NCBI GenBank assembly: GCA_963716175.1
Contig: OY970296.1
Coordinates: forward strand, 1,728,001-1,792,000
Reading direction: 5' to 3'
From: an uncultured Armatimonadetes bacterium
Lineage (GTDB): Bacteria; Armatimonadota; Hebobacteria; Hebobacterales; Hebobacteraceae
Length of the DNA stretch: 64,000 nt
A program made the position numbers and the translations under genes. Positions within the stretch are counted from its first letter, which is position 1. Each line of letters starts with the position of its first letter. The notes beneath the pieces were generated by a model. It was not told the origin of the DNA and did not search any database. It saw only the letters and a program-made list of their open reading frames with translations. Of the stretch, positions 1-64,000 are shown piece after piece.

Positions 1-1099
1 GAACACCGACTTCGCGTCCCTGTACGCCTGCAATCTGATCCGTAAGTATGGCGATAGCTGGCAGCGCCGCGCGGAGGTGCAGAGCGTTCAGCGGTTGCGC
101 TCCTGGGGCTTCAGCGGAGGCGGTAAATGGGGCACACCCGAGGCCTTGGTGGAGACGCCCGTGGTGAGTCGCGGAGGCGTGCCAGACCTGGTAGACCATC
201 CCGACGTCTTCGATCCGGCTGTACAGGAAGCGGTCCGGGCGAGGCTGGCCGAGCAGATCACCCCGCGGCGGAGCGATCCCCGCGTCCTTGGCTGGGCGGT
301 CGGCAGCGAGAAGGATGAGCTGATCCAGCCAGACGAGATCCTGAAGATCCTCCAGATGGCATCGACCGCCCCGGCAAAACGCGCGCTCATGGACTACGTG
401 CTTGGCTCTCGCTACCGCGGCTCGCTCAGCGCTCTCGGTACGGCCTGGGGCCTCTCCGCGGAAACGCGCGAGGGATTGTACGCGACGACACCTACTCCTC
501 CGCCGCCGGATGTGGAGGCGATGCGCCTGTACTATGTGGACAGGTACTATGAACTCCTCTACCGGACAGTGAAGGCCATCGACCCGAACCATCTCTACCT
601 GGGCTGCTATCTCTGTCCCGTCTGTGCGGAGCGCGAGGAGGACTGGCTCCTGGCCGGGCGCCACGCGGACGTGGTGAGCTATGACCTCTATACCCTGGAG
701 TACGGCAACGAGCGGCTGCGGCGCATGGAGGCCGAACTGGGCAAGCCGACGTTCTGCGGGGAGTTCTCCTACCCGGCCTGGTACGACGGACAAAGGGGAT
801 TTGGGAGGTTCCGTGTGAGCACGCGGGACGACGCCGAGGCCGGTGAGAAATACCGCGCCTGGGTGCAAGCTGCGGCTCGTGACCCGCATTGCGTCGGTGG
901 CTCCTGGTTCGAGTATCGTGACCAGCCGATCACTGGCCGAGGGCCGGGGTATGGCCCGCGGCCGGTCTACGGCGAGCATTTCGCCTTCGGGCTGGTCGGC
1001 GAGACCGACCGGCCGAAGTGGGAGATGGTAGCGCGAATGCGGGAGGCGAACCTGCGGGCCGCGCACTGGCGGATGGAGGCTGCACGGCAGAGGCAGTGA
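1..1099 (+). CDS. Glycoside hydrolase, GH50 beta-agarase-like TIM barrel (5'-truncated by window)
   Basis: Frame open from position 2 (NLIRKYGDSW...RLRSWGF), then DPNHLYLG, DVVSY, GEFS and GENxxxGLV-like (GEHFAFGLV) motifs. Confidence 0.65.
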   Translation, partial: NTDFASLYACNLIRKYGDSWQRRAEVQSVQRLRSWGFSGGGKWGTPEALVETPVVSRGGVPDLVDHPDVFDPAVQEAVRARLAEQITPRRSDPRVLGWAVGSEKDELIQPDEILKILQMASTAPAKRALMDYVLGSRYRGSLSALGTAWGLSAETREGLYATTPTPPPPDVEAMRLYYVDRYYELLYRTVKAIDPNHLYLGCYLCPVCAEREEDWLLAGRHADVVSYDLYTLEYGNERLRRMEAELGKPTFCGEFSYPAWYDGQRGFGRFRVSTRDDAEAGEKYRAWVQAAARDPHCVGGSWFEYRDQPITGRGPGYGPRPVYGEHFAFGLVGETDRPKWEMVARMREANLRAAHWRMEAARQRQ

Positions 1100-1158
1100 T
1101 GCTGGGGCCGCCGACCAACTGCGTCTGTCACCCCTCGGACAACTCGAATGGCCCTACC

Positions 1159-1896
1159 ATGGAGGTGCGCCTGGGCACCTGCGGCTGGTCCTTCGCCGAC
1201 TGGAAGGGCACCTTCTACCCTCCCGGCACCAAAGACGAGCTGGCCTACTACGCCAGCCACTTCGACACCGTCGAGATCGACAGCACCTACTACCGCATAC
1301 CCTCAGCCAGGATCGTTGACGGGTGGCGTGACCGGACCCCCCCGGGGTTCCTCTTCTGCCCCAAACTGCCCGGCGAGATCACTCACGAGAAGATGCTCGA
1401 GGGCGCCGACGAGCAGGTCGCGGCGTTCACCGATGTGATCTCCCGGCTGGGCGACAAGCTGGGCCCGATTCTGGTTCAGCTTCATCCCAGCTTCGCCCAC
1501 GACCAACTCCCGAAGCTCGCAGCATTCCTGTCGGGTCTGCCGGCCGAGTTCCGGTACGCAGTCGAGTTCCGACATCGTTCATGGCTCGATCAGACCGATG
1601 CGCTCCAGCTCCTGCGTTCCCTGAGCATGGGCCTGGCGATGGCGCACCACCCTTGGTACGCGCGAATCCGAGGAGTCACCGCAGACTTCGCCTACCTGCG
1701 GCTGCTGGGCCGTCGCAATGTCTTCCCCGACTTCGGGCGGATGCATCGGCCCCACGACGAGGTGCTCGCGGAGTGGGCTGCGTTTCTGGAGGCGATAGCC
1801 TCACGGGTGACCCGATGCTATGTCCTCGTCAACAACCAGTTCGAGGGGCACAGCCCGGCTACGGTTGGGCGATTGCGGGCGTTGCTGGCGACATAG
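1159..1896 (+). CDS. DUF72 family protein
   Basis: GTCGWSFADWKGTFYP, EIDSTYY, KLPGEITH, LGPILVQL, VEFRH, YLRLLG, NNQFEGH. Confidence 0.9.
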   Translation: MEVRLGTCGWSFADWKGTFYPPGTKDELAYYASHFDTVEIDSTYYRIPSARIVDGWRDRTPPGFLFCPKLPGEITHEKMLEGADEQVAAFTDVISRLGDKLGPILVQLHPSFAHDQLPKLAAFLSGLPAEFRYAVEFRHRSWLDQTDALQLLRSLSMGLAMAHHPWYARIRGVTADFAYLRLLGRRNVFPDFGRMHRPHDEVLAEWAAFLEAIASRVTRCYVLVNNQFEGHSPATVGRLRALLAT

Positions 1897-2040
1897 GTGC
1901 GGGAGTGGGAGCATGACACCCCTGAAGTGGCTTGGTCTGTGTTGCTGGGCCGGCGCGAAGGAGACCGAGTTGGCTATAGTCTCCGGGCCACGCGCCAGGC
2001 CGAGATCACCATGGGGCTTCGCTGCCAGTGCCGAGAGAAG

Positions 2041-2712
2041 CTACCTTCCCAGGATACGCCGGATGCCCGCGGCGAACTCGACCGCACCGCCCCGTGCAGG
2101 ATGGCGGACATACTCACTGGCAATGCTGGCCAGGGACAGACCCTGCTCTGCCTTGCGGCCGATCGCGATGATAGTCTCGGGTGCGACGATGCGCACGATC
2201 TCTGCAACGATTCCTGCGAAACGACGGATCTCTGCGCGGGTGGGCGTCCGCACAGTGAGTGGTCGGTTTGCCTCGTGGGGGTGAAGAGGGACCAGATCTC
2301 AGACTATGAACCCGGGATCGCTGTAGTAAGGCAGCATGACATCCCAAAACGTGAGGGCTGAGGCGGACACGTAAGGCGGGGCAGCGTGCTTGCGCAGCAT
2401 CCCGGCAGGGGGGCTATCCCGGCTCGACCGTGCTCCCTGCAGAGGGAAGCCGGGACACGAGAGAAGCTGCCGCTCACCCGTGAACGGCACTCCCGAGAAC
2501 CGACAGCCCCATGGCCCGGCGGCTTCGCCCACCACAAGCACCGTCGGCCCAGGAGGTAGGCGCATGAGATAGCCGGTCAGGTTGTGCCGTCGTATCTCTG
2601 CGGCGCCAGGCGCATCGACCAGGGGTTCTTCATCAGCATACTGGTTGAACAGCTCGCTCGTGGACGCGATCGGGAAAACCGTCCTCTCCAGCAGCCCGAG
2701 CAGTTCTCGCAT
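2041..2712 (-). pseudogene. Uracil-DNA glycosylase-like protein with an in-frame TGA at 2299-2301
   Basis: LVVGEAAGPWGCRFSGVPFT ... FIV*DLVPLHPH ... RTPT ... IAIGRKA ... VRHPARGG all in one frame (672 nt); the stop sits where Trp is expected. Confidence 0.75.
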
Positions 2713-2729
2713 GGCCCATTCTCTTCACA

Positions 2730-3524
2730 TCACGGCGTGTGGTCGAAGCAGGACAGGCATCGCCCGGACTCAATCAGTGTCTTCACTACGGACTGGACCT
2801 TGCGGCGTACCTCGCTGAACTCCGGCAATCGTGCAGCCGTGTGCTCCTCCAGGTAGAGGGAGCGGTTGATCTCCACCATGATCGAGAGCACCCTCTCATC
2901 TCTCCGGTAGAAGCTGTGGGGTACGACGGTTCCGGCGTACGGCCGGTTCAGCTCCACGCGCCACCCGAGATCGCTGGATGCAGCCACCGCAGTCCGCTGC
3001 AGCCACTCAGGGGTATGGAACGGGTCCGTCCCGATGCAGATGTCCGGACGAAGTGGCGCCCGATCCATATCGCAGGGCAGAGGCGAGGAAGGGAAACTGT
3101 GAGCATCAATGATGAGGGAGTGGCCAGTCGCCTCCAGTGCCTCGCGGACAAGCTGCTCAAGCCTCTCGTGATGGGGAACATAGTAGCACTCAAGCAGCCG
3201 CTGCCGCTCTTCGGCCTCCAGGGTCGACCTCAGCGCTCGTCCGTCCGAGGTTCTAGTATAGATCGCTCCCATTCCTCGACTGGCCATTGGTTCGTCTGCG
3301 TCGTCGGCGAATCTCTCCGGATCGACTACCAGCCTGCTCACTGGGAAGAGGAGCCTGTCGGCCAGTTCCGCACCAACTTCGAAGAGCTCATCGGTGTACC
3401 AGTCGGTCATCCTGAGCAGTTCCTGAGCGAGCGCCTCACCCGAGATCGCCAACTTGGCGGCCTCGCTCGCCGGTATGACGGTCGACGCGTGGGGGAGGTG
3501 GAGGATGACTCCTATGGCAAGCAT
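2730..3524 (-). CDS. N-formylglutamate amidohydrolase family
   Basis: HLPHAS, TDWYTDELF, SRLVVDPERF, YYVPHH, IDAHSF, PDICIG, NRPYAG, MVEINR. Confidence 0.9.
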   Translation of the reverse strand: MLAIGVILHLPHASTVIPASEAAKLAISGEALAQELLRMTDWYTDELFEVGAELADRLLFPVSRLVVDPERFADDADEPMASRGMGAIYTRTSDGRALRSTLEAEERQRLLECYYVPHHERLEQLVREALEATGHSLIIDAHSFPSSPLPCDMDRAPLRPDICIGTDPFHTPEWLQRTAVAASSDLGWRVELNRPYAGTVVPHSFYRRDERVLSIMVEINRSLYLEEHTAARLPEFSEVRRKVQSVVKTLIESGRCLSCFDHTP

Positions 3525-3651
3525 ACGCTCGCGTCCCGACTCGAGTGCTGTGCGGCGAGTTGCACTGTGAACCAGTCTCGCCAGCGGCAGACCGCGCCGG
3601 GAGCAGCACTAGGTTTAGCGCTCGTGACGAGGCCTGCGCGCTCGAAAATGC

Positions 3652-4197
3652 TCATCCTGTGCTCCCCAAACCTCCTCGCGGTGGGAAAGCAACCTGCTCC
3701 GAGCGGATAATCGCCCTCAATGGTGTGCCGCCAACGTCGAGCGGACCCTCACACCACATCTTGTCTGGCACCACTCCCGCGCTGTGAGTCCGCACCGCCC
3801 TGTCCCAATCGTCTGCGGTGTGAAACAACTCGCCGCGATTGTTCATCTCGTCGGCGTTGAGAAAACCCAAGTACACCAAGACCACTGGCACGTCCATCGA
3901 AGCGAGTTTCCACGCCCACGCAAACCGGTTGCTGAGCTGGTAGTGCGAGTCACGTGACAGCCCCCAGCCGCTGACTATTCCGTTCAAGGCCGTGTTGGCC
4001 TCCTGGATCGCCACACCAATCTTCTCGTGGTTCTCCCATCCATTCGCGGTCCTCGGCTTCGGCTTGCCGCTGCTGGATAGCTCTTTCCAGTGGGCCTTGG
4101 CCTCTACCAGCATCAGGCCTTCCGCCCCCTGGATTGTGCACTTGCTGGCGATGTCCCAATTGGGGGTATTCGCTCCCGGGCCCACCTTCAGCCACCA
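3652..4197 (-). pseudogene. 3' part of a PD-(D/E)XK-like hypothetical gene split by the IS1595 element
   Basis: Removing the element and one TSD gives ...LREQVSK-WWLKVGPGANTPNWDIAS...LVEAKAH in frame with 9417-9659. Confidence 0.8.
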
Positions 4198-4692
4198 CTT
4201 AGAAAGGCAATAATATACTTCACGCAGCGGCCAAAGTCTGAAGGGATGCGAGTATGGAAATAGAACTTTGGAAGAAGCATTCGAACTACGAAAACTCGAC
4301 TGGGGGGTGCAAACCTATGACGATCATCGTCGGGATCGTGTGTACCGGCGGATTGGTCATTGCTTCGGATAGCCAGGCAACCAGCTTCAAGGGTGTTCTC
4401 GGCAAGCGGCAACAACCCAAAATCCATGCGATGAACGGCGGAATCGGCGTTCATGCCGTTGTGACTGGGGCAGGTGCAGTAGCCTGGCTCTCCAAGGCCG
4501 TTGAAAGGCTAGCGACCCTGTGCGAGGGCCGTCGCTTCGGTAGTGTGGCCGAAGTCGCGACCGAAGCGGAGAAAGCCATTTTCGGCCTGATCAAAGACTA
4601 TGCCGTTGACCGCATGAGACAATTAGGACCCGCAGTTGGTGGCCCGCCTGCGTCTACCGCACAGGCGCGCCATCTGCAGGATGAACCGTATC

Positions 4693-6148
4693 GATTATGT
4701 CCCGCCCGTAGTGTAAGGTTGGGCGGTCCCTCTCGCGTATCTTAGGCCGCGACACGGCCCTCGTCAACTGAGATCTGCGACCGGTCGCTAAGCGACTGGC
4801 CTTCGTCCAGCACGGCCTTCAGCATCCAGAGGCCCTTGTGCCCCATGATCTTGCGGAAGCTGCGCTCGGTCTCCAGCGCGGCCGCCCCGGCCCAGCGCAA
4901 GGCCATCTCTCCCGAGCGCCAGCGGGTGACGCGGCCGGTGCGACCCTCCACCCCCGAGAGCGAGCTCTCGATGATGTTGGTGGTGGTCAGGCAGGTGTGC
5001 AGCATCGGCGACAGCCCCAGTCGGGCGATGGTGAAGGTCTCCTCCAAGCCCTCCCGCAGGCTGGCCGCGGCCTTGGGATGAGTTCGCTCCAGCCACTCGA
5101 TCTGGGTGTGCAGCCGCGCCATCCCTTCCTTGGGCTCCAGCTTCCACGCCGCCCGCAGCGCCGCCGCCACCTGCCCCTGCATCTCTTTGGGCAGGTAGCC
5201 CAGCACGTTCCGGCGCTTGTGCGCCTGGCAGCGCTGCACCGGATGCTGCTTGCCGAAGACATCATCAATCGCCTTGCGCAACGCCTTCGAGCCATCAATC
5301 ACCAACAGCCGTCTGCGCTCCGGGCGCACCCCTCGCTCCACCAGCTCCTCCAGCAGTCCCTTCACTACCACCGCGTTCTCCGTGGCCCCCTCGGTGAGGC
5401 CCAGGACGTGTTTGCAGCCCGCTGCGTCCACTCCGATGGCACTCACCACCTGGTGGCCCCCGAAGTGCTTGCCGTCCAGGTAGATCACCAACAGGTCAAG
5501 GTCATCGAAGCGCCGCTCGCACAGCTCCCGCAGCGCCTCCGCACTCGCCTCTTGCAGCTGCCGGCTCACCGCCGAGCGCGATACCCCGCAGCGCTCCGCC
5601 AGCTCCGGCACCACCTCCTGGTAATGGCGCGTGCTCACCCCTCGCATCACAATCGACAGCATCCGCTCCCGCAGCCTCTCATCGGACTGCATCGCGGCAT
5701 AAGCCGGCACCGCCACCTCAGCCCCCTCCCCGCCGCCCTTCCGGCGCAACCGCGGCTTGCTCACCCGCACCTTCTGGCCCCCCAGCGCGACTATCCCGCC
5801 TTGCTCGCCATGGCGCCGGATCACCCCGCCCGGCCGGCCCGGATGCGCCGGCCCCGCCACCTCTTCGGCTGAGATCAGCAGCACCGCCTCCAGCGCCGCC
5901 TTTCCCATCTCCCCCACTAGCTCTTCCACGGCGAGTTGCCCCGCCTCCAGCAGTTCCATCATCGGCACCAGCGCCGCCCCCTCCCTCGCCAGAAACTGGC
6001 GCAGCGCGGCACTACCCTTGCGACCCACAACCTGATACTCTCTTCTCACGGCGGTTCTCTCCTTTTCAAGCTTTGGGTTACCCGATTCTATCAGAACCGG
6101 GCTGGAGAGAGCCGCCTCAACCTTCAACTATGAACGGGACACCATCCC
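4693..6148 (-). mobile_element. IS256-family insertion sequence
   Basis: Imperfect ~28-bp TIRs (GATtaTGTCCCG..TAGT..AAGGTT); 7-bp direct repeat CCGTATC at 4686-4692 and 6149-6155; ends uncertain by ~2 bp. Confidence 0.85.
4742..6049 (-). CDS. IS256/Mutator-family transposase
   Basis: GVSTRHY, IYLDG, GKHVLG-like, TEN, VIDGSKAL, QRCQAHKRRN, TTNIIES; GTG start after AAGGAGA. Confidence 0.92.
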   Translation of the reverse strand: MRREYQVVGRKGSAALRQFLAREGAALVPMMELLEAGQLAVEELVGEMGKAALEAVLLISAEEVAGPAHPGRPGGVIRRHGEQGGIVALGGQKVRVSKPRLRRKGGGEGAEVAVPAYAAMQSDERLRERMLSIVMRGVSTRHYQEVVPELAERCGVSRSAVSRQLQEASAEALRELCERRFDDLDLLVIYLDGKHFGGHQVVSAIGVDAAGCKHVLGLTEGATENAVVVKGLLEELVERGVRPERRRLLVIDGSKALRKAIDDVFGKQHPVQRCQAHKRRNVLGYLPKEMQGQVAAALRAAWKLEPKEGMARLHTQIEWLERTHPKAAASLREGLEETFTIARLGLSPMLHTCLTTTNIIESSLSGVEGRTGRVTRWRSGEMALRWAGAAALETERSFRKIMGHKGLWMLKAVLDEGQSLSDRSQISVDEGRVAA

Positions 6149-6632
6149 CCGTATCCATCTCCCAACATTCACTTGATGCTTGGAGGATATGACAAAGCAC
6201 CTGATCTGTACACCATCGCGGGCGATGGCATCGCCCAGAAAGAAGAGACATACGCCTCCGTTGGTAGCGGTTCCGCATATGCCGATTACATTCTGCAGCG
6301 TCTATATGTCGAGGGCATGAAGCTATCCGAGGGATTGGACTGCGCCGCGTACACTATCGAAGAGGTCAAGAAAGTAGACCCAAGTTGCGGCGGGCCTGTT
6401 CAACTCATCACGGTTGATGCCAAGGGAGTGCACTCCTTCACGTCGGATGACACTAAGTCGGTTGTAGATCGAGTGACGGTGCGCGATGACCTGCTGGCCG
6501 AGATGTGGCGCGCGCTGGTATTTGGTCGAAAGAGCCACGCCGATGTGAGGAAGTTTCTTGGTCTGCCTACACGCGGGCGAAAGGCCAAGCAGAGCCAGTA
6601 ACGGGTTTCACTCGAACAGGGTGAAGTCCGAG

Positions 6633-6794
6633 TCAGCCTGCCCGGACGGACTTCTTCACGCGTGGCCGCTTCTTCCTGGGGAGTGCCTGCTGTCTACCGG
6701 CCTCGGTCTTCGGAACCGCGAGGAGGCGCTTCGCGAGGGACTGGAAGCGGTGCCATTGGCTCGAGTCGGATTCCGTAGTTCTGGGGTTTTTCAT
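6633..6794 (-). CDS. Small basic protein (53 aa) inside the IS1595 element
   Basis: MKNPRTTESDSSQWHRFQSLAKRLLAVPKTEAGRQQALPRKKRPRVKKSVRAG; begins 1 nt after the upstream stop; below the ORF-track cutoff. Confidence 0.5.
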   Translation of the reverse strand: MKNPRTTESDSSQWHRFQSLAKRLLAVPKTEAGRQQALPRKKRPRVKKSVRAG

Positions 6795-6795
6795 A

Positions 6796-8385
6796 TCATC
6801 CCCTTGAATAACCTCGGAGCTTGAACCTTGCCTTAGAGTCTCGCACTATATCTTCGCGATGCTCGTGGTTGAACACGCCCCGCTTCACCAGTCTCATTAG
6901 CATCTTTCTGGCCGTTCCCCACGTTACGTGCGCTAATCTCTCCGCGTCGCTTACGCTGATCTGACCGTTCTTCGCGGCGAAACTGATGAATCGCTTCTCG
7001 TCTTCGGTAAGCGCGTCCGCCATCTGCGCGCCCAATATCTCTACCACGTCTGCTTCGATCCACATCTTTCGTTTGTGAATGTCGTTCCGAAGCACAACCC
7101 GGACCGTTGCGCAATCGCTCTCCCGCTGAGTGAACTCGGGAGGAGGCAGCTGCGCATCTCGCATCGTATCCCGGATACGTCGAGTACCTTCTGCCGCGCA
7201 TTTGACAAACTCGAGTTGGCGCAAGGAAGCCATGAGATAAGGGTTGCGGGGATTGTGAGTAGCATAGATGTTCTCTGGCGTCACAAAGGCCGGGAATGGC
7301 CCCGGGCTTTCTATCTCGAGTCTGTCCTCAAACATCCTTATGTAAATGGGCATGTTGCGCAGCCCATTGCCATATGAGCGATGAACGCAGGCATTCACGA
7401 TCGCTTCATACCAAGACCACTCAGGATACTCTGGGGAAGTTACGAACTTGCCCCCTGTTCCGAGCGCCGAGAACGTCCTGAGTTGTGACTTTACTATCTC
7501 TGCCGCCCTATCAATTTGCTCCGCGATAGTGCCCTCGATATCCTCATCTTTTACGGCGTTCCACGAAGTCCCCGACCCTTGCGTTTCGCCAGAGAACCTA
7601 AGGAATCTGATCTGACAACCAGGGAGGATGGCTCGAGGGTCGCGCGAGAACAGAATGGCACAGGCCACGTTGGGGATAAAGCGGCCTCCGACGCGCTTGC
7701 CGAGATACATAAGCTCAAGAATCTGCTCTAGGCTATGCCTAGCATCCCATCCCCTCCTAGCACGAACCCTCTCAGCGAAATCACCGATATACTTCATATC
7801 GAACTCGTCAGGATACGGTAGGTTGCATGGCTCACTTTCAAACCGAATTTCCCCCTTTTCGGCCTGCAGATGTCTAAGTTCTTCCCCTTTGACCTCTCTC
7901 TTTGTGTCTCCTACGCGCCGGAATGCCCGTCCGTCCGTCGTTTTTACGACTCGAGTGGGGTGATATTCGACGAAAACGACCGTCAGAAAGTCATCTGCCC
8001 CATCCCTATCGCGGTGAATCGCTACACGCCTTGACCTTGCGACCGCCTCGGGGCAGAAAGTTGATCCGATCTTCTCGAGTTCATTGAGCTGGTCCTGGCT
8101 TAGGCAAGAGCATCCCTCAAACTGCCTCTCTTTGGTGACTCCGATAACGATGATGCCGCCATCCGGCGTATTTGCCCACATCGAATAGTACTCAGCGAGT
8201 GGCTTCGAGTGCATTCCAGCGGATTTGCGCTCAATACGTCCGTCCTCGAGCAGTTGGCGTAGCAGGGCTTCATCACTCGAGTCGAATATCTCGCTCGGCG
8301 TCATCAACTGCGTGGGAGGTAAGGGCGCGGGCGTTTCGCTGAAGTCAATCCCCAGTTGGTCGTCTGTGGCTTTTGTGCCGCGCAT
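6796..8385 (-). CDS. Schlafen/AlbA_2 + HATPase_c_4 + C-terminal wHTH protein
   Basis: EDGRIERKS...WANTPDGGIIVIGV (AlbA_2); EAIVNACVHRSY, IESPG, PRNP, EGTRRI; C-terminal HTH. Confidence 0.85.
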   Translation of the reverse strand: MRGTKATDDQLGIDFSETPAPLPPTQLMTPSEIFDSSDEALLRQLLEDGRIERKSAGMHSKPLAEYYSMWANTPDGGIIVIGVTKERQFEGCSCLSQDQLNELEKIGSTFCPEAVARSRRVAIHRDRDGADDFLTVVFVEYHPTRVVKTTDGRAFRRVGDTKREVKGEELRHLQAEKGEIRFESEPCNLPYPDEFDMKYIGDFAERVRARRGWDARHSLEQILELMYLGKRVGGRFIPNVACAILFSRDPRAILPGCQIRFLRFSGETQGSGTSWNAVKDEDIEGTIAEQIDRAAEIVKSQLRTFSALGTGGKFVTSPEYPEWSWYEAIVNACVHRSYGNGLRNMPIYIRMFEDRLEIESPGPFPAFVTPENIYATHNPRNPYLMASLRQLEFVKCAAEGTRRIRDTMRDAQLPPPEFTQRESDCATVRVVLRNDIHKRKMWIEADVVEILGAQMADALTEDEKRFISFAAKNGQISVSDAERLAHVTWGTARKMLMRLVKRGVFNHEHREDIVRDSKARFKLRGYSRG

Positions 8386-8426
8386 GTGATTAGTTGCCCC
8401 TAGCGACTCGAGGGCGTCTTCCTCGG

Positions 8427-9365
8427 CTATGCTTGCGAGGGGGAACCTATGAGAGTTTGATACTCGAGCCGCTTCCCAGCCACGGAGGCCGCCACCCGCA
8501 AGAACCTTCCCGCGTCACTGTCCTTTCGGCAGTTGAAGCGAAAGACCTCCTCATCTAGGTAGCGAAACAGGTGGAATGGCTCCACGCTAACGTAGGTGCC
8601 CTTGATTCCCCGCTTCAGCAGGCTCCAGAAGTTCTCCATGCCGTTCGTGTGGACGTTTCCCTTGACGTAGGTTTCGGCGTGGTTTACGACTTGGTGGGCA
8701 TAGTCGGACTCGAGTCCGCTATAGGACTTCAGTTCGTCGGTGTAGACCGTGGACCCTGGCGCTACGTGCTTCCTGACTTCTGGGTGAAGGCTTTCTCGGC
8801 GAGTATTGGACACTACCTGGGTTCTGACTTCCCCGTGCCGCTCCAGCAGTCCCATGACGACAGCCTTTCCCACAGTCCCGCGGCCCTTCGCCCTACGCGC
8901 GCCGGGGTGCATATTGCGGGCCTTCCCACCGATGTAAGTTTCGTCTACCTCCACCTCGCCGGACAACTTGCCGAAGGTTCCCGCCTGCATCGCCAGCCGG
9001 ATTCGGTGAAGCACAAACCACGCGGACTTTTGGGTGATCCCCAGGGCGCGGGCTATCTCATAGGAGCTAACGCCGTTCTTCGCGTTGGCGATCATCCAGA
9101 TTGCGGCCAGCCACTTGTCCAGAGACAGGGCGCTGTCCTCGAAGATCGTGCCGACCTTGACAGAGAACTGCTTGCGCGGATGCTTCGCCTTGCACTCCCA
9201 TACCCGGCGCTTTTCCAGGAAGCGAACGTCTTTGCTGCCGCAGGTCGGGCAGGTTACGCCTTTGGGCCAGCGAAGGTCCACCACGAACCGAAGGCATAGG
9301 TCCGGGTCAGAGAAGTGGCGGATCGCGTCAACGAGGGTTTGGGGTACTTCGTTTCGGTCTTTCAT
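8427..9365 (-). CDS. IS1595-family DDE transposase
   Basis: N-terminal CPTC zinc ribbon; EVDETYIGG, YTDE, HTNGMENFWSLLKRG, HLFRYLDEEVFRFN. Confidence 0.95.
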   Translation of the reverse strand: MKDRNEVPQTLVDAIRHFSDPDLCLRFVVDLRWPKGVTCPTCGSKDVRFLEKRRVWECKAKHPRKQFSVKVGTIFEDSALSLDKWLAAIWMIANAKNGVSSYEIARALGITQKSAWFVLHRIRLAMQAGTFGKLSGEVEVDETYIGGKARNMHPGARRAKGRGTVGKAVVMGLLERHGEVRTQVVSNTRRESLHPEVRKHVAPGSTVYTDELKSYSGLESDYAHQVVNHAETYVKGNVHTNGMENFWSLLKRGIKGTYVSVEPFHLFRYLDEEVFRFNCRKDSDAGRFLRVAASVAGKRLEYQTLIGSPSQA

Positions 9366-9374
9366 AGTGGTGAC

Positions 9375-9403
9375 AGTATACCACGGCTAGCCTGCTGTGT
9401 CAA
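9375..9403 (-). promoter_or_regulatory. Sigma70 promoter overlapping the IS1595 terminal repeat
   Basis: TTGACA-17 bp-TATACT, 9 nt upstream of the transposase ATG. Confidence 0.7.
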
Positions 9404-9416
9404 GTATATTATTGCC

Positions 9417-9659
9417 CTTAGAAACCTGCTCCCGAAGTCCATCCGACAGAAACTCTGGAGTCTCACCTAATCTGGCCTCTCTCACATCATCAAAGCCACG
9501 GGGCAGCCAGAGGTGATCTGGACGAACCTGGCCCCATGGCGCGACCACCCCGGTCAGTCGTGCCGCCACCTCAGCGTCGCCGCCATGCGTCAACAGGTGA
9601 CAGCGGGGTTTGCTGCCGCGGCGTTCATCACATTCGAGCCTGTTCAGAAGATCACTCAT
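9417..9659 (-). pseudogene. 5' part of the gene disrupted by the IS1595 element
   Basis: MSDLLNRL...RGSKPRCHLLTHG...WLPRGF...REQVSK, in frame with 3652-4197 after excision. Confidence 0.8.
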
Positions 9660-9831
9660 CTACACCGTCCTCCTCGGCGAGAGTCGAACAGCCGCCAATC
9701 GCCTTGCTCCTATCGATCCGGTCCAGGTCCTATGCTATGACATTCCACCTGGACTCGTTTTCGGGGGCAAGGTCAAGGGGAGCGGCCTGGGTTGCTGTCG
9801 AATCTGAGACTGCTGCGCCGAGGAGGTAAGC

Positions 9832-11109
9832 ATGGCTGAGAAACTGGCATTGGCCGGCGGCTCTCCGGTCATCCCTGCGGGGACCATGAAGCCGTGGCCG
9901 CCCATTGACGACACGGACCGGAAGATGGTGATGGATTCGCTCGAGGGCGGGAAGCACACCTTCGGGCCGAACTGCGCGGCTTTCCAGGAGGAGTTCGCCG
10001 CCTGGAACGGCAGCCGCTACGCGATCATGACGAACTCGGGCACGGCCGCGCTCCATATGGGCCTGGTGGCGTGCGAGTGCGGCTGCGGGGACGAGGTGAT
10101 CGTCCCGGCCTACTCCTGGTCGTCCTCGGCGACGTGTGTGATGCAGCACAACGCGATCCCTGTGTTCGTGGACATTGACTTCGACACGATGAACATGGAC
10201 ACGGCTCGGATCGAAGCCGCCATCACCCCGAGGACGAAGGCGATCATCGTCGTCCATCTGCATGGGCTGCCGGTAGACATGGGGGCGGTGCTGGCCATCG
10301 CCGACAAGCACGGGCTGCGTGTGATCGAGGATGCCTGTCAGGCACATGGGGCGGAGTACAGAGGAAGGAAGGTCGGGACGATCGGGCACTGCGCGGCCTT
10401 TAGCTTCAACCAGAATAAGTGCCTCGTCTCCGGCGAGGGCGGCATGTTCGTCACCGATGACCAGGACATGCACAAACGGGCGCAGGCCCTCTGGTCGTTT
10501 GGGGAGGAGGTGGCCCCCACGCAGCGACGCGACTATCACGTCTACGCAATGGGCTGGATGTACCGCAACGACGACCTGGCGGCCGCTTTCGGCCGAGCCC
10601 AGCTCAAGAGGCTCGACCACTACCTCGCGGTGCAGAAGGAGAACGCGGGCGCCCTCACCCGCGAGCTGGAGGGGACGCCCCACGTCATGCTGCCGACCGA
10701 GCCGGCGGGCTGTGAGCACAACTGGTACAACTACACCATTCGCTTCGACATGGATGCCCTCGGCCACTCACAGGACGCCGCAGGCTTTCGGCACAAGATC
10801 GTGCGCGCCCTGAACGCGGAAGGCCTCGAAACCGGCGTCTGGCAGTCGTTCATCTTGCCGGCGATGACGGTCTTCCAGAACCAGGACGGCTACGGCCACG
10901 GCTGCCCCTGGACCTGCCCGCACTCCCAGCCGGTGGACTACTCGCCCGAGCGCTTCCCGATGGCGACGAAGCACTGCGATACCCACACGGGCATGACCAC
11001 GCCGCTGCGCGCTCCCAACGGCCCCGGGATGGCGAAGCTCGCCGCGCAGGCCATCCGCAAGGTGCTGGCGAACGCGGATCAACTCGAAGAGTTGCCGGAC
11101 AAGGAGTGA
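9832..11109 (+). CDS. DegT/DnrJ/EryC1/StrS PLP-dependent aminotransferase
   Basis: NSGTAALH, GDEVIVP, IEDACQAHG, FSFNQNKCLVSGEGG; GGAGG RBS. Confidence 0.93.
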   Translation: MAEKLALAGGSPVIPAGTMKPWPPIDDTDRKMVMDSLEGGKHTFGPNCAAFQEEFAAWNGSRYAIMTNSGTAALHMGLVACECGCGDEVIVPAYSWSSSATCVMQHNAIPVFVDIDFDTMNMDTARIEAAITPRTKAIIVVHLHGLPVDMGAVLAIADKHGLRVIEDACQAHGAEYRGRKVGTIGHCAAFSFNQNKCLVSGEGGMFVTDDQDMHKRAQALWSFGEEVAPTQRRDYHVYAMGWMYRNDDLAAAFGRAQLKRLDHYLAVQKENAGALTRELEGTPHVMLPTEPAGCEHNWYNYTIRFDMDALGHSQDAAGFRHKIVRALNAEGLETGVWQSFILPAMTVFQNQDGYGHGCPWTCPHSQPVDYSPERFPMATKHCDTHTGMTTPLRAPNGPGMAKLAAQAIRKVLANADQLEELPDKE

Positions 11110-11113
11110 AGGC

Positions 11114-12388
11114 ATGCCGCTGAGAGCCGGTTTCGCCGAGATAGATATCACTCCCCCGGTGGGGACACACAAGATCGGGTGGATCAGGGACATCGTCATC
11201 GAGAGCATCGCCGATCCGTTGTCCGCTCGCATCGCGGTCATCGAAACAGCCAGTCAGAAGGCTGGCTTCGTGCAGTTGGACACGCTCTGCATCCGCTGGA
11301 CCCAGACCAACGACGTCCGGCGCCGCATCGAGGCCAGGTATGGCTTTCCGGGCAGCAGCGTGATGGTGGCGGCCACGCACAGCCACGCGGGGCCGGCGGT
11401 GGCGCACTGCGGCGACGTGCGCCGCGATGACGCCTACCTCGAGACGATGGTCGGCAAGGTCGTGGACTGCTTCGGCCGGGCGCTCGAGAGCATGCAGGAG
11501 GCGGAGATCGGGTTCAACAGCGTGCCCGAATGGAACATCTCGCACAACCGCCGTGTGGTCATGCGCGATGGCACCGCCAATACGCATGGGGCCTTTCGCT
11601 ACCCCGAGGCCCTCTATGTGGAGGGGCCCATAGACCCCGAGGTCGCCGTGGTGGCCGCCCGCGCGGCGGGAAGCGATCAACTGCTGGGCGCGATCGTGAA
11701 CTTCGCCTGCCATCCCACTGACCACGGCGGTGACACCGTCGCCTCCGGCGGATTCCCGGCCGCGCTCGGCCGCGAGATGAAGTCCCGCGGCTGCCCGGTC
11801 ACTCTCTTTCTCAACGGCGCCTGCGGCAACATCTCCTCCGGCAACCCGTACCGTGGCATCGAGCTGTCGCTGGAGCAAAGGGGCCGCGCCCTTGCGGATG
11901 ATACGTCTAAAGCGCTGGATGCGATTCGGTTCAGAAGCGAACTCGCGCTGGGCACCAGGGGCCGAACCATTCAGCTGCCGTACCGCGAAGTCACTCCTGA
12001 GCAGATCGCAGGAACCGTGCGGGGGGCGCAGCGGTTCGTGGACCCCGCCGCCTATGACCGCGGCATGCCGGCGTTGCTCCACCGCATCGAGGAGCGGAAG
12101 ACCCAGCCGGCCGAGGTGCAGGTCCTGTCGCTGGGCGATTGGGCCTTCGCTGCCGTGCCAGCCGAGTACTTCGTCCAGCTTGGCCTGCGGATCAAGGAGG
12201 GCGCGCATCCGCGCCACGCGCTCGTGGTGAGCTGCGCCAACGGGATGGTAGGCTACGTGCCGCACCAGGAAGCGTTCCTGCGCGGAGGCTACGAGACGAC
12301 CTTCACTGCGGGCGCCGCGCTCGCGCCGGAGGCCGGTGATATGCTCGCGGACGCGGCCCTTGCACTCATTGCGAGTTCTGCTTGCTGA
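11114..12388 (+). CDS. Neutral/alkaline ceramidase-like hydrolase
   Basis: AGFAEIDITP, DPL.AR, ATHSHAGP, NFACHP, NGACGN, GYVP. Confidence 0.75.
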   Translation: MPLRAGFAEIDITPPVGTHKIGWIRDIVIESIADPLSARIAVIETASQKAGFVQLDTLCIRWTQTNDVRRRIEARYGFPGSSVMVAATHSHAGPAVAHCGDVRRDDAYLETMVGKVVDCFGRALESMQEAEIGFNSVPEWNISHNRRVVMRDGTANTHGAFRYPEALYVEGPIDPEVAVVAARAAGSDQLLGAIVNFACHPTDHGGDTVASGGFPAALGREMKSRGCPVTLFLNGACGNISSGNPYRGIELSLEQRGRALADDTSKALDAIRFRSELALGTRGRTIQLPYREVTPEQIAGTVRGAQRFVDPAAYDRGMPALLHRIEERKTQPAEVQVLSLGDWAFAAVPAEYFVQLGLRIKEGAHPRHALVVSCANGMVGYVPHQEAFLRGGYETTFTAGAALAPEAGDMLADAALALIASSAC

Positions 12389-12550
12389 GAGGTCTGCCCG
12401 CCATCCTCTCTGCAGATGACTGACGGCGAAAGGTGGGATCCTGAAGCGCGCCCGCCGCCGGTTGACCGGGCAGCCGGAGCGTTGCTACAATTCCCACGGG
12501 CGCCTGGCGGCGCCTGCCGAATTCCTGGGGGGGAGCGAGAGGACGAGCCA

Positions 12551-13501
12551 GTGAGAGCACTGATCACCGGGATCACGGGATTCGTGGGGAGCCATCTCAC
12601 GGAACTGCTGCTCGAGCGCGGGTATGAGGTGTATGGGACCCTGCGCTGGCGCAGCCCGCTGGATAACATCAAGCACTTGCTGGATCGCATCGAGCTGGTG
12701 GAATGCGACCTGCGGGATGCCAGCAGTGTGACAGAGGCCCTGGAGCGGGCGCGGCCCGAGTACATCTTCCACCTCGCGGCGCAGAGCTTCGTCCCCACCT
12801 CCTGGCGCGCGCCAGCGGAGACCTTGAGCACCAATGTGATCGGCCAGGTTCACCTGTTCGAGGCGGTGAGATCCCTGGGCCTGGAGCCGCGGATTCAGAT
12901 CGCCGGGTCATCGGAGGAATACGGGCTGGTGCGGGAAGACGAGGTGCCGATCAAGGAGTCGAATCCGCTGCGGCCGCTCAGCCCTTACGGGGTGAGCAAG
13001 GTGACGCAGGACCTGCTGGGCTATCAGTATTTCCGCAGCTACCGGATGTCCATCGTGCGCACCAGGGCGTTCAACCACACCGGGCCGCGGCGGGGCGAGG
13101 TGTTCGCGGAATCCAGCTTCGCCCACCAGATCGCCGACATCGAGGCGGGTAAGCGAGAGCCGGTGCTGCGGGTGGGGAACCTGGAGGCGAAGCGCGATTA
13201 TACGGATGTGCGGGATGTGGTGAAGGCCTATCTCCTGGCATTGGAGAAGGGCGAGCCCGGCGAGGTCTACAACATCTGCTCCGGGGTCTCCCATCCGGTG
13301 CAGCACATCCTCGACTTGCTGCTCTCCTTCAGCAAGGCTGAGATCAAGGTAGTCCGCGACCCGGCGCGGCTCCGCCCCTCGGATGTCACGGTGCTGTGGG
13401 GCGATTCCTCGAAGTTCCGCCAGCAGACCGGGTGGGCGCCAGAGATCCCGTTGGAGCAGACGATGCGGGATCTGCTGGACTACTGGCGGGGGCGAGTGTG
13501 A
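12551..13501 (+). CDS. GDP-mannose 4,6-dehydratase / GDP-4-keto-6-deoxymannose reductase (Rmd-like) SDR
   Basis: LITGITGFVG, HLAAQSFV, GSSEEYG, PYGVSK, RAFNHTGP, GNLEAKRDYTDVRD. Confidence 0.88.
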   Translation: MRALITGITGFVGSHLTELLLERGYEVYGTLRWRSPLDNIKHLLDRIELVECDLRDASSVTEALERARPEYIFHLAAQSFVPTSWRAPAETLSTNVIGQVHLFEAVRSLGLEPRIQIAGSSEEYGLVREDEVPIKESNPLRPLSPYGVSKVTQDLLGYQYFRSYRMSIVRTRAFNHTGPRRGEVFAESSFAHQIADIEAGKREPVLRVGNLEAKRDYTDVRDVVKAYLLALEKGEPGEVYNICSGVSHPVQHILDLLLSFSKAEIKVVRDPARLRPSDVTVLWGDSSKFRQQTGWAPEIPLEQTMRDLLDYWRGRV

Positions 13502-13521
13502 GCAACAGGCAGGCGAACGGC

Positions 13522-13547
13522 GGGGCAGGAGCAAGCTCCTGCCGAAC
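13522..13547. repeat. REP-like palindrome GGGGCAGGAGCAAGCTCCTGCCGAAC
   Basis: Same hairpin family at 22396-22422, at 56453-56467 (half), and split copies at 34986/35257 and 37845/38112. Confidence 0.65.
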
Positions 13548-13563
13548 GGTCTTGCGGTAGACT

Positions 13564-14712
13564 CTATAGCACCGCCGCGCGATAGGTGGCCAGCGTCCCC
13601 TGGGCGCACCCGTCCCAGGAGAACTGGCGGGCCCTCACCAGCGCTTGCGCGGAGAGATCGCTCCTCAACTCCTGTGAGCTGATCACCCGCTCCATAGCAG
13701 CGGCGAAGCCCTGCACATCGGTGGGCTCGACCAGCAAGCCCGCCTCCCCCACCACCTCCGGCAGTGAGGCCGCGTTGCTGCAGACCACCGGCGTGCCACA
13801 GGCCATCGCCTCCAGAGGAGGTAGGCCGAAGCCTTCGTACAGCGACGGGAAGACGAAGGCGGTGGCGCCGCGGTAGATGGCGGGCAGGTCTTCATCTGGC
13901 ACGTAGCCCGCGAAGACGACTCTGTCCGTCAGGCGAAGCTGCTGGGCGAGGGAGGCGATGTCGCGGTAGTGGGTGCTGTCCCCGACCCACCCCTGCATGC
14001 CGACGATCACCAGCGGATGTTCCTCTTGCAGGGACGCCGGCAGGCGGGCGTAGGCGCGGAGCAGAGTGGGAAGGTTCTTTCTCGGCTCCACCGTGCCTAC
14101 GGTCAAGAGATAGCGGCGCGGTAGGCCGCGGGCGGAGAGCACTCGCTCTATGGTCTCCGGCGGGACCGGGAGGAAGCGTTCGTCGGCGGCCAGGTGGGTG
14201 ACATCAATGCGGGCGGGATCAACCTGCAGGCGATCCACGATCTCCTGCTTGACGTAATGGGAAATGGTGAGGAGGCGGCGGGCGCGTTTCACCGCGGGGA
14301 GGAATCCCCGCGCGAACCAGGCTACACGCTGGGGGGGATGGGATTCGGGGTAGGTCAGCACCGAGAGATCGCACACGGTGATCACCAATGGCCCCGGGAA
14401 AGGGAGGGGAACGTAATTGGGCTCGTGGTAGAGGTCGAAGCCGCGCCTGAGCCGGCCCATCAGGAAGGCGACGCGGTGGATGGCCTCTCGCAGGCGCCAG
14501 GGGTCCTTCATCACCCGGGTGGCGACCGCCTTGGCGGCCATCACCGCGGGGTCGGGCTGGCTGCGCAGCTCGCGTCCGAAGGAATAGCCGTAGAAGAAGG
14601 TGTACTCGTTCCCGGGGTCTAGCCGCAGCAGGCTGCTGGCCAGGTGGTAGATGTAGCGGCCGATGCCAGAGCGGCGGGCCAGCAGGGGGGTGGCGTTGAT
14701 CACGATCCTCAC
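13564..14712 (-). CDS. Glycosyltransferase family 4
   Basis: [35 protein letters not shown]. Confidence 0.92.
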
Positions 14713-14725
14713 GCCTGGCTGCTCC

Positions 14726-15853
14726 TCATTCCGCAAACATTTCCTGGTAGACCGCGTCCACCCGGGCGGCATAGGCCTCGCGCGTGAACTCGCGGAGCAC
14801 ACGGGCGCGCCCGGCCTCTCCCAGCCGGCGGCACAGCTCCAGGTCTCCCAGCAGCTCAGTCATCGCGGCCGCCAACGCCTCGGAATCGCGGGGGGGCACG
14901 ATCAGGCCGGTTTCGCGGTGGCGGTTGATGTAGACCACGCCGGTCGGCAGGTCAGTGGCAATGACGGGCTTGCCGCAGGCCATGGCCTCGAGCTGCACCA
15001 GCCCGAAGGCCTCCGTGATCTCCACCGACGGGAGCACGAAAACGTTGCAGGCGTGGTAGTGCGCGGCCAGCTCCTCGGTGCTCAGGTGCTGCTCGAAATG
15101 CACGCGCTCCCCCAGGCCGAGGCGATCGGCCTGGGCGCGCAGGCCGGGCAGGAGGGGCCCATCGCCGACGATGATCAGATCGGCATCCACCTTGGCCATG
15201 GCCGCGATCAGGTACTCGAACCCTTTGTAGTAGACGCAGCGCCCCACGCCCAGCACCAGGGGCCTGCCGGAGGAGGGCCGGGCGGCCGCGATCCGGTCCG
15301 GGTCGGGGTGGAGCAGAGGCGCGAGGTCAATGCCAAAGGGTACGACCCGGCACTTGGCACGCACCGGGCCCAGAAAGCGCGAGGTCTCGAGATACTGGGG
15401 GGAAGAGACCAGCACGCGGTCCGCCCGGGCGAGCAGGCGGCGAAGGATGGGGCCGTAGATGCGGATGGCAGCGGCCGGGCGGACGACATCGCTGTGCCAG
15501 GTGATGCAGAGCTTGCACCTGGGGCGGGCGAGATAGGCGGCGAACTCGCCTGGGGGATAGGGGTGATGAAGATGCAGCACATCGGGGCGGAGAGCGCGCA
15601 GGAGCATGGGCATGGTGTGGCAGACTGGCAGCTTGATGGCGCTGAATAGGCGAGCGCTTCTCACCACTGCCAGATGGGGGTTGATCTGCTGCTTCTGGGT
15701 GGTGCGGCCGGCATTGGCGCAGAGGATGGTGACGTCCATGGTGCGAGACTGGTCTTCGGCCAGGAGCATGAGTGCTCGCTCGATGCCGCCCCACTGGGTA
15801 ACAGGCGGAACGGGAAGGTCGTAGGCCTTGTTGATGTGCACTACCCGCAGCAC
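14726..15853 (-). CDS. Glycosyltransferase family 4
   Basis: GGIER, HHPYP, WHSDVV, GRCVYYKG, EAFGLVQLEAMACG. Confidence 0.92.
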   Translation of the reverse strand: MLRVVHINKAYDLPVPPVTQWGGIERALMLLAEDQSRTMDVTILCANAGRTTQKQQINPHLAVVRSARLFSAIKLPVCHTMPMLLRALRPDVLHLHHPYPPGEFAAYLARPRCKLCITWHSDVVRPAAAIRIYGPILRRLLARADRVLVSSPQYLETSRFLGPVRAKCRVVPFGIDLAPLLHPDPDRIAAARPSSGRPLVLGVGRCVYYKGFEYLIAAMAKVDADLIIVGDGPLLPGLRAQADRLGLGERVHFEQHLSTEELAAHYHACNVFVLPSVEITEAFGLVQLEAMACGKPVIATDLPTGVVYINRHRETGLIVPPRDSEALAAAMTELLGDLELCRRLGEAGRARVLREFTREAYAARVDAVYQEMFAE

Positions 15854-15911
15854 TGGACCGTCAGCTCTCGGGCCGGCGCCTGGACCCGCGGCGAGACCAG
15901 GGCGAGCCAGC

Positions 15912-16913
15912 CTACGGCTGCGAGACCCACACTCTCAATCCCTGGAAATCGAGGTGGCAGTTGAGCGCCTGGTAGCCAGCTTCCTTAACCGCGGTCTCGA
16001 CGTCCCGGCGCGCGCCCGCCTTGCACAGCAAGGTAGCGCTGCCGCCGCCGCCAGCTCCGTTGATCTTGAAGCCGATGGCGCCGGCGGCGCGGGCCACCTC
16101 CTCGATCCGGGCCAGATCGGCGGAGACGATGTCCGCATGCAGCCCGGCCTGCGCTGCGTTATTCTCATTCATCACTTCGGCGAAAGTGTCGAAATCGCCG
16201 CGCCAGAGCGCATCGGCGGCTTTCTGGGGAGTCTGCCGCAGTGTCTCCATGGCGGTCAGGGCCTCCGGCCGGCCGGCCTCCAGGTCTCCGACCACCTTGC
16301 GATGGACATCGCTGGACAGGTGTCGGGCGCCGCTGTACACCACCAGCAGCCGGCTCTCCAGCTCCCAGATGATGGTGGGCGCCAGCCGAACCGGAGTGCT
16401 GCTGACGAAAGGGTAATCGTAGATGTCGTGGTAGCCGATTCCGCCCACCGCGGCCGCGATCTGATCCTGCACGCCGCTCTCGATCTTCAGCTCCTTGGTC
16501 TCCAGCTCATGGGCCAGGCGAGCCACCTCGTGCGGCCGCTGGTAGCGGCCGGCGAGCAGACCCAAGGCCCCCAGCATGGCCACCGATACCGCGGCCGAAG
16601 ATCCGGTGCCGCAGCCAGGCGGAACATCGCTGTGCACCTGCATCTCGATCTGGTCCAGGCCCATCACCTTCACCGCCGCTTTCAGCAGATCGTGCTCGCC
16701 GTCATAGATGATGCTGTCGAGGTCGGTCATCTCGATCACTTCGCCGTAATCGCTAGCGGTGATGCTCACCCCCGGCCGCCCGCGAGTGCGAACCACGACG
16801 CGGGCATAGAGATCCACCGCGAAGTTCATCACTGCGCCATGCTTGGCAAACCAGGTATCAGTCCAACCGCCGAAATCCAGGATTCGGTTAGGCGCCCAGG
16901 CTTTCACGATCAT
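15912..16913 (-). CDS. GHMP sugar kinase (heptose-7-phosphate kinase HddA-like)
   Basis: APNRILDFGGWTD, PPGCGTGSSAA, SGVQDQ, GFKINGAGGGG. Confidence 0.85.
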   Translation of the reverse strand: MIVKAWAPNRILDFGGWTDTWFAKHGAVMNFAVDLYARVVVRTRGRPGVSITASDYGEVIEMTDLDSIIYDGEHDLLKAAVKVMGLDQIEMQVHSDVPPGCGTGSSAAVSVAMLGALGLLAGRYQRPHEVARLAHELETKELKIESGVQDQIAAAVGGIGYHDIYDYPFVSSTPVRLAPTIIWELESRLLVVYSGARHLSSDVHRKVVGDLEAGRPEALTAMETLRQTPQKAADALWRGDFDTFAEVMNENNAAQAGLHADIVSADLARIEEVARAAGAIGFKINGAGGGGSATLLCKAGARRDVETAVKEAGYQALNCHLDFQGLRVWVSQP

Positions 16914-17147
16914 GAGTTCACCCTCGGCTCTGTGGTAAGGGCAGGCCGGCCCACCGCCGCGCGCAGGCCGACCACCGTTCGCACGCCAGTAAGTGGTTCT
17001 GTGGACCGGGCGACGATACCTGCACCTGGGGCCGAGGCGCGGCAACGGGCAGGAGGGGATGAGATGAGGCTGGAATAGACTCAGAGTGTCCAGCAAGACC
17101 GTCTGGGGCGCGGTGATGATGGAGAGCACTCAGGATGGGCGGAGGGG

Positions 17148-17855
17148 ATGGCCATGAGGGTGCTAGCGTTCGGGGCCCATCCCGATGATAGCGTGCTGCT
17201 GTGCGGGGGAACCCTGGCCAAGTATGCGCGGGCGGGTGATCAGGTATTCATGGCGGTGCTGTGCAATGGCGACTGCCTGCGTGGGGAGCTGCCGGGCGAG
17301 GAAGCCTCCCGCGTGCTGCGCCAGGAGCTGGACGAATCCGCGCGCGTGATCGGGGCTACCACCTACCTGATGGGCAGTCCCGACCTGGAGCTGGAAGACA
17401 ACCCGGCGACCCGCTCTTGGGTGATCCAACTCCTCCGCGAGGTGGATCCCTCCGTGGTTCTCACGCACGATCCGGGCGACTACACGGCTGACCATCGCGT
17501 CACCACCGCGGTGGTAGATAGGTGCGTAATGGCTGCGGGCGAACCCAAGATCAAGACTGGCGCGCCGCCGCGCACCACCCCGGTGCTGGTTCTCTACATG
17601 GAGACGATGAGCGGACTCGGGTTCGCGCCGGAGGAGTTCGTTGACATCACCGAGGTCTTCTCCACCAAGCGCGAGATGATGCAATGCCACAAGAGCTTCG
17701 TACTCCCCTTTCAGGGACACCCGGTGCTGGATATCATGGAGTGGATAGAAACGAGCGCTCGCTTTCGGGGGATCCAGGCCGGCGTAAGATATGCGGAGGC
17801 GTTCCGCCGGGCGCCGCAGTGGGCGCGCATGGAGACGCAGCGCTGGCTGCCATAG
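17148..17855 (+). CDS. PIG-L/LmbE family deacetylase
   Basis: AHPDD, THDPGDYTADH, YAEAF. Confidence 0.88.
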   Translation: MAMRVLAFGAHPDDSVLLCGGTLAKYARAGDQVFMAVLCNGDCLRGELPGEEASRVLRQELDESARVIGATTYLMGSPDLELEDNPATRSWVIQLLREVDPSVVLTHDPGDYTADHRVTTAVVDRCVMAAGEPKIKTGAPPRTTPVLVLYMETMSGLGFAPEEFVDITEVFSTKREMMQCHKSFVLPFQGHPVLDIMEWIETSARFRGIQAGVRYAEAFRRAPQWARMETQRWLP

Positions 17856-17887
17856 CATAGTGAGTTCCGACCGGTGAGGAGGAGAGT

Positions 17888-18139
17888 GTGTCCGAGCAGT
17901 TGAGCCAACCACAGGTCTGCGAGACCTGTGGCGCCACCACTACCGGGATGGGGCATCTGTGTCGTGCCTTCAGCCCGGTGAAGCCGTATGTTTGCGAGTA
18001 CTGCGGCGCGGAGACGGACGATCCGCGCCATATGTGCTATCCTCAGGTCGAGCATCTGAAGTATCAGTGCGTGCACTGCGGCCGCCTGGCGGCCAGGAGC
18101 GGCGCGCTCTGTCATCCCAAGCGGATCAGCGGCACATGA
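17888..18139 (+). CDS. Small Cys/His-rich putative metal-binding protein (83 aa)
   Basis: Three CxxC...(H/A)xC units; GGAGGAG RBS; ATGA overlap with the next gene. Confidence 0.7.
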   Translation: MSEQLSQPQVCETCGATTTGMGHLCRAFSPVKPYVCEYCGAETDDPRHMCYPQVEHLKYQCVHCGRLAARSGALCHPKRISGT

Positions 18140-19182
18140 GCAAACACAACCCGCTGCCGACCCGCCGGCTGGGCAAGACCAACCTGATGGTCACCGCGAT
18201 CGGCTTCGGTGGGATACCGATCCAGATTGTGAGTGAAGAGGTGGCGGTGGCCACCGTGCGCCGCGCCTATGACCTCGGGGTCAACTTCTTCGACACCGCC
18301 CGCGGCTACAGCAACTCCGAGGAACGGATCGGGAAGGCGCTGGCGGGCCGCCAGTACCTGGTGGCCTCCAAGTCCAGCGCCGGCGATGCCGACACCGCCT
18401 ACCAGCATATCTGCACCTCGTTGGCCAATCTTCAGCGGGACCGGATAGAACTCTACCAGCTGCATGGCGTCAACGATGATCACGAGCTGTCCAAGCGGGC
18501 CGCGCCCGGGGGCGCGCTGGAGGGCCTGCGCAAGGCCAAGGCGGAGGGCAAGATCGCTCATATCGGAATCACCGGGCACCGCCCGGAGACTCTGATGAAG
18601 GCGGTGGATAGCTACCAGGATTTCGCCACGGTGCAAGTGCCGTTCAACCTGGTGGAGAGCGAGATCCTGGATACGCTGATCCCGCTCTGCCAGGCGCGGG
18701 ACGTGGGCGTGATCGCGATGAAGCCGGTGGGCGGAGGCAACTTCAGCAAGGCGGCGCTGGCGGTCAAGTGGTGCGTGAACCAGCCCATCGCCGTGGCCAT
18801 CCCGGGGATGGCCACTCCGGCCGAGGCGGAGGAGGATGTTGGGGCGATCTCAGGTGGGCTGGAGCTGACGCCGGCCGAGCGGGCCGAGTGCGAGCAGATG
18901 AAGGCCGAGCTGGACCAGCGCACCTGTCGGCGCTGCCGCTACTGCGAGCCCTGCCCCAACCAGGTCGAGATCGGCATGCTGCTGCATGGCCGGAGCGTGG
19001 TGCGGCGCATGGGAGCGGCGCGGTATAAGGAATGGGGGGCGGCGAGGTTCATCGCCAGCGCGGCGCGGTGCGAGGAATGCGGGGTCTGCATCACCAAGTG
19101 CCCCTATCATCTGCCCGTCCCCGAGCTGATCCGGGAGGTCGTGGCCTACTACCGGACGATTCCGGAGCTGAGCGAGGAGTAA
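18136..19182 (+). CDS. Aldo/keto reductase with C-terminal 4Fe-4S dicluster
   Basis: RRLGKT, GFGGIP, DTARGY, AMKP; CRRCRYCEPCP and CEECGVCITKCP. Confidence 0.92.
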   Translation: MSKHNPLPTRRLGKTNLMVTAIGFGGIPIQIVSEEVAVATVRRAYDLGVNFFDTARGYSNSEERIGKALAGRQYLVASKSSAGDADTAYQHICTSLANLQRDRIELYQLHGVNDDHELSKRAAPGGALEGLRKAKAEGKIAHIGITGHRPETLMKAVDSYQDFATVQVPFNLVESEILDTLIPLCQARDVGVIAMKPVGGGNFSKAALAVKWCVNQPIAVAIPGMATPAEAEEDVGAISGGLELTPAERAECEQMKAELDQRTCRRCRYCEPCPNQVEIGMLLHGRSVVRRMGAARYKEWGAARFIASAARCEECGVCITKCPYHLPVPELIREVVAYYRTIPELSEE

Positions 19183-19337
19183 GACGCCGGCGCGGTTGCC
19201 TCGCTGTTCGCGGCTCCGCTTGAGGTGACGGTGACGTGAGTTCCCGGTTGCCGTCGCTCTCCGGGGCCCAGATCCTGGCAGCGTTGCGGAGAGCGGGATT
19301 CGCGGACGCGCCTCGTCGAGGAGAAGATGAGACGGAC

Positions 19338-19390
19338 GGCGGGCATGCCCTTCGGGTACGCTCAGGGTAAACTCCGACATGCCCGCCCTA
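19338..19390. repeat. GTAG-type REP hairpin with a CCCTTCGGGTACGCTCAGGGTAAAC unit in its loop
   Basis: GGCGGGCATG...CATGCCCGCC-CTAC arms around the inner unit. Confidence 0.5.
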
Positions 19391-19403
19391 CAGCTAGAGA
19401 CAA

Positions 19404-19883
19404 CTAGGGCGACAACCTCAGCACCAGCTCCGCCACTCGTCGGCCCAGCTTCTGGCATTCCTTGCGGGACCGCTCGTCGGGCGCGCCGACGGCGATGGGG
19501 CCGTAGTGATCTCCGCCGGAATCGCCCTGCACGATCATGCCGTGCACCAACTGGGCCTTGATGATGTCCAGCACCGTGGTCTCGTTGCCGCCCCCGGGCC
19601 CGCCGGAGGAGGCAAAGGCCCCGCCCACCTTGCCCACCAGCTTGCCGTGGTGCTTCACGCTCTGGTCAATGAGGCTCTTCAGCTCGGCCGCCATGGTGCC
19701 GTAGTACACCGGGGAGCCCATGATGATGGCATCCGGTTTCAGCAAGTCATCCGGGGACAGCTCCTCCACCGGCTTCACCTCCACCTCCGCCCCCTTGACC
19801 TGCTTGGCGCCAGCCGCCACCGCCTGCGCCATCTGCTCGGTGTTGCCGGAGCGGCTGTAGTAAGTGATCAGGACCTTTGGCAT
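19404..19883 (-). CDS. WrbA/flavodoxin-family NAD(P)H oxidoreductase
   Basis: YYSRSGNTEQMA, GSPVYYG, GGAFASSG..GGNETT. Confidence 0.88.
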   Translation of the reverse strand: MPKVLITYYSRSGNTEQMAQAVAAGAKQVKGAEVEVKPVEELSPDDLLKPDAIIMGSPVYYGTMAAELKSLIDQSVKHHGKLVGKVGGAFASSGGPGGGNETTVLDIIKAQLVHGMIVQGDSGGDHYGPIAVGAPDERSRKECQKLGRRVAELVLRLSP

Positions 19884-20034
19884 GTTGGGCCTCCTTCCCT
19901 GTCAATCTGCGCGCTGGCTTCAGTTAGGCGCGCGGCACGCAGGTCCTTTCGCTGCCAGGGCCCTGCGTGTGCGCACAGGGATTGCCGCTGTCCCCGCCGA
20001 ATCACGCGCGATCTCACGCGGAGGGATTTCAGCG

Positions 20035-20682
20035 GTGGGTGACCTTTGCTTGCGAGACCAGCAGAAAGCTCTCTTCATCGGTGACAGCATCACCGACTGC
20101 GGCCGGCGGGATGAGAACGCGCCCTTTGGCGATGGCTACTTCAGCATGCTGCGCGGCCTGATCATGGGCCGCTGGCCCGAGCGAGACATCGCCTGGGTCA
20201 ACAAGGGGATCGGTGGCCACACCATCCTTGACCTGCAGGATCGCTGGGAGGAAGACGTGATCCGGGAGGCCCCCGACTGGCTGGGCGTGAAGATCGGGAT
20301 CAACGACCTGCACCAGTTCCTGCAAGGCGCCGAGCGCAGCGTGTCTCCGGCGCGGTTCCGGCAGGCCTACGACGAGATCCTCACGGGCGCCTCCAGCAAG
20401 ATCAGGCCAGACCTGATCTTGATCACGCCGTTCTACATCAGCCCGGACCGGTCCCAGCAGTCGGACCAGGGCAAGGTGCTGAGGCTGCTCCCCGAATACC
20501 TGATGGTGGTGGAGGAGATGGCGGCCAAGTTCGGCGCGCGGTTGGTGCGGCTTCAGCCGATGTTCGAGCGCCAGCTCCGCTATCGCCCGCCCGACACCTT
20601 CTGCCCGGAGCCGGTGCACCCGAACCACACCGGCCACCTGCTCATCGCCCAGGAGGTGCTGCGGGTGCTGTGCGAGGAGTGA
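20035..20682 (+). CDS. SGNH/GDSL hydrolase
   Basis: FIGDSITD, NKGIGG, IGIND, PVHP. Confidence 0.88.
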   Translation: MGDLCLRDQQKALFIGDSITDCGRRDENAPFGDGYFSMLRGLIMGRWPERDIAWVNKGIGGHTILDLQDRWEEDVIREAPDWLGVKIGINDLHQFLQGAERSVSPARFRQAYDEILTGASSKIRPDLILITPFYISPDRSQQSDQGKVLRLLPEYLMVVEEMAAKFGARLVRLQPMFERQLRYRPPDTFCPEPVHPNHTGHLLIAQEVLRVLCEE

Positions 20683-20730
20683 TGGCGGAGGTTCGGAGAC
20701 GACGGCCAGCCAGCCGGAGTAGGCCGGCCG

Positions 20731-21339
20731 TTAGCTGAGCACCCCTTTGTGCTCTTCGAACAGGGGGCTGGCGTCGAGGTAGATGCGGATCAGGTTCATG
20801 ATCTGGGCGTAGGTGGGGAAGAACCGCGAGAGCTTCTCGAAGATCTCGGCTTCGGCGAGTTCGGTCTCCCGCCCAATCTCGGCGGCGCGATGGTAGGCCC
20901 GGCGGCCGGCCTCCTGGTAGTACTCGCCCGGGTCGCGGAAGGGCACCAGCAGGTCTCCGAGCTGCACCATCACCGAGTCCTTGCGCCGCCAGTCTCGCCG
21001 GACCCGCTCCAGGCTCTCCGGGAAGAGGCCTACGATGAAGAGGGTGTAGTCACCGATGTGCCGCTGCACGGAGAGCGCCCGCAGCTCCGGCGACACCCCG
21101 GTGCCCTGGCCAGAGATCAGCATCTCGGCGACGTCGGCCAGGGCCCGGCCTCGCGCGTCTCTGATCCGATAAAGCTGGTCCACATGCAGGAAGCGAGTGA
21201 GCACCTGCTCTGAGAGGTACCAGCGGAGCCGCGCGTCGCGGGCCTCCGGGGCCGGGAACTCGCCATGGTGAAAGGCCCAACCGGCCGCTTCCCGGAAGAG
21301 CACTCGCAACGGATGCTGCTCAGGTATCTCTCGACCCAC
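20731..21339 (-). CDS. Conserved hypothetical protein
   Basis: Clean ORF; HPLR.LF, YRIRD.RGR.L..VAEML, RHIGDYTLF..GLFPE; function not recognised. Confidence 0.65.
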   Translation of the reverse strand: MGREIPEQHPLRVLFREAAGWAFHHGEFPAPEARDARLRWYLSEQVLTRFLHVDQLYRIRDARGRALADVAEMLISGQGTGVSPELRALSVQRHIGDYTLFIVGLFPESLERVRRDWRRKDSVMVQLGDLLVPFRDPGEYYQEAGRRAYHRAAEIGRETELAEAEIFEKLSRFFPTYAQIMNLIRIYLDASPLFEEHKGVLS

Positions 21340-21465
21340 GAGACTCAGCCCTCTTTCGCGCCGAGCAGGACGGGTGGCCCCCGCCCTGCTCAACTCTCCA
21401 ACTAGGAGACACGCCGCAGACTCTGGCTGCGTCTCCGGCCTGTCCCCCGATCCATCCTCCTCCCG

Positions 21466-22116
21466 TCAGGCTGCGGCCATCAGCTTGCGGATGCTCTTGC
21501 CGATCTTGCGTTTCGCCCGCTGGAGGGCGTTGTCAATGGACTTCACCCGCCGGCGCAGTTCCTGCGCGATTTCCTGATAGGACTTGCCCTCCAGGTGGCC
21601 GCGCAGCACGGCCGACTCCAGGTCGCTGAGGTCGCGCTTGATGCGATGGCGCAGATCGTCCGAGAACTGCTGGGTGATCACCAGGTGCTCGGGATCCTGC
21701 TTGTCGGACTCGGCGAGGGTGTCGAGCAGAGTGCGGTCGGAATCAGATTCGAAGAGGCTGGCGTGCAGAGAAACGTAGGAGTTGAGCGGGATGTGCTTCT
21801 GCCGGGTGGCGGCCTTGATGGCGGTGAAGATCTGGCGGCTGATGCAGAGCTCGGCGAAGGCGCGAAACGGGAGCAGCTTATCGTTGCGGAAATCCCGGAT
21901 GGCTTTGAACAGGCCGATCATGCCTTCCTGCACAATGTCTTCGTGATCGGCTCCGATAAGGAAGTAAGAACGGGCTTTGCCCTCGACGATGCTTCGGTAC
22001 TTGGTCAGCAGATGCTCGGTGGCCCTGAGGCTGCCGCCTTTGGCGTATCTCACCACCTCTTCGTCCAGCATGCCATGAAAGCTCATGGACATGTCCCGCG
22101 TGCCAGTATCAGGCAT
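21466..22116 (-). CDS. sigH: RNA polymerase sigma-H factor
   Basis: SYFLIGADHEDIVQEGMIGLFKAIRDF, FAELCISRQI.TAIKAATRQKHIPLNSYVSL, KSIDNALQR.KRK. Confidence 0.92.
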   Translation of the reverse strand: MPDTGTRDMSMSFHGMLDEEVVRYAKGGSLRATEHLLTKYRSIVEGKARSYFLIGADHEDIVQEGMIGLFKAIRDFRNDKLLPFRAFAELCISRQIFTAIKAATRQKHIPLNSYVSLHASLFESDSDRTLLDTLAESDKQDPEHLVITQQFSDDLRHRIKRDLSDLESAVLRGHLEGKSYQEIAQELRRRVKSIDNALQRAKRKIGKSIRKLMAAA

Positions 22117-22284
22117 AGCGCCGCCTCCGTTGATAGTCGAACCACTGATGGACTAGAGACCGGAAGAGGATACTTCGCGTCATTGGCAACCGATAGGCGC
22201 GGCCTCCTGTTGAGGTAGTTTCCGGCAAACTACGCTATTCAGCATATGACCGGGCCGGCGTCTTCACTGGCCCGGACACAGGCT

Positions 22285-22313
22285 ATTATAGGGGAAGCCC
22301 GTAGGCTCGTCAA
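22285..22313 (-). promoter_or_regulatory. Sigma70 promoter upstream of sigH
   Basis: TTGACG-17 bp-TATAAT. Confidence 0.7.
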
Positions 22314-22395
22314 TAGCCCGCGCCGGGGGCCATCTGTGAAGAAAGTGTGCAAATCTCAACACTTTTTTCGCATTCTCTGCGACGGGCTGCGTATC

Positions 22396-22422
22396 GGGGC
22401 AGGAGGCAAGCTCCTGCCCAAC
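22396..22422. repeat. Intact REP-like hairpin GGGGCAGGAGGCAAGCTCCTGCCCAAC (empty-site form)
   Basis: Identical to the joined flanks 34986-35000 + 35257-35268. Confidence 0.75.
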
Positions 22423-22439
22423 CGAGACGGCCGGCGGGG

Positions 22440-23888
22440 TCAGGTGCGGCGCCAGGTGGTGCCCTCCGGCCGGTCCTCCAAAGCAACGCCCAGCTCCGAC
22501 AGGCGGGCCCTCACCTCGTCCGCGAGCCCGTATTGCCCCAGCAGCCTGGCCTGATGGCGGAACTGGATCAACAGCTCGACCAGCCGCTCGGCCAGGCCCC
22601 GCTCCACTGGGCGCGGCTCCAGGCTGAGCCCCAGCGTGCCGCTGAGCGTGGCCAGCGTCTCCCGGGCGTGGCGCAGGGCCTCCCGGCTCTGCTCGGAGAT
22701 AGCGAAGCTGGCCCCCGCCCTCGCCCCCACCTGGTTCACCACCCCTACCAGGCCGTGGAGTGAGGCGAGGGCGCGGGAGGTGGAGAAATCATCGTCCATC
22801 GCCTCCTCGAAGTCGCCCTGGGTGCGGTCGCTGGCTTCTGCTATCTCCGGCAGGTCAGCGCCAGTGGGCCTGGTAGCAGCCGCGAGCAGCCGATCCAGCG
22901 TCTGCTGGCCGATGCGCAGGCGCTCCAGGGCGTGCTCGGCCTGCTCCAGTTCGATGTCCCGGAAGAGAATATCGCTGCGGTAGTGGGCGGCGATGCAGTA
23001 GTACCGCAGGCCCGGCCCGCCGACCCGGGCCAGGGCCTCTCTCAGGGGCACCACGTTGCCCAGGGACTTGCTCATCTTGTCCCCTTCCGCGGGCCCCCCG
23101 CGGGGCATCTGCAGCAGCCCATTGTGCATCCAGATGCGGGCGAAAGGCGTTCCGCAGGCCTCCGACTGGGCGATCTCGTTCTCGTGGTGGGGGAAGATCA
23201 GGTCCGATCCGCCCCCATGGATGTCGAAGCTCTCCCCCAGGTACTTGCCGCTCATGGCCGAGCACTCGATATGCCAGCCAGGTCGGCCTGCCCCCCAGGG
23301 GCTCTCCCAACTGGGCTCCCCTGGCTTCGCCGCCTTCCACAGGAAGAAATCCCTGGCGTCGCGCTTGCGCACGTCCTCCTCCACGCGAGCCCCCGTGATC
23401 TGGGAATCCAGGTCCCGCCGGGAGAGCCGACCGTACAGGCTGAAGCTGGGGACGTGGAAGGCGACATCGCCGTTGATCTGATAGGCGTGGCCGGAATCCA
23501 CGAGGTGCTGCACCAGGGCAATGATCTCGGGGATGTGCTCGCTCGCCCTGGGCATGTAGGTGGGAAGCAGCACGTCGAGCTGATGCAGCTCGGCCAGGTA
23601 GCTCGCGGTATAGCGGCTGGCCACCTGGTCCCAGGTGGCGCGCTCCCGCTGGGCGGCGGCGAAGATCTTGTCCTCGACATCGGTGATGTTGTAGACATAG
23701 GTGACCCGGTAGCCGCGATGCATGAGCCAGCGGCGGACCACGTCGAAAGCGACCGCCGAGCGCCCGTGGCCGATGTGGGCGGGAGCGTAGGGCGTGACCC
23801 CGCAGACATACATGGCGACCTCGCCCGGCTGGCGCGGGATGAAGTCTTCCTTCTGGTGGGTCAGTGTGTTGTAGATTTGGAGGGGCAT
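22440..23888 (-). CDS. cysS: Cysteine-tRNA ligase
   Basis: MYVCGVT, HIGH, GRPGWHIECSAM, DIHGGG.DLIFPHHENE, KMSKSLGN. Confidence 0.97.
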   Translation of the reverse strand: MPLQIYNTLTHQKEDFIPRQPGEVAMYVCGVTPYAPAHIGHGRSAVAFDVVRRWLMHRGYRVTYVYNITDVEDKIFAAAQRERATWDQVASRYTASYLAELHQLDVLLPTYMPRASEHIPEIIALVQHLVDSGHAYQINGDVAFHVPSFSLYGRLSRRDLDSQITGARVEEDVRKRDARDFFLWKAAKPGEPSWESPWGAGRPGWHIECSAMSGKYLGESFDIHGGGSDLIFPHHENEIAQSEACGTPFARIWMHNGLLQMPRGGPAEGDKMSKSLGNVVPLREALARVGGPGLRYYCIAAHYRSDILFRDIELEQAEHALERLRIGQQTLDRLLAAATRPTGADLPEIAEASDRTQGDFEEAMDDDFSTSRALASLHGLVGVVNQVGARAGASFAISEQSREALRHARETLATLSGTLGLSLEPRPVERGLAERLVELLIQFRHQARLLGQYGLADEVRARLSELGVALEDRPEGTTWRRT

Positions 23889-23961
23889 GGCGTGGCTCCT
23901 GAACCACAGAACCGCCGGCGGCATGGCCGTCCTACATCGGCCGGCGGGCCTGCCGGCGGGT

Positions 23962-24651
23962 CTACAGTTGCGAACGATCTGAGGCCGGACTGGTTACCGC
24001 CTCTGGGGCCCGGCTCTCCAGGAGTTCGGCGAGCCGGCGCTCCAACTGCTCGAAGCGGGCGTTCAACTCCCGCATGCACTGCTCGCAGGGGTCGGCGGGC
24101 GTGCCGCCGGAGATGGCCTGAGCGGGCCGCGGCCGGCCCCGCTCGCGCACCACTTTGGCGGGTACGCCCACGGCGGTGCAGTCGGGAGGCACGGGCCGCA
24201 GCACCACCGCCCCCGCCCCGATCAGGGAGTTATCCCCAATGGTGATGGAGCCCAGCACGATGGCGCCGACTCCCACCACTACGTTGTTGCCAAGGGTGGG
24301 ATGGCGCTTGCCCTCTTCCTTTCCGGTGCCCCCCAGGGTGACGCCCTGGTAGAGAGTGCAATTGTCCCCGATCTCGGTGGTCTCGCCGATCACGCTGCCC
24401 ATGCCGTGGTCTATGAACAGGCCGTGGCCGATGCTGGCGCCGGGATGGATCTCGATGCCAGTGAGGAAGCGATTGACTTCGGAGAGCAAGCGCGCGGTAA
24501 GCCGCAGGCGATGCTGCCAGAGCCAGTGGGCGAGGCGATGCAGCAGCAGAGCGTGCAGTCCCGGGTAGAGGAAGAGCACCTCGATCTTGCTGCGGGCCGC
24601 GGGGTCCCGCGCCAGCGCCGCCCGTATGTCTTCTCGCACTCGTTGAAACAC
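23962..24651 (-). CDS. cysE: Serine O-acetyltransferase
   Basis: [34 protein letters not shown]. Confidence 0.95.
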
Positions 24652-24809
24652 TGGGCCTCCTGGAGACTGCTCGCAGAGGACGGGTATCGCTGCCCGACAG
24701 TGTCAGTATATCGGCGGGCCCGCGAGGGTGTCAAGGCAGCGGCCCCTTGGGCTGGGAAGGACCTAGCCGAAAGCCGCCGAAGTTGCTATGTTCCGGGCAA
24801 CGGTGAACC

Positions 24810-26090
24810 ATGGCGCCTAGGTACAAGGCCCCCCGCGGTACACAGGACGTCCTTCCACAGGTGTCGTGGCGCTGGCAGCGCGTCGAGGCGGCGTTCCGCG
24901 AGATCTGCCGGCGCTACGGCTACCAGGAGATTCGCACCCCCATGTTCGAGGAGACGGAGCTGTTCGAGCGGGGCACCGGCGAGACCACAGAGATCGTCAG
25001 CAAGCAGATGTACACATTTGAGGACCGAGGAGGACGCAGCCTGACGCTGCGCCCGGAGGGCACTCCCTCCGTGGTCCGGGCCTACCTTGAACACAACCTG
25101 GGCGCGGCCGGCGGAACTCAGAAGTTCTGCTATATCGCAGCCATCTTCCGCTATGAGCGCCCGCAGGCGGGCCGCTTTCGCCAGCACCAGCAGCTTGGCG
25201 TGGAGGCGATCGGCGCGCCCGGGCCGGACATTGACGCGGAGGTGATCGCGCTCTATCACGCCTTTCTGAAGGAGATCGGCCTGGAGGGCGGAGTCACGCA
25301 TATCAGCAGCATCGGGTGCCCGGCCTGCCGGCCCGGCTTCCAGCAGGCCCTGCGCGAGTTTTTCGCTCCGATGGTGCCGCGCATGTGCGATTTCTGCCAG
25401 GCGCGGTATCAGAGCAACCCGCTGCGGATGCTCGACTGCAAGGTGCCGGAGGACATGGCGCTGCGCGAGGGCGCGCCCAGCGCGCTCGACCACCTGTGCG
25501 GGGAGTGCCGAGAGCACTTCGGCGGAGTGCGTGCGGCGCTGGCCGCGCTCGCCATCCCCTACCAGGTGGATCCGACTATCGTGCGAGGCCTGGACTATTA
25601 CACCCGCACCGCCTTCGAGGTGGTGCACCCGGCGCTGGGGGCGAAGGATGTGATCATGGGGGGCGGCCGCTACGACGGGCTGGCGGAGATGCTGGGCGGG
25701 CCGCCCACGCCGGGGATCGGGTTCGGGTCAGGGATGGAGCGGCTGCTGATGGTGCTGGGAGAGGGTGGCGCGGCTTCCCAACCTGCGCTGGACATCTACG
25801 TCGCCGCGGCCGGGCCGGAGGCGCGCCAGCCGGCGCTGACACTGGCAACCGAGCTGCGCCGGGCCGGCCTGGCGGCGGACCTGGACTTCACCGGCCGCAG
25901 CCTGCGGGCGCAGATGCGGGAGGCGGCGCGGGCGGGGGCGCGGTTTGCCGCGCTGCTGGGAGAAGAAGAACTGGCGGCCGGCGGTGTGACCTTGCGAGAC
26001 ATGGAGAGCGGCGAGCAGGAGACAGTGCCCCGGGCGCAGGCAGCACAGCGCCTGGCGGATCGCCGTTCCCAGCGCAAGGACGCGCCATGA
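24810..26090 (+). CDS. hisS: Histidine-tRNA ligase
   Basis: [39 protein letters not shown]. Confidence 0.97.
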
Positions 26091-27868
26091 TCCGCACTCA
26101 CGCCTGCGGCGAGCTGCGCAAGGAGCATCTGGGTCAGACCGTGACTCTGGCGGGGTGGGTAGCCTCGACCCGCGACCACGGGGGGTTGATCTTCGTGGAC
26201 GTGCGGGACCGGGAGGGAGTGGCACAGGTGGTGTTCGATCCCGGGGCCGCGCCTGAGGCCCACACCACTGCGCGCAGGCTGCGCTCGGAATACGTGATCA
26301 AGGTGACTGGGGCGGTGGCGGCGCGGCCGGAGGGAGCGGTCAACCCCGATCTGCCGACAGGCGAGATCGAGGTGCGGGCGAGGGAGTTGGACATCCTGAA
26401 CCCGGCCAAGACGCCACCCTTCGTGATAGACGGGCCCACGCATGTGGATGAGGCGGTGCGGCTGCGCTACCGTTACCTCGACCTGCGCTCGCAGCGGATG
26501 CTGCGCAACCTGCGGGTGCGGCATGAGATGGCGCGGGCGACGCGGGAGTTTCTGGATGCGCGGGGTTTCATCGAGGTGGAGACGCCGCTGCTCATCCGCT
26601 CTACCCCGGAGGGGGCGCGGGATTACATCGTTCCCGCGCGCACCAGGCCCGGACATTTCTTCGCGCTGCCGCAATCGCCCCAACTGCTCAAACAGCTGCT
26701 GATGGTGAGCGGGATCGAGCGCTATTACCAGATGGCCCGCTGCCTGCGAGATGAGGACCTGCGCGCCGACCGCCAGCCGGAGTTCACGCAGATTGACGTC
26801 GAGATGTCGTTCGTGGATCAGGACGATGTGCTGGGGCTGAGCGAGGAGCTGACCCGTCATGTCTTCCGCGCGGCGGGAATCGAGATCCCGGGACCCTTCC
26901 GCCGCATGAGCTACCGGGAGGCGATGGAGAGCTACGGGTCGGACAGACCGGACATCCGCTTCGGGCTGGAGATGATTGGCCTGGAGGAGGCCTTCCGGGA
27001 GACCAAGTTCCGGGCGTTCGCAGAGGTGCTGGCGACGGGGGGCATGATCCGGGGCCTGCGGGTGCCGGAGGGCAGCTCCCTCTCCCGCCGTGAGCTGGAC
27101 GAGATGGAGGCCACCGCGCGCCAGGCCGGAGCGAAAGGCCTGGCCTGGTTCCAGGTGAGCGGGGAGGAGCTGAAGGGCCCCATCTCCAAGTTCGTGTCGG
27201 TGGAGGAGCAGCGCAGGCTGCGAGAGCTGAGCGGCGCCCAGCCGGGCGATCTGCTGCTGGTGGTGGCGGACAAGTTCCCCACCGCCTGCCTGGCGCTGGG
27301 GCGGGTCCGGCTGCAGTTGGGCCGGCAGCTGAACCTGGTGGACAGCTCGGTCTGGCGGGGGCTGCGGGTGGTGGACTTCCCGCTGTACGAATACGACGAG
27401 GTGGAGCAGGTGCTCAAGCCCATGCACCACCCCTTCAGCTCGCCCCGAAAAGAGGACATTTCGCAGCTCGAGCGGGACCCGCTACGGGTCCACGGGCAGG
27501 TCTACGATCTGGTGCTCAACGGAGTGGAGATCGCCTCCGGCAGCATCCGCATCCACCAGCGAGAGCTGCAGGAGAAGGTGATGGAGGTGATTCAGCTCTC
27601 GCCCGAGGAAGCGGGGAAGCGTTTCGGCTTCCTGCTGGAGGCCTTCCAGTATGGGGCGCCGCCGCACGGCGGGATCGCCTTCGGTTTCGATCGCATGGCG
27701 GCGATGGCGTGCGGGGAGGAGAGCATCCGCGACGTGATCGCCTTCCCCAAGAACGCAGCCGGCGTGGACACGATGATGGGGGCGCCCTCGGAGGTGGCCC
27801 CGGAGCAGCTGGAGGAGCTGGGCATCGCGCTGAAGCCTCCGCCAGCAGATGACGAGCCGGGTGGTTAG
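26087..27868 (+). CDS. aspS: Aspartate-tRNA ligase
   Basis: [58 protein letters not shown]; ATGA overlap with hisS. Confidence 0.97.
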
Positions 27869-27873
27869 CAACG

Positions 27874-28617
27874 ATGGTATCCCGGAGAGATGACAAAGCC
27901 TCCTCTCGCCGCAAGAAGGCGGCGCCGCCGGCCGGTGCCGCATCTGCGGAGCCGGAACGGTTGGCGGCGCGGATCAGGGTGAAGATGCGCCGACCGGAGC
28001 TGCTGCGGCAGGCGCTCACTCACAAGTCAGCCCAGCAGGAAGTGGGCCTGCCCTCGAACGAGCGGCTGGAGTTCCTGGGAGACGCGGTGCTGGGGGCGAC
28101 CATAGCCGCGCACCTCTATCTCTCTCATCCCGAGCTGGCCGAGGGGGAGCTGACCAAGCTGAAAGCGGTGGCGGTCTCCGAGAACGTGTTGGCGCAGGTA
28201 GCGCGGGAGCTGGACCTGGGTCGCTATCTGACCATGGCGCGGGGAGAGGAGCAGAGCGGGGGGCGGAGCCGCGCCTCCATTCTCGCAGACGCGCTGGAGG
28301 CGGTGTTCGGCGCCATCTACCTGGATCGGGGGATGGCGGTGGCGCGGCGGGTGATATTGAAGCTGCTGGAGGAGAGGCTGCAGGCCATCGAGCGCGCGGA
28401 GCACGAGCTGGACTACAAGACGCTGCTGCAGGAGAGGATCCAGGGGGTGCACCGGATGCCGCCTACCTATCGGGTGGTAAGCCAGTCGGGGCCGGATCAT
28501 GATCGCACCTTCGTGGCGGAGGTGCGGGCAGAGGGCGAGGTGCTGGGGCGGGGGGTGGGTAAGAGCAAGAAACAGGCGGAACAGGCGGCAGCGCGGGAGG
28601 CGCTGGCGGAGGAGTGA
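27874..28617 (+). CDS. rnc: Ribonuclease III
   Basis: ALTHKS, NERLEFLGDAVL, DALEA..GAIYLD, DYKTLLQE dsRBD. Confidence 0.96.
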   Translation: MVSRRDDKASSRRKKAAPPAGAASAEPERLAARIRVKMRRPELLRQALTHKSAQQEVGLPSNERLEFLGDAVLGATIAAHLYLSHPELAEGELTKLKAVAVSENVLAQVARELDLGRYLTMARGEEQSGGRSRASILADALEAVFGAIYLDRGMAVARRVILKLLEERLQAIERAEHELDYKTLLQERIQGVHRMPPTYRVVSQSGPDHDRTFVAEVRAEGEVLGRGVGKSKKQAEQAAAREALAEE

Positions 28618-28685
28618 CCGAATGCGAAGTAATGAGATCCCCGGCGCGATTGCGCTCTGATATGGGACAAAAGGAGGCTGAGACG

Positions 28686-30049
28686 ATGTCGCAACAAGCT
28701 GCACGAGTCATTGCCTCAACCCTGAGGCGCGACTTGCTGCGCGGGCTGGCACCCGCGAAGCTAGCCTGGATGGTGCTCGCTGCCTGCGGGCTGGCCCTCT
28801 TCCTGGCGTCGTGCGGGGCGGCGGCTGCGGCCGGGCCCCAGGCGGTGCCTCCGGAGATCGCCAAGGTGGCCGAAGACTATGCCAACGCCCTGGCGGTGGC
28901 CAATGCGACGGAGGCCTGGAACCTGCTCTCCGCCCAATCCCAGGCCGCGACCTCGGCGCCGGAATGGCAGCAGGCGTTCTCGGTGCGCCCCGGTGGGCGC
29001 AAGCCGCCGGCTAACTCCGTGCTCCGCACCATCGCTGTCTCCGAGAACCCGCCCGAGGTGGGTGGAGTCATTGTGCGCGGGCAGGAGGCATTTGTGGCGG
29101 TAGCGGGCACAGTGCCGGTGATGCAGCAATTGGTGTTGGTGCGGGAGTCGGCGGGGTGGCGGGTTGACCTCGCCGCATCCGACCAGATCAACAGCCGCGA
29201 GGCCGCGACGACGTTCCTGGCCGCGGTCCGCGAGGAGGTGAAGGCCGGCCAGCGCAGCCAGGGTGTCCAGAACGTGAGCGTTCCGCTGCTGACCACCCTG
29301 ATGGGCGGCCAGGCCAACGACTACAAGGCCACCGAGGCCGAAGTCAAGGCAGACCGCGCTCAGGTCACGCTGGTGGCCCAGGTCCCGGTGAGCTTGGTGG
29401 TGCGAGCCGCGCGCTCGGGTCCCGGTTGGGCGGTGAACTTGGGCCAGCCCTTGCTTCCCATCGACATCACCTCCGCAGACCCCCTGAAGGAGGCGGCGGC
29501 GCTGGCTGACAGGATGACCTGCGAACAACAGCTCGCTCAACTAGCGAAGGCGATCCGGATGTACGCCAGCCTCTCGGGTGGTATGCTGCCGAACCCGGCG
29601 CACTGGCTGGATGAAGTGCGCGCGTACCTGCCAGCGGGCGCCAGCCTCCACTGTCCTGCTGACCCCACCTCAGGGGTGAGCTACGCCATGAACAAGAACC
29701 TGGCGGGCAAGAGCCTCAACGGAATCGCGGCCCCCGGGATGACGGTAATGCTCTATGAATCCACCCTCCACGGTAATAACCCCACCGACCGCGGTGAGAC
29801 CTGGCCCAGGCCCTCCTGGCATGCTGAGGGCAACCTGGTAGCCTACGTGGACGCCTCGGTGCGGCCAGTCAAGGTCAAGCCGTCGTTTGACGTAAGAGAG
29901 GGCGCGCCAGGTGCGGGGCCGCCCTCGGGCCGGGTCGTGCCACCACGCGGCAGGCCGGGGATGCAGCCAGGCGGAGGGCCGGGGCGCAGCCAGGCCCGGC
30001 TCGCGGGGGTCCCAGGGCGAGACCCGGGGCACGCCAGCAGGGACGGTAG
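28686..30049 (+). CDS. Putative lipoprotein with NTF2-like segments and a C-terminal DUF1559/H-X9-DG-like domain; probable 1-nt frameshift near 29984
   Basis: AAGGAGG RBS; LASC lipobox; C.QQL.QL..A..MY, CP.D, SYAMN, HAEGNLVAYVDA; the +1-corrected frame ends at TAG 30047-30049 before a terminator. Confidence 0.65.
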
Positions 30050-30078
30050 GGTAGGCTTCGGCGCTTGCAGGAAGAACA

Positions 30079-30109
30079 GAGGGACCCGCCCTGGCGGGTC
30101 CCTCGTTTT
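30079..30109. terminator. Intrinsic terminator between convergent genes
   Basis: GAGGGACCCGCC-CT-GGCGGGTCCCTC-GTTTT. Confidence 0.75.
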
Positions 30110-30149
30110 CCGTCAGGCCGCGCGCGGCCTGCCCTGTGCTGGGGTGTCT

Positions 30150-32738
30150 TCAGAACTCCTGCCTGATGCCGATGGCGATGAAGCGAGGCGGGGTGCGAGA
30201 GAACGGAACGTACTGGACGGCACCATCACTGATCTGGCCCAGCACGGCACCGGTCCGGGGATGGAAGATCACGTAGCTGGTGACATCCTCCCGGTCGAAG
30301 AGGTTGAAGATCTGCACGTAGGCCTGGCGCCGGGGCCCGATCTGATAGGAGAGGTTCAGGCTGAGAGTCAGGTTCTTCCCGGTGTGGAGGGAATTGGGCG
30401 TGATGAACCCCTTGGCTGGATCGCTGGGGTCCAGGTAGTTGCGGGGCACCACCAACTCCTCCGGGCTGGTGGGGTCGTCGGGGTTGAAGTCGGGATTGGG
30501 CACGTGGGCGGGATCGCTCCCGCCGTCATCCAGGCCGCTCTGGCCATAGGGGAAGCCACTGCCCATCACCAACCACGGGTTCACCACCAGCTTGCCCGTC
30601 TGGTAGCGCAGGGCGAGCGCGAGGGTGCGCCGCTGGTTCCAGTCCACCGGGAACTCCTCCGCCAGACTGGCGGCATCGGTGCGGTTCAGGAAGCCGAAGC
30701 CATAGGGGTAGACATTGTCCTCGGGGCTGGTGGCCTTGGCATCCATCAGGGTATAGGAGAGCCAGCCGCGCAGCCGGTGAGACATGCGCCGGTCCAGCTT
30801 GAGTTCGAGGCCGCGGGTGGTTCCGGTGCCATTGGCGGCGAACCAGACCGGCGCGTCGGGGTCGAAGTCGGAGAGCCGGGCCGACGGGATGAGGTTGCCC
30901 TCGGCGTCCTCGACCACTCCCTGCCAGCGCTGCATCATCTGGCGGCTGTCGCGCCGGAACCAGGTAGTGGTGAGCAAGCTGCTCTCATCCAGCTTCCACT
31001 CGAAGCCCAGGTCTCGATCTCGGTCAACCTCGGGCTGCACCGGGAAGAAGGGGAAGAAGGCCATGTCCCAGGTGAGGCCCAGGTCAGCGAAATCCGGGAT
31101 CTCGCTGTTGTGGGGCAGGAATTGGGAAGCGATGAGATTGGCGCGGGGGAACCCCACGTAGCGGCCGGTGGAGGTGCGCACCAGCAACCTGGGGGAAAGC
31201 AGATAGGTGGCGCCGGCGCGCCCGCTGGTCTCGTGCAGATCCAGGCTGCCCGCGCCTGGGTTCGGGCGATGGTAGATCATCTTGTCCGCGCGCACCCCCA
31301 GGTTGAGGGTGAGGCGGCGGCCCAGCTCCCAGGTGTCCCCGAGGTAGGCCTGGGTGTTCTGGGTGTCGTTGTCGGAGACGGAGTCCAGCAGGCCGAAGGG
31401 GCTGAACTGGGTGCCGAAGACGCTGTAGCGGGAGCGGTTGGTGCTGCCAATCTGCCACACGCCGGCACTCAGGCGATGCCGGCCCAGCTGCTGCTGGAAA
31501 TCGAACTGGGCGGTGGTCATGCGCTCATTGCGGTGCTGCCAGAAGCCGTTGTCGGGATCGCCCAGCTCGAGCTGGAGGTAGTGCCTCAAGCGGGAGATGC
31601 GCAAGGTCCAGAAGGCGGCCGGGCTCAGCCGGTGCTTCAGGGTGAGGCCATCCAGGTCGTAGGCCTGCCGCGCGAAGTCTGATTCCTCGGGCGCCTCCAC
31701 CCACTCGCCGCGCGCCGGGTCGAAAGTCAGCTCGCGCTGGAAGGGGAAGAGGAAGTGACCGTAGCCGTGGGCCGAGAGCACGGTCACCTGGTCCCGGTCG
31801 CCCAGGTCGTAGCTAACTTTGGCGATATGATCCGAGACCGTGGGCGCGGCCGAGGTGAAGAGGTTCTCATTGTACTTGGTGTGCCAGGTGTAAAGGCCGT
31901 AGTACCACTCGGTGCGAGGCGCGGTGTCGCCGGCCTCATAGATCAGGCCGCCGTAATCATAGGGGGTGCCCATGCCCACATCCAGCAGGCGGCCCCGCAT
32001 CTGATCGCCTCGCTTCACCACCTGGTTGATGATGCCGCCCGTGAAGCCGCCGTACTCCGGCGGATAGCCACCGGTGAACAGCTCGAGGCGGTCTAGGCCG
32101 ATGGAGTCAATGTTGGTGGCGAACACATTGGCGTTGGGCTCGGTGATGGGGAAGCCATCCATGAAGTAGCCGACCTGGTTGGCGCGGGCGCCGCGAATGT
32201 GAGGATAGAAGGTGTTATCGGGAACCACCCCGGGCTGAGCGAACACCAGCCCCGGGAACTGATACCGGTCGTTGGGCTGAGAGAGCGTCATCTGCTCCTC
32301 GGCCGCGGTGACCACGTACTCCGAGGCCGTGACATCTCTGCGCAGCGCTACCCGCGGCGCGGTCACCTTGGCCGTCGCTCCCGCGGCCTCCACCACGGTG
32401 GCCGTGAGCTTCACCTCCAGTGCCGTCTCCTGGCCCTGCACCACCACGACATCGGTGACCTGGGCCTCGACGTACCCCACCAGACTCACGACCACGGTGT
32501 AGCTGCCGGGTGGGAGGCCAGTGATGACGAAGCGGCCCTGGGCGTCGCTGACGGTGCTGACGCGGGCCTCGGAAAGGGAGACATTGGCCCCGGATAGGGG
32601 AGCCTGGGTGCGGGCATCAACCACCGTCCCCGAGACCACACCGGTTACCGCCCCCCAAGCGGAAACGCCGGCCACTGCCAACAAGACTGCGACTACTGGT
32701 AGTAAGACTGCGATCGTTCGCCTGCTGGGTGCCCTCAT
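30150..32738 (-). CDS. TonB-dependent receptor with carboxypeptidase-regulatory-like N-domain
   Basis: Signal peptide, G.V.D..T..PL.GA.V, plug HIRGARANQ..Y..DG, NLFD, C-terminal PRF..GIRQEF. Confidence 0.88.
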   Translation of the reverse strand: MRAPSRRTIAVLLPVVAVLLAVAGVSAWGAVTGVVSGTVVDARTQAPLSGANVSLSEARVSTVSDAQGRFVITGLPPGSYTVVVSLVGYVEAQVTDVVVVQGQETALEVKLTATVVEAAGATAKVTAPRVALRRDVTASEYVVTAAEEQMTLSQPNDRYQFPGLVFAQPGVVPDNTFYPHIRGARANQVGYFMDGFPITEPNANVFATNIDSIGLDRLELFTGGYPPEYGGFTGGIINQVVKRGDQMRGRLLDVGMGTPYDYGGLIYEAGDTAPRTEWYYGLYTWHTKYNENLFTSAAPTVSDHIAKVSYDLGDRDQVTVLSAHGYGHFLFPFQRELTFDPARGEWVEAPEESDFARQAYDLDGLTLKHRLSPAAFWTLRISRLRHYLQLELGDPDNGFWQHRNERMTTAQFDFQQQLGRHRLSAGVWQIGSTNRSRYSVFGTQFSPFGLLDSVSDNDTQNTQAYLGDTWELGRRLTLNLGVRADKMIYHRPNPGAGSLDLHETSGRAGATYLLSPRLLVRTSTGRYVGFPRANLIASQFLPHNSEIPDFADLGLTWDMAFFPFFPVQPEVDRDRDLGFEWKLDESSLLTTTWFRRDSRQMMQRWQGVVEDAEGNLIPSARLSDFDPDAPVWFAANGTGTTRGLELKLDRRMSHRLRGWLSYTLMDAKATSPEDNVYPYGFGFLNRTDAASLAEEFPVDWNQRRTLALALRYQTGKLVVNPWLVMGSGFPYGQSGLDDGGSDPAHVPNPDFNPDDPTSPEELVVPRNYLDPSDPAKGFITPNSLHTGKNLTLSLNLSYQIGPRRQAYVQIFNLFDREDVTSYVIFHPRTGAVLGQISDGAVQYVPFSRTPPRFIAIGIRQEF

Positions 32739-32838
32739 GGTGACTGCTCCTCTCTAGTGCCTGCCCTGCTCCAATTCCCAGCGATACCACGATTCCACGT
32801 TTTGGCAGAAGTTGTGGGCGGTTGTTCTTTCCTTTGTG

Positions 32839-33762
32839 CTATCTCAGCTCGAATTCCACGGTGGCGTGGGTGTAGACGCGCCGGGGCTTGCCGTCCTGGA
32901 CGGCGGGCCGGTAGCGCCACCTGTGCACCCATTCGCGGGCGGCCTCATCCAGCCGGCGATCCCCGCTGGAGGCCGTCACCTGGACGTCGGCCACCGAGCC
33001 AGTCTCGGTGACAAGGACCTCGAGCCTGACCGTGCCCGCCACCCCCTCCGCAGCCGCGGACGGCGGGTAGTCCAGCGTGCCCTTGGCCACCACCTCGGGT
33101 TCGAGGCGGTCGGCCACCCGGGAGACGAAGCCAGGCTCGGGGGCGGGCTCACCAGGAGTGCTCTCCCCAGCTCCCGCGCCAGGGCCGACACCCGCGCCTT
33201 CGCCGCTACCCTGGCCCGAGCCGCTCCCTCCACCGCTGCCGCTGCCAATCCCTGGGCCGGTTCCGCTGCCTGCGCCCTCTCCGCTGCCCGGCAGCTCTCC
33301 CACGGGGGTCCGCCCACCCGGCGGCGCGGGCAGATCGCCGCGGGGGCTGAGTGAACCGAGATCCACCGGTCCGCCGCCTCCCCCTCCGCCGCCCTGCCCG
33401 GTGCGGGTCGGCCGACTGGCAACCTGCCTCGCGACGCGCGCAGAACGTGTCCGGTTGGGCTCGCGGGCGGTGACCCGAGGCCGGGACAGGGCCCGGGGGC
33501 GTGGCGGCTGAGTCTTGGCTGTTGCCACTGGCGAGAGCGCGGCTTCGGCGCGGGTCGAAGCCGGCGCTGGTGGCGACCACTCCACCAGGTCCACCGGCGC
33601 GACTACCACGGGGGCCGTCTCCCGGAAGACGCGAAGCTGATCGAAATCGGCCGCCCGAGCGGACTCGGCCGGGAGCCGGGCGGCGGCCAGCAGCGCCGCC
33701 CCGTGAAGCAGCAGCGCGATGGCAAAGGCCCAGTTGAGATGCCTTTCCGCGGCGTCTGTCAT
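32839..33762 (-). CDS. tonB: Energy transducer TonB
   Basis: TM helix with LLLH, Pro/Gly linker, YPPSA..EG..GTV...SSG..LD..A...WRYRPA. Confidence 0.85.
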   Translation of the reverse strand: MTDAAERHLNWAFAIALLLHGAALLAAARLPAESARAADFDQLRVFRETAPVVVAPVDLVEWSPPAPASTRAEAALSPVATAKTQPPRPRALSRPRVTAREPNRTRSARVARQVASRPTRTGQGGGGGGGGPVDLGSLSPRGDLPAPPGGRTPVGELPGSGEGAGSGTGPGIGSGSGGGSGSGQGSGEGAGVGPGAGAGESTPGEPAPEPGFVSRVADRLEPEVVAKGTLDYPPSAAAEGVAGTVRLEVLVTETGSVADVQVTASSGDRRLDEAAREWVHRWRYRPAVQDGKPRRVYTHATVEFELR

Positions 33763-34187
33763 GGCGCTTCTCTCGCCGCCTCCACCGGCCGGGTGGCGAT
33801 CGCCATATAGGCGGCGCCGGCACGCTTCACCGCGTCCATGGCGCGGATCACATCTCCGTGGCGGAGGTCGGCGTCGGCGTTGATGACCACCATCAGGTCT
33901 GGGCGCTGGCGCAGGCGCGCCTTCACCTGTGCGGTGAGGGCCTGCGGCAGCACCCTCTGCTTGTCCAGGAACACGTTGCCGCCGCGATCCAGGGTCACCA
34001 CCAGGGAGCGATCGCCCCAGGTCTGGGGGTTGGCGGCCTCGGCCCGGGGCAGACTCACCGGCAGTCCGGCCTGGCGGGTCATGGCCAGGGAAGCGATCAT
34101 GAAGAACACCAGTAGGAAAGCCATGGTGTCAATCATGGGGATGAGCTCGATGCGGGCCTTCTCCACCGGGGGGCGCTTAATGCGCAA
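33759..34187 (-). CDS. exbD: Biopolymer transporter ExbD
   Basis: IELIPMIDTMAFLLVFFM, V.LP.A, VINAD; TTG start inferred. Confidence 0.85.
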   Translation of the reverse strand: MRIKRPPVEKARIELIPMIDTMAFLLVFFMIASLAMTRQAGLPVSLPRAEAANPQTWGDRSLVVTLDRGGNVFLDKQRVLPQALTAQVKARLRQRPDLMVVINADADLRHGDVIRAMDAVKRAGAAYMAIATRPVEAAREAP

Positions 34188-34848
34188 GGGGCACTCCCTC
34201 TCCCTGCATCGCGGGGTGGACGGAGCTACTGCCTGCCTCGCCCGCGGTGCGCAGCAGGTGCTCGAGCTGGGTGGCGCGCAGCTCGATCTCCTCGGTGATC
34301 CGGCGCAGCTTATCCCGGCACCAGTTGTAGCCGATGAGGCTGAAGATGGCGATGGCAAGGCCGCTGGCGGTAGCGATGAGTGCTTCCGCTACTCCGCCGG
34401 TGATGCCCGCGGGGTGGCTGGTGCCCTTGATGGAAATGATCTGGAAGGCGGAGATCATCCCCAGCACGGTGCCCAGGAGGCCAAGCAGCGGCGCCAGGGT
34501 GACGATGGTGTCCAGCACTACCAGCCGGCGGTGAAGCAGGCTCTGGCTGGCCAGCATCCGCTCCTCCATGGCCTCGGAAACGGGGAGGCCTACGAGGTGG
34601 GCGCGCAGCCCGGCGGCCAACACCTCGGCGAGTGGGCTCGCGGTCTCCTCGCACTGGGCCAGAGCTTCCGCCCCGTCGCCGGCATGGAGGGCGCGGCGGA
34701 TCGCACTCAGCACCTCGGCGCCGCCCCAATCTGCGCTGCGCAGCGCCAGGTAGCGCTCGACGATCACGGTAGCGGCCAGGAGCGAGCAGACGGCCAGCGG
34801 CACCATCACCAGGCCGCCCTTGGACAGGGTGGTCAGAACCTCAAACAC
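34177..34848 (-). CDS. exbB: MotA/TolQ/ExbB proton channel
   Basis: GGLVMVPL, APLLGLLGTVLGMI.AF, GVAEALIATASGL. Confidence 0.9.
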   Translation of the reverse strand: MFEVLTTLSKGGLVMVPLAVCSLLAATVIVERYLALRSADWGGAEVLSAIRRALHAGDGAEALAQCEETASPLAEVLAAGLRAHLVGLPVSEAMEERMLASQSLLHRRLVVLDTIVTLAPLLGLLGTVLGMISAFQIISIKGTSHPAGITGGVAEALIATASGLAIAIFSLIGYNWCRDKLRRITEEIELRATQLEHLLRTAGEAGSSSVHPAMQGEGVPLAH

Positions 34849-34988
34849 TATCTCCTCCCACGCTAGCAGTACGGGGCGTGAGGCGCGCGCACAGTGACCC
34901 CCGCCTGGCGGCGGGTGCCTCTGTCCCGTGTGTCGCAGGGAGTTTATTCCACAGATTGCCCAGTCGTTACAGCCAGGGCCGAGGAGGG

Positions 34989-35268
34989 GCAGGAGGCAAG
35001 TGGCTAGGCTCTCTGGGCGCTGGCTAAGCCCGACCTTGCCGGGCCGCTGGCTGGGCCGGCGGAGCCGGCCGCCATCCCGGCCCTATCGGGCCTAGAAGCT
35101 GTTTCATAACCTTCCCAGGGAGGTTATGAAACAGCACTGCACAACGTCAGGCCGTGGCAGGCGCATTTCATGCGAGGGCGTGGTGCGGCCAGCTAGCAGG
35201 TAGGTTATGAAATACGCTCTGGCGACACCCCGGCCCGGCGTAAGCGGGCCTAGGGGCTCCTGCCCAAC
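34989..35268. repeat. ~280-bp composite repeat, copy 1
   Basis: Near-identical direct copy at 37845-38123; REP arms enclose CTAG-hairpin modules and a MITE-like core. Confidence 0.9.
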
Positions 35269-35284
35269 TTGAAGAGGGGCGCGA

Positions 35285-37666
35285 TCAGCCGAGAGGCAGC
35301 AGGTCGAAGGCACGGGCGATATAGACCGCCATCTGGTCGCGACTGCAGAGGTACTCCGGATGGTACCAGCCATCCGGATATCCGCCGGTTACGCCCGCGT
35401 CCTCGATGTACTGTATGTACTTGCGCGCCCAGAACTCACAGGGCACATCCGGGAACGGGGGAGCCTCGCATCCGAGGTCGGGTACGCCGGCCTCCCCCGT
35501 CGGGGTGGCGATGGCGCGGGCGATGAAGGCCGCCATCTGGCCGCGGTCAAGCTCCAGGGAAGGGCGGTAGACGCCACCGGTATAGCCTTCCACGATGCCG
35601 ACATCGTGGGCGTACTCGATGTACCTGTAGGCCCAGTGCTCGACCGGCACATCCTTGAAGGAGGGCTGGGCCGGGCCGGTCGGGACCCCGGCGTCGCCGC
35701 CGGCCAGGGCGCGGGAGATGTAGACCGCCATCTGGTCCCGGGTGACCACCTCATCGGGCTGATAGGAGCCGTCGGGGTAGCCCTGGACGATGCCCGCGTC
35801 GGCGCAGCCTTCGATCTCATCGAATGCCCAGTGATCCAGCCCCACGTCATCGAACCTGAGTATCCTCAGCCTGACCACCTGGCCATCGCCCTGGTCGGCA
35901 ACCCAGAGGGTTCGCTGGACGGGGTTCAGCGCGATGGACCAGGGCATGAAGAAGTGTCCGCCACGCCAGCGCTCTGTGCCGTCGGCCGCCAGGTGGACGA
36001 TCTGCCACTGTCCGTCATCGCCGGCCCAACACGATCCGTCCCGCGGGTTCACCGCCAACGTCAGAGGCGCCCCGAGGAAACGGGAAGTCTCGAAGCGACC
36101 GCCGCGCCACAGCTCTGTGCCGTCCGCCGCCAGATGCACCACCTGATTGCGCCCATTGTCAGCCACCCAAACCGACCCATCCGTGGGGTTGGCGGCGAGG
36201 AAAGCCGCGACACCGAACTGGCCGCCCTCCCACAGCCTCGTCCCGTCCGCGGCGAGATGGAGCACCGTGGTGTAGAGCGCCACCCAACATGAGCCATCGG
36301 TGGTGTTCACGGCAACAGGATCCGGCATCAGCAGCGGTGAGCTCCGCCACAACTCCGTCCCATCAGAGCCAAGATGGAAGACGATACCAGCATCCAGGTT
36401 GGTGACCCAGCAGGAGCCATCGCTTGGGTTCACAGATACCGAACTGGGAGAGGCGAATCTGTCGGAGCGCCAGATCTCTTTGCCATCTCCACTGAGGTGC
36501 ACGACCTGGTGGTTCCCGTTGTCGGCCACCCAGCAAGAACTGTCCGCAGTGTTGACCGCCACAGAGTAGGGCTGCGCGAAGCCACGCGCCTGCCACATTA
36601 GCGCGCCGTCTGACGCCAGGCGGACGATCTGGCTATCGGTGAGATCGGCGACATAAGCGGAGCCGTCCCCGGGGTTGACGCTGACTGAGAATGGCATTGC
36701 CAGCCAGCCGCCCCGCCACAGCTCTGCAGCATCTTTGGAGACATGGACCACCTGGCCGTGTTGCCAGTCCCCAACCCAGCAGGAGCCGTCTGCAGGGTCG
36801 GTTGAGAGCGGTCCTGTCGCAATGCCCCCGCGCGACCACAGCTCCACTCCAGCGGGCGATAGGAGCATAAGCTGCCCCGCGCCCGAGTCGCTTACATAGC
36901 AGGTGCCGTCCACGGGGTTGACTGAGAGGGAATCAACGCTGGCAAATACCGTGCTGCTCCATAGCTCCTGGCCGTTCTTGTCCAGATGCACCAGCCGGCC
37001 CGGTTCAGCCTCGCCAACCCAGCACGAGCCGTCGCCCTCGTTCACAGCTATAGCTATGGGATGTGAGGGCTCTGCGCTCCGCCACAGCTCCGTTCCGTCC
37101 TCGGCCAGGTGCACCAGAATGTTGATCGAGGAGTCTGCCAGCCAGCAGGAGCCGTCGAGGCGGTTCGCGGCAAGCTCGTTCGGAGTGCTGAACCCACCGC
37201 CCCGCCAGAGCACAGTTCCGTCCTTGGCCAGCTGCGCGACCTCGCCCACCGCCGTTTCCCCCGACCAATCGTACCCGCTCACCCAGCAGGTGCCATCCGA
37301 GTTGTTGACCGCGACCGCCTGCGGGCCCTTGAACGGGCCCCCGCGCCACAGCTCAGTTCCGTCGGGGGCAAGATGAACGATCTCGAGGTGCCGAGTGTCC
37401 GCGACCCAGCATGTCCCGTCATTGGAATTCACGGAGACGGAACTCGGGCCCCAGAAGCTATCCGTCTGGCTGAGCACTGTGCCGTCCTTCGCCAGGTGCA
37501 TCACGCTGCCGCCGATAGCCAGCCACGCGGACTGATCCGAGGGGTTGACGGAGACAGAACTCGGCCGGCCGAATGGGCTCCGCCAGGTCTCGACGACATT
37601 CTCGGAACGCGCAGTCGTGACCAACGAGAGGAGAAGAAGCGCCAACATAACGGGCCTTGCACTCAT
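35285..37666 (-). CDS. Secreted beta-propeller repeat protein with three C-terminal SLH domains
   Basis: Signal peptide; 14 ~42-aa P.SVSVN..DGSCWVAD...VHL..DG.ELW repeats; FDDV..HWA...GYPDG..P...TRDQMA x3. Confidence 0.9.
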   Translation of the reverse strand: MSARPVMLALLLLSLVTTARSENVVETWRSPFGRPSSVSVNPSDQSAWLAIGGSVMHLAKDGTVLSQTDSFWGPSSVSVNSNDGTCWVADTRHLEIVHLAPDGTELWRGGPFKGPQAVAVNNSDGTCWVSGYDWSGETAVGEVAQLAKDGTVLWRGGGFSTPNELAANRLDGSCWLADSSINILVHLAEDGTELWRSAEPSHPIAIAVNEGDGSCWVGEAEPGRLVHLDKNGQELWSSTVFASVDSLSVNPVDGTCYVSDSGAGQLMLLSPAGVELWSRGGIATGPLSTDPADGSCWVGDWQHGQVVHVSKDAAELWRGGWLAMPFSVSVNPGDGSAYVADLTDSQIVRLASDGALMWQARGFAQPYSVAVNTADSSCWVADNGNHQVVHLSGDGKEIWRSDRFASPSSVSVNPSDGSCWVTNLDAGIVFHLGSDGTELWRSSPLLMPDPVAVNTTDGSCWVALYTTVLHLAADGTRLWEGGQFGVAAFLAANPTDGSVWVADNGRNQVVHLAADGTELWRGGRFETSRFLGAPLTLAVNPRDGSCWAGDDGQWQIVHLAADGTERWRGGHFFMPWSIALNPVQRTLWVADQGDGQVVRLRILRFDDVGLDHWAFDEIEGCADAGIVQGYPDGSYQPDEVVTRDQMAVYISRALAGGDAGVPTGPAQPSFKDVPVEHWAYRYIEYAHDVGIVEGYTGGVYRPSLELDRGQMAAFIARAIATPTGEAGVPDLGCEAPPFPDVPCEFWARKYIQYIEDAGVTGGYPDGWYHPEYLCSRDQMAVYIARAFDLLPLG

Positions 37667-37844
37667 TCTTGCCCCTTGTCAAGCAGTTCGGCCCGCGCGG
37701 AGCACAGAGCGGAATGTCAATGCGATTATACCATCTGCTCGCCGTGTCTGGTTGACAGTGGCGAACAGGGGCCCGGAGGCAAGTCACCAGAGGCGACTGA
37801 AGTTCACCCGCCTCGGCCGGGCCCCTGCCCAACGAGGCAACGAT

Positions 37845-38123
37845 GCAGGAGGCAAGTGGTCAGGCCCTCTGGGCGCTGGCTAAGCCCGACTTCGCCGGGC
37901 CGCTGGCTGGGCCGGCAGAGCCGGCCGCCATCCCGGCCCTATCGGGCCTAGAAGCTGTTTCATAACCTTCCCAGGGAGGTTATGAAACAGCACTGCACGA
38001 CGTCAGGCCGTGGCAGGCGCATTTCATGCGAGGGCGTGGTGCGCCAGCTAGCAGGTAGGTCATGAAATGCGCTCTAGCGACACCCCGGCCCGGCGTAAGC
38101 GGGCCTAGGGGCTCCTGCCCAAC
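37845..38123. repeat. ~280-bp composite repeat, copy 2
   Basis: Direct copy of 34989-35268 with a few substitutions and a 1-bp indel. Confidence 0.9.
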
Positions 38124-38168
38124 GAGGCAAGTTCGATACACGCCTACGGGGGAGGCAGCTCAGCCGCG

Positions 38169-38417
38169 CTAAGTGCTCTGCTCGCGGAAGGCAGCCAGAT
38201 CCGGATGCCGCGGCGCGACCGCGAAGATGTAGATGATCTCCAGGATGCCAACCGTGTTCAGGATGACGAGCAAGATGAACCAGACAATCTGGTCGCGGCG
38301 GGCGGCGTACCAGAGGGCGACGGCTTTCCAGACATAGCCCCACAGCAACAGCAGCACGATCACAAGCAGGAATGCACGCGGTGGCATCCCTGCTGTAGCG
38401 TCCCCAAGGCCGAACAC
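38169..38417 (-). CDS. Small membrane protein, DUF5652-like
   Basis: WK..ALWYAARR.Q..WFI.L.ILNT.GILEIIYIF; GGAGGGAG RBS. Confidence 0.75.
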   Translation of the reverse strand: MFGLGDATAGMPPRAFLLVIVLLLLWGYVWKAVALWYAARRDQIVWFILLVILNTVGILEIIYIFAVAPRHPDLAAFREQST

Positions 38418-38636
38418 AGGCGTTCTCCCTCCGATACAGGTTGGGCGTCAGCAGGCATTCTACCAGAAGATGGGGGGAGAGCGAAGCATGACAGCAGGGC
38501 AGACCTCTGCGGCAATCCGCAGCAGGCGGGAAAAGCTGGTCACGCCCGGGATGCAGATTGCCGGCCCACGCGGCAGGCAAGCCGGCCTGGGGAGCGAAGC
38601 AGGCGGCAGCAGGTAGCCCGAGTGGGAGGTGCGGGA

Positions 38637-38909
38637 GTGAGCGAACAGGCAGAAGCTGCGGAGGGAAAGCCGATCGGCGAGGTCACGCACTATTTCGGCC
38701 ACATCCACGTGATGGCGGTGGACCTCACTGGCAACCTGGCGGTGGGCGAGAAAATCCGGATCAAGGGGCACACCACAGACCTGGTGCTGACCGTGGGCTC
38801 GATGCAGATCGAGCACCAGAACGTCTCCCAGGCTGGTCCAGGGGACTCGGTGGGCATCGAGGTGGCGGAGAAGGTGCGGCCCGGGGACAGCGTGTACCGC
38901 GCTGGCTAG
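38637..38909 (+). CDS. Small beta-barrel 'translation elongation factor-like' / U32 C-terminal-like protein
   Basis: IGEVTHYF, KGHTTD, SMQIEH, GDSVGI, VRPGD.VY. Confidence 0.75.
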   Translation: MSEQAEAAEGKPIGEVTHYFGHIHVMAVDLTGNLAVGEKIRIKGHTTDLVLTVGSMQIEHQNVSQAGPGDSVGIEVAEKVRPGDSVYRAG

Positions 38910-39184
38910 CCAGTGGGCCGGGCCCGCCGACTGGTTCCAGGATCCGGCAGCCGCGGGCGGGGCTGCGGGGCGAGCGGCCTCAAAAAGGGGGGAGGGGGGC
39001 ACTTGCGGGAGCGAGCGCAAGCGTGGTACAATGCGTGGCAATCCAGCGCAGCGGGGGGCAACAGGGCCCGGGCGAGCCGATCGCAGCCACGACCTTCCCA
39101 GCGAGCCGATCCTACTCTGCCTCATTTGTCCATCATCCCGAGGAGAGCTCAGCGGAGCGCTCGCAGGGGGGAAGGCAGGGTGCG

Positions 39185-39445
39185 ATGGGAAAGCCGCCGG
39201 CTCCGCCGACCTTGATCTACGATCATTCGTCGGATCCGGAGGACCAGCTCTGGGACCGCTTGCACGCCCGATCCCAGCTGGCTCCGGAGCTACGCGTGAT
39301 CGTCCACCTCAAGTCTGGGGCCACGCTGGTCGGACACCTCCGCTACTACAACAACTTCCACCTCACGGTAGCTTCCGAAGGACAGCTACGGGACGTGCTG
39401 TACCGGGACGTGGCGCACATTCTGCAGGCCTCGGAAGTGATGTAG
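39185..39445 (+). CDS. Putative divergent Sm/Hfq-fold protein
   Basis: Helix EDQLWDRL, then V.VHLKSG..L.G.L..YNNF.L.V and LYRDVAHI pattern. Confidence 0.5.
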   Translation: MGKPPAPPTLIYDHSSDPEDQLWDRLHARSQLAPELRVIVHLKSGATLVGHLRYYNNFHLTVASEGQLRDVLYRDVAHILQASEVM

Positions 39446-39508
39446 CCAGGCCGAAGGCTGGCCCGCCTGAGGTGGGCCTAGGCGGCCCGCCCCGCGGCGG
39501 CGGGGTGG

Positions 39509-40972
39509 TCAGGCCTGGGGCCTCATCTGGGGGAAGAGGATCACGTCGCGGATGGAGGGGGCATCCGCGAGCAGCATCACCAGGCGGTCCACGCCCAGGC
39601 CAATGCCACCCGTGGGCGGCATTCCGTACTCCAGTCCGCGAACGTAGTCTTCGTCCATGGGATGGGCCTCCAGGTCACCGGCCGCCCGCGAGCGCGCCTG
39701 CTGCTCGAAGCGCCGCCGCTGCTCCTCCGGATCGTTCAGCTCGGAGAAGGCGTTCCCCAGCTCCAGCCCCCCGATGAAGGGCTCGAAACGCTCGGCCAGC
39801 CCGGCATCATCTGATCTGGCCTTGGCCAGTGGGGAGATGGCGACAGGGTAGTCGGTGATGAAAGTAGGGGCGATCAGGGAGGGCTGGACGAACTCCTCGA
39901 AGATGTTGTTGACGATGGTGCTGAGCGGCAGGTCCGGCTCAGCGGGGAGGCCCTTTGCGGCCGCGGCCTGCCGGGCCTGCTCCGGGGTGGCGAGCTGCCG
40001 AGGGGAGATGCCGGCCTTCTCCTCAATCACGTCCGGGAGGGCGAGCCGGCGCCAGGGGGGAGTGAGGTCCACCTCCTGGCCCTGATAGGTGAAGTGCAGC
40101 TTTCCCAAGGCCTCCTCGGCGGCGGCGCAGACCATGCCCTCGAACAGCGTCATCATGTCATGGTAATCGGCGTAGGCCTGATAGGCCTCCAGCATGGTGA
40201 ACTCGGGGTTGTGGCGGGTGGAGATTCCCTCATTGCGCAGCACGCGGCCGATCTCGTAGACTCGCTCCAGGCCGCCCACGATCAGCCGCTTCAGGTAGAG
40301 CTCGGTGGCGATGCGCAGATAGAAGTCGGCGTCCAGGGCGTTGTGGTGCGTGATGAAGGGCCGGGCGAGCGCGCCCCCGGGGATGGGCTGGAGCATGGGC
40401 GTGTCTACTTCCAGGAAGCCGCGCTCGTCGAGGAAGCGGCGCAGCGCGCTCACGGCCTTGCTGCGGATGAGGAAGGTGCGTCGGGAATCCTGGTTGGCGA
40501 TCAGGTCCAGATAGCGCTGGCGATAGCGGAGCTCGACATCCCGGAGGCCGTGCCACTTCTCGGGAGGCGGCCGGAGCGCCTTGGCGAGCAGGAGGAAGCT
40601 GGCGACCTCGACGGTGATCTCGCCAGTGCGAGTGCGCAGAGCCACTCCCTCTGCGCCAAGCAGATCGCCGGTGTCGAGGCTGGGTAGCCGGAGGTACTGC
40701 TCTTCGCCGAGGCGGTCGAGCCGGAAGAGGAGCTGAATCCGCCCGGAGACATCGTCGAGGTCGGCGAAGGTGGCCTTGCCGTGTCGGCGCTGGGCGCCGA
40801 GGCGGCCAGCGACCCGGACGTGGGCCCCCTCCAGGGAGGGGAAAGAGTCGTGGATCTGGGCGGCGAGGTGGGTGCGGTCGAAGCGGGTGATGAGGAAGGG
40901 GTCGCGGCCTGCGGCGCGGAGGCGGGCTAGCTTTTCCCGGCGCTGGCGGACCAGCTCGTTGTCATCTCGCAC
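39509..40972 (-). CDS. lysS: Lysine-tRNA ligase (class II)
   Basis: PEKWHGL.D.ELRYRQRYLDLI, GGALARPF.THHNAL, RNEGISTRHNPEF, YGMPPTGG.G.G.DRL. Confidence 0.97.
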   Translation of the reverse strand: MRDDNELVRQRREKLARLRAAGRDPFLITRFDRTHLAAQIHDSFPSLEGAHVRVAGRLGAQRRHGKATFADLDDVSGRIQLLFRLDRLGEEQYLRLPSLDTGDLLGAEGVALRTRTGEITVEVASFLLLAKALRPPPEKWHGLRDVELRYRQRYLDLIANQDSRRTFLIRSKAVSALRRFLDERGFLEVDTPMLQPIPGGALARPFITHHNALDADFYLRIATELYLKRLIVGGLERVYEIGRVLRNEGISTRHNPEFTMLEAYQAYADYHDMMTLFEGMVCAAAEEALGKLHFTYQGQEVDLTPPWRRLALPDVIEEKAGISPRQLATPEQARQAAAAKGLPAEPDLPLSTIVNNIFEEFVQPSLIAPTFITDYPVAISPLAKARSDDAGLAERFEPFIGGLELGNAFSELNDPEEQRRRFEQQARSRAAGDLEAHPMDEDYVRGLEYGMPPTGGIGLGVDRLVMLLADAPSIRDVILFPQMRPQA

Positions 40973-41000
40973 CCCTTCGCCCCTGTGCGCCACGCGCCGC

Positions 41001-41474
41001 TCACTCGCCGAGGGACAGAATGACGTAAGTGCGGGCCCCGCCGGGGGTCTGCACCTGCAAGGTCTCGCCTGGGCCATGCCCGATGACGGCCTCACCCAAA
41101 GGAGACTGGTTGGAGATGCGATGCTCGGCCGGATTGGCCTCGAGCGCGCCCACGATGTGGTACTCGGCCTCTTCGCCGCTGTCCACATCCCGGAGCTTGA
41201 CCCGGGAACCGACGCCTACCCGCCCCTGGTTGTCGGGGTGGTCCACGATCACGGCGTTGTGGAGAATATACTGAAGGGCCTCGATGCGGCCCTCGAGCTG
41301 GGCCTGCTCGGCCTTGGCGGCCTCGTACTCCGAGTTCTCCCCGATCTCACCGAACTGCTTGGCCTCCCGGATGCGGTCGGCGACGCGCTTGCGCGCCACC
41401 GACTTGAGTTCGTCCAGTTCGGCGGTGAGCTTCTTCAGGCCCTCTGGAGTAAGGACGGTCTCCTGCTTCGCCAT
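41001..41474 (-). CDS. greA: Transcription elongation factor GreA
   Basis: LTPEG..KL..EL, FGEIGENSEYEAAK, ISNQSPLG. Confidence 0.93.
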   Translation of the reverse strand: MAKQETVLTPEGLKKLTAELDELKSVARKRVADRIREAKQFGEIGENSEYEAAKAEQAQLEGRIEALQYILHNAVIVDHPDNQGRVGVGSRVKLRDVDSGEEAEYHIVGALEANPAEHRISNQSPLGEAVIGHGPGETLQVQTPGGARTYVILSLGE

Positions 41475-41697
41475 CTCACCTGCTCCCAGCGCTCAGGCCC
41501 CCGCCTGAGGGAGCTGCTTGCGCTGCGGCGGCAGATCTGTGTGCGATTTGAGCAAGAAGCTCGGATCCACGAGTGTCGGGCACATACCGCGCGCCACTGC
41601 CATGCTCAGAACTCGCCAAATAAGCGATAAGCACTGACCCTCTCCTGGGTGCCAGAAGCGATCAGTGCCGTTCCATGAGTGCACATGAAACAAGAAA

Positions 41698-41726
41698 AAC
41701 ATACCACAAAACGCCGCCCAAGTCAA
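41698..41726 (-). promoter_or_regulatory. Sigma70 promoter for greA-lysS
   Basis: TTGACT-17 bp-TATGTT with extended TG. Confidence 0.6.
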
Positions 41727-41897
41727 TTGCAGGAGAGCAGGATGTGTCAGCAGCGCCGGGCAGGGGAATGCCTGCCCGGCAAAGGGCCTGCGTTGTGGCG
41801 CCGCGGCGGGCGTGCTATAATCGGCGGGACCACACCGCAGCGACTCTGGCGATGCTCGCCGCGGGGAGGGCCCAGGGCCAGGCAGGGCAGGAGAGCA

Positions 41898-42848
41898 GTG
41901 GATAAGGCGACTTGGACGGCCGAGCGGGCGCAGGCGATAATCCGGGAGATCGAGACCGTGATCGTGGGGAAGCACCAGCCAGTGGAGCTGGTGGCGATCG
42001 GTCTGTTGTGCAACGGGCATGTGCTGATCGAGGACATCCCCGGCGTGGGGAAGACGATGCTGGCCAAGGCGCTGGCGGGAGCCCTGGGCGCCACCTATCG
42101 GCGGGTCCAGTTCACTCCGGATCTGCTGCCCGCAGACATCACCGGCACCTCGATCTTCAACCAGAAGACGGCGGAGTTCGTGTTCCGGGAGGGGCCCATC
42201 TTCACCAATGTGCTGCTGGCAGATGAGATCAACCGCGCCACCCCGAAGACGCAGTCGAGCTTGCTGGAGTGTATGGAGGAGTTCCAGGTGACGGTGGACG
42301 GGGCCACTCACGTGCTGGCGCGGCCCTTTCTCGTGATCGCTACGGAGAACCCCATCGAGTACCGGGGGACCTATCCTCTGCCAGAGGCCCAGCTGGATCG
42401 CTTTCTGATGCGTATCCACATGGGCTACCCAAGTCCGCAGGATGAGGTCACGGTGCTGGATCGGCAGATGAAGCGACACCCGATCTACTCGGTGAAGCCG
42501 GTGGTGAAGACCGAAGAAGTGCTGGAGATGCAGGAGCACGTGAAGGACGTCCACATAGACGCCTCGCTGAAGCAGTACCTGGTGGACCTGGTGTGGGCGA
42601 CGCGAGAGCACCCGCTGCTGGCCCTGGGGGCGAGCCCGCGGGCCTCGCTGGGGCTGCTGCACGCGGGGCAGGCGAGGGCGGCGCTGCAAGGCCGGGAGTA
42701 CGTGTTGCCTGATGACATCAAAGCGGTGGCGCCGGCGGTGCTCTGTCACCGGATCTTCCTGAAGCCAGAGGCGCGAGTGCGCCACACCGATGCCTCGCAG
42801 GTCGTGTCCGAGGTGCTGGATCAGGTGCCGGTTCCGGCGGTGCAGTGA
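41898..42848 (+). CDS. MoxR-family AAA+ ATPase
   Basis: GHVLIEDIPGVGKT, RVQFTPDLLP.DI.G, DEINRATPKTQS.LLE, TYPLPEAQLDRF, GASPR. Confidence 0.95.
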   Translation: MDKATWTAERAQAIIREIETVIVGKHQPVELVAIGLLCNGHVLIEDIPGVGKTMLAKALAGALGATYRRVQFTPDLLPADITGTSIFNQKTAEFVFREGPIFTNVLLADEINRATPKTQSSLLECMEEFQVTVDGATHVLARPFLVIATENPIEYRGTYPLPEAQLDRFLMRIHMGYPSPQDEVTVLDRQMKRHPIYSVKPVVKTEEVLEMQEHVKDVHIDASLKQYLVDLVWATREHPLLALGASPRASLGLLHAGQARAALQGREYVLPDDIKAVAPAVLCHRIFLKPEARVRHTDASQVVSEVLDQVPVPAVQ

Positions 42849-42867
42849 GCGCGGCCGGGCAGCCCAG

Positions 42868-43521
42868 ATGCAAGACCCGCTAACCAGGATCGTGGTCAGC
42901 CTGCCGGCTTTCCTGCTGGCGATCGTGCTGCACGAGCTGGCCCATGGTTATGTGGCCTACCTGCTGGGCGATGATACGGCGAAGCGGGCGGGGCGGCTGA
43001 CCATCTCGCCGCTAGCTCACCTGGATCCGGTGGGTACCCTCTTCTTCCTGCTGTCGAGCTGGTTCGGCTTCGGGTTTGGGTGGGCGAAGCCGGTGCCAGT
43101 GACGATGCAGCGCCTGCGCAACCCCTGGCGGGACGAGGTGCTGGTGACACTGGCGGGGCCGGGGGCTAACCTGGTGCAGGCGGTGGTCTGGGCCCTACTG
43201 GTGCGGCTGGTGCTCTCACCCGGGGTGGCCCACGCGCTGGGGGGCAGTCTGACCGAGGCCTTGAGCCTGTTCTGCCTGTTCGGAGCGGCGCTGAACGTGG
43301 TGCTGATGGTGTTCAATCTGCTGCCGATCCCGCCGCTGGATGGATCGCACGTGGCGCTGCGGCTGCTGGGGTCGCGCGACCCCTACCTGGTCGGGCGGTT
43401 GGCCCCGCTGGGGTTCATTGTGCTCTTTCTGCTGGTGAGCACACGCGCTTTCGGGCTGCTGCTGGTGCTGGTGGTGGGCCCGCTGGTGAGCCGATTGGTC
43501 GGTTTCCCGGTCAGCCTGTGA
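42868..43521 (+). CDS. Site-2 protease (M50 family)
   Basis: HELAHG, GWAKPVP, LAGPGAN, FNLLPIPPLDG. Confidence 0.93.
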   Translation: MQDPLTRIVVSLPAFLLAIVLHELAHGYVAYLLGDDTAKRAGRLTISPLAHLDPVGTLFFLLSSWFGFGFGWAKPVPVTMQRLRNPWRDEVLVTLAGPGANLVQAVVWALLVRLVLSPGVAHALGGSLTEALSLFCLFGAALNVVLMVFNLLPIPPLDGSHVALRLLGSRDPYLVGRLAPLGFIVLFLLVSTRAFGLLLVLVVGPLVSRLVGFPVSL

Positions 43522-43591
43522 GCGGCCCGGGAGCGCACGGGTCGGCTTGACCAAACTCGGCTGGCGGGTATACTTGAAGGAGGCTGGGAGC

Positions 43592-43667
43592 GCGGGGATA
43601 GCTCAGTTGGTAGAGCGCTAGCCTTCCAAGCTGGATGTCGCGGGTTCGAGTCCCGTTCCCCGCTCCA
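43592..43667 (+). tRNA. tRNA-Gly (TCC)
   Basis: Cloverleaf, anticodon TCC, GTTCGAGTC T-arm, encoded CCA; TTGACC-16-TATACT promoter upstream. Confidence 0.96.
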
Positions 43668-43705
43668 GCATATGGCGAGAGTCTGGAATAGGAGGTCGAG
43701 CACTC

Positions 43706-44287
43706 ATGGGACCTGGTGAGAAGAAGGTGGCGATTGCTCTGGTGGTGGTGCTGGCGGCGCTGGTGGCGGTGTACGTGCTGGTGCCAAACCTGGGGGTGAA
43801 GCCCAGCGACATGCCCATGGGCCCTGGCATGGCGGCCGCGCGTGGTGGGGGTCAGGGGCCGGGCGCAGCGGGGGCTAAGGCCTCGGGCGCCAAGGGCGCG
43901 GCGACGCAAGACGCAGGCTGCGCGACCGGCGGAGGCGGCGGCAACTACGTCAAGACCCAGGAGTTCGGCAAGGCGGGCGCGAAGCTCGAGATCATCGCCC
44001 TGCTGCCGATCACTCATGGCTGCCACACCGCGACCGAGGGGGAGCTGAAGAAGATCCAGCAGAAGCACCCGGATCAGATCCATCTTACCATCGTTGACCT
44101 GTTCGGGCCGGATGCAGCCAAGTACAAGGAGAAGGTGGGTGGCGGCACTCGCACCCTGGTGGCCATCAACGGCAAGACCAGCTTCACCCTGGACGGGCGC
44201 AGCGTGCAGTTGGAGCGACAGGAAGGCATGAGCTACAAGCCGGCCGACCTGGAGCCCCTTGTGGAACAACAGCTCAAGGCGAGCTGA
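43706..44287 (+). CDS. Hypothetical membrane-anchored protein
   Basis: AGGAGG RBS, N-terminal TM helix, Gly/Ala linker, globular C-domain with HGCH. Confidence 0.6.
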   Translation: MGPGEKKVAIALVVVLAALVAVYVLVPNLGVKPSDMPMGPGMAAARGGGQGPGAAGAKASGAKGAATQDAGCATGGGGGNYVKTQEFGKAGAKLEIIALLPITHGCHTATEGELKKIQQKHPDQIHLTIVDLFGPDAAKYKEKVGGGTRTLVAINGKTSFTLDGRSVQLERQEGMSYKPADLEPLVEQQLKAS

Positions 44288-44340
44288 CCGTCGGGCGAAG
44301 CCGAAGATAGCACAAGCTGACAGCACTGGCTGGGGTCTGC

Positions 44341-44417
44341 GCGCCCGTAGCTCAGATGGATAGAGCGGCTGCCTTCTAAGCAGCGGGTCGCAGGTTCGAA
44401 TCCTGCCGGGCGTACCA
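44341..44417 (+). tRNA. tRNA-Arg (TCT)
   Basis: Cloverleaf, anticodon TCT, GTTCGAATC, encoded CCA. Confidence 0.96.
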
Positions 44418-44509
44418 GAGAGTGGAAAAGCGAGGCTAAGCCTCGCTTTTTCGCGTTTGCGACACCGGGAATTGACACGCGTGGTATAATCTGTGTGGAG
44501 GGACAGGGA

Positions 44510-44788
44510 ATGGCCGATTGCGCCGAGACAATAGGTATCGAAGCTCTGCGCGAGGAGCTCGTCTTCTATGAGTCAAAGAAGGCAGAGTGGCTGCTGGCCC
44601 ACGAAGGCAAGTTCGTGCTTATCAAAGGCAGCAAGCTTCTCGGGGTCTTCGAGACCCAGGAGCAAGCTTACTCGGAGGGCCTGCAGCAGCTCGGCAACAC
44701 CCCGTTCCTGATCAAGCAGGTAATGAAGGAAGAGCCGGTCCAGAGCATTCCAGCCCTACATTTCGGACTGATCCGTGCCCGTTCTTAG
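44510..44788 (+). CDS. Small DUF5678-like protein
   Basis: EL.FYE..K.EWL..HEGKFVLIKG.....F.T...AY..G......PFLIKQV. Confidence 0.7.
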   Translation: MADCAETIGIEALREELVFYESKKAEWLLAHEGKFVLIKGSKLLGVFETQEQAYSEGLQQLGNTPFLIKQVMKEEPVQSIPALHFGLIRARS

Positions 44789-45239
44789 CGTACACTTTCA
44801 GGCTCAGCTTCAGCCAAGTGTGCTTCTCGCCCGGGAAGGACCGAAGGTCCCTGTCGAACTACGCGTGCCCAAAGAGCTTGAGGAACTCCTCACTCGGCAG
44901 GGCAAGCCAGTACCGCAGCCGGTGAGTGGACTAGGGCTGATTGACACTGGTGCCACCCTGAGCATGGTGGACCGAGGGGCGATCAACCATCTCTGTGTGG
45001 AGCCCGTGGGTTCTGTGAAATTGGTGGGTATTGGTGGCGCGACCGAATCCCCGCTCTATCCTGTCAGGCTCTCAATAGTCCTGCCACCCAACCCGCCGCT
45101 TGTGTCCGGTCAGTTCGCCAATATCACTGCCGGGCCACTGAAAGAGCAAGGGCTGCTCTGCCTCCTCGGACGGGATGTTCTGCAGCACGCGCTGTTCGTC
45201 TATGATGGCGGCGGCGGACACGTTTCTGTCGCCTTCTGA
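44775..45239 (+). CDS. Retropepsin-like (clan AA) aspartyl protease
   Basis: LIDTGATLS catalytic motif and LLGRDVL; overlaps the upstream gene. Confidence 0.82.
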   Translation: MPVLSVHFQAQLQPSVLLAREGPKVPVELRVPKELEELLTRQGKPVPQPVSGLGLIDTGATLSMVDRGAINHLCVEPVGSVKLVGIGGATESPLYPVRLSIVLPPNPPLVSGQFANITAGPLKEQGLLCLLGRDVLQHALFVYDGGGGHVSVAF

Positions 45240-45339
45240 GGCCATGTGAGCCCGAATCCTGCCGGGCGTACTAGGGAGTGGAAAAGCGAGGCTAAGCCTC
45301 GCTTTTTCGCGCTGGTGAGATGAATGGAGGGAGGTCTCA

Positions 45340-46503
45340 TTGGCCGCCTTGTCCTCGCGCGAGCGCCTGCTGACGACGATCAACCACGCGGAGCCCGACC
45401 GCGTGCCTTTCATGTTCCACCTGTTCGAGTACGAGCAGGGGGATCTTCCGCCTCGCCTCCGCCACCGAAACCAGGTGGAGCGGGCGGAGCGGTTGCTAGC
45501 GATGGGGTTGGATGACACCTTGCGGTTCGAACCGCCCTGGCGAATGCATCCCGAGGTGCGCACCCGGGTGTGGAAGGAGCGGCCGGCGGGCGCGCCCTAT
45601 CCGCTGCTGCACAAGGTCTACGAGACGCCAAAGGGCCCGCTGATGCAGGTTGTGAAGCAGACCGAGGACTGGCCCCACGGCGACGACGTGGAGGTGTTCT
45701 CCGACCACAACGTCCCCCGCTCCACGCGTTTCCTGGTGGAGACCGAAGAGGACCTGGAGCGGCTTCCCTTTATCCTGGGAGCGCCCTCCGACGACCACGT
45801 GCGCGCTTTCCGAGAACAGGCGCAGAAGCTGAAGCAGGCCGCGGACAGGCTGGGAGTGGCGGTGGAGGGGCACTGCGGCAGCGGTGCGGACAGCGCCATG
45901 TGGCTGTGCGGCGTGGAGAACTTCATCGTCGCCTGCCAGGAGCGACCCGCCTTCGCGCACCGGGTGTTGCGAGCGATCCAGGATTGGGAAATGTCGCGAC
46001 TCGAGCTCCTGCTAGAAGCAGGGGTCTGCGACATCATCGTGCGCCGCGCCTGGTACGAGGCGCCGGCCTTCTTCTCGCCCAGGATGTTCCGGCAGTTCCT
46101 GTTGGATAACGTGAAGCAGGAAGCAGACCTGGTGCACCAGGCGGGAGCGAAGTTCGAGTACATCCAGACGGTGGGCCCTCAGCATCTGATCCAGGAGTTC
46201 CTGGCCTCGGACATGGATATCCTGTGGGGAGTTGATCCGGTGCAGGGAGGGGCCGACCTGACGCGCCTGAAACGAGAGTGCGGGGACCGCATCTGCTTCG
46301 TCGGCGGAATCAACTCCTTCGTCACCCTGGGGCATGGGAGCCGAGACGAAATCCGGGAGGCGGTGAAACAGGCCATCGCGATCCTGGCGCCGGGCGGGGG
46401 GTTCGTGCTGCTGCCCGTGGACTCCCTCATGCAGGGCATCCCCTGGTCGCAGGTGGAGTGGGCGATCGAGGCCTGGCGGGAGTGGGGCGAGTACGCCTTG
46501 TAG
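45340..46503 (+). CDS. Uroporphyrinogen decarboxylase / MtaA-CmuA superfamily protein
   Basis: SSRERLL......PDRVP, FSP.MF, GDRICFVGGI, LAPGGGFVL. Confidence 0.8.
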   Translation: MAALSSRERLLTTINHAEPDRVPFMFHLFEYEQGDLPPRLRHRNQVERAERLLAMGLDDTLRFEPPWRMHPEVRTRVWKERPAGAPYPLLHKVYETPKGPLMQVVKQTEDWPHGDDVEVFSDHNVPRSTRFLVETEEDLERLPFILGAPSDDHVRAFREQAQKLKQAADRLGVAVEGHCGSGADSAMWLCGVENFIVACQERPAFAHRVLRAIQDWEMSRLELLLEAGVCDIIVRRAWYEAPAFFSPRMFRQFLLDNVKQEADLVHQAGAKFEYIQTVGPQHLIQEFLASDMDILWGVDPVQGGADLTRLKRECGDRICFVGGINSFVTLGHGSRDEIREAVKQAIAILAPGGGFVLLPVDSLMQGIPWSQVEWAIEAWREWGEYAL

Positions 46504-46618
46504 GGCGGGAATGTCCAGGTCGGCTATGGCGACCTGGCAGGCCGGCCGCTGGCGTCGGCGCTCGCGCCTTGACTCGCGCTCGCCGGCGCGGTAGCATTCC
46601 GGTGTTGGTCCTGCGCGC

Positions 46619-46694
46619 GGTGAACGTAGCTCAATGGTAGAGCGCCGGACTGTGGATCCGGTGGTTGGGGGTTCAAATCCCCTCGTTCACCCCA
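46619..46694 (+). tRNA. tRNA-His (GTG)
   Basis: G-1, anticodon GTG, C73 discriminator, CCA; TTGACT-17-TAGCAT promoter at 46569-46597. Confidence 0.96.
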
Positions 46695-47507
46695 TTCTCT
46701 TGGCCGGGATAGCCGGCCCGCTTGGGGCCCAGGTCGGGGGTAAAGGCTGGAGGCGGAGCCTGGGTGCGGTGGTTGGGGGTGGCTAAGCCCAACGGGCCGC
46801 CATGGCGGTCGCCGCTGCCCGGCGACCTAGCCATTCAAATCCCCTCGTTCACCCCATTCTCTTGGCCGGGATAGCCGGCCCGCTTGGGGCCCAGGTCGGG
46901 GGTAAAGGCTGGAGGCGGAGCCTGGGTGCGGTGGTTGGGGGTGGCTAAGCCCAACGGGCCGCCATGGCGGTCGCCGCTGCCCGGCGACCTAGCCATTCAA
47001 ATCCCCTCGTTCACCCCATTCTCCTGGCCGGGATAGCCGGCCCGCTTGGGGCCCAGGTCGGGGGTAAAGGCTGGAGGCGGAGCCTGGGTGCGGTGGTTGG
47101 GGGTGGCTAAGCCCAACGGGCCGCCATGGCGGTCGCCGCTGCCCGGCGACCTAGCCATTCAAATCCCCTCGTTCACCCCATTCTCCTGGCCGGGATAGCC
47201 GGCCCGCTTGGGGCCCAGGTCGGGGGTAAAGGCTGGAGGCGGAGCCTGGGTGCGGTGGTTGGGGGTGGCTAAGCCCAACGGGCCGCCATGGCGGTCGCCG
47301 CTGCCCGGCGACCTAGCCATTCAAATCCCCTCGTTCACCCCATTCTCTTGGCCGGGATAGCCGGCCCGCTTGGGGCCCAGGTCGGGGGTAAAGGCTGGAG
47401 GCGGAGCCTGGGTGCGGTGGTTGGGGGTGGCTAAGCCCGACGGGCCGCCATGGCGGTCGCCGCTGCCCGGCGACCTAGCCATTCAAATCCCCTCGTTCAC
47501 CCCATTC
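46672..47507 (+). repeat. tRNA-His-linked tandem array: 5 x 162 bp plus a 26-bp partial unit
   Basis: Units start TTCAAATCCCCTCGTTCACCCCA at 46672, 46834, 46996, 47158, 47320 and 47482; only two variable positions seen. Confidence 0.95.
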
Positions 47508-47629
47508 CTTGTTGCTCCTGTGGGGCGGGCATAGCTACGCCCGCCATGGCCTGTCTGCAGGAACCGCCTTTCGCCGAGCAGAACCAGGCGCGACCCTTGA
47601 CTTCGGCCCAGCGACGCAGGAGGGACTAG

Positions 47630-49144
47630 GTGAGGAACCAGCTTTTCGCCCGCAAGCCCATCAGCCTGCTGCTGTCGGAGATGGAGGGCGCGCATCGCCT
47701 GCGCCGCGTGCTGGGGCCGATTTCGCTGACCAGCCTGGGCATTGGCTGCGTGATCGGCGCCGGCATCTTCGTCATCACCGGCATTGCCGCGCACGACAAG
47801 GCTGGCCCCTCCCTCATCCTGTCCTTCGTGGTGGCCGGCCTGGCCTGCATCTTCGCCGCGCTCTGCTATGCCGAGTTTGCCTCCATGGTGCCGGTGGCGG
47901 GATCGGCCTATACCTATGCCTATGCCACGCTGGGCGAGCTGTTCGCCTGGATCATCGGCTGGGACCTGATCCTGGAGTACGCGGTGGGAGCGGCGTCCGT
48001 GGCGCATGGCTGGTCGAAGTACTTCCAGAACTTCATCGCCTTGCTCCACATCAACCTGCCCATGGCGCTGAGCACGGCGCCCTTCGACTTCGATCCCGCG
48101 GTGGGCCGCATCCTGGTGACTGGGTCGGTCCTGGACTTGCCTGCGATTGCAGTGGCGGCGATCGTGACTGTTGTGCTGGTGGTCGGCATCCGCGAGAGCG
48201 CCACCTTCAACAACATCATGGTGATGGTGAAGGTGGGGGTGGTGCTGATGGTGATCGCGGTGGGCGCTTTCTATGTGGACCCGCGCAACTGGCACCCATT
48301 CGCGCCCTTCGGGCTCAGCGGCATCAGCATCTTCGGACATACCCTGCTGGGGCAGACGGGAAAGGGGGGTGAGCCCCTGGGCATGCTGGCCGGCGCGGCC
48401 GTGATCTTCTTCGCCTACATCGGGTTCGACTCCGTGTCCACGCATGCGGAGGAGGCCCGCAACCCCCAGCGCGATGTCCCTATCGGGATCATCGCATCGC
48501 TGGTGATCTGCACCGTGCTCTACATCGCAGTCGCGGCCGTGCTCACCGGGATGGTCCCTTCTGATCGGATCAGCGTCGAAGCCCCGGTAGCAGACGCGTT
48601 TCAGCAGCTCGGGCTGACCTGGGCGCGGGCGATCGTCTCGGCGGGGGCGGTCGCCGGCATCACCTCAGTGCTCCTGGTGCTGATGCTCAGCCAGCCGCGG
48701 GTGTGGCTGGCGATGGCTCGCGATGGGCTGGTGCCGCCGGGGTTCTTCGGCGCGGTGCATCCCAGATTTCGCACACCGTGGAAAGCGACCATCCTCACCG
48801 GCATCTTCGTGGGGGCGATGGCGGGCTTCGTGCCGCTCAGGATTCTGGCAGAGCTGGTGAACATCGGGACCCTGCTGGCCTTCGTGATGGTGTGCTCGGC
48901 CGTGCTGATCATGCGCCGGACCAACCCGGAGGCGAAGCGGCCCTTCCGGGCGCCGTTGGTGCCCTTGGTGCCGGTCCTGGGGATTCTGCTCTGTGTGCTG
49001 CTGATGTTCTCGCTGCCAGCGGAGAACTGGCTGCGGCTGGTGGTCTGGCTGGTGATCGGGTTCTGCGTCTATTTCGGATACGGCCGGCATCACAGCGTGA
49101 TGGCGCGGTACGCGGCCCCGGAGCAGGCCCTGCCTACTCAGTAG
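47630..49144 (+). CDS. APC-family amino acid permease
   Basis: GCVIGAGIFV.TG, LCYAEFAS.VPVAGSAYTY, FFAYIGFD, AMARDGL. Confidence 0.93.
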   Translation: MRNQLFARKPISLLLSEMEGAHRLRRVLGPISLTSLGIGCVIGAGIFVITGIAAHDKAGPSLILSFVVAGLACIFAALCYAEFASMVPVAGSAYTYAYATLGELFAWIIGWDLILEYAVGAASVAHGWSKYFQNFIALLHINLPMALSTAPFDFDPAVGRILVTGSVLDLPAIAVAAIVTVVLVVGIRESATFNNIMVMVKVGVVLMVIAVGAFYVDPRNWHPFAPFGLSGISIFGHTLLGQTGKGGEPLGMLAGAAVIFFAYIGFDSVSTHAEEARNPQRDVPIGIIASLVICTVLYIAVAAVLTGMVPSDRISVEAPVADAFQQLGLTWARAIVSAGAVAGITSVLLVLMLSQPRVWLAMARDGLVPPGFFGAVHPRFRTPWKATILTGIFVGAMAGFVPLRILAELVNIGTLLAFVMVCSAVLIMRRTNPEAKRPFRAPLVPLVPVLGILLCVLLMFSLPAENWLRLVVWLVIGFCVYFGYGRHHSVMARYAAPEQALPTQ

Positions 49145-49218
49145 CGGGGCGAGCGACACGCTCCTGCCGTGCCGGCTCTACCTCCGCTGGCAAGCGATAA
49201 GAGGATCGGGATTGCGGC

Positions 49219-49818
49219 ATGACCTGGGACTTGGCTTCTCACCAACGGCGATCGCTCCGGTTAGCAGGCTATGACTACCGACGACCAGGGGTTTACTACT
49301 TGACTATCTGCGCGGCCGATCGAGCGTGTACGTTCGGGCGTATGGATGGAGGCAAAGTGAGGGTAAGCTCGGTCGGGAAGATGGTGGCCGAGGAATGGGT
49401 GCGATCATGCGAAGTGCGGCCGGAAATGGCACTCGATGACTGGGTACTGATGCCCAACCACCTTCATGGAATCGTCACCATCACCGCGGGGGCGCATCGC
49501 CATGCGCCCCTACCTCTGGGCCTGCGGTGGCCGGAGGGTAAGCTGCCATTTGACTCCGCGCCCTTGCACAGGCCCTCCCGTTCTCTGGGCTCCTTCGTGG
49601 CAGGGTTCAAAGGCGCCGTCACCCGCCGTGTGATCGCGATGAAGGGCTCACAGATCACACCGGTATGGCAACGCGGGTACTACGAACATGTCGTTCGTGA
49701 TGAGGACGACCTCGAACGCGTCCGGGAGTACATCCGCGAGAACCCGCGCCGATGGGCAGAGGATACCGAGAATCCCGAAAGTAGGGGCGCATGGCAATGC
49801 GCCCGATCACTCAGATGA
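49219..49818 (+). CDS. REP-associated tyrosine transposase (RAYT, HUH Y1)
   Basis: RRSLRL.GYDY, YYLTIC, MPNHLH (HUH), WQRGYYEHVVR, YIRENP. Confidence 0.88.
   Translation: MTWDLASHQRRSLRLAGYDYRRPGVYYLTICAADRACTFGRMDGGKVRVSSVGKMVAEEWVRSCEVRPEMALDDWVLMPNHLHGIVTITAGAHRHAPLPLGLRWPEGKLPFDSAPLHRPSRSLGSFVAGFKGAVTRRVIAMKGSQITPVWQRGYYEHVVRDEDDLERVREYIRENPRRWAEDTENPESRGAWQCARSLR
49490..49804. repeat. Inverted pair of GTAG REPs inside the RAYT CDS
   Basis: GTAG-GGGCGCAT-GGCR-ATGCGCCC at 49490-49513 (-) and 49781-49804 (+). Confidence 0.75.
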
Positions 49819-49866
49819 CGTAGGCAGGCCGCAGAACCGCACCAGCGCGGGTGGATGGCGCCGACT

Positions 49867-50724
49867 TTACAGAGTAGCCTCCACCGCCCTCAGGTAGTCT
49901 ATCCCTTCCCTGAGCTTCTGCTCCACCGGCAGCTCGCGGAAGTCCTCGATGCTGACGAAGCCGGTGTAGCCCAGGGCTTTGAGCTTCCTGAGCATGCGCG
50001 GAAAGCTGTACAGCCCCTCGCCCATGGGTACGCCGGGCCATTCCCACTCCACCGTTCCCACCGCGTCCTTGCCTTTCTCGACGGGCCGATGGCCGCCGGC
50101 GTGGACGTGCCCGACATAGGGGCCCAGCAGCTCGAGCGCCAGTTCGGTGGTCTCATACCCATCTGTCACCATGTTCTGGGGGTCGTAGATGACACAGATG
50201 CGCTCGGGCGGCCAGTGGGACACGATGCGATGGGCGAGGGAGGCACTGGGATGGATAGTGCCCCCATGAATCTCCAGCGCCGCCTTCACCTGGTACCCGG
50301 CAATCGCGTCTAGCATCTTGCCGAAGGCCTCCACCGCCTCCTGGTAGAGAACGTGGTAGTCCACTGAGCCATGGTAGCGCCGCGGACATCCGACGCGGAT
50401 GAACGGCGCGCCGCAAGCCCGCGCCCCTTCCGCCAGCAGCTTCACTTGCTCGATGTCGTCTGCCCCCGGGTTGCTGGCGAGGCCGGCAATGGCCAGCCCG
50501 TGGTCGGCCGCCACCTGTTTCATGCGGCCGGCGCTGGCGGCGAAGTTCTCGGGCGTCAAGTCGTTCTTATGCGCGCCCCACTCGCTGAAGGGCTGGCGCC
50601 GCGTCTCCTCCGAGACTCGCCTCACCCGCCACTCCACGCCGTCGTAGCCCAAGCGCTGGAGAAGGGCGGCCTGCTCCTCCATGGTGACTTGAGGAAGCAT
50701 GACACTGGTAGCGCTGTAACGCAT
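49867..50724 (-). CDS. Sugar phosphate isomerase/epimerase (xylose isomerase-like TIM barrel)
   Basis: GYDGVEW, LEIH, IYDPQN, HVH, G.VSIED. Confidence 0.85.
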   Translation of the reverse strand: MRYSATSVMLPQVTMEEQAALLQRLGYDGVEWRVRRVSEETRRQPFSEWGAHKNDLTPENFAASAGRMKQVAADHGLAIAGLASNPGADDIEQVKLLAEGARACGAPFIRVGCPRRYHGSVDYHVLYQEAVEAFGKMLDAIAGYQVKAALEIHGGTIHPSASLAHRIVSHWPPERICVIYDPQNMVTDGYETTELALELLGPYVGHVHAGGHRPVEKGKDAVGTVEWEWPGVPMGEGLYSFPRMLRKLKALGYTGFVSIEDFRELPVEQKLREGIDYLRAVEATL

Positions 50725-50795
50725 TCTCGCCTCCTGTGGAAACCAGGTGGGCCTGTACCACCAGGCGCCGGAATCTCCTGCCAGGCGAAGAGGCG

Positions 50796-50824
50796 CGTAG
50801 CACGAATCAGGGAATCATGTTACG
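50796..50824. promoter_or_regulatory. Candidate NikR-type operator
   Basis: CGTAGCA-N15-TGTTACG dyad 18 bp before nikM. Confidence 0.55.
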
Positions 50825-50842
50825 TGTAGGCAGGACAGGATC

Positions 50843-51538
50843 GTGCACATTCCCGAAGGCTATCTCGGTCCGCAGACCTACGGGGCCGCTTATGCGGTGA
50901 TGGTCCCGATCTGGTGGCTGGCCGGGCGCGCCGCAAAGCGCACGCTGAGCGCGCGCAAGGTGCCATTGCTGGCGATTGGCGCGGCCTTCAGCTTCGTGAT
51001 CATGATGTTCAACATCCCCATCCCGGGCGGCTCCACGGGGCACGCCACCGGAGCGCCGCTGGTGGCGATTCTGCTCGGCCCCTGGGCGGGGGTGCTGGTG
51101 ATCTCGGTGGTGCTGGCGGTGCAGGCCTTCCTGTTCGGGGATGGCGGCATCACCGCACTGGGCGCGAACTGCTTCAACATGGCCTTCGTGCTGCCGTTCT
51201 CCAGCTACGCGGTCTACCGGCTGATTTCGCTCGGCTCTGCGGCCAGCTCTCGCCGCCGCACCATCGCCGCGGGCGCCGCGGGCTATGTGGGTCTCAACCT
51301 GGCGGCGCTGACCACAGCCGTGATGTTCGGCCTGCAGCCACTGCTGGCGCACGCCGCCGATGGCCGGCCTCTCTACAGCCCCTATCCGCTCGGGGTGGCG
51401 GTTCCGGTCATGGTCGGCTGGCACCTGCTGGTCTTCGGGTGGGTGGAGGCGATTGTCACCGCGCTGGCGGTGGCCTACTTCGCGGCCACTGAGCCCGGGC
51501 TACTGGCCCCGGCGCCGGCGACGGAGAAGGCGAGCTGA
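50843..51538 (+). CDS. nikM: ECF Ni/Co transporter S component (NikM/CbiM)
   Basis: N-terminal MHIPEGYL, GSTGHATG, FGDGGITALGAN.FNMA. Confidence 0.85.
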   Translation: MHIPEGYLGPQTYGAAYAVMVPIWWLAGRAAKRTLSARKVPLLAIGAAFSFVIMMFNIPIPGGSTGHATGAPLVAILLGPWAGVLVISVVLAVQAFLFGDGGITALGANCFNMAFVLPFSSYAVYRLISLGSAASSRRRTIAAGAAGYVGLNLAALTTAVMFGLQPLLAHAADGRPLYSPYPLGVAVPVMVGWHLLVFGWVEAIVTALAVAYFAATEPGLLAPAPATEKAS

Positions 51539-51882
51539 TGCGGACGCGCGCTCTCTGGGTGGTCGTGGCTCTGCTGGCAGTGCTCACCCCCCTCGGCCTG
51601 TGGCTGCCGCAGCGCCTGGGCGCGAGAGAGGCCTGGGGAGAGTGGGCGCCGGAGGAAGTGGGCCGACAGCTCGGGTTCGTGCCCCGCGGGCTGGGCCGTC
51701 TGGCCGACCTCTGGAAAGCGCCGATCCCCGACTATGCGCCTCGGGGTTGGGAGGCGAGACCGTTCCTGCAGCAGGGCCTGGCCTATGTGTTCTCTGCTCT
51801 GCTGGGCATCGCGGTCTGTGCCGCCGCCATCTGGCTGCTGGGCCGTGTGATCGCGCGCCGGGAAAGAAGCGATGCTCCCTGA
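51538..51882 (+). CDS. NikN-like (PDGLE-type) auxiliary component
   Basis: PLGL...AWGEW...APIPDY...Y..SA..G. Confidence 0.75.
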   Translation: MRTRALWVVVALLAVLTPLGLWLPQRLGAREAWGEWAPEEVGRQLGFVPRGLGRLADLWKAPIPDYAPRGWEARPFLQQGLAYVFSALLGIAVCAAAIWLLGRVIARRERSDAP

Positions 51883-52807
51883 CTGGGTATCTCAGCCGGC
51901 CGCGCCGCGACCCTTGCGGGCACGGGGGAGTGGTCGCTTCCTCGAGCGCTCTCTGCGCCAGAGCGCGCGGCTGGTGGAGGAGGCGGTGTTCGCGGAGCGC
52001 GTCGCTCGCCGCCCCGGGTTCCTTCAGCGCCTCGACCCGCGGGTGAAGCTGCTGTCCCTGGTCGGGCTGCTGGTGGCGGCCAGCTTCCTGCGCCATCTGC
52101 CTTCTCTGTGGCTGCTGGCGGGCGGTGTGGTGGCGGCGGCCGCGCTCTCGCGAGTTGGGCTGCGGGTGCTCTTTCATCGGGCGTGGTGGTTTCTTCCGGC
52201 AACGTTTGTGCTGATCGCCCTGCCGGCCGCCCTCAGTCTGATCACACCAGGTGACCCTCTGGTGATCCTCTACCGCAACGAGGCCCTGACCAGGATCGGT
52301 CCGCTGTCTCTGCCTTCCGAGGTGAGCATTACCCGGCAGGGCCTGGCGGCGGCCGGTCTGGTGATCACGCGGCTCTTCCTGGGGGTGCTGCTGGCGGTCA
52401 CCTTGACCCTGACGACACGTTGGCAGGACCTGCTGAAGGCCGCTTACACCACGGCGACGGCGCCCTTTGTGCTGACGCTGGCGATGACCTATCGCTATCT
52501 GTTCGTGCTGCTCCGCACGGCAGAGAACATGCACCTGGGTCGGCAGGCGCGCACCATATCGCCCGCGCCGCTCGCCGAGCAGCACCGCTGGGTGGGAGGC
52601 CGCATCGCCGCCCTCTTTCTCCGATCGCGCCGCCTGAGTGAAGAGGTCTACCAGGCGATGGTGGCGCGGGGGTATCGAGGGGAACCGAAGGGATTGGCAT
52701 CCGCTCGCTTCCGGCTGGCGGAGGCGGGCTGGCTGCTGGGTTGCGCGGCCGCGGCCGCGTTGGCTCTCTTCCTGGACCGCGGCGTGCTGGCGGTGCTGCG
52801 ATGGTGA
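51872..52807 (+). CDS. ECF transmembrane component NikQ/CbiQ
   Basis: LQRLDPRVKL, MTYRYLF, AMVARGY. Confidence 0.88.
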   Translation: MLPDWVSQPAAPRPLRARGSGRFLERSLRQSARLVEEAVFAERVARRPGFLQRLDPRVKLLSLVGLLVAASFLRHLPSLWLLAGGVVAAAALSRVGLRVLFHRAWWFLPATFVLIALPAALSLITPGDPLVILYRNEALTRIGPLSLPSEVSITRQGLAAAGLVITRLFLGVLLAVTLTLTTRWQDLLKAAYTTATAPFVLTLAMTYRYLFVLLRTAENMHLGRQARTISPAPLAEQHRWVGGRIAALFLRSRRLSEEVYQAMVARGYRGEPKGLASARFRLAEAGWLLGCAAAAALALFLDRGVLAVLRW

Positions 52808-53610
52808 ACGGAATCTTCCGCGTGAGTTCGGTCAGCTATCACTACCCTGACGGCCGGCCGGGCCTCGAGCAGGCGTCGCTTTCGATAGCGGAGCACGAGA
52901 GCCTGGTGATCCTGGGCGCCAATGCTTCGGGGAAGTCCACGCTGCTGCGCCTGCTGGCCGGCCTGGCCTTCCCCGCCACGGGTTCGATTCACGCCTTCGA
53001 TGTCAGGCTGAGCGAGGCGGCGCTGCGCGATGGAGAGTTCGGGCGGAGGTTTCGCCAGCGGGTGGGCTTGCTGTTTCAAGAAGTGGAGGCGATGCTCTTC
53101 AACCCTACGGTCTACGACGAGATCGCATTCGGCCCGCTCCAGCTCGACCTGCCAGCGGAGGAGGTGCGCCGCCGGGTGGAGGAGATGATCGCGCTGCTGG
53201 GGCTGAGAGACATTGCCCAGCAGCCGCCTCATGCCCTCAGCGGCGGCGAGAAAAAGAAGGTGGCGCTGGCGGCGCTGCTCGCGGTCTCGCCGGAGGTGCT
53301 GCTGCTGGACGAGCCCACCGCCGGCCTGGACCCGCGCTTTCAGCGCTGGTTCGTGGAGACCGCAGTGGAGCTGCGGGGCCTGGGGAAGACGCTGGTCACT
53401 GCCACCCACGACCTTCACATCGTGCCGGAGATCGGCGACCGGGTGATCGTGCTGGGGGAGGACCACCGGATCGCCGCCGCCGGCCCGCCCTCCGAAATCC
53501 TGAGCAACGTCGAGCTGCTGCTCGCGGTGAACCTGATCCACGAACATGCGCACCCACACGATGGTGACATACACCTGCACCCGCACGCGCATTTGCATGG
53601 GCACTGCTGA
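52801..53610 (+). CDS. ECF ATPase NikO/CbiO with His-rich tail
   Basis: GANASGKST, LSGGEKK, LLLDEPT, HEHAHPHDGDIHLHPHAHLHGH. Confidence 0.9.
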   Translation: MVNGIFRVSSVSYHYPDGRPGLEQASLSIAEHESLVILGANASGKSTLLRLLAGLAFPATGSIHAFDVRLSEAALRDGEFGRRFRQRVGLLFQEVEAMLFNPTVYDEIAFGPLQLDLPAEEVRRRVEEMIALLGLRDIAQQPPHALSGGEKKKVALAALLAVSPEVLLLDEPTAGLDPRFQRWFVETAVELRGLGKTLVTATHDLHIVPEIGDRVIVLGEDHRIAAAGPPSEILSNVELLLAVNLIHEHAHPHDGDIHLHPHAHLHGHC

Positions 53611-53703
53611 AGATCAGCCGCGGTTGAACGCGGATGAACGCAGATGCAGCCGCAATCCCGTCCCGGCAAGAGAAAGCCTGGAATTCCTCGGTGAGATTCC
53701 AGT

Positions 53704-54285
53704 TCAATCCGTCGGACGAAATGCTTCGTAGTCCGGCCTATCGTGCGGCGTCCCGAGCCCAGTGGCAAAGCTGGGCACGCCCGCTGGCCTCCGGCCTTGC
53801 AGTAGGTCTCTGGCCAAGGCCCGCAGTTCACACGGGAACAGCGCCTCATCCTCTATCTGTGCGAGGGGGAGCCATTCGCCAGGCGCGCCCTCGCCGTCTT
53901 TGAGTTGCAGTGGCGCCTCTTGATTATCGAGCAACCGGGCCCAGAGGTACACCTCTAGACCGTAAGCATGGTTGGGATAATCCCCTTCCTGCCCCCAGCC
54001 AGTCGCCTTCTTTGCCGCCACCACAGAGACGTTTTTGGGGATCACCCACTCCCTGAGGAAGGCCACAGACTTGACCTGCACCCCTAACCCCGTCTCTTCC
54101 AGCACTTCCCTTTCCCCTGCCTCATAGAGCGTCTCGTTCGGCTCCAGCCCTCCGCCAGGAAGGCAGCGATAGTGCTGCGGGCCGCGACCCGCAAGGTCTG
54201 GCCCCGGGGTGTTGAGCAGCATCTTGCCCTCGTGGACGACGATGACCCGCGTGCGGATGTGGCGGTAGATATTGTGAGTGAACAT
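53704..54285 (-). CDS. NUDIX hydrolase
   Basis: PGGGLEPNETLYEAGEREVLEETG Nudix box. Confidence 0.85.
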   Translation of the reverse strand: MFTHNIYRHIRTRVIVVHEGKMLLNTPGPDLAGRGPQHYRCLPGGGLEPNETLYEAGEREVLEETGLGVQVKSVAFLREWVIPKNVSVVAAKKATGWGQEGDYPNHAYGLEVYLWARLLDNQEAPLQLKDGEGAPGEWLPLAQIEDEALFPCELRALARDLLQGRRPAGVPSFATGLGTPHDRPDYEAFRPTD

Positions 54286-54314
54286 GATACCCCCCTCCAG
54301 CCGTGGTCGGCGGG

Positions 54315-54539
54315 CTACAGCGCCAGGAATTCGTCCACCGAGAGCCCGGCTTCTCTGACAACCGCTCTCACGGTGCCCTCTGGCAAGTCGCCGGGGTGGT
54401 TCGGGACGGTAATCCGGCGTCTGGTCACGGGGTGCCGCCAGATTTCATGACTCCCCTTTGCCTGGCGGTCGAAGACAAAGCCCGCGCGCCGCAGCCGCGA
54501 GATTACGTCGGTTGCCGAGAGGCCGGCCAGTCTCCCCAC
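54315..54539 (-). CDS. hicA: HicA-family toxin
   Basis: GF...RQAKGSHEIW....ITVP.H..DLP.GT. Confidence 0.9.
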   Translation of the reverse strand: MGRLAGLSATDVISRLRRAGFVFDRQAKGSHEIWRHPVTRRRITVPNHPGDLPEGTVRAVVREAGLSVDEFLAL

Positions 54540-54781
54540 TACGCAGCCACGGCAATGCGGAGATGGATGGGTTCCCCTGAAGCCTGTGGCAGTTCGGGGG
54601 GAAGCGGGTCCCCGTGCTCCAGACACGACTCAATCAGCTTCCTCGCGACGTCTTGAGCGATCTCCAGTGTTTCGGCCAGAGTTCGACCCTGTGCAACCAA
54701 TCCCTGGAGCACCGGACTGGTAGCCAAATACCCGCCCTCAGGTAGCTTCTCGACTACAATCTCCAGCAGATGCTCGGCCAT
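54539..54781 (-). CDS. hicB: HicB-family antitoxin (short form)
   Basis: EGGYLATSP.LQGLVAQGRT..E.LE.A.D......GDPLP. Confidence 0.88.
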   Translation of the reverse strand: MAEHLLEIVVEKLPEGGYLATSPVLQGLVAQGRTLAETLEIAQDVARKLIESCLEHGDPLPPELPQASGEPIHLRIAVAA

Positions 54782-54878
54782 AATCCTCTCCGCATCTGCA
54801 TTATAGCACAATCCGCGGGCCTGGCCCTCTTCGGGAGGCGGGTTCGCGTCCACTTGTGCTATAATGCCATCGGCAAGC

Positions 54879-55205
54879 TGTGATCGTGCTAGACGGGGAG
54901 CTAGCGGTGCCCTGCACCCGCAATCCGCTATAGCGGGGTCGAACTCCCGTCCGAGGGCGTGTCGTTTGGGGTCTGTGGGGGCGTAAGCGGTGTTGACGGT
55001 CGGGCCCTGCGCAGCGGGCGCTTTGCGAACCCCGTCAGGTCCGGAAGGAAGCAGCGGTAAGCAACGGGGCCTGTGTGCCGCAGACCGTCCGACCCGAGTG
55101 GCTAGGCCTGCCTATGGCAGGCCGCCACCCCGGCCCGAAAGGGCTTAGGGGCCGGCTGCGCTCATTCCGCCTGGGCGATCCGTTCGACGGCGGGTGCACG
55201 ATCAC
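54879..55205 (+). ncRNA. ffs: Large (Alu-domain) bacterial SRP RNA carrying a 53-bp insertion
   Basis: CGTGCTAGACGGGG...GCGGTGCCCTG Alu domain, TCAGGTCCGGAAGGAAGCAGC domain IV (55035-55055), terminal pairing GTGATCGTGC/GCACGATCAC; terminator at 55210-55237. Confidence 0.93.
55099..55151. mobile_element. 53-bp twin-hairpin miniature element inside ffs
   Basis: TGGCTAGGCCTGCCTATGGCAGGCCGCCA-CCCCGGCCCGAAAGGGCTTAGGGG; same ends as 35001-35256, and the same 5' end as the copy starting at 63952. Confidence 0.75.
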
Positions 55206-55399
55206 TTATGGGGCGGGGTCTAAGACCCCGCCCTTCTACTTCGCCCCAGCCCGTCTGCCTTCCCGAGACCCCAGAAGCCGGCCTAGACGGCGCAAATCGC
55301 GTTTCTGGCCAGGGCAGAGGTCAAGGCAGCGCCACGGGCGAAAAACCCGCAGGGCCTGCCATCAGTCTCGGGACCTAACGCCTTCCAGGAGAGACGACG

Positions 55400-56428
55400 A
55401 TGACGGTCTGCCGACATCTGCTGCTGATGCTAGGTCTGGCCGTGGTTGTGCTTCAGAGTGATCCTGCCGGCGCCTCCGCCGCCTTCGCATCGCCGAGCAT
55501 CCCCAAGACAGTGATCTCAAACGGCGTTCTGGAGGCGGTGGTACTGCTGCCTGACCCGAAGGCCGGCTACTACCGGGGCTCGCGATTCGACTGGTCAGGG
55601 CTGATCGCTCGGGTGAAGTATCAGGGCCACACCTATTACGGGGAGTGGAGAACACCCCATGATCCAGAGGGCAATGATGGTGTGGTAGGGCCGGCGGAGG
55701 AGTTCGGCATGGGCGGCCCAGGCCTGCCGGGGCCGCTAGGCTATGCAGAGGCGAGTCCAGGGGGCACGTTCATCAAGATCGGCGTCGGGTTACTGGAGAA
55801 GGTCGAAGAGCCCAGCTATCACTATGGGAACGACTACCGGATAGTCAAGCCGGGGGATTGGAAGATCCAAAGCGGCAAGACCTGGGTGGAATTCCGTCAG
55901 GAGTTGAGGGATGCCAGCGGCTGGGGCTATAGCTACACGAAGAGAGTGAGCCTGGTGAAGGATCGCCCGGAGCTGGTCATCACTCACTCCCTCAAGAATA
56001 CCGGCTCAAAGCCCATCGTGACCAGGCAGTACTGCCACAACTTCACGATCATAGATGATGAGCCCATCGGCCCGGACTACACGGTGCGATTCCCATTCCC
56101 GGTCAAGGCCGAGAGCAGCTTGGGCAACCTTGCGCAGGTGCACGGGAACGCGATCAGCTTCCCCACGACGCTGAAGGAAGACGAGGAGGTGGACGCTGAC
56201 CTCGGCGGCTTCTCAGGATTGGCAGGTGACAACGGGGTGATCATTGAGAACCGGAAGACGAGAGCAGGAGTGAGCGTCAAGGGCGATAGGCCACTGGTGC
56301 AGCTCCACCTCTATGCCGTGACCACCGCGGCCTGCCCCGAGCCATTCGTGCAGATACGAGCCACCCCCGGAGAGCAGGATGACTGGGAGACCAGATACAC
56401 GTTCTTCCAGATGGGGGCGCGTGAGTGA
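55400..56428 (+). CDS. Secreted hypothetical protein, possibly galactose-mutarotase-like fold
   Basis: Signal peptide; PD...GYYRGSRFDWSG, GPAEEF, FIKIGVG, YCHNF, CPEPF. Confidence 0.65.
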   Translation: MTVCRHLLLMLGLAVVVLQSDPAGASAAFASPSIPKTVISNGVLEAVVLLPDPKAGYYRGSRFDWSGLIARVKYQGHTYYGEWRTPHDPEGNDGVVGPAEEFGMGGPGLPGPLGYAEASPGGTFIKIGVGLLEKVEEPSYHYGNDYRIVKPGDWKIQSGKTWVEFRQELRDASGWGYSYTKRVSLVKDRPELVITHSLKNTGSKPIVTRQYCHNFTIIDDEPIGPDYTVRFPFPVKAESSLGNLAQVHGNAISFPTTLKEDEEVDADLGGFSGLAGDNGVIIENRKTRAGVSVKGDRPLVQLHLYAVTTAACPEPFVQIRATPGEQDDWETRYTFFQMGARE

Positions 56429-56570
56429 TGGGGCTGTCACCTCGGTGCCGGGAAGCTCCTGCCCAACGGATAGAAGCGGGCGGAGTCCGCCGCAGCGGAC
56501 TCCGCCCATTGCTTTCCCACCGGCCGGCTCAGCAGAGCAGCCGAGCCGGGCAAGCAGGGCTCGAGCTGAG

Positions 56571-57566
56571 TTAGGTCGCGGGCGACCCTATGCCATCCCA
56601 GGCCTCCGGCATACACTGGCAGTCATAGCCTTCCAGACCGGGATGGGGGTTGGCCCGGGTCCCGGCGGCCGCGATGATCGCATCCGCCGCCCACCAGGCA
56701 GCATGCCCATCCAGGAAGCCGAGGTTGCTGCCGCCCATGTGGCGCGTGTACTGCTTGCGGAAGCTGGAGTCGGTCCAGAACTTGTTGGTAAGGTCGAGGG
56801 ACAGGCCGCAGCTAACGGTGTCCGAACAGTTTTCCCACTGGGCGCCGCAACTGCGGTCCACGTTGGCGCCCCATTTCGTCCGGCACAAGTCGGCGAATGC
56901 GACCTGCTCGAACGCCCACGAGTTGGAATGCGCGGCGTCGGCGGTGATGATGAACTTCACCGGGTCCTCAATGCTGCTCAGCTTTCTGTCGCGGTTCTCC
57001 TCATTGGTGGCGAGGTCAATCTCGGGCGCGCCCGAGTCCGCTGACGGGGTGGCGTACCAATCCGCGTTCTGGTTGGAGTCGGTGACCGTGCCGCCCCAGC
57101 CTTCCGGCCAGCCATACGTGCAGTTGGCGTAGAACCCGCCGTTTTTCCAGTAGCTGAGCCAGTCGGCTCGCCCCGGCACGATCATCCCGGGGTAGTGCAC
57201 CAGCTTGGCGCTTGGGCACCTCCAGACGTCGCGGTTCTTCACGTATTCGTCGAGGACCACCGGCCATTTCAGGTAGGGATTGCCCTGGTAATAGCAGCAG
57301 CCCTGCGTCTCGCAAGAGCCCCCAATGTTAGTTGAGAACCACTGGTAGACCTCCTGCCTGTGCTCGCCAGGCGGGAAACTCTCCCAGTCCCCCACGTACA
57401 TCTGGAAAGCCATAGCGATGTTCTTCACGTTAGAAAGGCACTGAATCTTGCGGGCCGATTCCCGCGCGCGTGCGAAGACCGGGAAGAGCATCGCCGCCAG
57501 GATCGCGATGATCGCGATCACGACCAACAGCTCAATCAGGGTGAAGCCTCTAGCTTTCCGCGTCAT
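56571..57566 (-). CDS. Prepilin-type N-terminal cleavage/methylation + DUF1559 + H-X9-DG protein
   Basis: G|FTLIELLVVIAIIAILAAMLFPVFARARE..R...CLSN, RHMGGSNLGFLDGHA. Confidence 0.93.
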   Translation of the reverse strand: MTRKARGFTLIELLVVIAIIAILAAMLFPVFARARESARKIQCLSNVKNIAMAFQMYVGDWESFPPGEHRQEVYQWFSTNIGGSCETQGCCYYQGNPYLKWPVVLDEYVKNRDVWRCPSAKLVHYPGMIVPGRADWLSYWKNGGFYANCTYGWPEGWGGTVTDSNQNADWYATPSADSGAPEIDLATNEENRDRKLSSIEDPVKFIITADAAHSNSWAFEQVAFADLCRTKWGANVDRSCGAQWENCSDTVSCGLSLDLTNKFWTDSSFRKQYTRHMGGSNLGFLDGHAAWWAADAIIAAAGTRANPHPGLEGYDCQCMPEAWDGIGSPAT

Positions 57567-57775
57567 GTAAGGCCTTGCCTCCTCACGGCAGAATGGGAAC
57601 AGGCCACTCCAGAACCTGGGCCGCCTGCTACCTCCTTTCCGGCGCCTTGATCTCGGCTGGCGAGCCCACTGAAGCCGGCCCGGTTCCCGCGGCGCCGTCG
57701 CGGCCTGCGCCTCAACCAACTTCAACCCAGCCGGTCTAGTGGCTCGCTCGTAGCGCTGAACAGGAATCCCAACAG

Positions 57776-57805
57776 AAAAAGGCGCTCCGCGGATGCGGAA
57801 GCGCC
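57776..57805 (-). terminator. Intrinsic terminator within the 5' leader of the 56571-57566 gene
   Basis: GGCGCTTCCGC-ATCC-GCGGAGCGCC-TTTTT, downstream of TTGACT-17-TACCCT (57948-57976). Confidence 0.7.
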
Positions 57806-58094
57806 TCGTGCTGTCATCCGACGCGTCGCCAAGGCCGGGCACTGCGTCCCGATCCCGGCCGGCAAGTACCAGCCCGAAGCACCCAGCAGGCCGACCATGC
57901 CACCTCTCCAACTGAGAACCACTGTCGGTCTAACGCTTGCCAGGATCAGGGTATCACGGCGGCAGGCTGTAGTCAAGGGAGCGGGCCCGCCTGGGGAGGT
58001 CTGAAAAGTTGGGCGGAGTGCGCCTGAGGCGCACTCCGCCCGGTACTCAACCAACTCCTGCAGACGGGCCGAGGCCGTCCCCGCCCGTGTCAGG

Positions 58095-59129
58095 TCACAT
58101 ACCTTCCGGCAGACACTGACAGTTCACGCCCTCCAGGAAGGCGGTCCCGGTCCCGCCCGGGCGACCTCCGGAGCCGGAGAACAGCAGAGCACCACCGGAG
58201 TCTGGGTTCGGGTTGTGGCGGTTTCCGGCCGCGGCGATGATGGCGTCAGCGGCCATCCAGGCGGCGTGGCCATCCACGAAGCCGAGGTTGCTGCCCCCTA
58301 GGTGGCGGGCGTACTGCTTGCGGTAGCTGGCGTCATTCCAGAACCTGTTGACCGCGTCAAGCGAAATGCCGCAGCTCTGGGTTTCGGAGCAGTTGACCCA
58401 GTCGGCGCCGCAGTCCCGGTCCACAATGTGGCCCCAGCCGCAGCGGCAGACATCGGGAAAGGCAACCTGCTCGATCTTGCCCCACCAGGGCTCGTTGCTG
58501 GCATCGGCGACAACGACGTGCGCCGAGGGGTTGTTGACGGTAGATAGTGGTTTGCCCTGGTTGTGTTCGTACATACTGATGCCGAACTCGACCGCGCCGG
58601 TATCCGCGCTCGGCTTTTGGCCGGCACCACACACATTCTGGTCGGTGTCGGTGGCGGTTCCACCCCAGCCGACCGGCCAGTTGTCGCAGCAGGCGCCGTA
58701 GTGCTTGGCGGAGTCCGAGAACTGCTGGAACCAGTCGGGGTAGGGCATGACGGATGCCGCATAGGAGGGTCGCTTCGCGCTCGGACACCTCCATACGTCG
58801 CGGTTCTTGACGTATTCGTCCAGGATCACCGGCCAGCGCAGGTAGGGGTTGGCCTGGGTGGAGCAACATCCGGGGCTAGTGTCGCCGCCGCAGTCGCTGA
58901 ACCAGGCATTGACATTGCCGTTGGTCTCGGCCGGTGGGAACCGGTCATAGTCGGTGAAGTACATCTGCACCGCCATGGCGATGTTCTTCACATTGGACAG
59001 GCACTGAATCTTGCGCGCCGATTCACGTGCACGCGCAAATACGGGGAACAGCATTGCGGCCAGGATCGCGATGATCGCGATCACAACCAGCAGCTCGATC
59101 AGGGTGAAGCCTCTACTCTTTCGCATCAT
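58095..59129 (-). CDS. Prepilin-type N-terminal cleavage/methylation + DUF1559 + H-X9-DG protein (paralog)
   Basis: G|FTLIELLVV..., RHLGGSNLGFVDGHA. Confidence 0.93.
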   Translation of the reverse strand: MMRKSRGFTLIELLVVIAIIAILAAMLFPVFARARESARKIQCLSNVKNIAMAVQMYFTDYDRFPPAETNGNVNAWFSDCGGDTSPGCCSTQANPYLRWPVILDEYVKNRDVWRCPSAKRPSYAASVMPYPDWFQQFSDSAKHYGACCDNWPVGWGGTATDTDQNVCGAGQKPSADTGAVEFGISMYEHNQGKPLSTVNNPSAHVVVADASNEPWWGKIEQVAFPDVCRCGWGHIVDRDCGADWVNCSETQSCGISLDAVNRFWNDASYRKQYARHLGGSNLGFVDGHAAWMAADAIIAAAGNRHNPNPDSGGALLFSGSGGRPGGTGTAFLEGVNCQCLPEGM

Positions 59130-59333
59130 GTAAAGTCCTGCCTCCTCGCGGCACAATGCAAATCTCCTGCTCCCGGACCCGGGGCCGCTCGCTACCTCCT
59201 TCCTGGCGCCTGCGTCTCGGCTAGCAGGGCTACTGCAGCCGGCGCGGTTCCTGCGGCGCCATCGCGGCCTGCGGATCAATCAACCTCAACCGGGCCGGCC
59301 TAGGGCCCCGGCTGTAGCGCTGAGAGGAACCCC

Positions 59334-59367
59334 AAAAAGAAAGGCACTCCCCGGATGCGGAAGCGCC
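59334..59367 (-). terminator. Intrinsic terminator within the 5' leader of the 58095-59129 gene
   Basis: GGCGCTTCC-GCATCCG-GGGAGTGCC-TTTCTTTTT, downstream of TTGACT-17-TACGCT (59509-59537). Confidence 0.7.
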
Positions 59368-59589
59368 CTGTATCGTTCTGTCGCGCGTCATCGAGCCCGG
59401 GCGCTGCCCGGAACTCGCCCAGCAAGCAGGAACCCGAAGGGCCCACCAAGTGAAGCATGCCACGTCCCCAAGTGAAGATCACAGTGCGGTTTAAGGCTTG
59501 CCAGCGTTAGCGTATCACAGCGGCAGGCTGTAGTCAAGGGGACCCGGGGCGCCGCGCCGGCACTCGGCCTCAGCTTGTCGGGCGGCGGC

Positions 59590-59618
59590 CTGACAAGGCC
59601 CACGTCGCGTGGTATAAT
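59590..59618 (+). promoter_or_regulatory. Sigma70 promoter for secA
   Basis: CTGACA-17-TATAAT with extended TG. Confidence 0.7.
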
Positions 59619-59710
59619 CACAACCGGGACCAGTGGTTTCCGGCGACAGGGGGCCCTGGCGGTTTCCCCTGGACGGCAAGAAGCTCTCTGGTTTCCTTCT
59701 TGGGGGACGA

Positions 59711-62700
59711 ATGTCGGTACTCTCTGCGATTTTCGATTCCACCAGGCGAGACCTGCGGCGAGCGCGCGCGCTGGCCGAGGAGATCAGCGCGCTGTCCCCG
59801 ACCATGGAGGCCCTCACGGACGAGCAGATGAGGGCCAAGACGGATGAGTTCCGCGACCGGCTCGCCCGCGGCGTGGCGCTCGACGACTTGCTGGTGGAGG
59901 CCTACGCTCTGGTGCGGGAGGCCACCTGGCGGGTGCTGGGGAAGCGCCAGGTCCGGTTTCGCGTCTCCCGGCCCGGCCGGGCCCTGCCGGAGGAGGCGGT
60001 GGTGCCGCCGGGCGAGGCGGAGGCCTTCGAGGAGGAGCTGCGGCGGCAGCACCTCAGCTACGAGCGGGAGCGGTTCATGGCCCACTTCGATGTGCAGATG
60101 ATGGGCGCGATCGTGCTGCACTGGGGCCGAATCGCGGAGATGAGGACAGGTGAAGGCAAGACCCAGGTGGCGGTGCCAGCGCTCTATCTCAACGCGCTCG
60201 AGGGCAGGGGCGCCCATCTGCTCACCCACAATGATTACCTGGCGAAACGCGACCGGGACTGGATGGGCCCCATCTACGAGTTCCTGGGGCTGACGGTAGG
60301 CGTGATCCAGCACGACATGTCGGCGGAGGAGCGCCAGGACGCCTATCGCTGCGATGTCACCTACGCCACCAACCACGAGGTGGGGTTCGATTACCTGCGG
60401 GACAACACGGTGGACTATGCGGACTGGCTGGTGCTGGGCGATTTGCACTACGCCATCGTGGACGAGGCCGACAGCCTGCTGGTAGACGAGGCGCGCACCC
60501 CGCTGATCCTGGCGGGCCCGGGCACCAAGCCCACGGAGCTGTACCGCAAGGTGGATCGCGTGATCCCGCGGCTCACCCCTGACACGGACTACATCGTTGA
60601 CGAGAAGAGCAAGCTGGCCAATCTCACCGAGGATGGGGTTCGCAAGATCGAATCGCTGCTGGGGGTCTCGAACATCACCGACCCGGAGAACCTGGAGCTG
60701 TTCCAGCATGTGAACGCCGCCCTTCGCGCCCATGCCTGCTACCAGCGGGACAAGGACTACGTGGTGCGGGACGGCAAGGTGATCATCGTGGACGAGTTCA
60801 CCGGCCGGCTGATGTTCGGGCGGCGCTACAGCGAGGGGCTGCACCAGGCGATCGAGGCGAAAGAGAAGGTGCAGATCGAGCGGGAGAATGTGACCACCGC
60901 CACCATCACCCACCAGAACTTCTTCCGCCTCTACCACAAGCTGTCGGGGATGACGGGCACGGCGAAGACGGAGGAGGCGGAGTTCATCAAGGTCTACAAC
61001 GCGGGGGTGGTGGTGGTGCCGACGCATCGGCCCATGATCCGGGCGGACAATCCGGATGTGATCTACAAGACGGAGGAGGGGAAGCTCCACGGCATCACGG
61101 GCGAGATCCTCCAGCTCCAGAGCCTGGGCCGGCCCACGCTGGTGGGCACCAGGTCCATCGCGGTGTCGGAGCGGCTGAGCGAGCGGCTGAAGCCGGAGCG
61201 GCTGCAGGTGCTGGCGCAGTTGCTGCTCTTGGAGGACGCGCTGTTGCAGACTGAGCGGCTGAGCGGGGACGAGGGGCGGGAACTGCGCCGGGCGCTGCAG
61301 GGCCGGCTGAGCGAGGTGGACCGCGAGGTGCGCCACCTGGAGGAGGCGGTGGCGAAGTTCGACCACAGCGGGGCGCGGCTGGCGCAGCCGGAAGAGCTGA
61401 GGCGAATCGAGCAGCGGCTGGCCCGGACCAGCCGCTTCGGGGACGAGATTCGGGGTCTGATGGCGAAGCTGGAATCGAAGGAAGCCGCCAGCCGGTCGGA
61501 GATCAGGCGGATGGCCGAGATCATCTGCTATCAGCCGCTGGAGGAGGTGCCGTTGGGCCGGGCTGCGGCGCTGCTGCGCGCCTGCGGACGGGAGCCGGAT
61601 GTGACCAGGCCGGAGAACGCGCGGCGGCTGGCGCAGCTGATCGGCCTGGAAGAGCAGGAGCACGGGCGGCTGGCAGAGGTGCTGGACCGGGGCATTCCGC
61701 ACCGGGTGCTGAACGCCAAGTACCACGAGATGGAGGCGCACATCATCGCCCAGGCCGGCCGTTCCGGGGCCCTGACCATCGCCACCAACATGGCCGGCCG
61801 CGGCGTGGACATCCTGCTAGGCGGCAACTCGGAGGAGCTGGCCAACGACTTGCTGCGGGGGGAGGGCATAGACCCCAGCCAGGCGAGCGACGAGCAGCGG
61901 CAGGCGGCCCTGGCGCAGGCGCGAGAGACGTGCGCCCGCGACAAGGAGCAGGTGATCGCTCTGGGCGGGCTGCACATCCTGGGCACCGAGCGGCATGAGA
62001 GCCGCCGCATTGATAACCAGCTCCGGGGGCGGGCCGGCCGCCAGGGCGACCCCGGGTCTTCGCGGTTCTACGTGTCCTTCGAGGATGAGCTGATGCGCTT
62101 GTTCGGCCCGGAACGGCTGGATTTCTTCCTGGGCAAGTGGCCGGAGAACGAGCCGATCGAGCACAAGCTCACCAGCCGCATGATCGAGAACGCGCAGAAA
62201 AAAGTGGAGGCGCACAACTTCGAGATCCGCAGGCATCGGCTGCAGTATGATGATGTGATGAACACGCAGCGGGCGCTGATCTATGAGCAGCGCAGGCGGG
62301 TGCTGCTGGGAGAGGACCTGCGGGAGAGCGTGCTGGCGCACATGCGCGATTTCGTGGCGGCGCGGGCGAAGGAGTTCGCCAGCCCGGAGGTCCACCACGA
62401 GGACTGGAACCTGGAGGGCCTGCACGCGGCGTTGGCGGAGGTGTTCCCGATCCGCGCCAGTGTGGAGGAGATGCAGGAGGTCGCCCGGCACGAGGATTTG
62501 GTGCGCCTGCTCCAGGAGGACATCATCTCCGCCTACGAGGAGCGGGAGCAGGTGGCGGGCGCGGAGCAGATGCGGGAGCTGGACCGGCTGGTGACGCTGC
62601 GGGTGGTGAATGTGCGCTGGATAGACCACCTGGCGGCGATGGAGGACCTGGAGGAAGGCATCGGGCTGCGGGGCTACTCCGGGGTGGACCCGCTGATCCT

Positions 62701-63040
62701 CTATCGAAAAGAAAGCTACGACTACTGGCAGAACCTGCTGGGCACGGTTCGGGAGGATATCATCCGCTATCTCTTCCGGGTGGTGATCCGCCCGCAGGAG
62801 ACGGAGGAGCAGAGGCGAGCGGCGCTGGGGCTGGGGGCCACGCCTCAAGGGCAGCCGGTGGAGGCGGAAGACGAGGACCGGATGGCGGTGGCGGGTTCAC
62901 CGGTGGCCACGAAACCAGCCCAGACGCGCACCGCCACCCGGCGCGCAGCCGCGCGCACCGGCCGCAAAGTGGGCCGCAACGACCCCTGCCCGTGTGGGAG
63001 CGGGAAGAAGTACAAGAAGTGCTGTGGGGCGCGGGCCTGA
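59711..63040 (+). CDS. secA: Preprotein translocase SecA with two insertions
   Basis: HFDVQ, MRTGEGKT, DEADS.LVDEARTPL, GMTGTA, ATNMAGRG.DI, RRIDNQLRGRAGRQGDPG, C-terminal CPCGSGKKYKKCC. Confidence 0.97.
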   Translation: MSVLSAIFDSTRRDLRRARALAEEISALSPTMEALTDEQMRAKTDEFRDRLARGVALDDLLVEAYALVREATWRVLGKRQVRFRVSRPGRALPEEAVVPPGEAEAFEEELRRQHLSYERERFMAHFDVQMMGAIVLHWGRIAEMRTGEGKTQVAVPALYLNALEGRGAHLLTHNDYLAKRDRDWMGPIYEFLGLTVGVIQHDMSAEERQDAYRCDVTYATNHEVGFDYLRDNTVDYADWLVLGDLHYAIVDEADSLLVDEARTPLILAGPGTKPTELYRKVDRVIPRLTPDTDYIVDEKSKLANLTEDGVRKIESLLGVSNITDPENLELFQHVNAALRAHACYQRDKDYVVRDGKVIIVDEFTGRLMFGRRYSEGLHQAIEAKEKVQIERENVTTATITHQNFFRLYHKLSGMTGTAKTEEAEFIKVYNAGVVVVPTHRPMIRADNPDVIYKTEEGKLHGITGEILQLQSLGRPTLVGTRSIAVSERLSERLKPERLQVLAQLLLLEDALLQTERLSGDEGRELRRALQGRLSEVDREVRHLEEAVAKFDHSGARLAQPEELRRIEQRLARTSRFGDEIRGLMAKLESKEAASRSEIRRMAEIICYQPLEEVPLGRAAALLRACGREPDVTRPENARRLAQLIGLEEQEHGRLAEVLDRGIPHRVLNAKYHEMEAHIIAQAGRSGALTIATNMAGRGVDILLGGNSEELANDLLRGEGIDPSQASDEQRQAALAQARETCARDKEQVIALGGLHILGTERHESRRIDNQLRGRAGRQGDPGSSRFYVSFEDELMRLFGPERLDFFLGKWPENEPIEHKLTSRMIENAQKKVEAHNFEIRRHRLQYDDVMNTQRALIYEQRRRVLLGEDLRESVLAHMRDFVAARAKEFASPEVHHEDWNLEGLHAALAEVFPIRASVEEMQEVARHEDLVRLLQEDIISAYEEREQVAGAEQMRELDRLVTLRVVNVRWIDHLAAMEDLEEGIGLRGYSGVDPLILYRKESYDYWQNLLGTVREDIIRYLFRVVIRPQETEEQRRAALGLGATPQGQPVEAEDEDRMAVAGSPVATKPAQTRTATRRAAARTGRKVGRNDPCPCGSGKKYKKCCGARA

Positions 63041-63106
63041 CCACCCGAGGTCCCGGACTAGCTTCGGGCTGTCGCTCTCCCTCGGCCGCCCAAGCAAGAG
63101 CACGCG

Positions 63107-63937
63107 ATGCTCATTACCAGTCGCGCCAATGAGAAAGTGAAGCAGATCAAGCGCCTCTTCCGCCGGCGAGATTGGGAGGAGACAGGGCTTTTCTTCGCGG
63201 AAGGGTTTCAGCTCGTCTCCGAGGCCATCCAGATGGGGGCCGGGATCGAGAGTCTGATCGCGGCGCCTGAGCTGTTGGGCAAGGAAGAGACGGAGTTCGT
63301 CGAGCGGCACCGCGACATTCCTTCACTCCAGGTGACGGCGCAGGTGCTGCAGAGCATCTCGCCCAAGGACGCACACCAGGGGATGGCGGCGGTGGTGCGG
63401 CAGCGCTGGGAGCGAATGGAGGAGGTGCGGCCAGAGCGGGAAAGCTGCTGGGTGGCGCTGGACCGCATTCGGCATCCCGGCAGCCTGGGGACCATCCTGC
63501 GGGTGAGCGATGCGGTCGGCGGCGCGGGCGTGATCCTGGTCGGAGATTCCACTGACCCCTACGATCCCACCGCGGTGCGGGCCAGCCTGGGGGCGGTGTT
63601 CTCGCAGCGGCTGGTGAAGGCGAGCTTTGAGGAGTTCGCGGCCTGGAAGCGAGAGCACGGGGCCTTCGTGGTCGGCACCTCGCCCGCCGCCGCGACCGAT
63701 TACCGCGCCGTCTCCTATCCCAGGCCGGTGGTGCTGCTGCTGGGGAGCGAGCGGAGAGGATTGTCCGAGGAGGAGCAGGCGGTGTGCGATGTGGTGGTGC
63801 GCATCCCGATGGTGGGACGGGTGGACTCGCACCACGTGGCGGTGGCGGCGGCAGTAGTGCTGTACGAGATCCTCCATCAACGGCAGGCAGAGGCGCAGGA
63901 GGGAATCGGGCGCGCACTGACCGGGCGGAGCAGATAA
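63107..63937 (+). CDS. TrmH/SpoU-family RNA methyltransferase
   Basis: ITSRAN, F.AEG, PGSLGTILR, RASLG, GSERRGL, IPM.G..DS. Confidence 0.9.
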   Translation: MLITSRANEKVKQIKRLFRRRDWEETGLFFAEGFQLVSEAIQMGAGIESLIAAPELLGKEETEFVERHRDIPSLQVTAQVLQSISPKDAHQGMAAVVRQRWERMEEVRPERESCWVALDRIRHPGSLGTILRVSDAVGGAGVILVGDSTDPYDPTAVRASLGAVFSQRLVKASFEEFAAWKREHGAFVVGTSPAAATDYRAVSYPRPVVLLLGSERRGLSEEEQAVCDVVVRIPMVGRVDSHHVAVAAAVVLYEILHQRQAEAQEGIGRALTGRSR

Positions 63938-63951
63938 AGGGGCAGGTCGCG

Positions 63952-64000
63952 TGGCTAGGCCCGCCTGCGGCGGGCCGTCACCCCGGCCGCTGTAAGCGGC
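63952..64000. repeat. Twin-hairpin element copy, truncated by the window end
   Basis: TGGCTAGGCCCGC-CT-GCGGCGGGCCGTCA-CCCCGGCCGC... following a GGGGCAGGTCGCG REP arm. Confidence 0.7.

Follow-up and report, generated by a model that had tools for sequence, protein, structure and literature searches.

The window, by which we mean the whole 64,000-nt stretch of uncultured Armatimonadetes DNA analysed here, carries the gene for a large SRP RNA (ffs), an intact tRNA-His gene with a tandem array that contains tRNA-His 3' fragments, REP hairpins in filled and empty form, and a RAYT-like Y1 open reading frame. Copies of a small hairpin-based element lie within ffs, within the tRNA-His fragments and within REP loops (Table 1). 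Numbers preceded by G denote individual genomes, G000 being that of the window.

Table 1. Features of the window discussed in the text, with positions counted from its first letter.
Feature	Position	Strand	Description and basis
Empty REP1 hairpin GGGGCAGGAG-GCAAG-CTCCTGCCC	22396..22422	+	Counterpart, without insert, of the filled REPs at 35001 and 37857
Composite in REP1 loop	35001..35256	+	Three tandem left modules, TCCC right module, CCCC right module; MITE 'F' interrupts at about 35092-35222
Second, near-identical composite in REP1 loop	37857..38111	+	Left end degenerated to TGGTCAGG
Intact tRNA-His(GTG), T-loop empty	46620..46694	+	ARAGORN, Rfam
Tandem array, 162 bp x 5.2 copies	46672..47511	+	Each unit joins the spacer downstream of tRNA-His to an element-bearing tRNA-His 3' fragment; Tandem Repeats Finder, 99% matches
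Type B element, palindromic ends TGGCTAAG...CCTAGCCA	46780..46833	.	Between G53 and T54 of the tRNA-His 3' fragment
Further Type B copies	46942-46995, 47104-47157, 47266-47319, 47428-47481		Same tRNA-His array
RAYT-like Y1 ORF, 199 aa	49219..49818	+	Not module-flanked; GTAG-type REP-like hairpin within the 3' end
ffs, large (Alu-domain) SRP RNA gene	54884..55208	+	325 nt filled, 272 nt without insert; Rfam RF01854, relatives' alignment, fold
Type A twin-hairpin element in ffs	55099..55151	+	3' strand of helix 5, between CCCGAG and CCGGCTGC
Left module of ffs insert	55099..55127	+	TGGC foot, TA bulge, GGCCTGCC-TAT-GGCAGGCC stem-loop, GCCA foot; fold of insert alone and module scan
Right module of ffs insert, mirror image of left	55128..55151	+	CCCC foot, GGCCC-GAAA-GGGCT stem-loop, TA bulge, GGGG foot; fold
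Type A element in REP2 loop (GGGCAGGTC-GCG^...^GACCTGCCCTAC)	63952..64000	+	Extends 7 nt beyond the window end

The unit from which these insertions are built is a module of 21-31 nt, a bulged hairpin composed of a 4-bp foot, an unpaired TA, a GG/CC clamp and a stem-loop of nearly any sequence. Its conserved word is (G)CTA(G/A)G, the TA of which bulges between foot and stem, and the feet occur as TGGC/GCCA, TCCC/GGGA, CCCC/GGGG and CGGC/GCCG. The usual element consists of two mirror-image modules joined foot-to-foot (head-to-head), the bulge lying on the 5' side of the left module and on the 3' side of the right module, and spans 47-60 bp with ends that are exactly the outer feet. Structure was judged by regular expressions and pairing tests with controls. 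The window's genome holds 149 strict modules in 102 islands; its assembly carries indel errors (rpoB is spread over several frames), and as such homopolymer lengths in the feet are uncertain. When loci were picked by their end motifs alone, 37 of 47 parsed as two-module elements, and 69 of the 74 variable segments of two-module elements are paired inward from their ends until a loop of at most 7 nt is left. In 500 shuffles of these segments, 59 of which are distinct sequences, this number averaged 16.7 and never exceeded 25. The feet covary in an unbiased test, with all four outer pairs complementary in 143 of 1817 hairpins carrying TA and RG (7.9%) compared with 0.6-0.9% for five other dinucleotides; four different foot pairs are represented among the complementary feet, CCCC/GGGG in 25 modules. 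Each half of a pair folds on itself, and the variable parts of the two modules are unrelated. The element family is defined by shape, not by sequence. Loop identity (UUCG- or GNRA-like) was considered as a mark of RNA-level selection and was dropped, the loops being mostly 3 nt long (TTC, GAA, AAC and others).

The original prediction described a 53-nt unit of the form TGGCTAGG...CTTAGGGG within ffs, and precisely one match is found there, at the interval predicted, against a chance expectation of 0.09. Alignment with 21 relatives places the 3' end of ffs at ...GGGTGCACGATCAC. When compared with the Rfam model RF01854 the window's gene scores 140.8 bits over 54884-55138, with the 3' end of the model pushed into the insert, while relatives score about 135-206 bits (24 of 27 at 179-206), so that the window's gene lies about 40-65 bits below most of them. 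In a MAFFT alignment of the window with these 21 relatives the insert is absent from 19, in which CCCGAG joins CYGGCTGC directly; a helix shared ancestrally by the SRP RNAs of all relatives is not what was found. The site is filled, with similar inserts, in three genera, represented by G000, G007 and G012. In the rpoB tree, filled G000 pairs with empty G005 (support 0.997) and filled G012 with empty G008 (support 1.000), and as judged from these sequences the three carriers are non-sister lineages. A right hairpin of the form GGCC(C)-GAAA-GG(G)C is common to all three inserts, a likeness that would also suit a single old insertion followed by many exact losses.

Folded alone, the insert forms two bulged hairpins. 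The predicted fold energy of ffs is -163.2 kcal/mol with the insert (325 nt) and -125.9 kcal/mol without it (272 nt), and the claim that it can be lifted out to leave an RNA of about 274 nt holds in silico, with 272 nt left and the remainder of the predicted fold unaltered. A 129-nt contig from an RNA library (record 15, run X11) covers 55055-55183 and thereby the entire insert and both junctions; on the basis of this contig, whose depth is only 9 and in which DNA carry-over into the RNA library is possible, the insert appears to be carried in the transcript as an additional two-hairpin branch. A form in which 55098 is joined to 55154 through CT is present in this RNA run and also in DNA run X1. 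Removal of the insert at the RNA level was considered and rejected: the joined form in the DNA run is identical to the empty allele of relatives, and its presence in both runs identifies it as an allele rather than a product of processing. The insert-bearing SRP gene, together with the RNA-library contig across the insert, agrees with the prediction that the element is tolerated in ffs. An essential RNA can thus bear a 53-nt two-hairpin branch, and RNA family models are affected, since the Rfam match is distorted by the insert.

The tRNA targets follow the same pattern. All five copies that had been predicted at the 53/54 junction of tRNA-His fragments are present (Table 1), and this position is occupied in tRNA copies of six genomes, namely G000 (His and Arg), G002, G007, G010, G011 and G015. 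An intact tRNA-Arg(CCG) gene is found in all five genomes searched for it (G002, G007, G008, G010, G011), and G000 also has one. The element-bearing tRNA-Arg copy of G000 includes duplicated upstream, non-tRNA sequence, and is therefore not a retrocopy. These copies are relevant to the annotation of tRNA pseudogenes in uncultured lineages. The elements might be regarded as immobile, either as ancestral structural expansions such as an old branch of SRP RNA, or as sequences that entered at the RNA level and were copied back into DNA. The similarity of the right hairpin among the three ffs inserts, the abundance of the structured RNAs (ffs, tRNAs) that are several of the targets, and the RNA-library contig across the insert would all suit this reading, which we nevertheless consider very improbable in view of the non-sister carriers and the 19 relatives without the branch, the tRNA-Arg copy that is no retrocopy, the empty form in the DNA run, and the modules that lie in non-transcribed-looking contexts and, with stop codons, in IS genes.

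The exact empty REP that the original prediction named as the counterpart of an 'expanded 256-bp form' is indeed present, but the occupant is a multi-module element interrupted by a separate MITE of about 130 bp and not an expanded form. This MITE, 'F', is unrelated to the modules and is flanked by CTAG on both sides, and an F-free analogue of the composite is found at genome position 2406365-2406415 and onwards. The tandem left modules have CCGC at both borders, which leaves a 4-nt ambiguity. For the element that runs past position 64000, the sequence beyond the window is CTAGGGG followed by GACCTGCCC, which had been forecast correctly to within one G; the single modules proposed at 38903 and 39457, in contrast, are weak or degenerate matches. 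Simple hairpins account for 41 of the 140 GTTGGGCAGG REPs in the genome, whose true GTAG REPs form a set distinct from the modules.

Evidence of movement comes from comparison of filled and empty sites. The flanks of 23 of the 102 elements, when joined, match uninterrupted paralogous sites, and in all 15 filled/empty pairs inspected no target-site duplication is seen. Both the duplication-free insertion and the fixed-ended, non-autonomous character that had been proposed are borne out by these exact paralogous pairs, in one of which the empty site is 98.8% identical to its filled partner over 81 nt. One 51-nt element is present in seven copies that are 97.4% alike, each of them at CCGC^CA, whereas the 40-nt flanks of their hosts average only 70.5% and 72.2% alike; such near-identity at a single position in diverged hosts points to recent, site-specific movement. 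A comparison of orthologous sites within a genus (G012 loci against G008) yielded no matched site, one locus being unmatched and the two flanks of the other lying on different G008 contigs, with the repeat itself matching 48 other places. A DDE-type MITE was rejected as the identity of the element: Type B has 8-bp inverted ends, yet no duplication occurs at any inspected site. We hold with high confidence that the element is mobile and inserts exactly, with no duplication.

Insertion of this kind could conceivably arise with no enzyme, if a stalled polymerase switched template between hairpins and intra-palindrome correction kept the hairpins perfect. Insertions do occur at hairpin junctions, where forks stall, the CCGC at both borders of the tandem left modules is a possible microhomology, and stems are conserved while loops drift. 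However, ends are base-identical across ffs, tRNAs, four REP families, IS genes and viral contigs, donor flank is never co-copied, most junctions are devoid of microhomology, and copy-choice would have to account for the seven near-identical copies at one exact position in diverged hosts; it is accordingly an improbable explanation.

The preference for DNA stem-loops that had been predicted is seen as an enrichment at stem/loop junctions over both controls. A junction of an enclosing hairpin of at least 5 bp lies within 1 nt of 39 of 88 islands, compared with 440 of 5000 positions chosen at random and 19 of 176 chosen nearby, although this statistic counts non-independent events, since many REP-hosted copies were probably amplified along with their REP host. 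An enclosing perfect hairpin is absent for 32 of the 88 islands, in part because island borders are cut at degenerate modules. The targets comprise REP hairpin loops, the T-arm of redundant tRNA gene copies, helix 5 of ffs and the central palindrome of the elements themselves, which gives rise to nested forms. The statement that insertion always follows a G applies within the window but not genome-wide, where 100 TGGC ends are preceded by G in 52 cases, A in 28, C in 20 and T in none, with eight types of preceding dinucleotide. Type A elements are oriented 13 plus to 6 minus, small numbers in which the same excess is seen in both replichores, with no switch at the extremes of genome skew (minimum 1.10 Mb, maximum 3.55 Mb). 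Two copies, of 45 and 48 nt, lie in an IS3-like gene, and tolerance in-frame within proteins was rejected as a possibility, as each of them introduces stop codons.

The elements form a lineage-restricted family. They are present in 12 of 15 genomes of the bacterial family and in 14 of 401 sampled from the phylum, where they were found only in two related families, and a reversed-pattern control gave 0-1 hit per genome. G018, like G000, is rich in elements, and none is present in G003, G004, G005 or the genomes of family f3. Five viral contigs bear single copies. Among the matches listed in a wider contig scan, most are single and probably chance matches in unrelated organisms, and the pattern occurs on more than one contig only in uncultured Bacillota, Armatimonadetes and 'Candidatus Hebobacteria' MAG records.

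As to the enzyme that might move such elements, the original prediction pointed to the RAYT-like ORF of the window, which scores 64.3 bits against NF047646 (cut-off 80) and 22.8 bits against PF01797 (cut-off 23) and is one of six Y1-like ORFs in the genome. Of the six proteins, two retain a tyrosine in the WQ..Y(Y/D)H helix, that of the window and that at genome position 1199809-1200342; FFDH is found among the paralogues. The proposed link of the window's ORF to the elements is not supported, as there are no flanking modules, Y1 genes do not track the element, the hairpins are mirror images, and the target has no fixed tetranucleotide. The 350-nt flanks of the six Y1-like genes contain no modules, and have GTAG-type REPs or nothing instead, the REPs being of the GTAGGGCGG type at four genes and of the GGCAGGAG type at one. 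Y1_Tnp is found in 27 of 31 relatives, among them all 12 genomes of one family (f3) and G005, all element-free, and G009, with its 17 half-sites, yielded no Y1_Tnp gene, in a set of assemblies that are incomplete. The modules might still be the REPs of a RAYT (TnpA-REP), with pairs corresponding to REPIN-like doublets moved by the protein at 49219 or a paralogue. A module is like a tagged REP in that a conserved (C)TAG immediately precedes the stem of a short palindrome, inverted doublets are formed, target duplication is absent, and Y1-like ORFs are at hand in the genome. We regard this reading as doubtful, given the other REP types beside the Y1-like genes, the mismatch between Y1 genes and elements among genomes, a tag that is a bulge above a 4-bp foot with no unpaired GTAG end, and modules of a pair that do not pair mutually, unlike the two REPs of a REPIN. 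As a class, HUH Y1 proteins (IS200/RAYT) are the single likeliest movers, an assignment that we make tentatively.

A non-HUH recombinase that would read the bulged hairpin and exchange strands at arm/spacer junctions might be proposed, either a tyrosine recombinase that works on folded single-stranded DNA in the manner of the integron integrase at attC, or an IS110-type enzyme. Integrases classically cross over at the T-loop of tRNA genes. The module is attC-like in that shape and extrahelical bases are conserved and sequence is free, and the targets resemble core sites, with inverted arms around a 3-8-nt spacer that are entered at the arm/spacer border. On the other hand, no match to TIGR02249 exceeds the cut-off of 265 bits in any of 31 genomes, where the best score is 94.6 bits and the matches are generic and Xer-like, and the core or overlap is not duplicated at the two junctions. 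A search for a gene-carrying version between hairpin-flanked module ends (span 150-6000 bp), which its 8-mer criterion confines to hairpin hosts, returned only the window's MITE-bearing copy, and so no gene between such ends. A recombinase of this kind appears unlikely.

Our preferred reading, which we hold to be reasonably probable, is that the elements are a lineage-restricted, miniature, non-autonomous mobile DNA that is defined by shape and inserts at hairpins. The element is cut and joined precisely at its outer feet, lands preferentially at the stem/loop junction of a pre-existing hairpin and integrates without target duplication. It would move as folded single-stranded DNA, and an enzyme supplied in trans may read the bulged hairpin and act on hairpin junctions. 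Such a folded single-strand, hairpin-guided route seems to us the probable one. There is a smaller chance that this is a new transposition system, in which an unrecognised enzyme of neither RAYT nor IS200 type would read foot, TA bulge and stem and insert a 21-31-nt unit exactly at stem/loop junctions of any DNA hairpin, tRNA T-arms and the SRP RNA gene among them; if true, no smaller structure-addressed mobile DNA would be known, and the insertion chemistry would be a natural 'hairpin-into-hairpin' one. Because sites that cleanly show the state before and after insertion are seldom available, accounts of how REP-like mini-repeats spread have been largely inferential. Here a single genome offers many such sites with base-exact junctions, together with a simple shape code, nested 'homing' of elements into their own centre, and repeated insertion into the T-arm of tRNA and helix 5 of SRP RNA, hairpins that rank among the most conserved in biology. 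This combination of clean sites, shape code and conserved targets opens the rules of hairpin-guided insertion to direct tests on oligonucleotides with a few candidate proteins.

Several known systems share features with the elements described here. Integron attC sites act in recombination as a folded single strand with extrahelical bases, conserved ends and a free middle. They form cassette arrays beside intI, in contrast to the dispersed elements of genomes in which, among the 31 searched, no integron integrase passed the cut-off. The SDRs of heterocystous cyanobacteria, treated by Elhai and colleagues in 2008 under the heading 'Very small mobile repeated elements', are reportedly nested hairpin units of 21-27 nt that differ in presence and absence between relatives, with no duplication and no transposase. 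SDRs are named in a passage of PMC3116915. They belong to another phylum and differ in sequence. Rickettsia palindromic elements (RPE) occur in RNA genes as well as in proteins. A passage of PMC3733652 presents them as palindromic selfish DNA tolerated within functional genes. Unlike these elements of about 100-150 bp, which lie in-frame in proteins, the modules are 21-31 nt long and the copies in the IS3-like gene bring stops. Insertion sequences that target REPs make duplications. REP hairpins are described as the preferred landing site of IS1397 and others (Tobes and Pareja 2006, as given in a passage of PMC3733652). Those are full insertion sequences encoding a transposase, unlike the non-autonomous elements.

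Members of the IS200/IS605 family and their gene-less derivatives (PATEs), which depend on Y1 HUH TnpA, insert and excise exactly and without duplication by single-stranded chemistry, with imperfect hairpins containing unpaired bases at their ends. The elements resemble IS200/IS605 in exact duplication-free insertion and in the imperfect hairpins with unpaired bases that mark their ends. They differ in that their hairpins are mirror images rather than of the same sense, that no fixed word of 4-5 nt is present at the target, and that the few Type A orientations show no replichore bias, where IS200/IS605 insertion has a lagging-strand bias.

The closest comparison is with the REP, BIME and REPIN repeats (GTAG- and CGTC-tagged) that are associated with RAYT. 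A REP is defined as a short palindrome with a conserved tag, REPs inside genes have been reported, and REPs nested inside small palindromes are known from Thermomicrobium roseum (all in passages of PMC3733652). As such, the claim that the element was undescribed stands in part: no description of this element was found in the literature searched, but nested and intragenic REPs had already been published in the passages of that source. As with these repeats, the elements are palindromes of 20-40 nt with the tag beside the stem, form inverted doublets, reach high copy number and produce no duplication; they are short imperfect palindromes in many dispersed copies, as REPs and REPINs are, and lie between genes and sometimes inside them. 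In contrast to a REP, the TA of the tag is bulged above a covarying foot with no unpaired GTAG or CGTC end, and the stem-loop sequence that is conserved within REP families is free in the modules. The halves of a doublet are not complementary and do not form the single long hairpin of a REPIN. Unlike a REP-RAYT system, the elements lie within loops of GTAG REPs native to the genome, modules flank no RAYT gene, and in these incomplete assemblies the presence of Y1 genes does not follow that of the element. With these likenesses and differences taken together, we rate the family as REP-like miniature mobile DNA.

The 53-nt insert at 55099-55151 lies inside the gene for an Alu-domain large SRP RNA (ffs) of G000, the single-contig genome of 4.56 Mb and 66% G+C in which the window spans G000:C1:1728001-1792000. 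Rfam model RF01854 matches the window at 54884-55138 with 140.8 bits, the 3' strand of the model being forced into the insert, and alignment with relatives places the true 3' end (...GGGTGCACGATCAC) near 55208. In ViennaRNA folds the 325-nt RNA has -163.2 kcal/mol and the insert forms two separate bulged hairpins; deletion in silico leaves 272 nt (-125.9 kcal/mol) with the remaining fold unchanged and helix 5 continuous, as the original prediction had expected of a form of about 274 nt. RF01854 matched in 28 of 31 genomes, G000 and 27 relatives of the same class, and the window was aligned with 21 of these relatives, leaving out six genomes of another family (f3) whose matches extend 264-265 nt across the full model, as in the empty genes. 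The insert is not an ancestral helix, which all relatives' SRP RNAs should then carry: 19 of the 21 have nothing between CCCGAG and CYGGCTGC, which confirms the observation of an insert in this gene. Two genomes of other genera, G007 (TGGCTAGGCCCGCC...CCTAGGGG) and G012 (degenerate, TGGTTAAGCTTGCC...CTCAGGGG), have an insert of like build at exactly the same site. A FastTree phylogeny built on roughly 2.6 kb of rpoB DNA, 24 genomes in all, joins G000 and the empty G005 as sisters (support 0.997), likewise G012 and the empty G008 (1.000), and places G007 with the genus group g11 (0.878), of which two genomes are empty and one (G010) has no ffs match. The history of the site is either one of at least three gains, or one old gain with many exact losses, an option kept in play by the GGCC(C)-GAAA-GG(G)C right hairpin common to the ffs inserts; either way, a precise cut-and-join mechanism is needed. 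The ffs gene of G015 (L026) has a different insert of about 30 nt (TAAGCCCGCC...GGCGGG) between helices 3 and 4 of the Alu domain, which starts with TAAG and a hairpin and may represent one related module.

Whether the insert is retained in the RNA or removed was addressed with Logan contigs from three RNA runs and one DNA run, placed at 90% likeness or above. RNA run X11 has one contig (129 nt, depth 9, three differences) that spans 55055-55183, the entire insert flanked by 44 and 32 nt, and is weakly consistent with retention, since DNA carry-over is possible and contigs show no RNA ends. The insert-free form is present in both X11 and DNA run X1, and is thus a relative's empty allele rather than a sign of processing.

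Searched for by its end motifs only (TGGCTRRG...CYTAG, then GGG or CCA), the element has 47 distinct loci in G000, and a generic scan for four bases, a two-base bulge, a hairpin and four complementary bases placed TGGC/TA at the top with 85; TCCC/TA had 33 and CCCC/TA 26. A strict definition of the module, a bulged hairpin of 21-31 nt, yielded 149 modules in 102 clusters, or islands. When 37 two-module elements were chosen by their ends only, 69 of the 74 variable segments paired inward from both ends to a loop of at most 7 nt (mean 16.7 and maximum 25 in 500 shuffles), and 59 differed in sequence. Without any requirement on the foot, the four outer bases were all complementary in 143 of 1817 sites consisting of TA and an RG-hairpin (7.9%), as against 0.6-0.9% at AT, TT, AA, CA and TG controls. 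The complementary feet were TGGC/GCCA (72), TCCC/GGGA (32), CCCC/GGGG (25) and CGGC/GCCG (6), so the foot pairs covary; the pairing and foot tests together show conservation of shape, not of sequence. The rpoB gene of G000 (G000:C1:1158130-1161847) matches in several frames, so the assembly contains indel errors and homopolymer lengths, including those of GGGG/CCCC feet, are not fully reliable. Almost always a plus module is directly followed by a minus module, bulges outermost, in pairs of Type A (TGGC + CCCC), Type B (TGGC + TGGC, with palindromic ends) or Type C (TGGC + TCCC). A second over-represented bulged hairpin in G000 has foot CGCA and bulge TT (50 copies).

Insertion is exact, duplication-free and directed by hairpins. 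The 60-nt flanks of 102 elements were joined by script and searched against G000, giving uninterrupted paralogous matches across the junction for 23, and no duplicated target was present in the 15 filled and empty pairs inspected, which upholds the claim of insertion without target duplication. The strongest single result comes from nested insertions, which were also found in Type A centres. A single 51-nt Type C element is present in seven copies with a mutual likeness of 97.4% (minimum 96.1%), each at CCGC^CA of a Type B host; the 40-nt flanks of these hosts have a mean likeness of 70.5% on the left and 72.2% on the right (minima 59.5% and 58.5%). This agrees with recent and repeated insertion at a specific site, and not with amplification of a single composite. 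Insertion had been said always to follow a G; genome-wide, 100 TGGC ends are preceded by G (52), A (28) or C (20) and never by T, all 20 C cases being insertions after CCGC of another module. Within an IS3-like transposase gene pair (G000:C1:1960500-1962700), elements at 1960851 (45 nt) and 1961422 (48 nt) both add stop codons.

Locations of the element, its targets and associated repeats (^, insertion point)
Feature	Location	Details
ffs insert	window 55099-55151	TGGCTAGG CCTGCC TAT GGCAGG CCGCCA, then CCCCGG CCC GAAA GGGC TTAGGGG
REP hairpin GCGGGCATG-CAGAGA^CATGCCCGC	G000, empty 472377, 3467946, 4137564	filled 1591654, 3640231, 3696581
Type C element within Type B at CCGC^CATGGCGG	G000 1153730	empty paralogue 1215357-1215437, 98.8% identical, no gap
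Decayed tRNA-Arg(CCG) copy with element	G000 3484956	intact empty gene 3485360-3485434
tRNA-Arg(CCG) copies or fragments with element at G53/T54	G002, G010 (two, tandem), G011	
tRNA-His-like copy with element at G53/T54	G015	
tRNA 3' fragment with element at G53/T54	G007	
Composite	window 35001-35256, 37857-38111	three tandem left modules + TCCC module + CCCC module
MITE, ~130 bp	window 35092-35222, ~37950-38080; G000:C1:572724, 1058619	CTAG-bounded, CTAGAAGCTGTTTCATAACC...GGTTATGAAATGCGCTCTAG, imperfect inverted ends

Most islands are housed in the loops of G000's own GTAG-type REPs (short palindromic repeats), which are mostly empty. By a rough classifier, 101 of 172 GTAGGGCGGGC REPs are simple hairpins and 20 contain module motifs, as do 14 of 118, 12 of 140 and 4 of 34 in three other REP groups. 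Non-module inserts, e.g. GTCGGAGTTTACCCTGAGCGGAATCGAAGGGC, lie between the arms of 33 of the 172 (G000:C1:844746, 2327608, 1155134), so that REP loops may receive small elements of more than one kind. The 88 merged islands divide into 39 at most 1 nt from the stem/loop junction of a perfect hairpin (at least 5 bp) that encloses them, 17 elsewhere in the loop of such a hairpin and 32 with no such hairpin; the junction controls were 440 of 5000 random positions and 19 of 176 positions 60-90 nt beside islands, and as REP-hosted copies are not independent events this enrichment is a trend, not a probability. The ffs site is classed as inside the loop in this test, and by our own reading matches the hairpin-target rule on the antisense strand (GCAGCCGG^, then loop, then CGGtCTGC). 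Independent support for hairpin targeting is given by the tRNA insertions, all of which, those in the window's five tRNA-His fragments included, are at the G53/T54 junction of the T-arm. A T-arm search pattern matched 6 of 31 genomes, none of them in families f3, f4 or f5 (reversed control, one match). Intact tRNA-Arg(CCG) is present in all five genomes searched (G002, G007, G008, G010, G011), and the filled copies are therefore redundant. Directly after tRNA-His, 46672-47511 is a tandem array of 5.2 copies of 162 bp (99% identity), each unit a spacer plus a tRNA-His 3' fragment bearing the element. An intact gene for the same tRNA lies within a few hundred bases of element-bearing copies in G000 (both His and Arg), G010, G011 and G015, and in G002 the distance to intact tRNA-Arg(CCG) is about 2.8 kb; the duplicates could be remains of former attachment sites or copies that survived insertion.

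Other predicted copies required revision. The two 'single modules' (38903, 39457) prove to be weak, and the '256-bp expanded form' is a multi-part composite interrupted by an unrelated MITE (CTAGAAGCTGTTTCATAACC...GAAATGCGCTCTAG) that landed in the element's CTAG; a MITE-free analogue lies at G000 2406365. The MITE core word GTTTCATAACC occurs 91 times in G000, on both strands and often twice per copy, and the MITE apparently inserts at CTAG/YTAR sites, among them sites within hairpin elements. The two near-identical composites of REP, element and MITE lie 2.86 kb from each other in the same orientation. A third repeat, about 100 bp long (...GATGTTCGCACAACGAAGTAATGTGCGAACATC...GTTACTTCATTCGGCGAAGCTC...), often abuts the CTAG MITE directly, at G000:C1:1300640-1300760 and many other places.

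The half-element pattern is found in 12 of the 15 genomes of the window's family (98 matches in G000; reversed control, 0), with none in G003, G004 or G005. A phylum sample of 401 genomes gave 14 with matches, the same 12 and two of family f5 (G018, 92; G020, 3), the pattern being absent from all others in the sample. The complete two-module element occurs once in each of five IMG/VR viral contigs (L231-L235; 65-66% G+C), in non-REP contexts, preceded by a purine and followed by a pyrimidine in each.

The original prediction stands with regard to mobility, type of target and tolerance in ffs, but its RAYT or other HUH enzyme is unproven. The window ORF 49219-49818 is RAYT-like and below both curated cut-offs (NF047646, 64.3 against 80 bits; PF01797, 22.8 against 23 bits). 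It and five further Y1-like ORFs in G000 have no modules in their 350-nt flanks, which hold GTAG REPs of host types or nothing. Nor does the enzyme follow the distribution of the element: Y1_Tnp is found in 27 of 31 relatives, including the element-free G005 and all 12 f3 genomes, likewise element-free, and was not found in G009 (17 half-sites) and G001 (2), all these assemblies being incomplete. Four of the six Y1-like ORFs (G000:C1:3132006-3132578, 3625714-3626256, 961975-962520, 4050696-4051292) read WQ.EFFDHLLR, versus WQRGYYEHVVR in the window ORF, and may lack the catalytic tyrosine expected in this WQ helix. No integron integrase was found in the 31 genomes above the TIGR02249 cut-off, and no gene-carrying version of the element among spans of 150-6000 bp with hairpin-flanked ends; no replichore bias was seen in the small set of Type A elements of G000 (13 plus, 6 minus). 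HUH Y1 enzymes provide the known chemistry for seamless single-strand cutting and joining at hairpins, and for this reason we tentatively infer them to be the likeliest single class of catalyst, at rather less than even confidence.

We class the twin-hairpin family as REP-like miniature mobile DNA. No description of it was found in the literature searched, which covered few subscription journals, and there is an appreciable, though minority, chance that its mechanism is new. Cyanobacterial SDRs (21-27 nt) are among the nearest candidates, and Rickettsia RPEs, IS200/IS605 PATEs and attC sites have single features in common with the family. The nearest described system is that of tagged REPs and their doublets, among them REPs within genes or within small palindromes (PMC3733652), followed by REPINs (PMC3116915). 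Unlike REP/RAYT systems, the twin-hairpin family has no RAYT associated with it, and it differs from known systems in a bulge above a covarying foot, in stem-loops free in sequence, in mirror-image modules that do not pair mutually, in its residence within the loops of other REPs, and in its recurrent insertion at T-arm position 53/54 and at a single site in ffs.
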